NCBI GenBank assembly: GCA_010909165.1
Contig: VJWM01000025.1
Span: 186,001-250,000, forward strand
Origin: Anthoceros angustus
Taxonomy: Eukaryota; Plantae; Anthocerotophyta
Direction: 5' to 3'
DNA length: 64,000 nucleotides
Below are positions 1 through 64,000 of this stretch, in pieces. The first letter of the stretch is position 1; each line of letters opens with the position of its first letter. The position numbers and the translations under genes were made by a program. The notes under the pieces were generated by a model that saw only the letters and a list, made by a program, of their open reading frames with translations, was not told the DNA's origin and made no database searches.

Positions 1-573
1 GATACCCAAAGAGTGATTATGATTAGTGCTTGATGATACATCCTGAATTCCGTAGTAGCGATACGTCGCGATAGTATAGTACATGCGAAGTTTTGTGAAT
101 TTATATGTATTCTCGCTTAGAGCCACCTATAAAATGCGCATATAATTCATAAATCATGCGAGAATATAATGTGGCTAAGGACATTGTACATGCCACATGG
201 CAAGTTCACACATGTCGGAGAGAGGCATCAAAACCAATGGAAACCCGAAACCTTTAGATTCAAAATAAAAACTCCGAGCTCGCAGCTTCCAAAACGCAGA
301 CGCGGCGAACATGAGGGCAGACACGCCCAACACCACGACGACAAGACCAAGGAAACACCGACAAAACCCGGGTTACCGAGCCACACCGGGCCTTACCCCG
401 CACCTCATAACCGTTATAAGAATTGGTTGTCACAGTCTTCGTGTTACGAGGTTTATTACAGTTCTTAGGTCCGGCAGACCACATGCCTTGTGTAACAAAG
501 TCATTGTTTACGTAACAAGAAGGCAATATTCCGTAATACTGCAGCATAACAAACAACGCTGTTTCTAGTAGTG
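1..573. mobile_element. Right end of a CACTA (EnSpm)-type DNA transposon
   Basis: 561-573 GTTTCTAGTAGTG is the reverse complement of CACTACTAGAAAC, a CACTA-type TIR. Subterminal TGTTAC/TGTAAC-like motifs lie at about 380-540. Retroelement integrase sequence starts abruptly after 573. Confidence 0.65.
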
Positions 574-1816
574 GGAGCGGACGCAGGGGGCGGCCCTCTT
601 ATGCGGAGTTGGAACGGTACCTATGGGAGATGGAACTACCAAACGGACTGAACCGGGTCCAGCGGCAGGCCTTTGTGCACTACGCTCGCCCTTTTCGGCT
701 GTATAATGGTTGCATCTTTAAGGTGGGGCCGGACGGCGTGGAACGAAGGTACCCAACAAAGTGAGACGAGGTGGTAATAAAGGGATGCAAGGGACTAGGT
801 GGTGGACATTATGCAACAGCAGTCACCACCAAGAAAATCTTGAGGTCGATCGGTGGCCCACCATGTATGGGGAAACACACCAATTGTGAAGAAGTGTGAT
901 GCTTGTCATCGGGAAGCCGATTCCACAACAATGGCCGCTAGTGCCCATACTAGCACTAGCGCCTTTTGAGAAGTGGGGCATCGACTTGCTGGACCCATAT
1001 GCCCAACGACAGGCACACACAAAAGCGTACATCTTGGTGGCAACGGACCATCGCACTGTGGGTGGAAGGCGCCAACTAGAACGGACTCGCAAGCACGGTG
1101 GCCAAATTCCTCACGAAACATCATCACAAGGTACGGTGTCCGCTGTACCGGTAAGCGATAGGGGAACCATTTCAATGATGTGATAACCGCAATGACGGAC
1201 TATTTTGGCATCACACATCGAAACGCCCCTACAACCCAAGGCCAACGGATTGACGAGAAGACCAACGGACTTATCTCCGATCCTCAATAAGCTTACGGTT
1301 AACTATGCGCACGATCGATACAAAGCTACCATCGCCGGCGGGCCTTCGTAAGAGAGAAGGTAACTACGCAACAACTCAGACACTTCTATGGGCACTCACC
1401 GTTATGCCGGTAGAGTTTGAGGTGCCAACACTCCGAGTCATGATGGAGAGACGCTTAACGGATGAAGAAAGCCAACTGGAGCGCTTGCTAGGGTTTGTTC
1501 AAAGACACGGAGGGTGGAAGAGGCGCAAATAATGCAATCGGTGTAATCAACGCAATGTGGCATGACAAAGCGCCGGAATCGTGAGTATGTGAAGGAGGGA
1601 GATTTGGCCCTTTACGATGACCATATGCACTTTCCGGCAAACCCACCCACGGTGGATGGGACCTTACCAAGTGGTGTGTATACGCCAAATGGGTCCGCTC
1701 AGCGCTTGGATGGTGAATCGCCACCCGGTGAACGGGTGAAGAAGTATTTATGTGTTGGCGAGACGCCAATGAGAAGGGAGTATGTGGACTGGACTTCCCT
1801 TGGGGTTAAGAAATAA
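574..1816 (+). mobile_element. Ty3/gypsy retrotransposon integrase (frameshifted)
   Basis: GGHY...WPT...CDAC zinc-finger remnants, PLVPILALAPFEKWGIDL, YILVATD, IITRYG..SDRGT core, and a C-terminal KEGDLALYDD..GPY-like segment across several frames. Confidence 0.9.
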
Positions 1817-1899
1817 GTAGGGTTTTGTTTTTCAGGTTGGAATAGTAAAATAAGGCGAAAAGGAGGAATAAGCACGGATGGCGCCCATCGCTCGAGTAT

Positions 1900-4800
1900 A
1901 CTCCCGACCGGAGTGGGCAACGACTGACCACTATGGCGGCACCGACCACGGGTAACGGATAAGTCCGGACCCCACTCCGGTCAAAACAGATAAGTACGCC
2001 AGGAAAGTAACTTAGAAGTTGAGTCGTGAGGATGGACTGGCGGCGCCACGGAGCCCCGAGTGGAGGTGCATGCAGCAGCCAGACTGACCTGCTGTGGGCC
2101 GCAGGCAGTATTCACGCCCGCGACCCGCGCGCGGCGGCGAGCGCAGGCACGCGCGCAGAGCGGAGGCGCAAGGTCGAGTAAGCCATGCATCGTGCTACAG
2201 TGTGGAAGAGGCGCCTTCCCGCCCGCCGTTACTCCCAAGGCGCGTCAAGAGGAAGGTCATCACGCACCGAGACACCGCAGCCTTGCGCCCGCAACCCGCC
2301 TCGGGCGCTATCTCTTTGAGCGCCAAGCATCTTCGAGCGTGCTCACCGTCGGGTTGGAGCAAAACGCGGGCGAGAGGGCGATCGTGCCGACTCCGCCAGC
2401 CTACAAAGAACAAGGGAGAAGAAGGCGATGGCACCCAAAAGCTGGAGGTTTGGGAGCCATGGAACCTAGAGCGCAACATTGTGACCCGCGCATCCGGACT
2501 TTGGGCCCCGGGCCGAGGAAGCGGGGAATTAGTCGAGGAGTGGCACCGGATGTGTTCCAGTTCGACGCTCGGCCATACCGTCCGGAGTTCGCCGAAGATG
2601 TTGGGGCGGCCAACAAGGAGGTTCGGTCCAAGAACCTCCGGAGGACCCGAGGCGATGGACCTTGAGGTCCCGAGGGCGGCCTACAACCGCCCAAAGGAGG
2701 AAGAAGGGGCGTGGTCCGCAGCCCCTCAAGGCGAAGGAAAGATAGGGCGCAACGCGGCGAGCCGAGGCTCGAACGCAGGACAACCAACGGTTGATATCCG
2801 ACCGCCGACAAAGTAAGGGCGGTAGCCGGATCATTGTCCATTGAACTCGCCACCAAGGTGGATCACCTTGGTGATAACTGCTGGTATTCTCGCATGCGCC
2901 AGGCCGGGGAAGAGGGCGGACGGGGAAGGATTATCTTCGCCTGCTCCCAGAGGCCCGAAGGGAGCGAGAAGCCTCGCCACCGGGCCCCCCGATCCATGTA
3001 TGGGGACATTTCGAGCTCAAGGAGGGAGAGCTGAGCGGCGCCCGGAAGGGAGGCCCCGCCGAAGTGGAGCGTGCAAGGGCGCCCGAGGTGGGGGGGCACC
3101 CCAAGGCCAAACGACCCGGAGGAGGACGACCGAGGGATTCCGACCCATACGTCTGAACGGACCCTCACCACCTGTGGAAGTATGGGAGGAATCCCCCCTC
3201 CTCCCCGGTGCCCTCCGAGCACCACGCAGCAGGAGGCGGCCCCGACTCCACCACAACCAGTCACCGAGCTCACGGACCAAGGAACCGAAGAGGCGCAAGA
3301 CCACTACCAACGCAAAGACCTCGTGACGGTGCCTTCTACCCGTGGCAAGAAGTGGCAAGAGGCGGTAAGGAGGGCAAAGGGACGCCGAAGGAGGAGGTCA
3401 CCGGGCAGCAGCACTGAGGGCCCCTGCCTCCGCTGTGAAGAGGCAAAAGGGCTCCCCTGACCCCTCACCTCCTCCGAGCCCCGTGAGAAAGAGGGCAAAG
3501 GAACCGCGCCAAGGGCCAAGGAGGGTGAAGCTCGACTCCAAGACTCGTGACCTAAGGGTCCCGATTAGGTCCGAGAACCACCCGACCCGATCAAGGTATG
3601 GAGGTCCTTGGCGGATCTGAAATGCCCGCCTCCCACTACGGACTTTGTGGGAGCCTCACTCTGGCCGTGGAAGAAACACTGGTCCTGCCACCATGGAGAT
3701 GTTTTGGGGTCTCTCGGATGGCCGAGAAGACCCAGGAGGTAGAAGCCACCCGGAGGCGATGGTGCTCCTCCAGTGAGCAGCTGGAGGGGCCCAGAGGCAA
3801 GGAGGAAGGTCAAGCTCGGCCGATTGAGGAAGGGAAACGCAGGAGGCCGAGAGGGAAGTCCGTCCATCCGACAGATCGACTAAATTCCTTCACCGGGTGA
3901 GCAAAAGCAGGCTGGAGGCCCAAGCACGGAAGACCTCCGCAGCGAGGGAGTAGCGCAGCAGGAGGCAGAGGAGGCCCGGGCGCAAGCGGAGAAGGCTCGT
4001 GGCCTGGCGGAGGCGGCCCGACTGGACCAGCGCCAAATGGGCGAAGCTCAGGTGAAGGCAGCAAGGGAGGCGAGGCCGCTAAGACTGACCGGGATCACTA
4101 TCGGCGTGATCGGAACCGGTGGAGGGAGACGGCAGGGATAGCTGCGGCTAACCTGAAGAAGGAGCAGGAGGCGGCAGAGCAGGTGCGGGCCAGCCATGCC
4201 GAGGAGGAGGAAGCACGCGGCAAGGAGATGGAGGATCTCCTGAGGTGGAACGCGCGTGAGATGGAAGACCGCAAGGAGACTCGAGTCAGCCCAAACTACC
4301 ATTGAGAGGAATGGTAGTCTGGCGTGATCGCGATCACGAACGAGAAATAGAGCTCCACTGCTGGGACGGAGGAAGACGGCGATGGAACAGGAGCAGGACG
4401 CCGCCGAAATGGAGAAGGACTCGGCGAGGCCCGGACGGGCAGAGTTGCCCCACCTGGAGAGGAGATGGCGGAGTTAACGGCCAGAATGAACGGAGGAGCG
4501 AGAGCACTGGACGCAAAAAGAAGCCGTCCGGGCTGAGAAGGCGGAAGGGGAACGCCGCTGGCGGGCGGGTAAGCTAGCAGCCGAGCGAAACGACGGGAGC
4601 CGGAGCAGAGCAGCCGGGCGGCCGCAGGAGGTGACCGAGGCCTTGTAGCCTCGCGACACGCCCCACCACAAAGGTGGAGGTGGTCAACAAGCCGCAAAGA
4701 CGCCTCCGAACAATGGCGGGAGTATCGGGTGCCCGGCACACGTGGAAGAGGCAATTCAAAGAAGTTGATTCGATTTTGCTTACCACGCCGAGCTCCTTAA

Positions 4801-5350
4801 GACATTGGCTCCCCAACGCCTCAAATAGACGGACCTCGGAAGGCTAAGGGATGAAGGGCACGGGACAAAGACGGGACTCTAGTGGCCCCTGCTTGGAGAC
4901 GACGGAGTGGGGAGAAGAGCATCAAGAGGAGGACGCGCCGATACAACGAATCCGGTAAGTCCGCCGCAACCCGCCGGAAGATAGAGGCGGGGCCTTGAAG
5001 GAGGAGGAAGGAGGAGCCAACCGACCCAAGACAAGGGTCGGGAAGGGATGAGGACCCAGTGCAGAGGTCCGGGCAGTAAGGGGTCCCGGAGAGACCGGAC
5101 CGAGGTCCGGACTCGAGGGCAGGGAGGAGTCCCCTTGACTTACCGCTGGGGAGCAGAGGTGGTCTCACCGGAGGGGACCCATGGGGAACCAGGGGAAACG
5201 ACGACTGTGGTAACGGCGGCCGCCGATCGCCGCCAGCCCAACCTCGGCTGTGATTCCGGAAGAGGAAGGGGTCTCACCGCGGATCATCCGATTGCGCGCC
5301 AGAATCGTGCCGGAGATTGGGCCACCAATCCCAGGCGGAACCCGGGACCT
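1900..5350 (+). mobile_element. GC-rich 3' internal region of the gypsy element with a degenerate extra ORF (charged, coiled-coil-like)
   Basis: Continuous GC-rich, purine-skewed sequence downstream of integrase with long overlapping open frames (2094-2816, 2841-3326) and E/K/R/A-rich stretches at 3900-4300 and 4500-4950. No recognisable domain. Confidence 0.45.
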
Positions 5351-5356
5351 TCCTAG

Positions 5357-8300
5357 CCCTACTAGAAATGGCAGCCCATGAAGGGCCATTGTTGCAATTT
5401 TATGTTACACTTTCAAATTGCAACAAGCTATGTAGGCTTGGTATTAAGTTTGACACTATTCCCTTCTCATTTTGTCACCATCTTAACACGAACTGACTCT
5501 CCTCATCACCTCACCCTCCTAAGTACACCTCTCTCTCTCACAAGCATTGTTTATGATTTCAAACATATACTATGCAAACTATGTTATGAGTCCTTTGTTA
5601 CAATTTCATGTAACACTTTCCATTTGGAACACTCATTAAGTTAGTTGGCTTGGTGTTAAGTTTGTGATACTCTTCTCCACCTTCTCTCACCATCTTAACA
5701 ACATGCAAGTGGTCTTGACCTTACACCTCACCATTAAGAGCTTAGCATTAAGTTTGTTGGCTTGGTGTTAAGTTTGTGATTTTCTTCTCACCTTCTCTCA
5801 CCATCTTAACAACTCGCCTTTGGTCTCTCCTTTCACCTCACACTCCTAGTTAATGCTCCAAAGTATGACACCCATTTTATAATTTTTCCCTCTTTGTGTT
5901 GCAACATGTGTTCCCCTCTCACGCTATTATTTTATTCTTCCCTCTTGCTTTTCCTACATGATGAGAACCAGAACTCTATCTCTCCCTGTGGTTGTCATTC
6001 TCTTTCCATTTTGCCTCCTTTGCATAGCTATGCATTTATAATCTACCTTCCTCTTCAATGCACCCTTGTGTCCACATCCGGTTTTGTTTTTAAGCTCCAC
6101 ATACACAATTGAAAACTCTTGTTTTACGATTATGTATAGTAGGATTCTAGATTATTTATATGTCTATCTATATATGGTTTGCAGCCCACTTGTTGTGTAT
6201 ATTCCTATATATATATTGAAATACGTATTTATGTATATATATATATGTATTTATACTTGTATATACTTGTAACCTAAACATAATATTATTTACCTATGTC
6301 TAAGTTCGTGCGAGGCTCACTCTACGACGGAGGCGGGAGAGGAGGAGGAGGAGAGGAGGAGGAAGAGGAGAGGGAGGAGGAAAAGGGGAGAGGGGAGAGG
6401 TAGAGGAGGAGGAGGAGGAGGAGGAGGCGAGAGGAAGGAGGAGGAGGGGGAAAGCGAAAGGACAGAGGGGAGATTATAAGGAGGAGGAGGGAAGATGGAA
6501 AGAAGAGGAGCAAGAGGAGGGGAGAAGGAGGAAGAGGAGGGGAGATGGAGGAGGAGGGGAGAGGAAAGGAAGAGGAGGAGGCCCGTTCCATGTGATTTCC
6601 GCCTCAAATTTTCGATAACTAGTGTGACACTGACGTTGGTGAAGGGATGGTGGCGGGATCACGGTACAGCCAAAAGCGATCTTGTACTTGCAGAGCATTG
6701 CAAGGTCGCCAAGACTTGTTCCAATCGTGATTTCCTCTCAAATTTTCAGTCAGCTAACTAGCTAGTGTGATTTGATGTTAGACAAGGAGGCAAGGAGGAA
6801 AAGGGGAGAGGGATCGAGGTAGAGGAGGAGGAGGAGGAGGAGGAGGAGGAGGAGGAGGAGGGAGGCGAGAGGGAAGGAGGAGGAGGAAAGCGAAGGATGA
6901 GGGGAGATTATAAGGAGGAGGAGGAAGATGGAAAAGAAGAGGAGCAAGAGGAGGGGAGAGGGGAAGAGGAGGGGGAGATGGGAAGGAGGAGGAGGGGAGA
7001 GGAAAGGAAGAGGAGGCCCGTTCCATGCCGTGATTTCCGTCAAATTTTCAGCCGATGCGTAACGGGTGACACACGTTGGTGAAGGGATGGTGGCGGGCGG
7101 GATCACGTGTACAGCAGAGATCTTGTGCTTGCAGAGCATTGCAAGGTCAGGCCAAGACTTGTTCCAATCGCGTGATTTCCTCAAATTTTCAGCAGAACTA
7201 GCTAGTGTGATTTGATGTTAGACAAGGCAAAAGGAGGAAAAGGGGAGAGGGATCCGAGGTAGAGGAGGAGGAGGAGGAGGAGGAGGAGGAGGAGGAGAGG
7301 AGGAGAGGGAAGGAGGAGGAGGGGAAAGCGAAAGGACAGGAGGGGAGATTATAAGGAGGAGGAGGAAGATGGAAAAGAAGAGGAGCAAGAGGAGGGGAGA
7401 GGGAGGAAGAGGAGGGGAGATGGGAAGGAGGAGGAGGGGAGAGGGAAAGGAAGAGGAGGAGGCCCGCTCCATGCCGTGATTTCCGCCTCAAATTTTCACC
7501 GATGCGAACCAGTGACACGACGCTGGTGAAGGGATGGGTGGCGGGATCACGCAACACCGCAAGCATCTTGTACTTGCGAGCATTGCAAGGTCGTGCCAAG
7601 ACTTGTTCCAATCGTGATTTCCTCTCAAATTTTCATCAATTAACTAGCTAGTGTGATTTGATGTTAGACAAGGCGATAGGCAAGGAGGAAAAGGGGAGAG
7701 GGATCCGAGGTAGAGGAGGAGGAGGAGGAGGAGGAGGAGGAGAGAGGAGGAGAGGGAAGGAGGAGGAGGGAAAGGAAGGAGGACAGGAGAGGGGAGAGGA
7801 GAGGGGAGATTATAAGGAGGAGGAGGAAGATGGAAAAGAAGAGGAGCAAGAGGAGGGGAGAGGGGAGGAAGAGGAGGGGAGATGGGAAGGAGGAGGAGGG
7901 GAGAGGAGGAAGAGGGAGGGCCCATGCCGTGATTTCAAAGATGCTCGCCGTGATTTCCGTCTCAAATTTTCACGATGCGTAACCAGTGACACGACATTGG
8001 TGAAGGGATGGTGGGGGATCACACAAGCGATCTTGTACTTGCAGAGGCAAGGTCGTGCCAAGACTGCTCCAATCGTGATTTCCTCAAATTTTCAATTGAT
8101 GCGTAACTAGCTAGTGTGATTTGATGTTAGAAGCGATAGTAGCATGGCGGGGTGTCTCGTACATGTACAATCGCAAGTAGTTGCAAGGTCGTGCCAAGAC
8201 CCATTCCATGTCGTTATTTCCTATCTCAAATTTTCAGATGCGTAACTGCACTATGATGTGAAGTTAGGAAGGCGATGGAAGAATGGGGTCTCATGTACAT

Positions 8301-9340
8301 GTATAGTCGCAAGGTGAGGCCAAGACCCATTCCATGTGATTTCCTACCTCAAAATTTTATTTGATGCGTAACAGACCGTGATGTGACATTAGAGAAGGCG
8401 ATGTAGGTGGTCTTGGGTGAATAGGGAGTGACAAGGCCGGTGCACGGTAGGAGGGACGTGTTTGGAGGGCTGATCCGGTGTCAGAAAGCACAAAGAAGGG
8501 CGAGTGTACCGTCACCAGCAATGCATGTGTGAGTGTGGACAAAGGAAAACAACGCAAGGGAGTGGAAGAGGGGTGGCGTGAGGGAGGATAGGAGTGGAGC
8601 AACCAACAGCCATGGTCAAGGCAAGGGCAAAAAGGCGGAATGATATGAGGCGGTTGTCTAGGGGAGAGAGAAGGAGGAGGACTTGAGCCAAACAACCCCA
8701 TGCCGCAAGATAGCAAACATGGGTCCGCGTAGCACAAACTCAGAGGCAAAAAGGCACCGAGTGCTCAAGGACAAACCGGTAAACGATCGTGGAGTACAAA
8801 GTATGTACGTTATCCGTGTGACGATATGCTTATTTTATACAAAATAGAATATGACCGTATATCACGTGAAATTACCATAGTATATGTCACCATGAATAAT
8901 ATGTATTTAAGAATGTATTCATACGTATTTATGTATTTATGTATGTATGAATACATGTATTTATGTATGTGTATTCATACAGTATCGGGAACTACTAAGT
9001 AAAACTAGGTATTCCATAGGGTAATAGTAGTAAAAGGAGGAAGGTAGATGGGAGGAGGTTTGGTACCAAGCCTCCAAAAGTGTTACAAGACTTTTCTTGT
9101 AACACTTTATATGTTGCAATCTTGTTGCAATCTTGAGAGAGGACAAAAGCACCTCTCACTTCATCTCAACATAATTGCAACACCATTGCAACATGGTTGC
9201 AACAAACTCCGTTTGGTTTCCAAGCCAAAGTGTAACAAGAGGCCCAGTGTTACATGACCCCAAAATTGCAACATAAGTGTTACATCCAGGGTCCAAATCT
9301 TAACATAAAAGTGTAACATGGGCTGCCATTTCTAGTAGGG
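5357..9340. mobile_element. Non-autonomous TIR DNA transposon with CCCTA termini (CACTA-like), copy 1
   Basis: Perfect 24-bp inverted repeats CCCTACTAGAAATGGCAGCCCATG (5357-5380) and CATGGGCTGCCATTTCTAGTAGGG (9317-9340). Subterminal TGTTACA/TTGCAAC repeats at both ends. No coding capacity. TSD not clean (TAG/CAG). Confidence 0.8.
6320..8350. repeat. Tandem array of ~440-bp units containing long (GAG/GGA)n polypurine tracts
   Basis: Unit anchor TAACTAGCTAGTGTGATTTGATGTTAGA at about 6756, 7196, 7641 and 8104. Each unit has a GA-rich block with GGAGATTATAAGGAGGAG and a conserved CAAGACTTGTTCCAATCGTGATTTCC..CAAATTTTCA end. Shorter GA-less derivatives follow. Confidence 0.9.
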
Positions 9341-9424
9341 CAGCCCCACCGCCGACGAAGGAGATAGGAGGGGAGGAATAGGATGGTAGGCGGCCGATTA
9401 GGGCGTAGTGAGCTGGCCACGGCC

Positions 9425-10225
9425 TGTAATAAAGGCGCCGACCTCCGGGCGTAGTATAAGATAAGAGGGCCGAGGCCTAAGTAAAGTATCTTCTCTTGGT
9501 GTTGATGCGTTCTTGCACCCTTGCGTCTTCTTGCTAACGAGTCCCGAGTCATCGTAACTAACCCCGGGAGGCCGATCAGGTTACGTGAGACCCTAACGTG
9601 TTGTGGTGTGTGTGGAAGGGTGACTGGGACCGGCTCGCCCATAGCCGCCCGCTAACGGACCGAATGTGAGCCGGAGGACTCGGGAGGGCGAGAGCCCGGA
9701 CCGGAAGGCCGCGAACGACGGAGGAGGTCCGTGTAGCCCAGCTTTTCCCTAAGGCCGATAAGTGTAGTGTGAGTGGAGAGAGGAGCGGACTAGAGGTGCG
9801 AGTAGAACGTGAACGCACGGACGCAACGGGTCCCTAAACGCGTTTGGCCACACCGGCCCGTCAGGAACGTTGCGAGTAGTTAGATGCAACGATGAATGCG
9901 TTAAGCGAACGGACGCAAAGTGAAGTAAGAATCGAAATGGGCGCGAACGGAGCTATCATCCCTTGGAACGGACTCCTTCCAACGACACGGATCAGGCGCG
10001 CTTACCGGCCTTCGAAGTCGCTACCACGGTGTGTGTAAAGCCATAACTCTCGAGACCTCGCCGGAAGTGGTGACAACCGGGGCGCAGCGCCCGTGGTGGG
10101 TGCCGGCTGGTTGAATCAACCGCGGTGGTGAACGCACTCGCGGTGGTTGGGATCTCCACGGTGCTTTACGTAGGGTAAGATCGGGTTGTGGTAGGTCTAG
10201 GACCGTAGTTTAGAACATCTTGACA
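9425..10225 (+). mobile_element. Probable 3' LTR of the gypsy element, copy 1
   Basis: Starts TGTAAT and ends TTGACA, with a TATAAG box at about 9455. In the duplicate copy it is directly preceded by a purine run (AATAGGGG|TGTAAT). The partner 5' LTR is not in the window. Confidence 0.55.
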
Positions 10226-11711
10226 CAAAACCATTCCCTTGGGATCGAATCCTAGGACTATAACGACATAGAGGGTAATGTGGCCTCTTTGCGCCTTTGG
10301 GACGCAGAAACCCCATTCCACAGCAGCCACATACCAAATTCCGACAGGCTAATGGCTACAAAGACTCTCTCTGGCCAACAGCTGGTGTAGAGTGCCACCC
10401 TACCATGGCCAGCTGTTGTCGCGCAGGGTACAGAAGGTATCAACCATGCTGTATGAAACCGACGCTCTTATGTTTGGTTTTAAGTAGGCAGCCACATACC
10501 AAATTCCGACAGGCTATTGGCTACAAAGACTCTCTTATGAGATATTTTGTCCGAGTTTCTAATGCCTTGCACAATTCTCGGTGACATCTTTTGTGAGAGG
10601 TGTCCCAAGGGTCCCAAAGCATCAATGTCCCAAACTTTTCACAACTTCTTAGGTTCTAAAATTAGCAACATTCACAAAGACAACATTTAGTTTAAAATGG
10701 CCACGTGACGAATATATGTGGATCATACCATATACTCTAGATAAATACAATAGATAAAACCATAGAATAAAGAAACACACGGCATAAAATATAAAAGTTC
10801 TCCTGGACATTTTAGAATTCTAGCCATTATTACAAAGGACTTGCGCAATAAGAAGCCTTGCATGAGAGGCGTGCGGCCCTGGATCTAGTTTAGTAAGTTG
10901 TAAGTAGTGGTGGTAAGGCTTAGCTTAGGAACATCATAAATTTGAAGGGGGGAATATGCTCGATGGGGTTTTTGTGAATAACTGAAGAGGGTTGGTGATG
11001 GGTCTAAAAGATGTGGGTTCAGCTATTGTGGAAACTAAAGCGAAAAAAAAGGGTCCGCCTCTGATCATACGAGTTTTCCGTTGGTATATATGACTGCCGA
11101 AGGGTGACCCAATTCCCTACACCGCTTTGTTTCGCCAAAACAATACCCACAATGCACACCTTTTGCCGGTCAGCAATACACACATTCGCGATTCCAACGC
11201 CACTATGGAAGGGTCATGAAATCATGACAGTGTTCAATCCATAAAACAAAATTGTGGGGAAGAAAATTTCGCTTGCTCGGTTTAATGTGTGATCCTTCTA
11301 TTATTAGACAGGTGAGGCAGGAGGCGGCGCTGGCGGCGCCTCCCCGGCCTCGCAGTGTAGAGGGGCACATGCAACATGTTTGCTATCCACTTGGGCACCG
11401 CCTCGGAGAATGAAGTGGAACATGTGGTACGGCGTGGCATGTTGCGAGGGGCGCGCGCTGCCGCCCTCGCCCGGACTGTGAAGAAGGAGGAGTCCCCTTC
11501 ACTTACGCTGGGGAGCGGTGGCCCCTACCTGACGGGACCCGTGCCGGGGAACGACGTAGGTACCCGCTGCCGACCGCCGCCGTAGCCCAACCTCGGCTGT
11601 GATTCCGGAAGAGGAAGGGGTCTCGCCGCGATCATCCGATTAGCGCCCAGAACCTGGCCGGGAGATTGGGGCCACCAATCCCGAGGCGAACCCGGGACCT
11701 TCCCAAAATTT

Positions 11712-14700
11712 CTACTAGAAATGGCAGCCCATGTTATAGTCATTGTTGCAATTTTATGTTACACTTCAAATTGCAACAAGCTATGTAGGCTTGGTATTAA
11801 GTTTGACACTATTCCTTCTCATTTTGTCACCATCTTAACAGAACTCGACTCTCCTCATCACCTCACCCTCCTAAGTACACCTCTCTCTCACAAGCATTGT
11901 TTATGATTTCAAACATATACTATGCAAACTCGCTTATGTTATCCTTTGTTACAATTTCATGTAACACTTTCCATTTGGAACACTCATTAAGTTAGTTGGC
12001 TTGGTGTTAAGTTTGTGATACTCTTCTCCACCTTCTCTCACCATCTTAACAACATGCAAGTGGTCTGTTGACCTTACACCTCACCATTAAGAGCTTAGCA
12101 TTAAGTTTGTTGGCTTGGTGTTAAGTTTGTGATTTTCTTCTCCACCTTCTCTCACCATCTTAACAACCTGCCTTTGGTCTCTCCTTTCACCTCACACTCC
12201 TAGTTAATGCTCGATGACACCCATTTTATAATTTTTCCCTCTTTGTGTTGCAACATGTGTTCCCCTCTCACGCTACTATTTTATTCTTCCCTCTTGCTTT
12301 TCCTACATGACAAGAACAGAACTCTATCTCTCTCTCATGGTTGTCATTCTCTTTCCATTTTGCCTCCTTTGCATAGCTATGCATTTATAATCTACCTTCC
12401 CTCTTCAATGCACCCTTGTGTCCACATCCGGTTTTGTTTTAAGCTCCACATACAATTGAAAACTCTTGTTTTACCGATTATGTATAGTAGGATTCTAGAT
12501 TATTTATATGTCTATCTATATATATGGTTTGAGTGCCCACTTGTTGTGTATATTCCTATATATATATATATATATATATTTATGTATATATATATATGTA
12601 TTTATACTGTATATACTTGTAACCTAAACATAATATTATTTACCTATGTCTAAGTTCTGGGTGCGAGGCTCACTCTGCTCGGAGGCAAGGAGGAGGCGGG
12701 GGAGAGGAGGAGGAGGAGAGGAGGAAGAGGAGGAGGCAAGGAGGAAAAGGGGAGAGGATGAGGTAGGAGGAGGAGGAGGAGGAGGGAGGAGAGGAAGGAG
12801 GAGGAGGGAAAGGAAGGACAGGAGGGGAGATTATAAGGAGGAGGAGGAAGATGGAAAAGAAGAGGAGCAAGAGGAGGGGAGAAGGAGGAAGAGGAGGGGA
12901 GATGGGAAGGAGGAGGAGGGGAGAGGAAAAGGAAGAGGAGGAGGCCATGCCGTGATTTCCTCAAATTTTGATGCGTAATTAGTGTGACATGACGTTGGTG
13001 AAGGGATGGTGGCGGGGCGATCACGTAATACCGCAAGGATCTTGTACTTGCAGAGCATTGCAAGGTCGCCAAGACTTGTTCCAATCGTGATTTCCTCTCA
13101 AATTTCATGCGTAACTAGCTAGTGTGATTTGATGTTAGACAAGGCAGGCAAGGAGGAAAAGGGGAGAGGATCCGAGGTAGAGGAGGAGGAGGAGGAGGAG
13201 GAGGAGGAGGAGGAGAGGAGAGAGGAAGGAGGAGGAGGGAAAGCGAAGGACAGGAGGGGAGATTATAAGGAGGAGGAGGAAGATGGAAAAGAAGAGGAGC
13301 AAGAGGAGGGGAGAGGAAGGAAGAGGAGGGGAGATGGGAAGGAGGAGGAGGGGAGAGGGAAAGGAAGAGGAGGCCTGCTCGTGATTTCTCCAAATTTTCA
13401 CCGATGCGAATTGTGACACGCCACAGGTGAAGGGATGGTATATGATCACGCAGACAAGATCTTGTACTTGCAGAGTACACAAGGTCGTGCCAAGACTTGT
13501 TCCAATACTGTGATTTCTCTCAAATTTTCAGCTAAACTAGCTAGTGTGATTTGATGTTAGACAAGGCGATAGGCAAGGAGGAAAAGGGGAGAGGGATCCG
13601 AGGTAGAGGAGGAGGAGGAGGAGGAGGAGGAGGAGGAGGAGAGGGGAGGCAGAGGAAGGAGGAGGAGGGGGAAAAGGACAGGAGGGGAGATTATAAGGAG
13701 GAGGAGGAAGATGGAAAAGAAGAGGAGCAAGAGGAGGGGAGAGGGGAGGGGAGGAGGAGATGGGAAGGAGGAGGGGAGAGGGAAAGGAAGAGGAGGAGGC
13801 CTGCTCCATGTGATTTCCCCAAATTTTCGTTGATGACCGTGTGACACTGGTGAAGGGATGGATGGCGGGGCGGATCACGGTACGAAAGTGATCTTGTGCT
13901 TGCAGAGCAGGTCGTGCCAAGACTTGTTCCAACACTGATTTCTCTCAAATTTTCAAAGGCGTAACTAGCTAGTGTGATTTGATGTTAGACAAGGCGATAG
14001 GCAAGGAGGAAAAGGGGAGAGGGATCCGAGGTAGAGGAGGAGGAGGAGGAGGAGAGAGGAGGAGAGGAAGGAGGAGGAGGGGGAAAGGAGAGGGGAGGAG
14101 GGGAGGAAGGAAGGAGGGGAGGGGAGGAGGAGGAAGATGGAAAAGAAGAGGAGCAAGAGGAGGGGAGAGGGGAGGAAGAGGAGGGGAGATGGGAAGGAGG
14201 AGGAGGGGAGAGGGAAAGGAAGAGGAGGAGGCCCGTTCCATGCCGTGATTTCAAGTAAAGACCGCTCCATGTGTGATTTCTAGTCTCAAATTTTCATGAT
14301 GCGTAACCAGGTGACATGATTGGTGAAGGGATGGTGGCGGATCACGTGTACCGCGATCTTGTACTGGTAGCATTGCAAGGTCGCCAAGACCGCTCCAATC
14401 GTGATTTCCTCTCAAATTTTCAGTCTTGCGTAACTAGCTAGTGTGATTTGATGTTAGAGAAGGCGATAGTAGCATGGCGGGGTGTCTTGTACATGTACAA
14501 TCGCAAGTAGTTGCAAGGTCGTGCCAAGACCCATTCCATGCCGTTATTTCCTATCTCAAATTTTCAAATGCACTATGATGTGAAGTTAGGGAAGGCGATG
14601 GAAGAATGGGGGTCTCATGTACATGTATAGTCAGCAAGGTGAGGCCAAGACCCATTCCATGCCGTGATTTCCTACCTCAAAATTTTATTTGATGCGAACT

Positions 14701-15662
14701 AGACCGTGATGTGACATTAGAGAAGGCGATGCTAGTAGGTGGTCTTGGGTGAATAGGGAGTGACAAGGCCGATGCTGAGGAGGGACGTGTTTGAGGGCTG
14801 ATCCGGTGCAGAGCACAAAGAAGGCGAGTCACCAAAGTACATATACATGTGTTGAGTGTGACTGGAAAACAACGCAAGGGAGTGGAAGAGGCGGGTGGCG
14901 AGGGAGGATAGGAGTGGAGCAACCAACAGCCATGGTCAAGGCAAGGGCAAAAAGGCGCCAGAATGACATGAGGCGGTTGTCTAGGGGAGAGAGAAGGAGG
15001 AGGACTTGAGCCAAACAACCCGCCAAGATAGCAAACATGGGTCCGTAGCACAAACTCAGAGGCACAAAAGGCACGAGTGCTCAAGGACAAACCGGTAAAC
15101 GATCGTGGACGGTACAAAGTATGTACGTTATCCGTGTGGACGATATGCTTATTTTATACAAAATAGAATATGACCGATATCACGTGAAATTACCGTATAG
15201 TATATGTCACCATGAACAATGTGTATTTTACAAGAATATATATGTATTTATGTACATGTATTTATGTATTTATGTACATGTATTTATGTATGTATTCACA
15301 CGAGTATCGTGGGAACTACTAAGTAAAACTAGGTATTCCATAGGGTAATAGTAGTAAAAGGAGGAAGGTAGATGGGGAGGAGGTTTGGTACCAAGCCTCC
15401 AAAAGTGTTACAAGACTTTTCTTGTAACATTTTATATGTTGCAATCTTGTTGCAATCTTGAGAGAGGACAAAAGCACCTCTCACTTCATCTCAACATAAT
15501 TGCAACACCATTGCAACATGGTTGCAACAAACGCCGGTTTCCAAGCCAAAGTGTAACAAGAGGCCCAAAAAGTTACATGACCCCAAAATTGCAACATAAG
15601 TGTTACATCCAGGGTCCAAATCTTAACATAAAAGTGTAACATGGCCGCCATTTCTAGTAGGG
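11712..15662. mobile_element. CCCTA-TIR element, copy 2 (contains the polypurine array at about 12670-14700)
   Basis: CTACTAGAAATGGCAGCCCATG at 11712 and ATGGCCGCCATTTCTAGTAGGG ending at 15662. Interior is collinear with copy 1. Confidence 0.8.
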
Positions 15663-15749
15663 CCCCCACCGAATAAGGAGATAGGAGGGAGGAATAGGAT
15701 GGTAGGCGGCCGATTAGGGCGTAGTGAGCTGCCACCGCCTTAATAGGGG

Positions 15750-16581
15750 TGTAATAAAGGCGCCGACCTCCGAGGCGTAGTATAAGAGGGTCGATGCTCG
15801 GCAAAGTATCTTCTCTTGGTGTTGATGCTGCCTTGAGACCCTGCGTCTTCTTGCTAACGTGAGTCCCGAGTCATCGAAACTGACATAACCCGAGATCAAT
15901 CAAGGTCGTGACCACCCTAACGTGTTGTGGTGTGTGCGTGGAAGGGTGACTGGGGACCGGGCTCGTCCATAGCCATGCGCCCGAACGGACCGGAACGCAG
16001 TGAGCCGGAGGACTCGGGAGGCGAGTAGAGCCCGGACGGAAGGCCCGGCAGACGAGGAGGTCCTGACTGCGGTAGCCCCGCTTTTCCCTAAGACCGATAA
16101 GTGTAGTGTGAGTGGAGAGAGGAACGACTAGAGGTGCGAGTGTGACGAACGCGGAACGATACGGACGCCAACGGTCCTAAACGCTTTGGCCACACCGGCC
16201 CGATGTGGAACGCTAAGTAGTAGTTAGATGCGAATGATGAATGTGCGTTAAGACCGAACGGACGCAAAGTGAAGTAAGAATCAACCGGGGCGGGCGAATC
16301 TGGAGCCTATCATTCCCTTTGGGAACGGACTTCCTCACAACGACGGAGCGCGCCGCGGCCTTCAAAGTCGCGCCACCACAAGGTGTGTGTGTAAAGCCAT
16401 AACTCTCGAGACCTCGGAAGTGAAAGTGACAACCGCAGCCGCCTGCGGTGGGTGCCGCTGGTTGAATCAACCAACGCGGACAACGCACTAACGCGGTGGT
16501 TGGGATCTCCACTGGGCTATTTACGTAGGGTAAAGATCGGTTGTGGTAGGTCTAGGACCCGAAGTTTAGAACATCTTGACA
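15750..16581 (+). mobile_element. Probable 3' LTR, copy 2
   Basis: GGGG|TGTAATAAAGG start and CTTGACA end. Collinear with 9425-10225. Confidence 0.55.
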
Positions 16582-18199
16582 CAAAACCATTCCTTGGGAT
16601 CGAATCCTAGGACTATAACGACATAGAGGGTAATGTGGCCTCTTTGCGCCTTTGGGACGCAGAAACCCCATTCCACAGCAGCCACATACCAAATTCACAG
16701 TGTTAATGGCTACAAAGACTCTCTGCCAACAATGTGTAGAGTGCCACCCTACCATGGCTATGTTGACCAGTAGTCTGAAGGTATCAACCATGTCATATGA
16801 AACCGACTCTTATGTTTGGTTTTAAGTAGGCAGCCACATACCAAATTCCGACAGGCTATTGGCTACAAAGACTCTCTTATGAGATATTTTGTCCGAGTTT
16901 CTAATGCCTTGCACAATTCTCGGTGACATCTTTTTTGTGAGAGGTGTCCCAAGGGTCCCAAACGGCATCAATGTCCCAAACTTTTCACAACTTCTTAGGT
17001 TCTAAAATTAGCAACATTCACAAAGACAACATTTAGTTTAAAATGGCCACGTGACGAATATATGTGGATCATACCATATACTCTAGATAAATACAATAGA
17101 TAAAACCATAGAATAAAAGAAACACCGCATAAAATATAAAAGTTCTCATGGACATTTTAGAATTCTAGCCATTATTACAAAGGACTTGCGCAATAAGAAG
17201 CCTTGCATGAGAGGCGTGCGGCCCTGGATCTAGTTTAGTAAGTTGTAAGTAGTGGTGGTAAGGCTTAGCTTAGGAACATCATAAATTTTGAAGGGGGGGA
17301 ATATGCTCGATGGGGGTTTTTTGTGAATAACCGCTGAAGAGGGTTGGTGATGGGTCTAAAAGATGTGGGTTCAGCTATTGTGTGGAAACTAAAGCGAAAA
17401 AAAAGGGTCCGGCCCCTGCATCATACGAGTTTTCCGTTGGTATATATATGTAGAAGGGTGATTCCCTACACCGCTTGTTTCGCCAAAACAATACCCACAA
17501 TGCACACCTGTTTGCGGTCTAGCAATCTGTTATCACATTCGCGATTCCAACGCCACTATGGAAGGGTCATGAAATCTCATGACGGTTCAATCCATAAAAC
17601 AAAATTGTGGGAAGAAAATTTCGTTGCTCGTGAGTTTAATGTGTGATCCTTCGCCTATTTTGGTACACATGGCAGGCAGGGAGGGCGCCGGCTGGCGCCT
17701 CCTCCACTCTGTGTGAGGCACATGCAACATGTTTGCTATCCACTTGGGCACCGTTCCGGAGAATGAAGTGGAACCGGTGGTGTACGGCGTGGCATGTTGC
17801 ATGAGGCGCCGGCTGGCGCCTCGCCTCGAGAAGGGCACATTCCACATGGTTGCTATCCGCATTGTCGCCACTTCCTTTGGAATGAGGCAGGCCTGCGGGG
17901 GTCATGTTGCATGCCGTGGTGTTGGAGACAAATACCCTAAACCGGGACTCACGCAACATATTCACACATAGTCCGTCAATATTCAGCCTAAAACAAGTGG
18001 TATGTGCAACCATTGCACTTCTACAATTTGATAAAGTTATGCACGACGGCAGAGGAATAGGGGCCGACGGCACCGAGCCATGTACCGGTTTGGTTGTAAA
18101 GGATGGGCGTCGACACATGAAGTGGGGACCCACATCCATACGACCCCTAATGACAATGGTTGAGGCTAGTCATCCTACACTCAGCTAGTCATCCCGAGT

Positions 18200-21100
18200 T
18201 CACGCCACATCGCTGGCCCAGTCAACAATATTGTCATCGCTATCCTGCCACTTTGATTGGTGGTATATGAATCCTAATTCGCTCAATTTGTCCAGATCGC
18301 CTTTTGTCCCACGCATACAAATGTTTCCGCATTCAAAATAAAATATAATAAGGATGACGATGTATCATTCACATAGACCATGTATGTTTTGGGATAAAAT
18401 ACCTTATTACCTTTTTCCCAGTGCTAATCCATCTTGGTTACCTCTTCCTCGTAGTATATATTCCTCCACATACACCCACGCGTCAGTATGATCTGTCCGA
18501 TACGGTGGATAAGAAAGTGAGGTTGTGGTGCATCCAACTTCACGTCCGTGACTTTCCCAATCCGGAAAGATGCATTGTGTATGTGCATGCATGGCGAGAA
18601 CATTCCTTTTGATTTACGCAATATCGCCATTCAAGCGTGCCATTTCACGCTGCCTTCCAATGTTTTGATATGCTCAGTACATATCTCGTTGGGAAGCTCC
18701 TCACAATGCTTCTTCCAGCAAAGCTTCATCCGTACATGAAGGGGTCTGTCTCTTCCTCCTCAGACGGAGAACCATTTCCAAGGGCGGTCGAACAAGGCCG
18801 ATGTGGTTTTCGACAATACACAATCTCTGCAGTCACCCGAATTCTTCCCACCACTTGTACTCTACGTACATAAGGTCGCATTCAAGTAACCCATCCTTCA
18901 AATGAGCCACACCTTGTGGGTGTGTGCCCCGGTTCCTTTTTATCCGTGCGTAAGGACATCAAAGTATTCGTTATGGCATCTCGGAAGCGAAATTTAAGAA
19001 CTCCAAACTGCCTCCGTTTCCCAAAGATGTTGAATCTTGCTCTGATGACGGCCGCGGTCGAGTTTGTCCTCCGTAATTTTGAGCTGGTCTTTGGTATGAT
19101 GATTATTCAACTTCTTCACCTCTTGCATACTTGACCTCACCCCTGCGTATTGGCCATACATATGTCAAAATCTGGAACCTCCACGGAACCTTCACCTCGG
19201 AGAGGAGTATAGGCCTCCTGAGATGTGTGCCGGTCTGGTGCGTGTCGCTTCTTTGTGTTTAAGGCTTTTGGAAGCAGAAAACATCTGGTCTATTTGGTCA
19301 TGAGTGTGACCAACCAAGGAATCCCACCTTCACTTTTTGAATGTGCCCATATCAACGAGCATGTTCAGATATGCAAATAATAGCTGATTCTTGTTCTCCC
19401 GACATGTATTGTCAAGTTGCAAATACAAAACTTTGGGCAGCACACCATCATAGTTGTGGATGACATCTTGAATGGCCGATAGTCAAATTGGCATCATTCG
19501 GAGGTTGGCGTAGTGCAAAAGCGCTGGCTTTGTGGGTGTAGTTGTGGATCATGCACCGACCACGTGAGCAATCGACATTCCTCGTCTAGGTTTTTGGCCA
19601 CCTCAACATGTGCGGTATCTCATCTTCTTGGTCCATGCCATCGATACATAGTAACATATACTTATGTGGTTCAACATAACTCTTGCTCCGGTGTTTTGTC
19701 ATCTTATTTCGCTTACGCTCGCGGTGGGCGTCCAGTGCTGTTTGATATTTCTCTGCACATAACATATTCACAACATAGTTTTTGAGTCCCTTTACAGTTG
19801 ACAACTTCCAAGATAAAAAACACAGTATGATGTCCAGCAATCAACGTTGCAAGCATCACCTCGGATGTGCCTATGTCATTGACACCCCAACTTCTCCTTC
19901 CTCAACCCCCCACCCCTCGCCCTATGATCGACAACAAAGGATATAATGGCGGAACATATTTGTCGAGCACTTCGCGAGGGGCGAGGCGCCGGCTCGCGGA
20001 CCTCCTTATTCCCGCAAGGTCGAGGTGTGGTGCCTTGGCATGGCGGGGCCCAAGCATGTGATAGGCACATGCATGGGTTACCCGAGCAGGCGCCGGCCGG
20101 CGCCCTCATGACCAGGGAACCATCCACACATAATCCTAAGGACATATGGTGCAGGGCGTATGGTGGGCGCCGGTCGGCCCACCGACATCGAAGCGGGGCA
20201 TATTGACATAGTAGACATAACACGCCATTGAGGGTTTGGCCACTGGTCAACCACCCTCGTATCTTTGGAAAACATGGGATAAGGAAAAGAATGTTACTTA
20301 CCTTGATCAACCTTTGAGATTGTATTTCGTATAGTTGTTTTCAATCCGGTATGGGCGAGCAAGTGGAGAATCTGTTGGACTTTGGAATCTTTACCCTGTT
20401 GAAGTGCCCTTTCCATAGCTTCAAGAACCGGTAGTCACATACCGTCCTCTTTGTTCACAATGCCGCCTATATTCACCCCAAATTTCTAGTTTTGTGTATG
20501 TGTCGGGTAGGTTGAAGACCTCGATATTTGGAAGTCTCTCAGCCATGTTCAGGAAAGCATTGTCCATCCAGGCTATTGCACTTAAGGCATGGTGAGACTG
20601 CTGTTTTGGATTGACCTCATGGCATCCCACGGTGCATTCAGTATGACTCTACTCTTCAACTCTTCATATCTGCTGTGGCCGAGGCAATACACTCTTGAAG
20701 CGCAGCGCCGGAAGGATCCGGAGAAGATGAGTAATAACTTTTGCGTTACCCAGCTCTTGTCGCACAACCTGTATGAGGGATTCCAAAAATGTTTCCTGCT
20801 CCTGCCTCCCCATCCGTAAATAGCGATACCGTTGTTCACGAAACCTTTCTTTTGTCAGTCTGTGGAGACACATCTGATTGCAACATGCCTTTTCGAAATC
20901 AATGTTGATGCTTTCCACTTCACATTTCCTCATTGGGACTCCCGCAGCTCGCCTCTTTTGGCACCGACACTCGTAGTTTCTGCAGACACCAAAGTCTCAC
21001 TCACTGGTTTGGGGTGATAAGATGGCGGTCGCCGATCTTCGGGAGTGCTCTGGAAATCGTCTGCCTCCTCATTCAGTCTATTGCCGCATTCTTCGATCGT

Positions 21101-21650
21101 GCGATGGTGAGTCGGACTCCATGATGAACAATCGCCTCTCGCATTGAGCCCACCCTAGTGGCTTGGTTTCTTGCTGGTGCACTCCTGCGTTGTTTGCATG
21201 GGGATCCTCAGGCGGCATCTGGGTTAAGATTTCTTGGTGTCCGTGGCGGGCACCTCGGAATGGTAGGGAGGCCGATGGCGGCGATGTCGGCCAGGTCCGA
21301 TGTCGGCTGGTATGCCATAGACTTCTCTGATCGATAGATGATTAAATTCACAATCAACCTCCATGAGAATGCAAGTGAGTAAGCACACCTTCGGCCCGTA
21401 GTGCCTCGTGGGGGCGGGATGTCTGTGGACATGCGCTTGGTGGGGCGTTGAGTCCGCTCTTCTCCTCGTCCGTTGCACCTGGAAGTTCTCTTTCATATTG
21501 GGATTGAACCTCACCATCCAGTGTATGCACAATCAAGCAGGGGAATGAGGACATGGCTGCTCGATAACGCATCCAAGATGGCGTTCGATTGCAAAGCACT
21601 CGTGGTGACATCGGCGTCGTCTGCGATGAGTGGCGCGAAGCATTTTGTTG
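18200..21650 (-). mobile_element. Intron-containing DDE/D transposase-like gene (Sola-like / DUF7869-type), frameshifted
   Basis: Minus-strand motifs: Cys-rich ACCNQMCLH (about 20870), LPDTYTKLEIW (about 20490), LLCIDGMDQ (about 19640), VLYLQLDNTCRENKN (about 19410) and VGHTHDQIDQMF (about 19295). Canonical AG|GTAAGT donor at 20301. Confidence 0.7.
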
Positions 21651-22039
21651 GGCGTCTTAGGGTTGGACGGTGGTGGAGGGAATGAAAGAAGGCAAGGTTC
21701 CTTTCAACATTAGATAGGTTGGAACGTATTCACGAGGCCGTTTGATGCATTACACCAACCATATAAAACCATTCTTCATGAAAAGCGTCGTTAAGTTCCT
21801 AATGCTTGCGGTGGAGGCAATGCGGGAAAGTCATTATGTTTGGTGATTAAAATAAACCCAAACGCAATGGGAGAAAGTGGTAGACGTCGTATGTACAAGA
21901 TGGCGGCGTTAATAATGTTCCTACGGGTTCGAACCCATCGGCTAGTAGAGTAAATTAAACCCTAAATGTAAGCGCTTAGCGGTGGAAACTGAGCGTGACG
22001 GCGCTTGAAATAGCAAGGTTTCGAGGGCCAAACAAAACC

Positions 22040-24278
22040 GGAGTGGGCGCAAGTGGTCACTCAAGCGGCGAGCAATTGTGACTTTGTGCAAGAGGGAGCG
22101 GTGCGCGGTGGTCGCCTCGGAGGAGAGACTTGGGCTGAGCGCCACTCTAACCCTAGATTGCAGCGAGCGCGGTCAAATTGGGCGAGCACGAATATCTCGG
22201 CGCTTCTCGTGTTCTCTCCATTTCGTGTTTAATCGCTGTGCACGAATTGACAACGTTGTGGTAGGGACGCTAATTAGCGAGAAGGAAGGGCCCTCAAGTG
22301 GCTTGTATTGAATTGCGGTGATGGCGATGGGAAGAAGAAGCAAGAAGGATCGGGCGAGGCCGGATCCCCGAACTGTCTGACGAAGAAGCGGCAGCAGAGC
22401 GGCGTTGGCGAAGGCGCATGCCGATGATTTGAGGAAGACCTACATCTTGGGAGGACATGCTAGCGGGGCTGCGGTGGGCCGCTTCCAGCGGAGGGCACTC
22501 AGTGGAAGCACAGGCTCGTGGCAAAACAAAATCGAGGAGGCCATGGAGAGAAAGGGGAAAAGGGTGGGAAGAGGGTGGCTCTATTCCATCCCCCTCTGAC
22601 GAGGCAGTTTACATTCGGCCTTGGAGCCGGATGGATGCGGTGAAGATCATGGACAAGGATTGGATGGTTGTTCGGGATCCGAACGAGCGAGAGTATGTTT
22701 TGGATGCCTTTGTACAAGCTGTGGATTATGGGTTACAAGGATGCACTGCCAATCAACTTGTATATATAAGCATATCCACAAGCCATATCCACAAGCTATC
22801 CATGCCCCCATGCCCTATGCTCCATACTACCCATATGCCCTAGTGGCTGCGATGCCGTCATGGCTCCTGCCGCGGGGCTTTAGGGAACGCGGTTAAAATT
22901 CTTCCTGCGACCACGCGACGTGCTAGGGTTTGAACCGTTCTGTTTGCGTAATTTTTCCATCTCCCGTTCTCCCCATAACCTGCAGGCTGCCACCATGCCT
23001 GCATCGACTTGTTGACAAGCATGGACACTGGAACCGGAAGGAACCCGGTTTGGGCGGGTGTCCAGGTGGTGGGACCCACTACTTGGGCGACTGCCCAAAG
23101 TGGAGGGTCCGCATTTACTTTGTAAACAAAACCGGAGTGGAGCGCAACCAGTGGTCACTCAAACGGTGAGCAATTGACAGCTTTGTGCAAGAGGGAGCGG
23201 TGCGCGCGGTGTGGTCGCCTCAGAGGAGAGACTTCGGAACTGCGAAGCGCCCTCACTAACCCCTAGATTGCAGCCCGAACGCGGTCAAATTGGGCGAGGG
23301 GAGCACGAACATCTCAGCGCTTCTCAGGGTTCTCTCCATTTCCAGGTTTGCACTGCTTTGTGCACGAATTGACGCGTTTGTGGTAGAATTGCGGACGCTA
23401 ATTAGCAGAGAAGGAAGGGCCCTCTGAAGTGGCTTGTATTGAATTGCGGTGATGGCGATGGGAAGAAGAAGCAAGAAGGATCGAGGCGACCGAACCCGAT
23501 CCCCGAGCCTGCAAGAAGACGAAGAAAACGCGAGCGGAAAGCAAGATCGATGAGAAGGCGCATGCCGATGATTTGCAGAAGACCTGTCTTGGGAGGACAT
23601 GCTAGCTGCAGGGTGCCTCAGCAGGGCACCAGTCTGGAAGCTGGGTCCAAGGCAAGCACAACAAAATCAGGAGGCCATGGAGAGAAAGGGGAAAAGGGTG
23701 GGAAGAGGGTGGCTCCTATTCCATCCCCCTACAGTTTCGAGGAGACAGTTTACATTCGACGCCTTGGAGCACAGATGGATGCAGTGAAGATCATGGACAA
23801 GGATTGGATGGTTGTTCAGGATCCTGAACCAGAAGACGAGAGTATGTTTTGGATGCCTTTGTACAAGCTGTGGATTATGGGTTACAAGGATGCACTGCCA
23901 ATCAACTTGTATATATAAGCATATCCACAAGCCATATCCACAAGCTATCCATGCCCCCATGCCCTATGCTCCATACTACCCATATGCCCTAGTGGCTGCG
24001 ATGCCGTCATGGCTCCTGCCGCGGGGCTTTAGGGGAACGCGGTTAAAATTCTTCCTGCGACCACGCGACGTGCTAGGGTTTGAACCGTTCTGTTTGCGTA
24101 ATTTTTCCATCTCCCCGTTCTCCCCATAACCTGCAGGCTGCCACCATGCCTGCATCGACTTGCTGACAAGCATGGACACCGGGAACCGGAAGGAACCCGG
24201 TTTGGGCGGGTGTCCAGGTGGTGGGACCCACTACTTTGGGCGACTGCCCAAAGTGGAGGGTCCGCATTTACTTTGTAA
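22040..24278 (+). repeat. Tandem duplication of a ~1.1-kb unit (22040-23124, 23125-24278) with an orphan ORF starting MAMGRRSKKD
   Basis: Collinear copies. ATGGCGATGGGAAGAAGAAGCAAGAAGGATC at 22321 and about 23453. Shared peptide YIR.LGA.MDAVKIMDKDWMVV.DP..YVLDAFVQAVDYGLQGCTANQL. Telo-box-like AACCCTAG upstream. Confidence 0.7.
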
Positions 24279-24558
24279 GGCAAAACAGCCTCTAGCCAAT
24301 ATATCTTCATCAAAGATTCCAGTGCGTCCACTTGACAACGGCTCCGTTCTCACTTCCAATCAACTTCCTTTCTTCATCGTACTTAGGTACGGGAGGAGAT
24401 CCATTCGATTCTGATTGTCTAAATGTTGTGATGTGGTTAACAATCTACTGTACATACATATGTAGGTCCATCTCTCAGTTTGGACCGGCATGGAAAAAAG
24501 ATCACATCCAAGAGAATAAGCAGCATTCCTTCGCGTTGGACACTGGCTGGGCATCATT

Positions 24559-27500
24559 TCACGGTCGACCCCTGCAACTGCAACAACCAGCTACGAATCG
24601 ATGCACACGGTACCCATCCCTTACAACAATGTCTCTCTGTTCAAGCCTTGACATGATCTCCGTGGAACTGTGGCAGTCACTGCACATGCGTAAATTCTTC
24701 GTTACCACAAGAGGTGTGCCGCTCGGAGTATTCAAGAGACCAAACGCCAGAGCTAGCTTCTCAGCATGTCCACAAAGCAGATCTTCCTTTCCCTGCTCAC
24801 ACATTGGCTTCAACACCAAATTTGTGTGAGGTACGTGGCCTCCTTCCTGCATCAGACGTTTGTTCGTGCTCTCTACCTTAACTGTAATCTCCTCCCTTCT
24901 TTCCCCCACCAGAAATCTGTGTACCTGCTTTTTCACCTCAATTGTGGCCACAGCAGGTTTCTTGTTTGCTCCTGCTTCCATTCTCTGCGTTTCAATCCTG
25001 TCTACATCACTCCACATACCTGCCTCTGCGAAAGCATTGGCCATGAGCACATACGCAGAAGCCCATAGCGGATCCAGACTAATGATGCTTTCAAAACACC
25101 ACATCGCCCTCTCGATATCACCGTGATTTTTGCAAGCATTCAACAAAGATGTCAAGCCCACGACGTTCCTTTGGCCTTCACATGATGATAACATCTTCTC
25201 TGCCTCATCTAAATGGCCAGCACGCCCAAGAAGATCGATCATGCAATTGTAATGCTCAACTGTAGGTTTGATGCCATACTGTTCAGCCATGGAATCAAAG
25301 TGCTTGCGACCCTCTGGACCAGTCATGACTGCATGCTACTAGAAGGCAAGTAAAAGTAGCACCATCAGGCTGAATACCGGCAACTAACATCTCCTCAAAA
25401 CAAGCTAGTGCCTTGTGACCTTCATCACAAGTACCATACCCAGATATCAGGGCATTCCATGTCACCACATTCTTTGTGGCCAAGCTGTCAAAAACCTGGC
25501 GTGCATCTTCCAGTTCACCACATTTTGCATACATGTCCACTCAGTGTGTTCAAGAGACCAAACGCCAGAGCTAGCTTCTCAGCATGCCCACAAAGCGCAT
25601 CTTCCTTTTCCTTCTCACACAGTGGCTTCAACACCAACTTTGTGTGGTGTATCCTTCCTGCTTCAGACGTGCATTCGTGCTCTACCTTAACGCAATATCC
25701 TCTTCTTTCTCCCACCAGAAATCTGTGTACCTGCTTATTCACCTCAATGGTCGCCACTGCAGGTTTCTTGTTAGCTCCTGCATTCTCTGTGTTTCAATCC
25801 TGTCTACATCGGTCCACCTACCTGCATCTGCATAGGCATTGGCCATGAGCACATACGCAGACGCCCTGGGTCCAGCCTAACAATGCTTTCAAAACACCAC
25901 ATCGCCCTCTATATCCCCGTGACTTTTGCAGGCATTCAACAAAGACGTCAAGCCCACAACATTACTTTGGCCTCACATGATAATAGCATCTTCTCTGCCT
26001 CATCTAAATGGCCTGCACGCCCAAGAAGATCAATCATGCAATTGTAATGCTCAATAGTAGGTTTGATGCCATGCTGTTCAGCCATGGAATCAAAGTGCTT
26101 GCGACCCTCGTGGACCAGTCCTCATGACTGCATGCTACTAGAAGGCAAGTAAAAGTAGCATCATCAGGCTGAATACCGGCAACTAACATCTCCTCAAAAC
26201 AAGCTAGTGCCTTGTGACCTTCATCACAAGTACCATACCCAGATATCAGGGCATTCCATGTCACCACATTCTTTGTCATGCTGTCAAAACCTGGCGTGCA
26301 TCTTCCAGTTCACCACATTTTGCATACATGTCCACCAGGCAGTTGCCCAACACTACGTTATCCAGCAGTCCTCTTTCGACAATCTGTGAGTGCAGCTGCC
26401 TGCCCTTCTGTAAGGCACCAGTGCTTGCACAGGCCTTCAGAAGGCAAGCAAAAGTAACATGGTCAGCCAAAATGAGGCCCTCTGCTCCATTTGTCCATAC
26501 AGAACAAGCGCCTCTTGGCGAGTCCTTGCTGTGCATACCCAGCAATCAGGGCATTCCATGTCACCACATCCTTTGGCCAAGCTGTCAAAAACCTGGCGTG
26601 CATCTTCCAGTTCACCACATTTTGCATACATGTCCACCAGGCAGTTGCCCACCAGTATCATCCAGCAGTCCTCTTTCACAATCTGTGAGTGCAGCTGCCT
26701 GCCCTTCTGTAAGGCACCAGTGCTTGCACAGGCCTTCAGAAGGCAAGCAAAAGTAACATGGTCAGCCAAAATGAGGCCCTCCTGCTCCATTTGTCCATAC
26801 ACAACAAGCGCCTCTTGGCGAGTCCTTGCTGTGCATACCCAGCAATCAGGGCATTCCATGTCACCACATCCTTTGGCCAAGCTGTCAAAAACCTGGCGTG
26901 CATCTTCCAGTTCACCACATTTTGCATACATGTCCACCAGGCAGTTGCCCACCAGTATGTCATCCAGCAGTCCTCTTTCAATCTGTGAGTGCAGCTGCCT
27001 GCCCTTCTGTAAGGCACCAGTGCTTGCACAGGCCTTCAGAAGGCAAGCAAAAGTAACATGGTAAAATGAGGCCCTCTGCTCCATTTGTCCATACAGAACA
27101 AGCGCCTCTTGGCGAGCCCTTGCTGTGCATACCCAGCAATCAGGGCATTCCATGTCACCACATCCTTTGTGGCCAAGCTGTCAAAAACCTGGCGTGCATC
27201 TTCCAGTTCGCCACATTTTGCATACATGTCCACCAGGCAGTTGCCCACCAGTATGTTATCCAGCAGTCCTCTTTCCACAATCTGTGAGTGCAGCTGCCTG
27301 CCCTTCTGTAAGGCACCAGTGCTTGCACAGGCCTTCAGAAGGCAAGCAAAAGTAACATGGTCAGCCAATCAGGCCTCCTGCTCCATTTGTCCATACACAA
27401 CAAGCGCCTCTTGGCCGAGCCCTTGCTGTGCATACCCAGCAATCAGCGCCGTCCATGTCACCACATCCTTTGCCGCCAAGCTTTCAAAAACCTGGCGGGC

Positions 27501-28544
27501 ATCTTTCAGTTCACCACATTTTGCATACATGTCCACCAGGCCGTTGCCAACAAACAAGGTAATAGGAATGCCACTGTGCAACACATCACAGTGCACTTTC
27601 CTGCCAGATTCCAAGTCGGCGGCAAATGAACAAGCTTGAAGGGCAGCCACAAAGACATGAGCATCAGCCTTCACTTCTGACCTGCACATCTCATGGTACA
27701 GTTGTATGGCCTCATAAGGTTTCCCCTGCTTGGCATGTGCAGAGATTATGGAAAACCACATGAACACATCTGGTTTCCCCACCCTGGTGAACACATCCAT
27801 GGCCTCTTGCAGCCTACCTCCACATGCATACATGCGCAAGATATGGTTTCCCAAATATGCATTCGACTCGTACCCTAGTTTGACAGTGAGATCATGAACT
27901 CGGCGCCCCACAACCAGATCCTTCTTAGCTTCACACAGTTTTAGGACAGTGTAAAACAGAGACCGAGAAACAGCAGAACCTGTCTGCGCCAGAGATTCCA
28001 GGGCTCCAACGGCCTCAGAAAGCCTCCCCTGCTGACATAACGTGCGCACGGTTACAGCCGTTACGACGCCCACTTCCGATCTTGCACGCCTGCCAGCGTC
28101 AGGCTCATGGGAAGAGCTCGATTTGGAAGGAGAGGCACCTTGACCCATGTGCTTATCCAAGGAAACGAGCTGCTCATCAACCCAAGCTGGCTTAAACATG
28201 CTGTTTAACCACAGGACCTCGCCAGACCCCTTACGCCGGAAGTCAGGCGAACGGGAGCTCTTCTTATCTCGTCTGTTGTCCCACCACATAGGAGGGTCCA
28301 GAAAAAATTGTTGCCACAATCGCTCCTGCTCCTGGCGACGACCATCGCTGCAATATCTGTCCCGACCCACGCAGTTTCTCGGAAGTGGGTGTGCTGGGCT
28401 CCTTACAATGCTGCAGCTCGAGGTTTGGCTGTTTGCCGGTGGTCGACTCCCTAATGTAAGGTGAGCGGGAGCTTCTTGTAGAATCCCTGTACACACAGCA
28501 ATTTGTTGGGTCCACAATGGGTCCAGTTGCCAGACTGTGGCCAT
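24559..28544 (-). CDS. PLS-class PPR protein with N-terminal PDF motif and DYW:KP (GRP) deaminase domain, unit A; the C-terminal module is duplicated
   Basis: One 391-aa frame (27369-28544) runs from the ATG through [47 protein letters not shown] into PPR repeats. Five DMYAKC repeats follow. C-terminus has [10 protein letters not shown]...GHAEKLA...CSDCH...GCCSCRGRP*. The middle is broken by indels. Confidence 0.9.
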
Positions 28545-29189
28545 CTTTCAGGGACCGCAGTCGGAAGATGAGTCAAACAACATCGTTCAGGGACCGCCGT
28601 CGCAAGAAAAGTACCAGCAGGCTATCGCTGGATGCCCAAGTACTGATAAGGATAACACCACACCACACCACACCACTCTCAATGTGGACACTGCAGACGC
28701 TTTTTCACGGCAGGGGCGTTTGGAACCCCGGCGGCCCGGCCTCGTCTTCCGGTCCCTCGGGTGCCCGCCGTGTGATTAAACATGCATGGACGACCGTCAA
28801 GTATGGCTTACACTCCCATGAGGCATGGATTCCCGCGGTTGCCATCATGTATGGCTGACCCTCCCATGAGGCATGAATTCCCTAGTTTTGGCGGCGCATG
28901 TGAATGCGGAAGCTGGAGCCTGGGAGATACGAAATTTGAGCTTCAGGAAACTTTTCGCACCCCGGAGAGGAAAACCTTCAGGCAAGCCATGAATCCCACC
29001 CGAGACCTGTCCGCGTAACCCAGGAAGCGAGAGTCATTCGATGCTGATGACCTCTGCTACGATGAGAGGTGGATCAGTCAATTAGCCCGTCCAATGCTCA
29101 TGTCTCAGTTTGGACAGGGATACATTCACCCCAATTCAAAGACATTCTCTGGCGTACGCACTTGAGCACTGTCAAATTTTTCATTTTTC

Positions 29190-30926
29190 TCACGGTCGAC
29201 CCTTACAACTGCAACCACCAGCTGCTAATCGAGGCACAAGGTACCCGATGCCTTACAGCGATGTCTCTCTGTTCAAGCCTTGACATGATCTCCGTGGAAC
29301 TGTGTCAGTCACTGCACATGCGTAGATTCTTAGTTACCACCAGAGGTGTCCCACTCGGAGTGTCCAAGAGACCAAACGTATGCCAGAGCTGGCTTCAGCA
29401 TGCCACAAAGCACATCTTCCCTTTTCTTCTCACACAGCACCAACTTCGTGTGAGGACCGTGGCCTCCGTCCTCCTTCAGCCGTGCGTTCGTGCTCTCTAC
29501 CTCAAGTGCGATATCTTCTGTTCTTTCTCCCACCAGAAATTCATGGTCCTGCTTATTCACCTCGATGTTTTCCACTGCAGGTTTCTTGTTAGCTCCTGCT
29601 ACCATTCCCTGTGATTCAATCCCGTCTACAAAGACCCACCTAACTGATCTGCGTAGGCATTGGCCATGAGCACATACGCAGACAACCTTCGAGGGTCCAG
29701 CCTAACAATGCTTTCAAAACACCTCATAGCCCTCTCTATATCCCCATGACTTTTGCACGCATGCAACAAAGACGTCAAACCCACAACATTACTTTGGCCC
29801 TCCCATGACAATAGCATATTCTCCGCCTCATCTTCAAAACAAGCTAGTGCGCTGTGACCATCATCACAAGCACCATACAAAAATATCAAGGCAATTCATG
29901 TTACCACATCCTTTGTGGCCAAGCTGTCGAAAACCTGGCGTGCAGCTTCCAGGGTGCCACATTTTGCATACATGTCTACCAGGCCGTTGTCCAAAACTAC
30001 CCAGCAGTCCAATGGACAATCTGCGATTGCAGCTGCGTGCTCTTCTGTAAGTCGCCAGTGCTTGTACAGACAGGCCTTTAGAAGGCGAGCAATTGTGATG
30101 TTGTCAGCCAAGACTAGGCCCTCCTTCTCCATTTGTTCATACACAACGAGCGCCTCATCTCCGAGCCCTTGCTGGGTATACCCAGCAAAACATGAAGACA
30201 CTTGGTTTGCCCACCCTGGTGTACACATCCATGGCCACTTGCAGCCTACCTCCACATGCATACATGCGCAAGATATGGTTCCCCAGGCATACATTCCACT
30301 CGTACCCTAGTTTGACAGTGACATCATGAACTCGCTGCCCCGCAACCAGATCCTTCTTAGCTGCACACAATTTTAGCACGATATAAAACAGAGTCTGAGA
30401 AATAGCAGAATCTGTGTGCGCCAGAGATTCCAGGGCCGCAACGGCCTCCCCTGCTGACACAACGTGCGCACGGATACGACGCCCATTCCCGATCCGGCAC
30501 GCTTGCCAAGTTCAGGCTAATCCGGAGGCACCATGATCCATCTGCATATCCAAGGAAATCAGCTGACCATCAACCCAAGCTGGCTTCGGCATGCTGTCCA
30601 ACCACAGGACCTCGCCGGACCCCAAACGCCGGAAGTCAAGCGAACGGGAGCTCCTCTTGTTTCGTCTGTTGTCCCACCACATGGTAGGGTCCAGGAAAAA
30701 ATGTTGCCACCATCGCTCTTGCTCCTTCTCCTGCCGACGACCATCGCTCGAATATCGGCCCCAACCCACACATCTCTTAGAAGTGTACACTGCAGGACCT
30801 GGAGGCTTGGATGTTTATCGGGGGTTGCCTCTCTAAAGTAAGGTGACCGGGAGCTTCTCATACGATTCCTCTATACACAGCAATTTGTTGGGTCCACATT
30901 GGGTCCGGTTGCCATACTGTGGCCAT
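29190..30926 (-). pseudogene. Short, degenerate PDF-PPR-DYW:KP (GRP) paralogue, unit B
   Basis: ATGGCCACAGTATGG start. [38 protein letters not shown] motif. Only one DMYAKC repeat, deletions, KKPAVENIEV, and a terminal CSCKGRP*. Confidence 0.8.
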
Positions 30927-32529
30927 CGTTCAGGGACCGCTGTCAGAATGAGACTAACAACAGACTATGGCAGGATGCCCAGGTACTGTGTATGACCACA
31001 CCACCCTGAAGCAGAGTGGTGACGGATTTTTGTTGGGTACCCATGGCAAAAGACAACAAAATAGAACAATTGGAACGTATTCTGACATGGAGCGGATGTT
31101 ACCCACACCGCCGCCGTGCGCCCCGGTCGATCATGAAGGGGAGACCGGCAGGTCGGGAAGGATGGCACGCCTGCCAGGCATGAAGGCCACAACGAACCAA
31201 TGCAAGATAGCTTAAAGGGAGCGGCGTGCATCATCAGTTGCAAGAAGCTCAGCATAGCGAAGCGCCTTCCGCTCTTGAAACTCTCTCAATTTCTTACAAT
31301 TCTGACACCTACAGCGTTCATCTGGAGGCAGCCTCGAGTGCATGGTGATTCAGTATCTGCGGGCTTCTCATTCAAAACCCTCGACAGGCTTTGAAAATGG
31401 GAAAGTGGCTCGGCTCTCAATATTCAGGGTTGTGTACATAGTTTTAGGCATGGTGCGGCTTCATTCTCTCGTACCTCACGGGTACTCGCAGACCAATCTC
31501 GGGACGGTTACGGTAACAGGTGGTACATCCTCCACAAGGTCCTCTAACCTGCCGGGCCCTTCTGTTACAGGAGTTGCTCTCTCCTACTACGAGCCTTGGG
31601 GTCGGTCTTACGTTGGCCTTTCAAAGTAGATGAGCTCACCCCATCTCCTCCTCGTTAATAAAATATTTTATTTTAATTATAAGTTTTTTAATCATAAGTT
31701 CAGTTTTTCAGCATTTCCATTATGAATACATAGATTCTCGTGCATAAGTTCAAGTTTTAGGATGGAAACGAAAACCATGCTCGTCTTAGGCAAAGGTTTA
31801 TCTTTCTTGATAAGAACTCGGAGATTAAAGATCATCTAGATGATGCTTAATTGCTGAGTTCTTATAAAAAAAGATGGGAAGGGCCAAACTGCGAAAGTGG
31901 TCCATCCAGAAGTAGGTGATCAATCTCATCAACCAAGGTTTGGAGCATGTTGAAATAACTGCAATCACTCCCCAACTGCAAACAAGGCAAGGAGATGAAG
32001 GCACGTTTGGATCCAAGTTTTGTTAACTAAATGCTTCATCTTGGTGTGAAGGATTCTAAACTGAAACTCAGGAATACTTCCATGGAAGTGGTCACCTACT
32101 GATGACTCTACTTGCATGGAGTTGATATTGAATTGATTGACTAGTCACATTCAGAGCACAAAACAAGGCAGAACTTTTCAGACATTAGAATAGCGATGAC
32201 ACATAGTTGGGCCACCATCGTGAACGGATGCACAATTACGTGCTTCAATTATCTCTTGCCACTAGTAGATGACCATCAGAGTCCTAGTTGCTCCAATGCC
32301 ATGTTCGATTTAGAGAAGAAGGTAAGAGGGCTAGGTCTGTATGAGGAAGAACACCTTCATAATAGAACTAACGTGATGCCCCAAAGCCTTGTGTGCCAGC
32401 GTGAGAGGGTATTGCCTCATTTGATCCATATAATAAAAGTGAGAGACATTCCTCATTTCATTTGTATAATAAAAAGCATTCAAGTTGTTAGGGAGAGATG
32501 CATGTGCAATTGCATTGGGTTGGGCTAGA

Positions 32530-34870
32530 AGCCAAGAACCTGCTCCCTTCCCTAAGCAAGAGCGGATGTGAGCTCGAGTGGGCCTGGGAATGGAGGAATC
32601 CTGCGCAAGGAGAAATGAGGCATGGCGGCCGTAGCCTCTGAGGATAAAGATCCCCTGGCCAACCTTAAGGATGCCTGTAGGGGGAAAACTCCCACCTCAA
32701 CGCCCAAGACAAAAGCCTCTAAGATGCGGAAATCCGGATTAGGAAATAGGAGGTGAAGATGGGGGCAGAGAAGGCCCAGCTCCCTAAGAAAGCCACCGGC
32801 GCTGAGGCCTCCATGGCTAACAGACCAGCGCCCCCAAAAGTGACAGAAAGGAAAGTCTTTGGCAGATCTCCAGTAGCGCACTCGAAGGTGCCTCGGGCCG
32901 ATGATATCGCCCAACACCTGCATAATCTATTTGCCAAAATCCCTCATGCTAGATAAGAAAATCGGGGAGAGAGAAACCGTTCAAAGGACTTGGTACCCTG
33001 GCCAGCGCACATAGCAAAAAGAGAGGATCCCAAACGCCACTTGCGGGTCCCCCAATTTAGAAAGGTCGTCAAAATATGCTAAGTCCTTCCTTAAGGCTGC
33101 GTCCACGTATTCTTGCATGAAGGCCGAGACCCACCAGGACGCCAAGAACTCGAAGCCCCCGCAGAGAAGGAATATGCCCCTCTAGATACTGAAGAGAGGG
33201 CAAAACACCCGAAGGAGACTAAAGCCTGCACTTTAAGATGTTGACCTTCAAGCCAAGGCGAGAGAGCTTCGAGGAGAAGAATTCAAAAGCCTCCTTTACC
33301 TTGTCTCCAGGCCCCAGGATATGGATATCGTCAGCCATTGACGAATATAGGAATTCCCACACCAAGGAGGCAGTTAAAGACAAAGCCCTTATATGCGTGA
33401 TAGCGACGAGGGCACGACCTCAAGGGTCACCATGTCTTGTGCCTGTCGCCGAGTCCAGCACATAAACTGCTTATACTAAGGGCCCATGTTGATAGTAGAG
33501 GTTGGAGGGAGACCTATAGGAAGAGCGGACAAAGGGGATAAGGCTAGCCCGCTGCCCACTTGCGTTCTTGAGCTCGTCGAAGATAGCCGCCCTGGAGATA
33601 GTGTTGAAGGCATTCTCAACAACCTGAAGAGCAACCCAATTCCGATGGGTCTCAAGAACCGCCTCAACCCCAAACGCCACTAACTCGCAGCCCTCAGGAG
33701 TAGCAATCCATAAATTAATGGGACTAAGATAGGCTTGGAACTACTCCTGGACCTAGATGGCAATGCTACGGCCAATATGCAAGAAAACGAGCCTTTACGG
33801 TAGGGCACACCTGTGGTGGGCTTCCATAGCCGTGAAATTGCTCCCACCCAAACCCGAAAATCAGGAGAAGTCTCGCCCGCCTGTAAAGTGAAGAAATAGC
33901 TCGAAAAAACCGCTCGAAGGATCCTTAGGAGTAAAGTGGTCCTGGAGGTGGTTGTAGACTGTTTTGGATAGACCACCCGATGAAAGGGGCAAGGGAGTGG
34001 TCATAGGTCATCAAGACAGTCCTTCGAGACAAAGAGTTCCTCAGGACGAAGTCCGACAAATGGAGACTCTCAAGCCTGGATGAAGGCGCGGGAGTGCAAT
34101 AGTCTTCTGCAGCACGACTGGGTCAAGAGCCCGAGCACTAGCATACTCCCAACCAAGCAAGAGGCACCTTTGAGATGCTCGCAGTTCATGAACCTAATCC
34201 ACCTAAAAGAGTCTAGCTTAGATCTCGTAGTGCGCCCAACCTCCTCCTGCAAAACCTCCCGATCTCCGCCTAATCGACGCGAGAGGCGCCCCAACGCTGG
34301 AAAATCGCCTCAGCAACGGGCTTAGGAGAAAAGGGAACAAGGCCCAAGCAACCTCGTCCCAGGGATCCACTGCGAGGTGCTCCAAGGGAAGGCGATAAAC
34401 AAGGTTGAAGTTGTCCTGAAGGCACCATAGGAGGAGCAGAAAAAGTCGTAGTCACTAGGAAACGTGCTACAAGGCGGAGATGATCAGACCCCCGTAATCA
34501 CTGCCAAAACTCCGGAGAGGGCCCAAGGGGGATGTCCGGAGTGGGGAGGACAGTAGTGGAGGAAGAAGCAAGCCATAGTTGAACCTCTTGAGTTGTTTGA
34601 TCGAAGGCTTTGTGAACTAGACCAATGTGACTCCTGAATCCTCGAGGTTTGAATGATTTCCCGCATACGGGACAAAAATTGTCCTTCACAAACGCGGAAG
34701 AGAGGGGCCCCTTGGCAAAAAGAGAGAAAAACCTGAAAATTTCTTGAAACGATGTTGTAGTTTGGCCAGGGACACGCTTTAGTGCATGTGGAAACTCCTT
34801 TCAAGGCCACATTCCCTTCCGCTTTCGCCTTGGCTTTCCTCCTCTGTTGTGAAATTCATTTCCAAGACAG
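32530..34870 (-). mobile_element. CRE-clade-like non-LTR retrotransposon (C2H2 zinc finger plus reverse transcriptase), 3'-truncated and degenerate
   Basis: CPVCGKSFKPRGFRSHIGLVH zinc finger. RT motifs ATPEGCELVAFGVEAVLETHRNWVALQ..NAFNTISR, TGTRHGDP, ADDIHILG and GLRVLGV. Thumb GGAGLL...VAFLGSWAFSAP. Confidence 0.75.
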
Positions 34871-36711
34871 TCTTCGCGCACACAAGAAAACCCCATATAT
34901 GCTATTATAAGGTTATTTTTCAATTATACTCTCACTTAGTTGTATAAAATATATTTCTCATAAACATTATATCATAAGAAAAAATTGTGACTTCGAGTAC
35001 GGATGCAAGATGTAATCTTCATGCATCTAGTCGTGCACATCAATACAATGCATGTTTTGCTAGTATTGGAGGACTGTGGGGCTTGTATATACATCGATGC
35101 GTTCCTATATCAGCTTTGATCACAGGTCACACTGCACTCAGGCAGTTTAGTAGAAGTGGGTGCGCAAGTAGCATGTGCTTGCAGCCTCATCGGGTTGTTT
35201 TGGAGGCCTCGACAATTAAGGGAATCGGCTGCGAGAGACATCCAACCTGCCCACGAGCAAGAAGGGGATGCCGACGATGGTTATAAAGCTCGCTAGGCCC
35301 ATCTATGTCTCTTATTCAAGGTGGTCAACTAGTTCTCGGCACGTCTTTGCGGTCCATGCTTGCTCCTGGGGGGTAGATATTCCCGACGACCAAGTCGATG
35401 ATCCCAGTTTCAAGGCCCTACAGCAAAGAGAAGTGACAATGTCTAAGCAGGCCTGTCATGTGGAGAAGGCGAGAGGTGTGTCCTAGACACTTACAAATGA
35501 TCTTGCGCCCCCAATTGAGGTGCCCTCCCATTTTGAGGAGCGCATCTTAGTGGTCAACACTCATATTAGCAAAATATCAGATTCTGCCATTCCCTTTAAG
35601 ACAGACCATGCGAGAACCTCCTCAGTGCCTAATGCTGGTCATGTCTTTAACAGTCTTGACATTTCTCAAGTGCTTCCTAAAATCAATATTTTCATGCATG
35701 ATAAGGAGTTTATGGTCTTGACAGTTAGACTTGTATGAACGCGGTCGTCATTTGTGTTTATGTTGTTTAAGTGCGAATGTTGATTAAACAACATTAGCGA
35801 ATGCTGATCAGAGAGCTGATTATGATTAATCACCCGTGTTTTTGCTATATTTCTCAGGCTTTAAGACTAAATTAAACATGCTTTAGGGAATTCAGCTGGC
35901 TCTGTGATTTTCAGTATCATGGTCTTATTTTCCCTTTGTTTTGTTCTGATTTTTAGGCTTTGGGAATTTTCAATTTTTGGGAATTTTTAAGCTCTCAAAA
36001 AATTTAGGCTCTAGGATTTTTTAGGCTCTAGAAATCTAAAGGCTTTGTGATTCTTAATACCATTTTTTTGTTTTTCGTATGTGTGAGCTGATTCGCATAG
36101 TATTATAATTTGTTGGTTGGAGGGTTCATCCTCTATAATTTGGAGTCCTTTGACTACACGAGGGACTAGTGCACTTCATTGGAGCATGAAGTTTTTCTTG
36201 CAATCCACTGAGTACCTCCTTTTTACACTGGACTCCCAATGATGAGTCAGATGCAACATGAGTCCTTGTGGAAACTAACATCCGGCGGCTAGTTTTAGGT
36301 CTTTCGTCATTTCTAATTAATTTTTGTTTTTTTATCTCAAGCATTAGAGAAACAATCTAAGGAAGGAGGCTTGCTCATTTTTCGATGAGGAGAAAAGGAG
36401 CAGGCTTAAATCCGTGAAGGATGAGCATTGGCAAGTCATCCTAAAGGAAGAGAGGGACAAGAAGGATGGAGCAATTGCTCCCTCTCAACAGAAGTTGACT
36501 ATTGTGAAAATGAAGAACGCTGGTAAGCCTTTTTCTTACTGCTGCGAATGTGAACATTATGCCGCGTGATAGCACAATGTATGCCTTTTTGCCTTTTTAG
36601 CAGTGCCGCGTGTCTTTTTTTTCTCATTGGATAGCAGTGCATCGGAATAGAAAGAGATGATCCAGACTTCAAACAATGCTTTTTTTTCTTTGTCCTTATT
36701 TTGACGCTCTT

Positions 36712-38617
36712 GTGCTAGTATTGAGAACATCGATGGTTATCTAGCATTTCCTTCTACTTGGCAGCGGGTGCTATGGGTGCTGCAGAAGTTGCAGGTGGTG
36801 GAGTGTTGCCGGATTGAAGATGAAGAAGGAGGCATGAAGATTGTTCTGTTTGTCAAATTTCTCCTTTGTTATGTAGCTATTGCGCTTAGTTTTGTTTCTT
36901 CGGTGTTTGTCCTGTGGCTGGGACACCAATAAACACTAACTCTCCTAATCCTCCTCCCTCTTAATGGGATATCCGATATAAAGCTCCCTTCACTATAGGG
37001 ACATTAAATAGAGGACTTATATTGGCTTCAATATTTTGGATCAAATTTTTTTTTCGTGAAAAAGAGTTTACTAATTAATAAGTTACAGCAATTTGTTGTA
37101 AGCTGATTACAAAAGGCCTACATTAAGTTTCCATTAATCAAAGAACCCAGGTTTAGAAAGGAAATCTTCCTCCCTCCCTCTCTCTGGTGCATCATGAGCC
37201 AACTTGATCAATTTATCTTCAATGCTCCTCAATGGATGTAGGAGCACATCGACATGGACACAGTTATAAATCCATCGTCTTGTACTTGCCTTGAGGAGAC
37301 CACTAATGTCACACAGGGTTCGTGAAGCATCCGCCTGATGGATGATTGAGGTGAAAGAGATTTGCCTATGGTGGACAAATAATATGGCATGCCTGACCGC
37401 TTGGATAAGAACAAGAGCATTTGCCACAGGCAATCCCGACTGGGGGTAATCTGAACCAGCTGACATAAAACCTAGGTGAACTTATCCAAGCTCAAGTGCC
37501 CATCGCCCTACACCGAGAATCACGAGGCTTTGTGCAAGGATTTCTCTAGGTTCGTCACACCCTGTGCCAAAGCTTACAACAATTGCAAGAATGGGGTTGG
37601 TCTCCCCCTTTCTAGTATTCTGACTTTCTTCATAGCGGCGAAGTGTGTATAGGATGACGGCAAGTGCTAGTATTGAGAACATCGATGGTTATCTAGCATT
37701 TCCTTCTACTTGGCAATTGCTATGGGTGCTGCAGAAGTTGCAGGTGGTGGAGTGTTGCCGGATTGAAGATGAAGAAGGAGGCATGAAGATTGTTCTGTTT
37801 GTCAAATTTCTCCTTTGTTATGTAGCTATTGCGCTTAGTTTTGTTTCTTCGGTGTTTGTCCTGTGGCTGGGACACCAATAAACACTAACTCTCCTAATCC
37901 TCCTCCCTCTTAATGGGATATCCGATATAAAGCTCCCTTCACTATAGGGACATTAAATAGAGGACTTATATTGGCTTCAATATTTTGGATCAAATTTTTT
38001 TTTCGTGAAAAAGAGTTTACTAATTAATAAGTTACAGCAATTTGTTGTAAGCTGATTACAAAAGGCCTACATTAAGTTTCCATTAATCAAAGAACCCAGG
38101 TTTAGAAAGGAAATCTTCCTCCCTCCCTCTCTCTGGTGCATCATGAGCCAACTTGATCAATTTATCTTCAATGCTCCTCAATGGATGTAGGAGCACATCG
38201 ACATGACGATTAAATCCATCGTCTTGTACTTGCCTTGAGGAGACCACTAATGTCACACAGGGTTCGTGAAGCATCCGCCTGATGGATGATTGAGGTGAAA
38301 GAGATTTGCCTATGGTGGACAAATAATATGGCATGCCTGACCGCTTGGATAAGAACAAGAGCATTTGCCACAGGCAATCCCGGTAAGAATGTGAACGGTG
38401 ACATAAAACCTAGGTGAACTTATCCAAGCTCAAGTGCCCATCGCCCTACACCGAGAATCACGAGGCTTTGTGCAAGGATTTCTCTAGGTTCGTCACACCC
38501 TGTGCCAAAGCTTACAACAATTGCAAGAATGGGGTTGGTCTCCCCCTTTCTAGTATTCTGACTTTCTTCTGCAAAGGGCGTAGCGAACGCGGTGTATAGG
38601 ATGACGGCAAGTGCTAG
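36712..38617. repeat. Two tandem copies of a ~952-bp unit (36712-37663, 37664-38617)
   Basis: Near-identical copies, each beginning GTGCTAGTATTGAGAACATCGATGG, with GTGCTAG recurring at 38611. Each contains a minus-strand orphan peptide ending RSIEDKLIKLAHDAPERGREEDFLSKPGFFD*. Confidence 0.9.
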
Positions 38618-39256
38618 GTAGTTTCAAGATGAGCGATTACTACCCTTGGCATGGTGTCCTTAGGTAGGTTGTTCTCCTTTTTTTTTCTCAAGTAGATGAC
38701 ATTTAGGTTTTTCTTTTCTCCTCAGGGTAGATGAGATTTCCCATTGATTTTTTTACATAAGTCTCCACGTTCCCCCTTTCAAGAATTTAAGCGGGTCTTT
38801 GGTGAGTGTCTGATGCCGGGGGTGACTGGTAGGCATGACTTGACGAGGGAACAGGACTACGCGGTGCGGAAGAGGCCCAGGCGTGAGGTTGGGCATACCT
38901 ACATAGGGCATGGGGATGGGGCCTAACCATGTATGACCATATATCCAGAGTGGATATCCCGTGTCCAAATCGGAGGATGTTTTAACTTCCTTCTACAGGC
39001 ATATGTGATGACGTGGACGTAGCGGACCTACTCTTGGCCTTCGGTTATGGATGCGCAGGTCTGGTAACTGCTCCCCTGTTAGGCTCTGTATGCACATTTC
39101 AACTGTTTTGTTGGGGTGTATTTTTGCGCTGGGTACCGCGTGTAAAACAGTCTGTACTCCCCTCCTGCAGCATGGTGTGTTCACACACAGTACTTTCGCT
39201 GGGCATGTAGCCATTGTCTGTCGTTAGACTCATCTTCGTTTAGCGGTCCCTGAGCT

Positions 39257-42200
39257 ATGGCCACTGTATGGCAACCGGACCCTTTATGGACCCAACAAAT
39301 TGGTGTGTGCACAGGGATCCTGCGAGAATCTCCGGCTCACCTCACCCTGGCAAACGAAGGCTCCAGGTGCAGCAGCGTAAGGAGCCCAGCACTTCCACTT
39401 TTGGCAGAATGTGTGGGTGGGGACGGTTTCTCCAGCGATGGCCGTCGCCAGGAGCAGGAGAACTTGTGGCAACAATTTTTTCTGGACCCTACCTTGTGGT
39501 GGGACAACAGACGAGATAAGAACAGCTCCCGTTCGCCTGACTTCCGGCGTAAGGGGTCCGGCGAGGTCCTTTGGTTAAACAGCATGCTCAAGCCAGCTTG
39601 GGTCGATGAGCAGCTCCTTTATTTGGATATGCAGATGGGTCATGATCCGCCTCCTTCCAAGCCGAGCTCTCTGGATAAGCCTGAACCTGGCAGGCGTGCA
39701 GTGTCGGAAATAAGCGTCGTAACGCTGGAACCGTGAGCATGTTATGTCAGCAGGGAAGCTTTCTGAGGCCGTTGGAGCCCTGGAATCTCTGGCGCAGACA
39801 GACTCTGCCATTTCCCAGTCTCTGTTTTACACTGTGCTAAAACTGTGTACAGCTAAGAAGGATTTGGTTGTGGGGCGACGAGTTCATGATCTCACTGTCA
39901 AACTTGGGTACGAGTCGAATGCATACTTGGGGAACCATATCTTGCGCATGTATGCATGTGGAGGTAGGCTGCAGGAGGCCATGGATGTGTTCACCAGGGT
40001 GGCAAACCAGATGCCTTCATGTGGTTTTCCATAATATCTGCACATGCCAAGCAGGGGAAACCTAATGAGGCCATACAACTGTACCATGAGATGCGTAGGT
40101 CAGGAGTGAAGGCGGATGCTCACGTCTTTGCAGCTGCCCTTCAAGCTTGTGCATTTGCGCCGACTTGGAATCTGGCAGAAAAGTGCACTGTGATGTGTGC
40201 ACAGTGGCATTCCTCTGACTTGTTTGTTGGCAACTGCCTGGTGGACATGTATGCAAAATGTGAACTGAAGATGCACGCCAGGTTTTTGACAGCTTGGCCA
40301 CAAAGGATGTGGTGACATGGACGCCTGATTGCTGGGTATGCCCAGCAAGGCTTGGACGAGGCGCTTGTTGTATATGGACAAATGGAGCAGGAGGGCCTGA
40401 TGGCTAACCATGTTACTTTTGCTTGCCTTCTGAAGGCCTGTGCACACTGGTGCCTTAGAAGGGCAGGCAGCTGCACTCACAGATTGTGAAGAGGACTGCT
40501 ACAATATATTGGTGGGCAACTGCCTGGTGGACATGTATGCAAAATGTGGTGAACTGAAGATGCACGCCAGGTTTTTGACAGCTTGGCCACAAAGGATGTG
40601 GTGACATGGAATGCCCTGATGCTGGGTATGCAGCAAGGACTTGGCCAAGAGGCGCTTGTTCTGTATGGACAAATGGAGCAGGAGGCCTCATTTTGGCTGA
40701 CCATGTTACTTTTGCCTTCTGAAGGCCTGTGCAAGCACTGGTGCCTTACAGAAGGGCAGGCAGCTGCACTCACAGATTGTGGAAAGAGGACTGCTGGATA
40801 CGTAGTGGTGGGCAACTGCCTGGTGGACATGTATGCAAAATGTGGTGAACTGGAAGATGCACGCCAGGTTTTTGACAGCCACACAAGGATGTGGTGACAT
40901 GGACCCTGATTGCTGGGTATGCACAGCAAGGACTTGGCCAAGAGGCGCTTGTTCTGTATGGACAAATGGAGCAGAGGCCTCATTTTGGCTGACCATGTTA
41001 CTTGCTTGCCTTCTGAAGGCCTGTGCAAGCACTGGTACAGAAGGGCAGGCAGCTGCACTCACAGATTGTGAAGAGGACTGCTGGATAACGGGGGCAACTG
41101 CCTGGTGGACATGTACGCAAAATGCGGTGAAGTAGAAGAAGCACAACAGGTTTTTGACAGCTTGGCCGTAAAGGATGTAGTGACATGGAATGCCCTGATA
41201 GCTGGGTATGCACTGCAAGGACTTGGCCACGAGGCCCTTGTCCTGTATGGACAAATGGAGCAAGAGGGCCTCATTTTGGCTGACCATGTCACTTTTGCTT
41301 GCCTTCTAAAGGCCTGTGCAAGCACTGGTGCCTTACAGATTGGGAGGCAGCTGCATTCACAGATTGTTGCAAGAGGACTTCTGGATGACGTTGTGTTGGG
41401 CGACTGCCTGGTGGACATGTATGCAAAATGTGGTGAACTGGGAGAGGCACGCCAGGTTTTTGACAGCTTGGCCACAAAGGATGTGGTCACGTGGAATGCC
41501 CTGATATCTGGGTATGGAACTTGTGATGATGGTCACAGAGCACTAGCGTGTTTTGAGGAGATGTTAGTTGCCGGTATTCAGCCTGATGGTGCTACTTTCA
41601 CTTGCCTTTTAGTAGCATGCAGTCATGAGGGATTGGTCCAGGAGGGTCGCAAGCACTTTGATTCCATGGCTGATCAGCATGGCATCAAGCCCACAATTGA
41701 GCATTACAATTGCATGATTGATCTTCTTGGGCGTGCCGGCCATCTAGATGAGGCAGAGAAGATGCTATCATCATGTGAAGGCCAAAGTAATATTGTGGGC
41801 TTGACATCTTTGTTGAATGCTTGCAAAAGTCATGGCAATATAGAAAGGGCAGTATGGTGTTTTGAAAGCATTGTTAAGCTGGACCCTCAATGGGCATCTG
41901 CGTACGTGCTCATGGCCAATGCCTACGCAAATGCAGGAAGGTGGAGCGATGTAGACAGGATTGAAACACAGAGAATGGTAGCAGGAGCTATCAAGAAACC
42001 TGCAGTGGCAAGCATTGAGGTGAATAAGCAAGTACACAGATTTCTGGTGGGAGAAAGAAGAGAGGATATTGCACTTCAGGTAGAGAGCACGAATGCACGT
42101 CTGAAGCAGGAAGGAGGACACGTACCTCACACAAAATTAGTGCTGAAGCCAGTGTGTGAGAAGGAAAAGGAAGATATGCTTTGTGGGCATGCTGAGAAGC

Positions 42201-42397
42201 TAGCTCTGGCGTTTGGTCTCTTAAACACCCCGAGTGGCACGCCCCTTGTGGTAACGAAGAATCTACGCATGTGCAGTGACTGCCACAGTTCCACGGAGAT
42301 CATGTCAAGGCTTGAACAGAGAGACATTGTTGTAAGGGATGGGTACCGTGTGCATCGATTCGCAAATGGTTGTTGCAGTTGCAATGATAGGCCATGA
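39257..42397 (+). CDS. PLS-class PPR protein with N-terminal PDF motif and DYW:KP domain ending DRP, unit C
   Basis: MATVWQPDPLW... then [38 protein letters not shown]. Five DMYAKC repeats. Intact 430-aa C-terminal frame (41105-42397) with E1/E2, KKPAVASIEV, GHAEKLA, CSDCH and GCCSCNDRP*. Frameshifts in the 5' half may be assembly errors. Confidence 0.92.
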
Positions 42398-42822
42398 GAA
42401 AAATAAACTTGCCGGTGCCAAACGCCGGAGAATATTGTTTTTTTCTTGGGGGTGAATATTATTGGTTTATCTGGATTTCTCTCCAAACGGAGACTTGGAC
42501 AGAGGTCGCCGACGCTGATCCTCCTCTTATCAGAAGGAAGACGATCAGATTGGAATGAGTCTACTGACTACTCCCGGACATGAGGCTGTCATTTTGACCG
42601 GCTTTCTCCCAATCTCCGGGACCGGCTACCTTCATGACCCGCGATTTTCAAACGGACAGGGATGGGTGTTTTTCAAGACTTTTAATATTATTTATATTAA
42701 ATAATAATTCACTTAGAAGGTTATATATATATATATGTGTATATACACATATATATTTAATAGTCTTACTTATACGGACTTTAATATGGCCTGGTCCGGG
42801 GCTGAGAGATCGACGCCGGAAC

Positions 42823-42897
42823 GGAGTCAAAAGGACACCTTGCTAGAGGAGTCAAAAGGACACCTTGCTAGAGGAGTCAAAAGGACACCTTGCTAGA
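42823..42897. repeat. Perfect 25-bp minisatellite x3 (GGAGTCAAAAGGACACCTTGCTAGA)
   Basis: Exact copies at 42823, 42848 and 42873. Confidence 0.95.
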
Positions 42898-42915
42898 GGG
42901 TACGAACGTAATTAG

Positions 42916-43006
42916 GAGATGACTGCAAGTGTGAATTACGAGATGACTGCAAGTGTGAATTACGAGATGACTGCAAGTGTGAATTACGAGATGACTGCAA
43001 GTGTGA
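42916..43006. repeat. Perfect 24-bp minisatellite x~3.8 (GAGATGACTGCAAGTGTGAATTAC)
   Basis: Copies at 42916, 42940 and 42964, with a partial copy at 42988. Confidence 0.95.
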
Positions 43007-43720
43007 CGGAGCCATTATGAAGTGGATTCATGGGAAGATACTCAATGGTGGGCTAAGGATGCACATTTATGAGTATATAAGACAATATTAAGTAATAATT
43101 TCATTATGATATTGATGTTTTTATCCATATTTTGTATCTTCTGTTTTACAACGATAATTCAAGATCTTTTTATAGATATATCAAAGTATGTATTACATCG
43201 AAGTCCCACACCGAAAATAAGATATGGAGTAATCCCATAGGGCACTAACAACTGACATAATATTATAACAAGTAGCCCCGTAAGGACCGTGGGAGACGGG
43301 TGCCACCTCGTTTCAGCATTGATCTGTCCTAAGGACGATGAACTTATGTCCGGGTGTCACTCCTTGCAGGGAGGTCTGGAAGCTTTTCAATTTAGGTTAA
43401 AGGTGAAGCAAATGTATAATTATAAATTTATTGTAATAGAATATAATAAGTTAGCTAATAGTTGGTAATTAGTATGCTCATGGTTTCATGGCTATTCATT
43501 GGTCTGCGACTAGGGTCCGGAGAATATAGAGATAGAGAATTTCAAGAGAATAGAGAATCTTACGAAGATAAAACTTCATAGATTTAATAAAGATGAAGTT
43601 AATGAAATAGAATATCTACCTCACATACACTAATATATAAATTGCAATAAAAATATAATCTAAATACAAATACTAACTATAAGATAAAAAAATATATTGA
43701 TAAAACTCATGGCAATTTCA

Positions 43721-44944
43721 CTATTCTCCAGTGAGCTTGTTTGCGAAGGCTGGCGGCAGGCTGGTATGCACATTCCAGGATGGCACAGGCACGGAGTCGT
43801 CGTCTTGTTGAGGAGCGAAGCCCATGGCCTGGTCCATCTGCTTGACGGTCTTGACGGCGGCCAGTGTAGGAGACGCATCCACTCCCTCTCTCCCTTCATC
43901 GTACAGATCGAACCACGGCAAACCGTAAGACGCATACGTCTTGGCCGACACTGGCGATTCCGGAGGAGCCTCTCCCGTGATGTCCCGCCACATGGCTGAG
44001 TTGCACAGATGCACGAAAACCCTGGCGTATGTGGATTGATCCCACACCTGCAACCCGTGCGTGTCAGCGTATATCTCCTGCCGCATGCTGCCTCCCGCTC
44101 CCAGCCCCATTTCCATGCCGCCTGCCTTCATTAAGACCTCTTCTCCTGAACGTTCTTCTACGGCTCCTGAACACTTGCGTGGCGCAAAACTCTCTTCTGC
44201 CGAATAGTCGAATGCAACTTCCAGCGGTGGACCACAAGACTCTCCTCCCGGTGCAGAGACGCAGAATGCGGATGGTGCCGCTATAGCTTCAGCAGCTGCG
44301 GTGTGGTAGCAGAATTTGGGAGGCGTACTCGTGTGGCCTCCGTCGGCTTCATACCTAGGCGGAGGAGAGGGATGGTCCGGGAACACTCCAGCCTTGGGCT
44401 CGAAGACGCAGATCTGGAGGCCGCCGTGTTTCTCCTGGCCAGTCACCTGGCCTTCAACAGTGTACCCCATCCCTAGCGGCATAGCGATGAACTGGCTGAT
44501 GGTGTCTTTGCCGGAGTTGATGCCATCCAGCCAGGGCTGCGAGGGGAGCACCAGGTAGTCCTGCGGCTCCGGATCCCCGTGCAGCTCCTCCGACCACGGC
44601 TTCCCCGTGAGCGCGCACACCTTTCCTACAGCCAGTTTCATGGCGTTAGGCTTCCAGGGCCTGCCGCCGAATCGGAGCCACATGGCCTCCCGTTGGAACA
44701 TTGGGAGGAACACCCCGCCATGCCTGCGCCAGCTCCTCGGCACCTTGTCGGCGTAATCCGCCACTCTCCGGATGGGGTAGTAGCCCAGGCCTGGCGGGAG
44801 GGGGTACGTGTTGTTGTCATCGGGGACTCGTAAGGTCCGGTTGAAGTGGATGGTCACTCCTTCCCCGATCCGCAGCGTGTCGCCGTTCTCCACCTCCACT
44901 CCCAGATCCGTCCTGCCTTTGCCCTCGCTGTTTGACTCGGCCAT
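43721..44944 (-). CDS. Intronless 407-aa protein of an uncharacterised bacterial/fungal-type family
   Basis: Uninterrupted ORF with motifs FNRTLRVPDD..YPLPPGLG, PMFQREAMWLRF, QDYLVLPSQPWLDG..QFIAMPLGMGYTVEGQVTG.EKHGGLQ, MGLGAGGSMRQEIY.D and YGLPWFDLYDE. I recall these from hypothetical proteins of soil bacteria and filamentous fungi (not database-checked). Confidence 0.8.
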   Translation of the reverse strand: MAESNSEGKGRTDLGVEVENGDTLRIGEGVTIHFNRTLRVPDDNNTYPLPPGLGYYPIRRVADYADKVPRSWRRHGGVFLPMFQREAMWLRFGGRPWKPNAMKLAVGKVCALTGKPWSEELHGDPEPQDYLVLPSQPWLDGINSGKDTISQFIAMPLGMGYTVEGQVTGQEKHGGLQICVFEPKAGVFPDHPSPPPRYEADGGHTSTPPKFCYHTAAAEAIAAPSAFCVSAPGGESCGPPLEVAFDYSAEESFAPRKCSGAVEERSGEEVLMKAGGMEMGLGAGGSMRQEIYADTHGLQVWDQSTYARVFVHLCNSAMWRDITGEAPPESPVSAKTYASYGLPWFDLYDEGREGVDASPTLAAVKTVKQMDQAMGFAPQQDDDSVPVPSWNVHTSLPPAFANKLTGE

Positions 44945-45199
44945 GCTCTGCTCAGATGCAACGGAAGCTAAGCTCGCACACTGCGTCGTTAACAGGTTTT
45001 TATGGCCTTTGTTTGGTGGATGGAGTAGGCCTTACTCCAAGATTGCGCGTCGATCTGCTTAGTTGCTACGGGAGAGAAGCTCATGCTCGGTGCACGAAGT
45101 TGGTTTCGCACCTTTCTTTTTCTGGTGGATGGAGTAGACCTGATTCCGTAAAAGCGCGTGAGTCCAGTGCATCCCTTCAGGTATCGAGGCAGTGAGTGT

Positions 45200-46601
45200 A
45201 CAGAGCATTTCGTGTGGTGGCTTCATTGGAGCCCGCAGTGCTTCCACAGGCCTTCAGAAGGCAAGCATTAATAACGCCGTCAGGCAGGGTGGGGCTTTCC
45301 TGCTCCAACTGCCCGTACAGAAGAAGCGCCTCTTGGCCAAGGTCCTTGCTGTGCATACCCAGAAATCAGGGCATTCCACGTCACCACATCTTTTGTAGCC
45401 AAGCTGTCAAAAACCTGGCGTGCATCTTTCAGTTCACCACAATTTGCATACATGTCGACCACGCAGTTGGCCACCAGTGTGTGCTCCAGCAGTCCTCTTT
45501 CCACAATCTGTGAGTGCAGCTGCCTGCCCTTCTGTAAGGCACCACTGCTTCCACAGGCCTCCAGAAGGCAAGCGAAGGCGACATGGTTAGCCAAAATGAG
45601 GCCTTGTTCCATTTGTCCATACGGAACAAGCGCCTCTTGGCCGAGTCCTTGCTGTGCATACCCAGCAATCAGGGCATACCATGTCACCACATCCTTTGTG
45701 GCCAAGCTTTCAAAAACCCATCGTGCATCTGCCAGTTCACCACATTGTGCATACATGTCCACCAGGCAGGTGCCCACCAGGCGAGGTCCTGTGGCTGAAC
45801 AGCATGTTTAGGCCAGCTTGGGTTAATGAGCACCTCGTTTCCTTGGATATGCACATGGGTCATAGTGCCTCTCCCTCCAAGTTGGAGCCCTGGAATCTCT
45901 GGCGCAGTCGACAGACTCTGCTATTTCTGAGTCTCTGTTTTACACTGTGTTTAAACTGTGTACAGCTAAGAAGGATTTGGTTGTGGGGCGACGAGTTCAT
46001 GATCTCACTGCCAAACTTGGGTACGAGCCGAGTGCATACTTGGGGAACCATATATTGGGCAAGTATGCATGTTGAGGTCATCTTCAGGAGGCCTGTAGTA
46101 AGAGATGCGTAGGTCAAAGGTGAAGGCGAATGGTCACGTCTTTGTAGCTGCCCTTCAGGCTTGCGCATTTGCCGCCGATTTGGAATCTGGCAGGAAAATA
46201 CACTGTGATGTGGTCCACAGTGGCACTCCTATTGACTTGTCTGCTGGCAACCGCCTGGTCGGCATGTGTGCAAAATGTGGCTAAGTGAAAGATGCACGAC
46301 AGGTTTTTGAAAGCATGGCCAATAAGGATGTGGTGACATGGACGGCTCTGATTGCTGGCTATGCACAGCAGGGGCTGGGCCACGAGGCACTTGTTGTGTA
46401 TGAACGAAGGGAACAGGAGGGCCATGTTACTTATGTTTGCCTTCTGAAGGCCTGTGCAAGCGCTGGTGCCTTACAGAAGGGCAGGCAGCTGCACTCACAG
46501 ATTGTTGAAAGAGGATCCCCTTACGCCTGAAGTCAGGCGAACGGCTGCACGAACATCAATTTGTTGGGTCCACAACGGGCCCGGTGTCATGCTGTGGCCA
46601 T
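45200..46601 (-). pseudogene. Rearranged PDF-PPR paralogue (unit D) with an internal inversion and no DYW domain
   Basis: Minus-strand start ATGGCCACAGCATG at 46601 and SPDFRRKGS at about 46515-46545. The continuation [15 protein letters not shown] and PPR repeats lie on the plus strand at 45780-46515. PPR repeats resume on the minus strand at 45780-45200. Confidence 0.8.
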
Positions 46602-46636
46602 GAATCAGGGACCGCTGTCGGAAGATGATTCAGGGC

Positions 46637-47131
46637 AAAACAAAAACGGGGTGGAGCGCAACCAGTATTCACTCAAACGGGCAGGCATTCACAGCTGTGT
46701 GCATGAAGGAGCGGTGAGCGCGTTGCTGTCGCCTGAGAGCAGAGACTTCGCGAGTGGAGAGCGCCATCACTAACCACTGGATTGCATCCTGAACGCCGTC
46801 AAATTGGGCGAGGGGAGCACGAACTTCTCAGCGCTTCTCAGGGTTCTCGCAATTTTGAGGTTTGCACTGCAATGTGGACGAATTGCTGTGTCTCTGGTCG
46901 AATTGCGGAAGCTAAATTGCAGAGAAGGAAGGGCCCTCAGATGTGGCTTGTGTTGAAATGAAGGTCATGGCGATGGGAAGAAGGAGCAAGAAGGATCAGG
47001 GCGACCGGAACCCGGATCCCCCCGAGCCTGTGCAGAAGGTGAAGAAAACGCGCGCGAGCGGCAAAGCAACTAACAGCATTTTACCGGGACAGCGATCGGA
47101 AAATGAGTCCAAGGAGTATGAGTCTAACTGA
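46637..47131 (+). other. Third, diverged copy of the MAMGRRSKKD orphan unit (promoter, 5'UTR and ORF start)
   Basis: Collinear with 23125-23560. ORF MAMGRRSKKDQGDRNPDPPEPVQKVKK at about 46968. Head-to-head with PPR unit D. Confidence 0.6.
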
Positions 47132-47389
47132 GTCCAAGCACGCCACCCTGAAGAGAATAGTGCAGACGCATTTCCTGGGGAGAAACAAAACCACGGTATG
47201 GGGTTCGCACGGTGCCATGGCCAAAGGATGCTGTTGGAACTCATTGGCAACCGGGCTTCGTCACCCTGTCTATGGTGACTAGCTCATGCCGCAGTTTTTG
47301 GACACACACACAGTCTCTGTTAACTGAATCGATCTGGAATGAAGAAATCGATTCTGATTCTCCCTGATGTTATGAGATGCGGATGAGTG

Positions 47390-47593
47390 TCATTAGCCCA
47401 TCCCATGTCCATGTCTCACTTCGGACAGGGATGGAACGATCCCATCCACAACTCTGGTGAACATGGAGCCCACTCCCAAGAGCTGCTCAAGGGCTGCAGC
47501 AGCCTCTTCACAAGGGACCAGGTGCTGGCCAAAAAATTCCGATACCCGTCCTGCTGTGGTGAGCACGCCGACATCCAGACGCAGACGCAGACG

Positions 47594-47657
<64 letters not shown>

Positions 47658-47880
47658 ATTCCTCTCCAAGGGCATCCGTCCCCTGCCAAAGTCTACAGTT
47701 GGCTGGTTTCGGAGTTGAGTTGTTTACTTGTTCTTTCGTTACAGTTGTCAGAGTGGGTCCTTTTTAATGAAGGAGTACATAGGACAGACTGTGGCCATCG
47801 ATCATTCAGGGACCGGTGTGGGATGAGTCTAACAACATCGTTCAGGTACCGCTGTCGGACGATGAGTCTCACAACAGACG
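47390..47880 (-). pseudogene. Collapsed derivative of the PPR unit (unit G): shared 5' leader, ATG and 3' flank, no PPR/DYW body
   Basis: Two copies of the family leader CAGGGACCG..GATGAGTCT at 47805-47880. ATGGCCACAGTCTG at 47798. The CCATGTCCATGTCTCA 3'-flank motif at about 47400 is also found downstream of unit E. Confidence 0.5.
47576..47657. repeat. (GCAGAC)n hexanucleotide microsatellite
   Basis: About 13 units with one 2-nt interruption. Confidence 0.95.
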
Positions 47881-48427
47881 ATGGATCATGAAAGGATGCG
47901 CAAGTGCTAGTACTGTGATGACCACACCCACACCAAATGCGGCATAGTCCAAACGGTTTTCTAGTGCAAGTACCCGGGAAATGACACCATTTGGGCATAG
48001 CCCAGACGGTTTTGGTTTCCAAGTTTCCCACACAAACAGGTGCGTTTTGTTTGCTTGGGTAAGGCCACCAGACGCATTTTGTGTGCTCAGGTAAAGGCAC
48101 CAGATGCATTTTGCGTTCTCAGGTAAAGCCACCAGCTGCATTCTGTGTGCTTCTGCTAAATCCGTCTACAATTACCACCTTCCAGAATGAGAAAGAGAGC
48201 CTCATTCCAAGTTGAGCATCTCTGTTATGAATGGAAGGTGGATCAGTGTTCAGCCGTCCACGTGCCCGTCTCCGATTCGTGTTATGATCGGAGGTAGATC
48301 AGTGTTTGGCCATCCATGTCCATGTCTCAGGGATGGAGTTAAGCAAAAGCACATTCCACCCTCCACAAGACAAGAAGCAGTTTTCTCTGGCGCGCACCCG
48401 TGAGCGATGGCTGGTACTTCATTGTTC

Positions 48428-51010
48428 TCAAGGTCGACCCTGACAACTGCAAGAACCACCTGTGAATCGATGCACACGGTACCCATCCCTCACAACAATG
48501 TCTCTCTGTTCAAGCCTTGACATGATCTCCGTGGAACTGTGGCAGTCACCGCACATGCGTAGATTCTTCGTCACCACCAGAGGTGTCCCACTCAGGTGTT
48601 CAAGAGACCAAACGCCAGAGCTAGCTTCTCAGCATGCCCACAAAGCACATCTTCCTTTTCCTTCTCACACAGTGGCTTCAACACCAACTTTGTGTGAGGT
48701 CCTCCTTCCTGCTTCAGACGTGCATTCGTGCTCTCTACCTTAAGCAATATCATCTCTTCTTTCTCCCACCAAATCTATGTACCTGCTTCTTCACCTCAAT
48801 GGTCGCCATTGCAGGTTTCTTGTTAGCTCCTGCCACCATTCTCCGTGTTTCAATCCTGTCTACATCGGTCCACCTACCTGCATCTGCGTAGGCATTAGCC
48901 ATGAGCACGTACGCAGACGCCCTTTGAGGGTCCAGCCTAATAATGCTTTCAAAACACCACATCGCCCGCTCTATGTCGCCGTAACACTTGCAGGCATTCA
49001 ACAAAGACCTCAACCCCACAACCTTACTTTCGCCCTCACAAGTCAGTAACATCTTCTGTGCCTCTTCCAAATGGCCTGCACGCCCGAGAAGATCAACCAT
49101 GCAGGTGTAATGCTCAATACCAGGTTTGATGCCATGCTGTTCAGCCATGGAATCAAAGTGCTTGCGACCATCGTGGACCAGTCCCGCATGACTGCATGCT
49201 TCTAGAAGGCAAGTAAAAGTAACACCATCAGGCTGAATGCCGGCAACTAACATCTCCTCAAAACAAGCTAGTGCTCTGTGACCATCATCACAGGTACCAT
49301 ACCCAGATATCAGGGCATTCCATGTCACCACATCCTTTGTGGCCAAGCTGTCAAAAACCCGGCGTGCAGCTTCCAGTTTGCCACATTTTGCATACATGTC
49401 CACCAGGCAGTTGCCCAACACTACGTTATCCAGCAGTCCTCTTTCAACAATCAGTGAGTGCAGCTGCCTGCCCTTCTGTAAGGCACCAGTGCTTGCACAG
49501 GCCTTCAGAAGGCAAGCAAAAGTAACATTAGCCAAAAAGAGGCCTCCTCCATTTGTCCATACACAACAAGCGCCTCCGAGTCCTTGCTGCAGCAATCAGG
49601 GCATTCCATGTCACCACATCCTTTGTGGCCAAGCTGTCAAAAACCTGGCGTGCATCTTCCAGTTCACCACATTTTGCATACATGTCCACCAGGCAGTTGC
49701 CCACCAGTATGTCATCCAGCAGTCCTCTTTTGACAATCTGTGAGTGCAGCTGCCTGCCCTTCTGTAAGGCACCAGTGCTTCCACAGGCCTTTAGAAGGCA
49801 AGCAAAAGTAACATGGTCAGCCAAAATCAGGCCCTCTTGCTCCATTTGTCCATACACAAGCGCCTCTTGGCTGAGCCCTTGCTGTGCAGCAATCAGGGCG
49901 TCCATGTCACCACATCCTTTGTGGCCATGCTGTCAAAAACCTGGCGTGCATCTTTCAGTTCGCCACATTTTGCATACATGTCCACCAGGCAGGTGCCAAC
50001 AAACAGGTCAGGAGGAATCCCACTGTGCAGCACATCAGAGTGCACTTTTCTGCCAGTTTCCAAGTCGGCAGCAAATGCACAAGCCTGAAGGGCAGCTACA
50101 AAGACATGCCCATTGGGCTTCAATCCTGACCTACGCATCTCATGGTACAGTTGTATGGCCTGTTCAGGCATCCCATGCTTTGAGTATGCGGACATCATGG
50201 AAAAGCACAAGAAGACATTTGGTTTCCCCACCCTGGTGAACACATCCATGGCCTCCTGCAGCCGACCTCCACATGCATACATGCGCAAAATATGGTTCCC
50301 CAAGTACGCATCCGACTCGTACCCAAGTTTGACAATGAGGTCATGAACTCGTCGCCCCACAACTACATCCTTCTTAGCTGCACACAGTTTTAGAACGGTG
50401 TAAAACAGAGGCTGAAATAGCAGTCTGTCTGCGCCAGAGATTCCAGGGCTCCAACGGCGTCAGAAAGCTTCCCCTGCTGACATAACGTGCGCACGGTTCC
50501 AGCTGTTACGACTCCCATTTCCGATCCTCCACGCCTGCCAGGTTCAGGCTTATCTGGAGAGGTGGAGTTAGAAGGAGAGGCACCATGACCCATCTGCATA
50601 TCCAAGGAAACTAGCTGCCCATCAACCCAAGCTGGCTTACACATGCTGTTTAACCACAGGACCTTGCCGGACCCCTTATGACGGAAGTCAGGGGAGCGGG
50701 AGCTCTTCTTATCTCGTCTGTTGTCCAACCACATGGCAGGGTCCAGAAACAATTGTTGCCACAAGAGCTCCGGCTCCGGCTCCGGCTCCTGCTCCTGGCA
50801 ACGACCATCGCTGGAAAATCCGTCCCCACCCACATACTTCCTTGGAAGTGCAAGTGCTGGGCTCCTTAGACTGCTGAACCTGGAGGCTTGGTTGTGTGCC
50901 TGGGGTTGACTCCCTACCGTGAGATGAGCGGGAGCTCCCTCCAGTGGGATCCCTGTGCACACACCACTTTGTTGGGTCCACAACGTGTCCGGCTCCCATA
51001 CTGAGGCCAT
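48428..51010 (-). CDS. PDF-PPR-DYW:KP (GRP) paralogue, unit E
   Basis: MASVWEPDTLW...[48 protein letters not shown]. Three DMYAKC repeats. E1/E2, KKPAMATIEV, HAEK region and terminal GGSCSCQGRP*. Several single-base frameshifts. Confidence 0.88.
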
Positions 51011-52309
51011 CGTGCAGGGACCGCTGTCGGACGGTGAAATCTTACCAGAGACAATGGCAGAATGCCCAGGTACTGTGCATGACCACACCATCGTGAAGAC
51101 GGTTGTTCTCTATCCATGGCAAGAGACACCAAAACAAAACAAGTGGGACATGGTCGAACATGGCTGCCATTACCGTCTGCTGTCGGCCACCGGAAAATAC
51201 AGCAAGAGCCAAATAAGGCAAATAGTAGGTGACAATGCTTGAACAGAATGGAAGGACGAGGGCAGTGGGCCAGACGCTTTCGTGCTGGCCAAACAGCCTT
51301 GGGCGAACCCACAAGCAGAGCCCCCCTGCCCTTCAAAGGTTGCGCCTTTTTCCAGTGAGCAAACCATGGGTGCTTTGTGGCGCATGTTGCGAGTCTCCCT
51401 TAAAGACATCACGTATTGTGGCTTGCAGAGTGGAGGAGAAGTGGAAAGGATTGACTTTGGCTTCAAGATTGCACGATCGAAGAAGCAAAGGGAAGTGAAA
51501 CGAAGATCAGGTGCCAAACAACAATTCAGAGGCCAGAAGGCTTGGAAACAAGAGTGCAAGAATTGATCATCTCATCTTCATTGTTTTTAACACAAAATTG
51601 TAAACCCAATGTATCGCAATTGCTGCGCTGCAAACTGTGCCCTTCTGTTGGCAACCCACCAACCACAACATCCGCATGGATCCTGACGGTGCCCGCTGAT
51701 GGAATGACGTCACCAGTAGACCCCGTTGACACAGAATTGATGAAGAGCACACATTTGCATCCACCCACATTGCTCAATTAGCAGCCAAAATATTGAAGTT
51801 ATGGTAGAGTACATACTTAGGGTATAACTTAGGGTTTGGTAGGCCGATTCGTTGGGTTTCGTGAAGGACTCAAAACCTACCACTGGCACCGACCGCCTCT
51901 CCTGTCAAACACACCAGGTGGTGTACGTAGCTGGATGAAATTTCACCTCTACTGACCACGCACACAAGCGTTCCTATAGGTAGACGAATGCAGAGCCCCC
52001 TGGATCCTCCATATTCCACCCATTGAATCCAGGGGAGACAAAAAATTCCCGCCAAGAAGCACTAGTCTGCTCCACCATTTGAACTATCATGGGTGCTTTG
52101 GTAGTTAGCTGCCAGCCTGGCTAGAGAAGGCCAGGCAGTTCGCATCGCATTTGCTGACAGATGTATGGACTCCACCTCGGCGAAGTTGATACTGTAAAAC
52201 CTGCTCATGAAGTGCAGGCCAGGCCTGTTAGTGTACTCCTAGTAATATTCCTAGCATGTCCCGTGTGAAGGCTGAAAAACAGGAAAGGGCAAAGGCCTCA
52301 TTGGGTAAT

Positions 52310-53050
52310 ACATACCATGCTCAGGTAAAGCCACCAGATGCATTTTGTATGCCCAGCTGAAGCCACCAGATGAATTTTGTATGCTTGTGCTAAATCCTTC
52401 CAAAATGAGAAAGAGGGCCTCATTCCATTCTGATTATCTCTGTTATGGATGAAAGGTGGATAAGCGTTCAGCCATCCACGTGCATCTCTCCGATTCTGAT
52501 AATTGGTGTTATGATCAGAGGTGCCGGGCCACTCGGCGGAATGTTATGCGGGCCATTTAGAAGAGGCAGGGAATATGCTATTGTGCTGGCAACTACCATC
52601 TCCTCAAAACAAGCGAGTGCTCTGTGACCGTCATCACAAGCTTGTACCATACCCAGATATCAGGCCCTAGGGCATTCCATGTCACAACATTGTTTGTGGC
52701 CAAACTGTCAAAAATCCGGCGTGCACCTTCCAGAATTCACCACATTTTGCATACATGTCCACCAGGCAGTTGCCCAATACTACTCTATCCAGCAGTCCTT
52801 TCTCAACAACCTGTGCGGGCAGCGGCCTGCCCTTCTTTATGGCACCAGTGCTTGCACAGGCCTTAATGCAAGCAAATGTAACATTGTCAGCCAAAATGAG
52901 TCCCTCCTACTCCATTTGTCCATACACAACAAGCGCCTCACCTCCGAGCCCTTGCTGGTCATACCCAGCAATCAGCGCCGTCCATGTCACCACATCCTTT
53001 GTGGCCAAGCTGTCAAAAACCCGGCGTGTCCACCACGCAGGTGCCACCAA
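52310..53050 (-). pseudogene. PPR fragment (unit F) joined to the family 3' flank, with the E/DYW region deleted
   Basis: [29 protein letters not shown] and [14 protein letters not shown] are followed directly by a flank homologous to 48060-48290. Confidence 0.65.
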
Positions 53051-54199
53051 TATGTCATCCAGCAGTCCATCCAAAAGGGTGTAGACTTCCAGCTCTGCAA
53101 CTTCATCGCAGAGAGGGTCCAGGAGGCCATTTGAAGACTAGTGCAGTTGTAAGCAAACCTGCAACCCTCTGGCCAGCTGAAGAATATTATTGGAAGCAGA
53201 CTACCTCGTCATGAATTCATGTGGCTGCAGGCCTGCCTAGGCGTGTCACATAGACATGTACACCGTCAGCTGGAGCCCCCAGCCGTCCCTTTGATCAGCA
53301 TACTGGGATCACTCCCGGGCCATGGCCAGTTCGCGGAGCCTCCAGGGCGACCCTTGTCCCTGTCCAGCCAAAAATATATCGGCTTCGAATTCGGGATGGG
53401 AATCCAAGCTGAACCTTGCTCTCCTCCGACCAAAGGATATCGATAACGATGCTGCCGGCGCCATCCAGGCTACGATTCCAGCTGCCTTCTGCGATTCCGC
53501 CTCCTAAAGCCATGTAGGCGTTGCAGGCGCATGGCATTGCCCGCGAGTGGATCGCCTCACATCTTTAAATTACTTCAATCGCGCAATCAGGCTACATGCT
53601 TGGTCCCACTGGTGTGATGAGGCCAGACTCATGGTCTACCTACATATATATTGTATCGTTTCTTGACCAGGACTAGGACCAGGACCAGGACCAGGTCTCG
53701 GATCCTCAAGACTATGAAGCCTTGTGTCAGTCGAGTACTGTACCATCTTGGATGCCCGGCTACGCCTGCACCACACGCCGGCTTCGCCCTAAACGCGTTG
53801 AGGGCGAAGTCAAGAGATATTTCGGGTGTAGGCCAGCCAGCTGCTGCTGCAGGCGAGCTGGAGCTGATAGGACTATAAGCAAGGTAGAGGCGGACGCAGC
53901 AGACCAGGCCCTAGCCTCTGGACCCTAGGTCGAGGGGCGCATCCATGGATGTAGTCGTGCGTGTGACAGAAGTCTTGGAGCTCTGCCAGGTGATCGCAGA
54001 AAGGGCTCAGGAGGCCATATCGCACAAGGAAACCTGCAACGCTCTGGCAAAACTTGTGAATTGCTTAAGTAGGTACCTCAGGACAGCTCGCTCATGAATT
54101 CATCTTCTCTTCGTAACATAGTACTGTGCTCGACTACTGACTTTGTAACCTGCTGACGGAATTGTATCCATCCTGTACATGTGTGCTCTGGACAGGGCC

Positions 54200-57100
54200 T
54201 GTTAAGCTCAGAGGCGGTGAAGAGTACCAAAAAACTTTGCCTTACACAGCCTGCCTGTTCTGTCGCAGGTTCTCCATTTATATCCACAGCCATGGCGGTG
54301 GCTCGTCTGATACATCGTATCGGGCAAGGTATATATATGTGTATGTTGCCTAACACTGTATATCGCCTAACAACTCACCCGGGGATGAAGTGGTTTCGGC
54401 CTCGAAGCACGGGAGGCATGGTAGGCAGCAAGGCGTCGTCACAATGGGAAAGGTTGCGGCGGCTCCCGGTGGCCTCGATAGAGGATAGCCGGCAGATCGA
54501 GATATTCAAGGCAGTTTCGGTGGTGCGGTGTTTGAGGATGCGGTCCACTTCATACATGGGTTTTCCAAGTCCAAGACGGGTGGAGGTCGGGAAGGGAGGG
54601 GCCTAGGAACGGCTTTAGCAGGAAGTGTGAAAGGCGTTGTGGCACTTGTAGGAAGGAGGAAGGGCGAGGCGATAGGCCGGGGCCGATGACTGTCACGGAA
54701 AAGGTCCGATCCATCGATCGGCCAATTTCCGGATCCAGATCCAAGGAGTGGGGTAGAAAGCAGTAGACAATAGCACCGATCGCCAGGAAAATGTCAGTGG
54801 TCGTCGATGGCGGTTGGTTTGTAGGATCTGCCGATTTTGTGCCTCAAACACATGTTGCCGAACTTCTGAAGAACTGAGCCATTGGAGGAAGTCCATGGCA
54901 TGTCTTGATCGGTGACCTGTTAACATGGTCTGGGATGAAATCCATAAAGAGCAAAAAGGGTGTTGTTCTGTCTTTGGCATTCTTAGAGTTGTTGAAAGCA
55001 AACTCGCTAAATGTAGATATTGCTCCCATTTTTCCTGAGTCTTGACATATGCTCGAAGAAGATCTTCAATGGTTTGAATAGCCCGCCTGTAGCTCCATCG
55101 GTCTGGGTGGCTTCTTTGTTGATAGATACAATTTAGTTTGTAGTCCATGATGCATAGCTTGCCAAAGCGAGAAGTAAACCGGGGTCCCGATCACTTACTA
55201 TCTTGTGAGGCAAGCCATGGAGCTGTAGATATAACGAAGGTATAGCTCACCGCATCCATCGCTGAACATGCTTCGTAGTGGGGGCTAAGTGGATCATTCT
55301 CGTAAGTTTGTCGGTAAACACAAGGGCGCATCATATCCACAGGGGTCAAAGGTAAACCCACTCGAAATCAAGAGTGACTTGCTCCACGGAGTAAGGGAAT
55401 GGGCATAGGCTGAAAGACCGGTACCTTAGTCAGGGGCCTTGATCCGTTGACAAATGCCACAAAGATGGATCCAAGTAGTGACATCATCGCCATTTTTCCC
55501 GATAATACCGTGCACGCAAGTTGTAAAGTGTACGGTGAATGCCTGATGTCTGGAGGGAGTCTCATGAGCCTCACGAAATAGTATAAAGGCGAACATGTGG
55601 TAGTGGAGGAACATAAAGCCTACCACGAAATGAAGAAGACATTCGATTGAGTCCATGCGGTTCCGGTATCCATAACTAGAGCATCCTTAACAGCAGTGCG
55701 ATGTAGCGCAAGGAACTCATCGATCCGATTTCCTTGTACATTAATAGCGGTAGTAATAGTTGTTAAGCGAGGCGGGGCATCGCACACGATTCTTCACGAA
55801 ATATGTTGAGCGAAAAGTTGTATTCTTTGGAAGTGCTCCTGAGCACACTTCCTACTCAAATGTGTTTGAGTTTGAAGATATTCGATGGCTCGTGATCCGT
55901 CTCTAAAATGAATGGGGTGCCCTCCGGACACCACCTCCATTCCTTGAGAGCTAAAACATGTGCCAAGGTTTCCTTTTCATGGGTGGTCGATTAAGTTCAG
56001 CCCCTTTCAACTTGCGACTAAAATATGCTATAGGTTGTCGCCCATGACCTCTATCTTCTTTTAACCACGGCCGATGGCAACATCAAGCATTAGTGACTAT
56101 AAAGAAATCTTGGGTCGGGTAGATGAGCACGAGGCGATTAAGGATCTTGAGGTCTTCAAATGACTCCATTGTTGAGCCATGTCCACATTGCGCCTTTTGA
56201 GTTAACCCGTGAGGGGCTGCGATGGGAAAAACGCTCTATAAATTTCGTAGTAAGATACTAAGCCGAGGAAAGATTGAGCGTCACAGACGGATCTAGCAGC
56301 CATTTTGTACTACACATACCTTTTAGGGTCCACTCGTATCCCATCTGCTGAAACTATGTGTCCAAGGTACTCTATCTTTGATGCGAATTCACCGCCGTTT
56401 CTTTGTATGAATAGCTTCATCTCCGTAACCTAAGCGGGACTTCTCGTAGTAAAGTAATATGCTCCTCTACTGTCTTGCTGTAGATGAGTATATCATCTAA
56501 ATAAACCAACACCCCTTTCCTGATTAAATCACGCATAGTGTCGTTCATCAGTTGCTGGAAAGTAAAAACGTAATATGCTCCTCTACTGTCTTGCTGTAGA
56601 TGAGTATATCATCTAAATAAATCAACACCCCTTTCCTGATTAAATCACGCATAGTGTCGTTCATCAGTTGCTGTCGTTCAGGACGTGCAGGCGTGGTTGC
56701 GGGGACGAAGGAGTTGGCCAAGGGCTGTGTCTGACACGCTTCGGCAATAGGAATTTGAAGCAGCCATGGGGGCTGGCGTGGATGCTCGGCGGCTGCCGCA
56801 GTGTTGCCTCAAATGAAAGGATTGCCCGTTGGACGGGCATCGGTGGCCAGTTGCTCACCTTGAGCAAGCGTTACGGCCTTGCAAATCCGCCAGGACCCTA
56901 TGTCACGGCTTCAAGGTATGGAAAAGGTAAGGGATCAAGGCGAGCGATGGGAAAGAGGAGCGAGGCGTGGATAGCTGGATTGATCAAGTGAAAAGAAAGG
57001 TAGCCTTCGTTGGTGCCCCACCTCTGCAGTAGATCAGCGGCGGATTTTTGCGGGGAACGCCCAGGTGGCTACGGCGGTCAGTGCACACGGGGAGCTTGCC

Positions 57101-58186
57101 GACTTCATAGATTTAGATGAGTTTTTGATAGCCCTCCTAACCACGTTTGTTATAATGGAGGTCGGAGAGTCGCCCAGAGATAAATTAGTGGCAGTGCAGG
57201 AGAGGAAGGTGTTGTTGAATACAATCGTGAGTTTTTGGAGCTGGTGATGGCCATACCCGTGAAATGAGCGAGAAACACGAGGCCGCTTCCTCGAGGATTG
57301 AAGTTTACAGTTCGCAAGAGGTGAAACTACGGGCGCGGACATTGCGATGATGCAATGACACTAGCAACGAGCAGATGCCCTTTACTACGGTGCGATGCGA
57401 GGATAAGGGATGGGACCGAGGGCTACGTGGAGGGCGAGACTTCTAGCCCTAGTTGCAGGCGGTGCCTATGGGCAAGTGATTCAAGAATTTCGAGGCCGAT
57501 GTTTTAATTGTAACGAATGGGGGCCTGAGCTAGTGTGTGCCTCCGTGCTAGGAGCAGGCTCGAGGCAAGGCCAGGCGGCAATACCACTACTACGAGGAGC
57601 ACAGTTGAATGAGATAGTAGGTATGGCGGGGGTGGAGACCCAAAGGCCAAACATGGGCATGGCCCGAGGGGAAGCGGCCATAGCCTTTGGGAGATTAGCC
57701 CCCATCCAAGGCGAAGGGTGCGAATCTCTACGTGTGCGGGGAAGTGTGAATTCACGCTTACGACAATATTTGGACACATAGTTTCGGCCGGATGGGATCT
57801 GTAGTGGACCCTAAAAGGTATGTGTAGTACAAAATGGCCAAAGGTGCCTAGACTGTCCGGGCGTTCAATCTTTCCTCGGCAAATCTTACTACGTGAAATT
57901 TATAGGCGTTTTCCAGCCAGGCGACCCCTACGAAGTTAACTCAAAAGCGCAATGTGGACATGGCAGGCTCATGGAGTCATTCATTTGAAGACCTCAAGAC
58001 AGCCTTAATCTACTGATACCGATTGTTAAGCTGGGCGGTGAAAGTACCAAAAACTTTGCCTTACGACTGCCTGCTCGCAGTTCTCCATTTATATCCAGCC
58101 CATGGCGGTGGCTCGTCTGATACATCGTGTCGGGCAAGGTATACATATGTGTCCAGATGTTGCCTAACACTGTATATCGCCTAGCA
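54200..58186 (-). mobile_element. Ty3/gypsy chromovirus with ~170-bp LTRs and a rearranged interior
   Basis: LTRs at 54200-54372 and 58024-58186 (TGTTA...CA), flanked by GGCC (possible TSD). GGTATCAG (tRNA-iMet PBS-like) at 58013-58020. Minus-strand [19 protein letters not shown], RNase H, integrase and chromodomain YEVDRILKHR. Confidence 0.9.
56990..58010 (+). mobile_element. Inverted gag (with CCHC knuckle) plus duplicated RT-thumb segment inside the chromovirus
   Basis: Plus-strand GESPRDKLVAVQ gag-like segment and FRGRCFNCNEWG knuckle. 57740-58010 is an inverted near-copy of 56140-56380 (YLGHIVS..VDPK..VQSFLG..SFEDLK). Confidence 0.75.
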
Positions 58187-59276
58187 GGCCCATTCGAGAA
58201 GCACATCATCACGGGCGGCCCATGATGAGACCATAGTTGGGCGGCGGGTGGGAGAGCGAGCTTCAAAGGCAAAAGTGCTAGTGACCTGCTGCAGTTGGCT
58301 TGGTTTGACTTTTCAGCCTATTCGGCCAGAGGAGTTGAAGGAAGCGGAAGGAAAAATTCAAAACTATGTGTCATTCTCAACATCGCCTTGTCCATGCGAA
58401 CCGTAAGCTTGTTGTAAACCTTGGCGCTGCAGCATGCATCGCCTGAGTCCCCGACCAAAATCCATTGCCATATGATGTTCGTCACGGTGGCTGGTGTCCC
58501 TGCTTTTGGCCAGCAACATCAGAACCGGCAAGACGTATGGCTGCCACCGAATAATATGCCGCCATCCTGCCTCGGAGGCGTTGAACTCCGAGCCCGGGCA
58601 AAGCAAAGACTAGTACTTCCAGTCCCTCTGCGGCTCCGGATCCGTGAGCCGGCTTACACGGTCGGTGAACACGTGGTGTCGCCCAAATTGTTGTGCATCA
58701 CGTGGGGACACGATCCGCATCGGGAGTGGACTCATCGCAGTGATCGTGGTGAGTCTTCGCGGCCACTGCTCCGTGAGCAAGATCCCTTCCTTTCAAGAAG
58801 CGTTATGTAGGTCTTCTTGGAATGCTTGGCTTGGCTTGGCTTGAGATTGCCCGGTGTATATGTTCTGGGCCTTGCTTGGCGTTTGGAGAAGTGGCGTATC
58901 TCAAGATGGTGGTTTGGGCATGTCATCGGGACAATGAGGTGCAATCGCCTGGAAGGTATACCTTGTCTGCTACTGGACACAGCCACTTTGCACATCACAC
59001 CTTTGAACACGGAGCCGGTGGTCTCGACTTGAGACCAGGGGCAAAGAGGGAGCACTTCACGAAACTTGGCGCACCAACATGAAAGGTGGACGCGATGGTG
59101 GAGGGAGGCTGGACGTGGGGAGTTTGTCATTTCCCCAACGCAGCTTCAGCAAATCAACTTCTGCATGAGACAAACTGAGGATTACTGGAAGATGGGCTTA
59201 TATCTGGATGGGGTGCATGTGCGAAAGACCTCAGATCTGGCCTAGATTAGGAGGCACGAGACTTATGTATTTCTAG

Positions 59277-59385
59277 AGAAAATCTCTACAAAGCCCAAGA
59301 GTAAAGTGCGAGAAGTCTCTAAAAGCCTAAGAGTAAAGGGCAAGAAGTCTCTAAAAGCCTAAGAGTAAAGGCAAGAAGTTAAGTG
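59277..59385. repeat. ~31-bp tandem repeat x3 (AGAAGTCTCTAAAAGCCTAAGAGTAAAGGGC-like)
   Basis: Three imperfect adjacent copies. Confidence 0.75.
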
Positions 59386-59499
59386 ACCAATAAGATTCAA
59401 GACTGAGGCAGGCCAAGTCCAAAAAGCCCAAGAGTAGAAGGATAAGAAGTCAAGGGATCAACAGGATTCAAAGATCAGGCAGGCCAAGTCCAAGTAGGT

Positions 59500-62400
59500 G
59501 TGAGATGTGGTGTGTGCAAGTGTGTATGGAATACCGATCTCGTCACTGTGTGTGTGAGTTTTTTCTTCGATTCTCTACATGAAGATGCTGCGGATCTTCA
59601 AGATTCCTTCCCGACATACGCGCCACATCGGGACGACGGGTCAGAGGCGCAAAGTTTTGTCTCGAACTTGCCTCTAGTGTTCCAATCTCTATCTACTATT
59701 CTTTCCGCCATTTAGGGTTTTGTTTTGTATTACACTCATGTTTAGGGTTTTGCATGCACCACACATGGACATATATATCGGATCGGACATGTCTACCGTG
59801 GAAGCCCCATGTGGCATGGTAGTCGTTGAAGACTGCCTTTCCCTTTCACCGACGCGTGTGGCCCCGGATGTTAACCTCGAACATGCTTGATCCGGTGTTT
59901 TCCCCATCTGGTGTGCGTGCCAAACAAGGTGGCCATGGAAGGCAGTCTCTACAGATGCTAATCGTGCAAAGCTTTCTCCCTCTCGCCACTTATCGTTTGA
60001 AACCGAACACGATTGCGGGAAGGAAACCCGTGCAATGCAGGCATTACAGATATGAAAATGCTTGACACTCTCCCCCTCATGCACCTCACCAAACAGGGCA
60101 ATGTCACTGCGTCCTACAAATCCACTTCCGCCCTACCAGACATGTGCCGTAACCGCTGCCGCCATTCAACCAAAAACATCCGAACATAGTCGCTCACACA
60201 CCTCATGGTGGAGCGGTCACAAACAAAACACACCTCCCACGCCCCGCCGGCCCCGGAAGAGCCTCGAGCAGCCCCATCCATCCTCTTGTGCTCCGGAACT
60301 TGGGTCCTCCTGCAGACCGTCCTGCGGTTCGCTTCTTGTGGAGGGGCGGAATGTCCATCCGCACGACATGGGAGGTGCACCCAGCATGCGGGGCTGTGTA
60401 CCAGCTGTCCGTGAGGTTGGGGAGGCAGTTCATCCGACCAATGGGAAGGGGGACCCCGAACCGGAAGGCGTGGCGGGGGACGAGTCGGAGAGGGTGCTCG
60501 TCCACGAGCAACCGCGACCGCAGAATGGCCGCATGCCATGGAGGACCATCGCCCCATTTCCATGGTATGAACGCATTGTGGCATTTCCCATCGGCCGCGT
60601 TGTCGCCGCCGCCGGGTCCCGTCCATCACTCCCTCCATGTCGGCTGGACCTCGTGTTGCGCACCTTCTCCACCACTTCGGGAGGCGATGGCGCCCGTCAT
60701 GGTCAAGGCTGACAGTAATCTGCCGACTTGCCGTTGTTACCATACCCCGGAGCTCCATTGGAGCCGGAGGCTCCACCTTGTTGCGGCCACAGGTGGCCCC
60801 TCCCCACCGGTGCTGGCCCCATTCACGCCTGGCCGTGGCACCGGGTTCGCCTCGCACTTCGCCTTCCATGTTCGGCTTCCGCTTACGCCGCCATCGCTAG
60901 GGTCCGCCGCCTCGCTCGGCTGCACCTCTTCCTCTTCCGGGTGCCACGCCCGGTGCCTCGAGCTCAAAGATGAGCTCGCCAGCCTCGCCGCCTTTGCCGC
61001 CCGGCAGTCAACAAGGCCAGCCTCTCGCTCAATCTTTTGCCGACGCCCACGTCCGTGATAGCGGATGCGGATTAAGTTCCTGCGAGATGACCTCGTAGGG
61101 CCTGGTCTCGTCCACTCCGTCCACACCTGCAAACCCAAATCGCACACATGAGTACTAGCCATGGCAAACCTCACCACTTGCAACCATCATTAGGAGCCAT
61201 TTCAATGAGAATCGCCACCAGCATTGCAACCCATTGCGATACTATTGGTGCTCACTTACCATCGGTCTGCGGATTGTTGTCCGCCCGCCGCTCCTCGCCA
61301 CCGCCGTTCGCAACCCCGACGCCTCCTCGTCGTGGTGGGCGCCTCCCCGCCTCGGTTTCGTTGGCCCCATCGTCACCGGGGCGCCAGACGGCTCCTTCCC
61401 TCAGCTGGCCCCACTGCCCCTCACCGCCGCCTGCCTCACCCTCCGCCTCGCCCCACGGGGCCTTGAGAAGGAGGCGCAAGGGCTTGGGTCTCCGTCCGGC
61501 ATGCGCCTCCGTAGTTGCAGCCCACTGCTTTTGCAACCATTCGCCCTTGGCTTCTCGCAGCCTGGTGGTGAGAACTACTTTGTCCGCCGCAGTAGCTCGA
61601 GCTCGCACCGGCAGCCTCGGCGACCGCATGCCTGTGCCATCCCCTCGCATCAGCCATATGGCGGGCTTCACGTAGCTGGCCCACCTCGCACGTGCGGTGT
61701 GGGTCGCATGTCGCCAAATTTCTCCTCCTCCTGCAGCCACAGCGGGTTGCAACCATCTCGTCAGACACTAATTTCTCGGTTTTGCCTTCGCAGCCCCGTC
61801 ATAGTTCTTGGCGCATGTGCACCCTCTACTGCCCGTGTTTCGGTGAACCGGCAGGCTCACCGTGCAGCCCTTTCATGGCCGTGTCACGACGGAGCATCTA
61901 CGTCCGTTAATGTGTGTATAACCATGCGCATGGTCGGCAATGTGTTCTGTGAGCATGGTGCTATATGGTGTATGTGACCGGGTGTGGAAGACCGGGCATC
62001 AAGGAACGAATCGACAGAGTCACGGCGCATTATTGCCCAAACGACCGGCGCAATATGGCACGATTTCTGATTGAAGGCCATACCGATGCGGCGCCCGCTG
62101 ATTCGCAAGAACGCCGAGGTAGATAAAAGGGCATAGGTCACGAAAACCGGATTGGCTTGATGTTTGTTCGATTGAGCACCATACACGGATCCCAAGGGGT
62201 TCTTAAGTCACGGAAGCTTTGGTAAAGGGACGACGGTTTGCTCGGACAAGGACGCTCCCATTTTTCTTTTGACCGCTGCTTTGTTAGCCCAAGAATACGG
62301 TTTGTCTTAACTGTGGTTGTGAGTGCAATTTCGTCTTGATTAGCATGGCACATGGCCCCTTGTCATGAGCGCTATGTCGCCACTCGTGAAATTGCAAATG

Positions 62401-64000
62401 AAGCACTTACCTCACCGCCCGCTGGGGACTTCCGAGGTGACGCCGCTGGCCGCTGGAGGGCTCCACCAAAGCTGATAGAGGCTCGTGCTCGGCATCGGGC
62501 TTGCCGAGCAAACCGAGCTCACCGCTGCATGCTCGCCGAGGGCCGCCTTCAACCATGGCCCGCGCCACGCCGTGGGCCGCCCTCCACGCCGCCACCGCCT
62601 CCGCCTCCTGGCTGGTGCCAGTTGCCCGGAGTAGGAGCGCTTGCCCGCCACCGCCCACACAGACGGGCTTTCTCGTCTCCATGGCGGTGCAGAAGGCCTC
62701 CTCCCACCGCCATGCCTTCTATTGCGACCTCCTCCGTCCCGGCCGACATGGAAGGCTCAGTCCACTCACCCACCCGCCGCCGCCCCATGTCGCAAAACAC
62801 CTCCGTCATGAGCTCCACTTCAAACCCGCACTTGAGTTGCCGGCTGAAGCGCCCCATCTCACAATCACCATACCCAAGAAAATACATTTTGGACTTAGCC
62901 AACTTGTCCCGAACTTTTGAACATGGCAAGATGCCTCACCCAAACACTCGCAAATGCTTGTAGGATGGTTGCTTTCCGCATCATAGCTCCTCCGAACTCG
63001 CTCATCAAATTTTATTAGAGATCCGTTAATAAGACTGCAGAGAATCGCTCGCCCAAAACCCATTAGGCAATCCAGTTTGACAACAACCACGCATCCTCTC
63101 CTCGAATGGTTCTGCTCATCCGCCACCCACACCATTTTGTGGAGGATATACGGCAATAATTTCTTTTGATTCCTTGGAATCACGTAATGACTGAAAGCTA
63201 AACATACTCGCCACCATTATCTCGCTTAGACACTTCAATCGGCTGACCGATTCTCTACAAGGGTGACAAATTTCAAACACCGTAACTTCATCCTTTTCCT
63301 CAAAGGATAAACCCACACCTTGCGTGAGAAATCATCTATGAAAGTGACAAAATAGGCACCGCCTAATGATGCGATGAGCATAGGTCCACATACATCGCGT
63401 GGAACCAACTCAAGAGGTTTACTTCTTTTACCTCGTGTTCGATGTGATGATTTTTATACATTTCCCATATAAGCAGTGCTCACACATCGAGAGATCGAGT
63501 TAAACGAGGATATAACGAGCGAGATAAAACCTTCATTCCTTCCCGAGACATATGTCCTAACTGCAATGCCACAAGGAAACATTTGGCTGCTTTCACCAGA
63601 TCACATGATCTTTGGCGGTGTTTACAGAAGTAGTACAAAGTGCCACTTGATCCACGATCCAAGAGAACCTTTGGAGATCTTCCAAGAGTGATCCCCAAAA
63701 CCGGTGGTAACATCATCAAATCTGCGCTAATCATGCTCTTTGTCAACTTGAACATGCTACGTCCTTGACATGAATGAAGATCCGTTGTCAAACTTGAGTT
63801 GCACATCACCTCGCTGCGATCGGCATGCATAGTTATTTCCAAGCCTAACGCATCCTTTCCTTGTAGCATCATCGTGCTAAACCACTCTCTATGCGGAGTA
63901 ACATGGAAAGATGCACGAGTCAATTATCCAATTGCGGAATAAATGACTATCCACGGTATTAATTGTGCGGTTCAAGTAAGAAGAGATAAGGACATCTCCG
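59500..64000 (-). mobile_element. Ty1/copia retrotransposon (protease and integrase), GC-rich 3' region and 3' LTR; continues beyond the window
   Basis: Protease ASFHVTPHREWFS (about 63900), LGHMS pre-integrase, integrase DVCGPM..FVTFIDDFSRKVWVY and KSKMYFLGY. PPT GAGGGGGAGAG (60078-60068) abuts TGTCAAG at 60067. The distal LTR end is uncertain. Confidence 0.85.

What the first reader, a model, noticed from the sequence alone, without database searches (positions are those of the whole stretch)
27369..28544. OSB-type PDF ssDNA-binding motif fused to the N-terminus of DYW:KP (putative U-to-C) PPR editing factors
Seen: after a ~65-aa Ser/Arg-rich leader, unit A reads [51 protein letters not shown] in the same uninterrupted 391-aa frame as the PPR repeats. 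The motif is conserved in B (about 30560-30720), C (39460-39620) and E (50620-50770), and split in D. Established: this matches the ~50-aa PDF motif at the C-terminus of plant organellar OSB proteins (Arabidopsis OSB1-4/pTAC9), implicated in ssDNA binding. KPAxA/HAEK/GRP-type DYW domains are the class linked to U-to-C editing in hornworts, ferns and lycophytes. Inference: the architecture transit peptide-PDF-PLS-E1/E2-DYW:KP may tether reverse editing to nucleoids or transcription bubbles, act on ssDNA/R-loops, or give a built-in non-specific nucleic-acid clamp in a lineage lacking MORF/RIP cofactors. I am not aware of this fusion having been described.
Basis: partly seen in the sequence, partly recalled or inferred. 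Interest (0 to 1): 0.92.

Follow-up and report, generated by a model that had tools for sequence, protein, structure and literature searches.

The report
OSB-type PDF domain on PPR editors
A small nucleic-acid-binding module known from plant organellar DNA-maintenance (OSB) proteins sits at the front of a cluster of RNA-editing (PPR) genes; the pairing is old, common in seedless plants and apparently undescribed, but it is not special to U-to-C editors and every copy in this window is broken.

Summary
ORF 27369-28544 (-) reads, in one frame, conserved start, leader, a 51-aa PDF motif (28167-28319), linker and PPR repeats. Copies lie at 30560-30712 (-), 39464-39616 (+) and 50612-50764 (-); unit D is split.

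A profile built only from PDF motifs of OB-fold (OSB-architecture) proteins hits the four copies at E 1e-17 to 1e-21. An AlphaFold model of the module matches only Arabidopsis OSB1-4 among reviewed proteins (TM up to 0.83), and no solved structure.

The fusion is not tied to DYW:KP. Of 33 PDF-carrying proteins among 120 PPR relatives, 14 are canonical DYW:PG, 14 lack a DYW domain and 2-3 are KP-like (odds ratio 0.37, p 0.29). Carriers include Diphasiastrum, Selaginella, Sphagnum, Adiantum, Ceratopteris and Pteridium. None of 28 gymnosperm relatives has it.

All units here are frame-broken pseudogenes; an intact 753-aa relative exists.

Likely role (inferred): an accessory binder of single-stranded nucleic acid on RNA 5' of the PPR target.

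No paper I could search describes the fusion. This scan noted the same thing many times elsewhere in this genome, and earlier follow-ups reached the same conclusions.

The parts
27369..28544 (-). Unit A N-terminal ORF (391 aa). It reads: conserved start and leader (residues 1-75), PDF motif, Ser/Pro-rich linker (about 127-165), then the first PPR repeats. It ends at an in-frame TGA (27369-27371).
   Evidence: PPR hits only; Pfam has no PDF model; leader start conserved in A, B, C and E; TGA, with the same frame continuing.
28167..28319 (-). PDF motif core, unit A (51 aa).
   Evidence: OSB-only HMM gives 78 bits, E 1.5e-20. AF2 pLDDT is 90-96. The fold matches Arabidopsis OSB1-4.
24562..27368 (-). 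Rest of unit A. It holds a frame-shifted PLS array, including a 300-bp tandem amplification (26234-27548). It also holds a duplicated partial E/DYW piece (25536-26121) and a terminal E2/DYW:KP part (24562-25314) with KKPAVA, HAEK and CSDCH, ending in GRP.
   Evidence: (frames -3, -2, -1 and stops relative to intact P0098). Contigs of relatives carry one extra base at the breaks 26119 and 26285.
30560..30712 (-). PDF motif core, unit B. The unit (about 29194-30926) is heavily decayed.
   Evidence: 68 bits; 8 stops in the main alignment.
39464..39616 (+). PDF motif core, unit C. The unit spans 39257-42397. Its N-terminal half is broken; the C-terminal 430-aa ORF (41105-42397) is intact with PPR, E motif and DYW:KP.
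   Evidence: (80 bits).
50612..50764 (-). PDF motif core, unit E. The unit spans 48431-51010 and has at least five frame switches.
   Evidence: (78 bits).
45780..45860 (+). Unit D: the C-terminal half of a PDF motif. The other piece (SRSPDFRR plus a leader fragment) lies at 46519-46578 on the opposite strand, so D is a rearranged fragment.

Best explanation
Shown:
- The window holds a tandem cluster of five to six nuclear PLS-class PPR editing-factor genes of the DYW:KP type.
- Each coding frame begins with a conserved start and leader. A genuine OSB-type PDF domain follows, of about 65 folded residues arranged as helix, three short strands, helix. A flexible linker of 30-40 aa then leads into the PPR array.
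- The domain shares sequence and predicted fold with the PDF domains of Arabidopsis OSB1-4, but there is no OB fold. These are therefore PPR proteins that acquired a PDF domain, not OSB proteins.
- The same PDF-PPR layout, with one to three PDFs, occurs on DYW:PG, DYW-less and DYW:KP proteins. Carriers are a peat moss, lycophytes and ferns.
- PPR-borne PDFs group together against OSB PDFs, which is compatible with one old fusion.
- Within the family the PDF core evolved under purifying selection like the PPR repeats.
- At this locus every copy is broken by premature stops, frameshifts and tandem amplification of PLS triplets. Nothing functional is expected here.

Inferred mechanism (about 45% likely):
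- PPR arrays bind RNA with their N-terminus towards the RNA 5' end. A tethered N-terminal PDF would therefore contact single-stranded RNA just upstream of the recognised element.
- There it would add sequence-independent affinity, or keep the site unfolded. It would act as a built-in accessory binder in plants that lack MORF proteins.
For: Identity of the motif:
- The motif-only profile finds 672 proteins at E <= 1e-3. Of the best 150, 79 have an OB fold followed by PDFs, including Populus 'protein OSB1' at 1e-25.
- The reciprocal OSB-only HMM hits the window copies at E 1e-17 to 1e-21.
- The AF2 model is confident (pLDDT 87-96). Its only significant Swiss-Prot fold matches are OSB1-4.

Fusion real and widespread:
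- Unit A and the intact 753-aa P0098 each read the fusion as a single ORF.
- A Pteridium transcript ORF carries PDF plus PPR.
- 33 of 120 PPR relatives carry PDF.
- The motif tree needs 5 label changes against 46 when labels are shuffled. The AU test for one clade gives p 0.88.

Selection:
- PDF core dN/dS is 0.18-0.39 among window copies and about 0.1 against P0098. The linker gives 0.5-1.2.

Pseudogene status.

Mechanism context:
- The OSB1 PDF is sufficient for ssDNA binding (review PMC6963530).
- RNA upstream of the PPR footprint enhances editing by PPR56 (PMC10482289).
- MORF genes occur only in seed plants (PMC13386178). None of 28 gymnosperm PPR relatives has PDF.
Against: - No binding, localisation or editing data exist for any PDF-PPR protein.
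- OSB1 and OSB2 prefer ssDNA over RNA (PMC4166229), so RNA binding is an assumption.
- AF2 gives no confident docking of PDF on the PPR solenoid; the linker has pLDDT below 50.
- No RNA evidence for this locus. Two raw RNA-seq runs gave 0 reads, and the 'RNA?' contig sets also cover intergenic DNA.
- Absence from seed plants rests on a small, biased sample. Only the best 150 of 672 motif hits could be inspected.
- The source organism was not identified by me.
Confidence: 0.7

Rival explanations
1. First reader's reading. The PDF is a specific adaptation of U-to-C (DYW:KP) editors. It tethers reverse editing to nucleoids, transcription bubbles or R-loops by binding ssDNA.
For: - The window family is KP-type and carries PDF.
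- OSB PDF domains bind ssDNA preferentially.
- The intact KP-type P0098 and P0183 carry PDF.
Against: - 14 DYW:PG and 14 DYW-less PPR proteins carry PDF, and 9 KP proteins lack it. Odds ratio 0.37, p 0.29.
- Selaginella carries the fusion on a PLS-E protein. From general knowledge, Selaginella is known for C-to-U editing only.
- There are no localisation data.
Confidence: 0.1
2. The PDF on PPR proteins is mainly a protein-protein or oligomerisation module, or a sorting/import determinant. It would then not be a nucleic-acid binder.
For: - OSB2 forms tetramers.
- The module is a compact helix-sheet-helix unit on a flexible tether.
- Some proteins carry 2-3 or up to 13 copies.
Against: - The residues invariant across OSB and PPR copies are aromatic and basic (W, WWDNR, K, PDF, K, LW, P.W). 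This is the usual make-up of single-strand binders.
- The OSB1 PDF alone binds ssDNA.
Confidence: 0.12
3. Chance similarity, or an annotation or assembly artefact that joins an OSB fragment to a PPR gene.
For: - All copies in the window are decayed.
- Fern and lycophyte gene models are often imperfect.
Against: - E-values are 1e-17 to 1e-21 against an OSB-only profile.
- The motif lies inside single uninterrupted ORFs in the window and in independent contigs and species.
- The start codon and leader are conserved in four copies.
- Purifying selection acts on the motif.
Confidence: 0.01

Closest known systems
[quoted passage not shown]
   Same: - The PDF domain is the same: invariant W, D, R, K, D-F and P positions.
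- HMM scores are 68-80 bits.
- The predicted fold superposes on OSB1 residues 172-244 at TM 0.83.
   Different: - There is no OB-fold/SSB-like domain.
- The PDF is N-terminal, not C-terminal.
- The partner is a PLS PPR array with E and DYW domains.
- PPR-borne PDFs form their own group in the motif tree.
PLS-class PPR editing factors with DYW:KP domains (candidate U-to-C editors of hornworts, lycophytes and ferns; basis of synthetic KP editors, PMC9478123, PMC11845758)
   Same: PLS repeats, E motif, DYW deaminase domain with KPAxA box, HAEK, CxDCH and a GRP/DRP end.
   Different: - An extra N-terminal PDF domain, which is not mentioned in the papers I could search.
- The window copies are pseudogenes.
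Accessory RNA-binding partners of editing PPRs: MORF/RIP, ORRM (RRM), and RRM-PPR fusions (PMC13386178)
   Same: A second, less specific nucleic-acid-binding or helper module associated with the PPR specificity factor. Such modules are sometimes fused to it.
   Different: - A different fold and origin.
- PDF is not among the fusions surveyed, because Pfam has no model for it.
- MORF is restricted to seed plants, whereas all PDF-PPR proteins I saw are from seedless plants.

Membership tests
PDF domain (OSB-type motif) | A motif of about 50 aa with the conserved signature W..(F/L)..P..WWDNR..K...PDF(K/R)HK..G..LW....P.W | tested here: met
   An OSB-only HMM of 169 motifs matches model positions 4-70 of 73 at 68-80 bits. 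The invariant columns are shared with OSB copies.
PDF domain (OSB-type motif) | Same fold as the PDF domains of the reviewed OSB proteins | tested here: met
   AF2 model pLDDT 87. Foldseek hits OSB1, OSB2, OSB3 and OSB4 at E 4e-6 to 3.5e-4 with TM 0.83-0.59. No other significant hit. Both sides are predictions.
PDF domain (OSB-type motif) | Binds single-stranded DNA | not testable with these tools
   Known for the OSB1 PDF only, from the literature.
OSB protein family | Central or N-terminal OB-fold (SSB-like) domain preceding the PDF domain(s) | tested here: not met
   Pfam finds only PPR/TPR families in ORF A. The PPR fusions lack the OB fold that 79 of the 150 best motif hits have.
PLS-PPR DYW:KP editing factors | PLS-type PPR array followed by E motifs and a DYW deaminase domain | tested here: met
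   Pfam PPR, E_motif (PF20431) and DYW_deaminase (PF14432) in 41105-42397. Homologous segments occur in units A and E.
PLS-PPR DYW:KP editing factors | KP-type signature: KPAxA box in place of the PG box, HAE in place of HSE, and a non-DYW C-terminus (GRP/DRP) | tested here: met
   KKPAVA, HAEKLA and C(S/G)DCH with GRP or DRP before the stop in units A, C and E.
PLS-PPR DYW:KP editing factors | Intact full-length reading frame (a functional gene) | tested here: not met
   All units change frame or carry stops relative to the intact 753-aa P0098. ORF A ends at an in-frame TGA.
PLS-PPR DYW:KP editing factors | U-to-C editing activity | not testable with these tools

The most novel reading that the evidence does not exclude
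PDF-PPR is the ancestral or early layout of many land-plant editing factors. In this reading, a built-in single-strand-binding PDF domain did in cis, in bryophytes, lycophytes and ferns, what MORF-type helpers do in trans in seed plants, and it was lost when those helpers arose. If so, adding a PDF domain could improve guide-free synthetic PPR editors of both directions.
Probability: 0.25. Interest if true: 0.8.

Novelty: new variant of a known kind. Interest (0 to 1): 0.6.

Why it matters
PPR editing factors are studied intensively and are being engineered as programmable C-to-U and U-to-C RNA editors. An unnoticed, conserved and selected N-terminal single-strand-binding domain on many natural editors of seedless plants would be a new part of the editosome.

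It would give a concrete explanation for the effect of upstream RNA on editing efficiency. It would also give a possible functional counterpart of MORF in plants that lack it.

It has probably been missed because Pfam has no PDF model. It also widens the known range of the PDF domain beyond OSB proteins; for example, it occurs in Selaginella, where a review lists no OSB.

The idea is directly testable with existing E. coli or moss editing assays.

Tried and rejected
- Pfam scan of the ORF and of motif B: no family covers the motif.
- ESM Atlas feature search on residues 60-140: only sub-threshold phage hits (score 0.73 or less), discarded.
- Word-indexed homology search restricted to the motif region, tried twice: no useful candidates, because the index is too coarse for a 65-aa region.
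- RNA evidence for the locus was uninformative.
  - Two raw RNA-seq runs gave 0 reads.
  - Two 'RNA?' contig sets cover intergenic DNA at low depth and thousands of short paralogue pieces. They show DNA and family size, not transcription.
- PDB searches by sequence profile, Foldseek and VIA-align: no relative (best Z 4.9, within noise).
- KP-specific enrichment: tested and rejected.
- Zaegel 2006 and Gutmann 2020 could not be read because they are not held. A mention there cannot be excluded.
- Genomic DNA for the Ceratopteris and Adiantum models could not be fetched. Their lack of a DYW domain may therefore reflect truncated models.
- I did not establish the source organism. Earlier notes call it a probable hornwort.
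Full report
**What is in the sequence**

ORF 27369..28544 (-) is a 391-aa frame. It contains the quoted 51-aa motif at residues 76-126 (28167-28319). PPR repeats follow, detected by Pfam; Pfam has no model that covers the motif itself.

A six-frame scan finds four full copies of the motif: units A (-), B (-), C (+) and E (-). They are 74-86% identical to A. Unit D is split: a C-terminal half lies at 45780-45860 (+), and an SRSPDFRR piece with a leader fragment lies at 46519-46578 (-).

The start and leader (MATVWQ.DP.WTQQ...) are conserved in A, B, C and E. The motif therefore lies inside the coding frame from a conserved ATG.

Downstream, units A, C and E carry the DYW:KP hallmarks: KKPAxA, HAEK, CxDCH and a GRP/DRP end. 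Pfam confirms the E motif and DYW_deaminase in 41105-42397.

**Is it the OSB PDF motif?**

A profile of the four motif copies alone was run against 1.84 billion representative proteins. It found 672 proteins at E <= 1e-3.

- Of the best 150, 79 have an OB-fold (SSB-like) domain, which lies N-terminal to the PDF copies (one to twelve) in 78 of them. This is the OSB architecture.
- One of them is annotated 'protein OSB1, mitochondrial-like' of Populus.

It scores the window copies at 68-80 bits (E 3e-17 to 5e-21 at Z = 1e6) over nearly the whole model. Among 1413 window segments, the only other match is a partial, non-significant one to the D remnant (16.6 bits, E 0.26).

AlphaFold2 models the module confidently, at pLDDT 90-96 in context and 87 alone. 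The fold is a helix, three short strands and a helix. A disordered linker and then PPR helices follow.

- Against reviewed UniProt models, the only significant fold matches are Arabidopsis OSB1, OSB2, OSB3 and OSB4 (TM 0.83-0.59).
- The AFDB fold clusters give OSB-like proteins only.
- No solved structure matches by sequence, Foldseek or VIA-align.

The domain is a true PDF domain. The proteins are not OSB proteins, because they have no OB fold.

**Is the fusion real and how widespread is it?**

Ten of the best 150 motif hits are PPR proteins with the PDF at the N-terminus. Named ones come from Adiantum, Ceratopteris, Pteridium (a transcriptome ORF), Selaginella and Diphasiastrum.

P0098, from a 9-kb public contig, is an intact 753-aa frame with the same layout as the window units: leader, PDF, PLS, E, then DYW:KP ending in GRP. 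Its called start is GTG and the first ATG is codon 16.

A search with P0098 returned 120 PPR relatives, which I scanned with the OSB-only HMM. 33 carry one to three N-terminal PDFs.

- 14 are canonical HSE...DYW (PG-type), mostly from Diphasiastrum.
- A Sphagnum fallax HSE...DYW protein also carries PDF, although my regex left its PG/KP box unclassified.
- 14 have no DYW domain.
- 2-3 are KP-like.
- Nine KP proteins lack PDF.

Fisher's test shows no KP enrichment (odds ratio 0.37, p 0.29).

The Selaginella protein is a PLS-E protein. Its gene ends 26 nt before the next gene, so it has no DYW domain.

None of 19 Ginkgo and 9 Cryptomeria relatives has PDF.

In a tree of 151 motifs, the PPR-borne and OSB labels need only 5 changes, against 46 for shuffled labels. 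An AU test does not reject a single PPR-borne clade (p 0.88). One old transfer of a PDF unit onto a PLS-PPR gene, followed by expansion with the family, is the simplest reading. It is not proven: the alignment is short.

**Selection**

Among the window copies the PDF core has dN 0.03-0.14 and dN/dS 0.18-0.39, similar to the PPR region (0.30). The linker gives 0.5-1.2, and the leader has dN of about 0.2. Against P0098 both the PDF and PPR regions give about 0.1.

The numbers are small. They are consistent with the motif having been a constrained part of the protein before these copies died.

**State of the genes here**

Measured against P0098, every unit changes frame or carries stops.

- ORF A ends at an in-frame TGA. 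The same frame then continues for about 90 more codons before further shifts.
- Its PLS array holds a 300-bp tandem amplification (26234-27548, 4.4 copies, 94% alike). Units C and E have similar arrays with periods of 289 and 286, which are not multiples of three.
- Unit A also holds a duplicated partial E/DYW piece.
- Public contigs of close paralogues carry one extra base exactly at the window's frame breaks 26119 and 26285. This fits copy-specific frameshifts; assembly error is a less likely cause.
- Two raw RNA-seq runs gave no reads. The other two runs behave like DNA. So there is no evidence that this locus is expressed.

**How it most likely works (inferred)**

- The OSB1 PDF is reported to be sufficient for ssDNA binding (review PMC6963530). 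OSB1 and OSB2 prefer ssDNA over dsDNA or RNA (PMC4166229).
- The residues invariant across OSB and PPR copies are aromatic and basic.
- From established knowledge of PPR-RNA complexes, PPR arrays bind RNA in parallel, and the DYW domain acts just 3' of the footprint. A PDF tethered N-terminally by a flexible linker would therefore reach nucleic acid 5' of the recognised element.
- Work on moss PPR56 shows that native RNA upstream of the footprint strongly raises editing (PMC10482289).
- MORF helpers exist only in seed plants (PMC13386178). All PDF-PPRs I saw are from seedless plants.

I therefore favour (about 45%) an accessory, sequence-independent single-strand binder that raises affinity or keeps the site open. 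The alternatives are a tether to organellar ssDNA or nucleoids, and a protein-protein module.

**Literature**

- Searches combining PDF motif or PDF domain, OSB, and PPR, pentatricopeptide or DYW found no description of the fusion.
- A 2026 survey of domain fusions in editing factors does not mention OSB or PDF.
- A 2026 OSB family study of 182 genes does not mention PPR or fusions.
- Zaegel 2006 and Gutmann 2020 could not be read.

**Earlier notes of this scan**

The same fusion has been noted many times on other pieces of this genome. 70 notes hold the search words. Several follow-up agents reached the same conclusions: real, old, widespread in seedless plants, not KP-specific, local copies broken, no paper found. 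I re-tested these points independently here.

**Verdict**

This is a new domain architecture of a known kind. The finding is of moderate to good interest as a family-level result, although this particular locus is a graveyard of copies.

Noticed in passing
window 26234-27548; also 40229-41516 and 49309-50010: Tandem amplification of a PLS triplet unit inside the PPR genes. The periods are 300, 289 and 286 bp, with 2.4-4.4 copies that are 86-94% alike. The repeats carry shared paired frameshifts, so already-damaged units were amplified.
   Followed up: partly
window 25536-26121: A second, partial E/DYW:KP piece lies inside unit A, upstream of its terminal DYW domain. It has a KPAVA box at 25766 and HAEK at 25586. 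This is an internal duplication of the C-terminal region.
   Followed up: no
window 43721-44944 (-): An intact 407-aa ORF in the middle of the PPR cluster with no Pfam hit at E <= 1e-3. Another reader flagged it as a horizontal-transfer candidate (s1-285968).
   Followed up: partly
window 7262-7460 and 12754-14233: Purine-rich GGA/GAG-type repeats, including an array with a 432-bp period and 3.4 copies. They account for the strong GC skew at 6-8 kb and 12-16 kb.
   Followed up: no
P0049 (1526 aa); AFDB A0A484M7X6 (914 aa); P0001 (1160 aa): PDF motifs also occur with other partners: a kinesin motor (three stretches) and an IBB-domain protein. They also occur as arrays of up to 13 copies. Either the domain is more mobile than thought or some gene models are merged.
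   Followed up: no
L002 4001-6803 (Selaginella moellendorffii GL377648.1): A review lists OSB as not detected in Selaginella (PMC4166229). Yet a PDF domain is present there at the very N-terminus of a 910-aa PLS-E PPR protein (XP_024517303).
   Followed up: partly
window 24400-29000, runs X1 and X2: Thousands of short public contigs, 95-99% alike, pile up on the PPR repeats, with summed word depth up to about 2e5. This points to a very large, young PPR family in this or closely related genomes.
   Followed up: no
L001 2709-4970: The intact relative P0098 was called with a GTG start. No in-frame ATG lies between the upstream stop and codon 16, so the real protein probably starts at Met16.
   Followed up: partly
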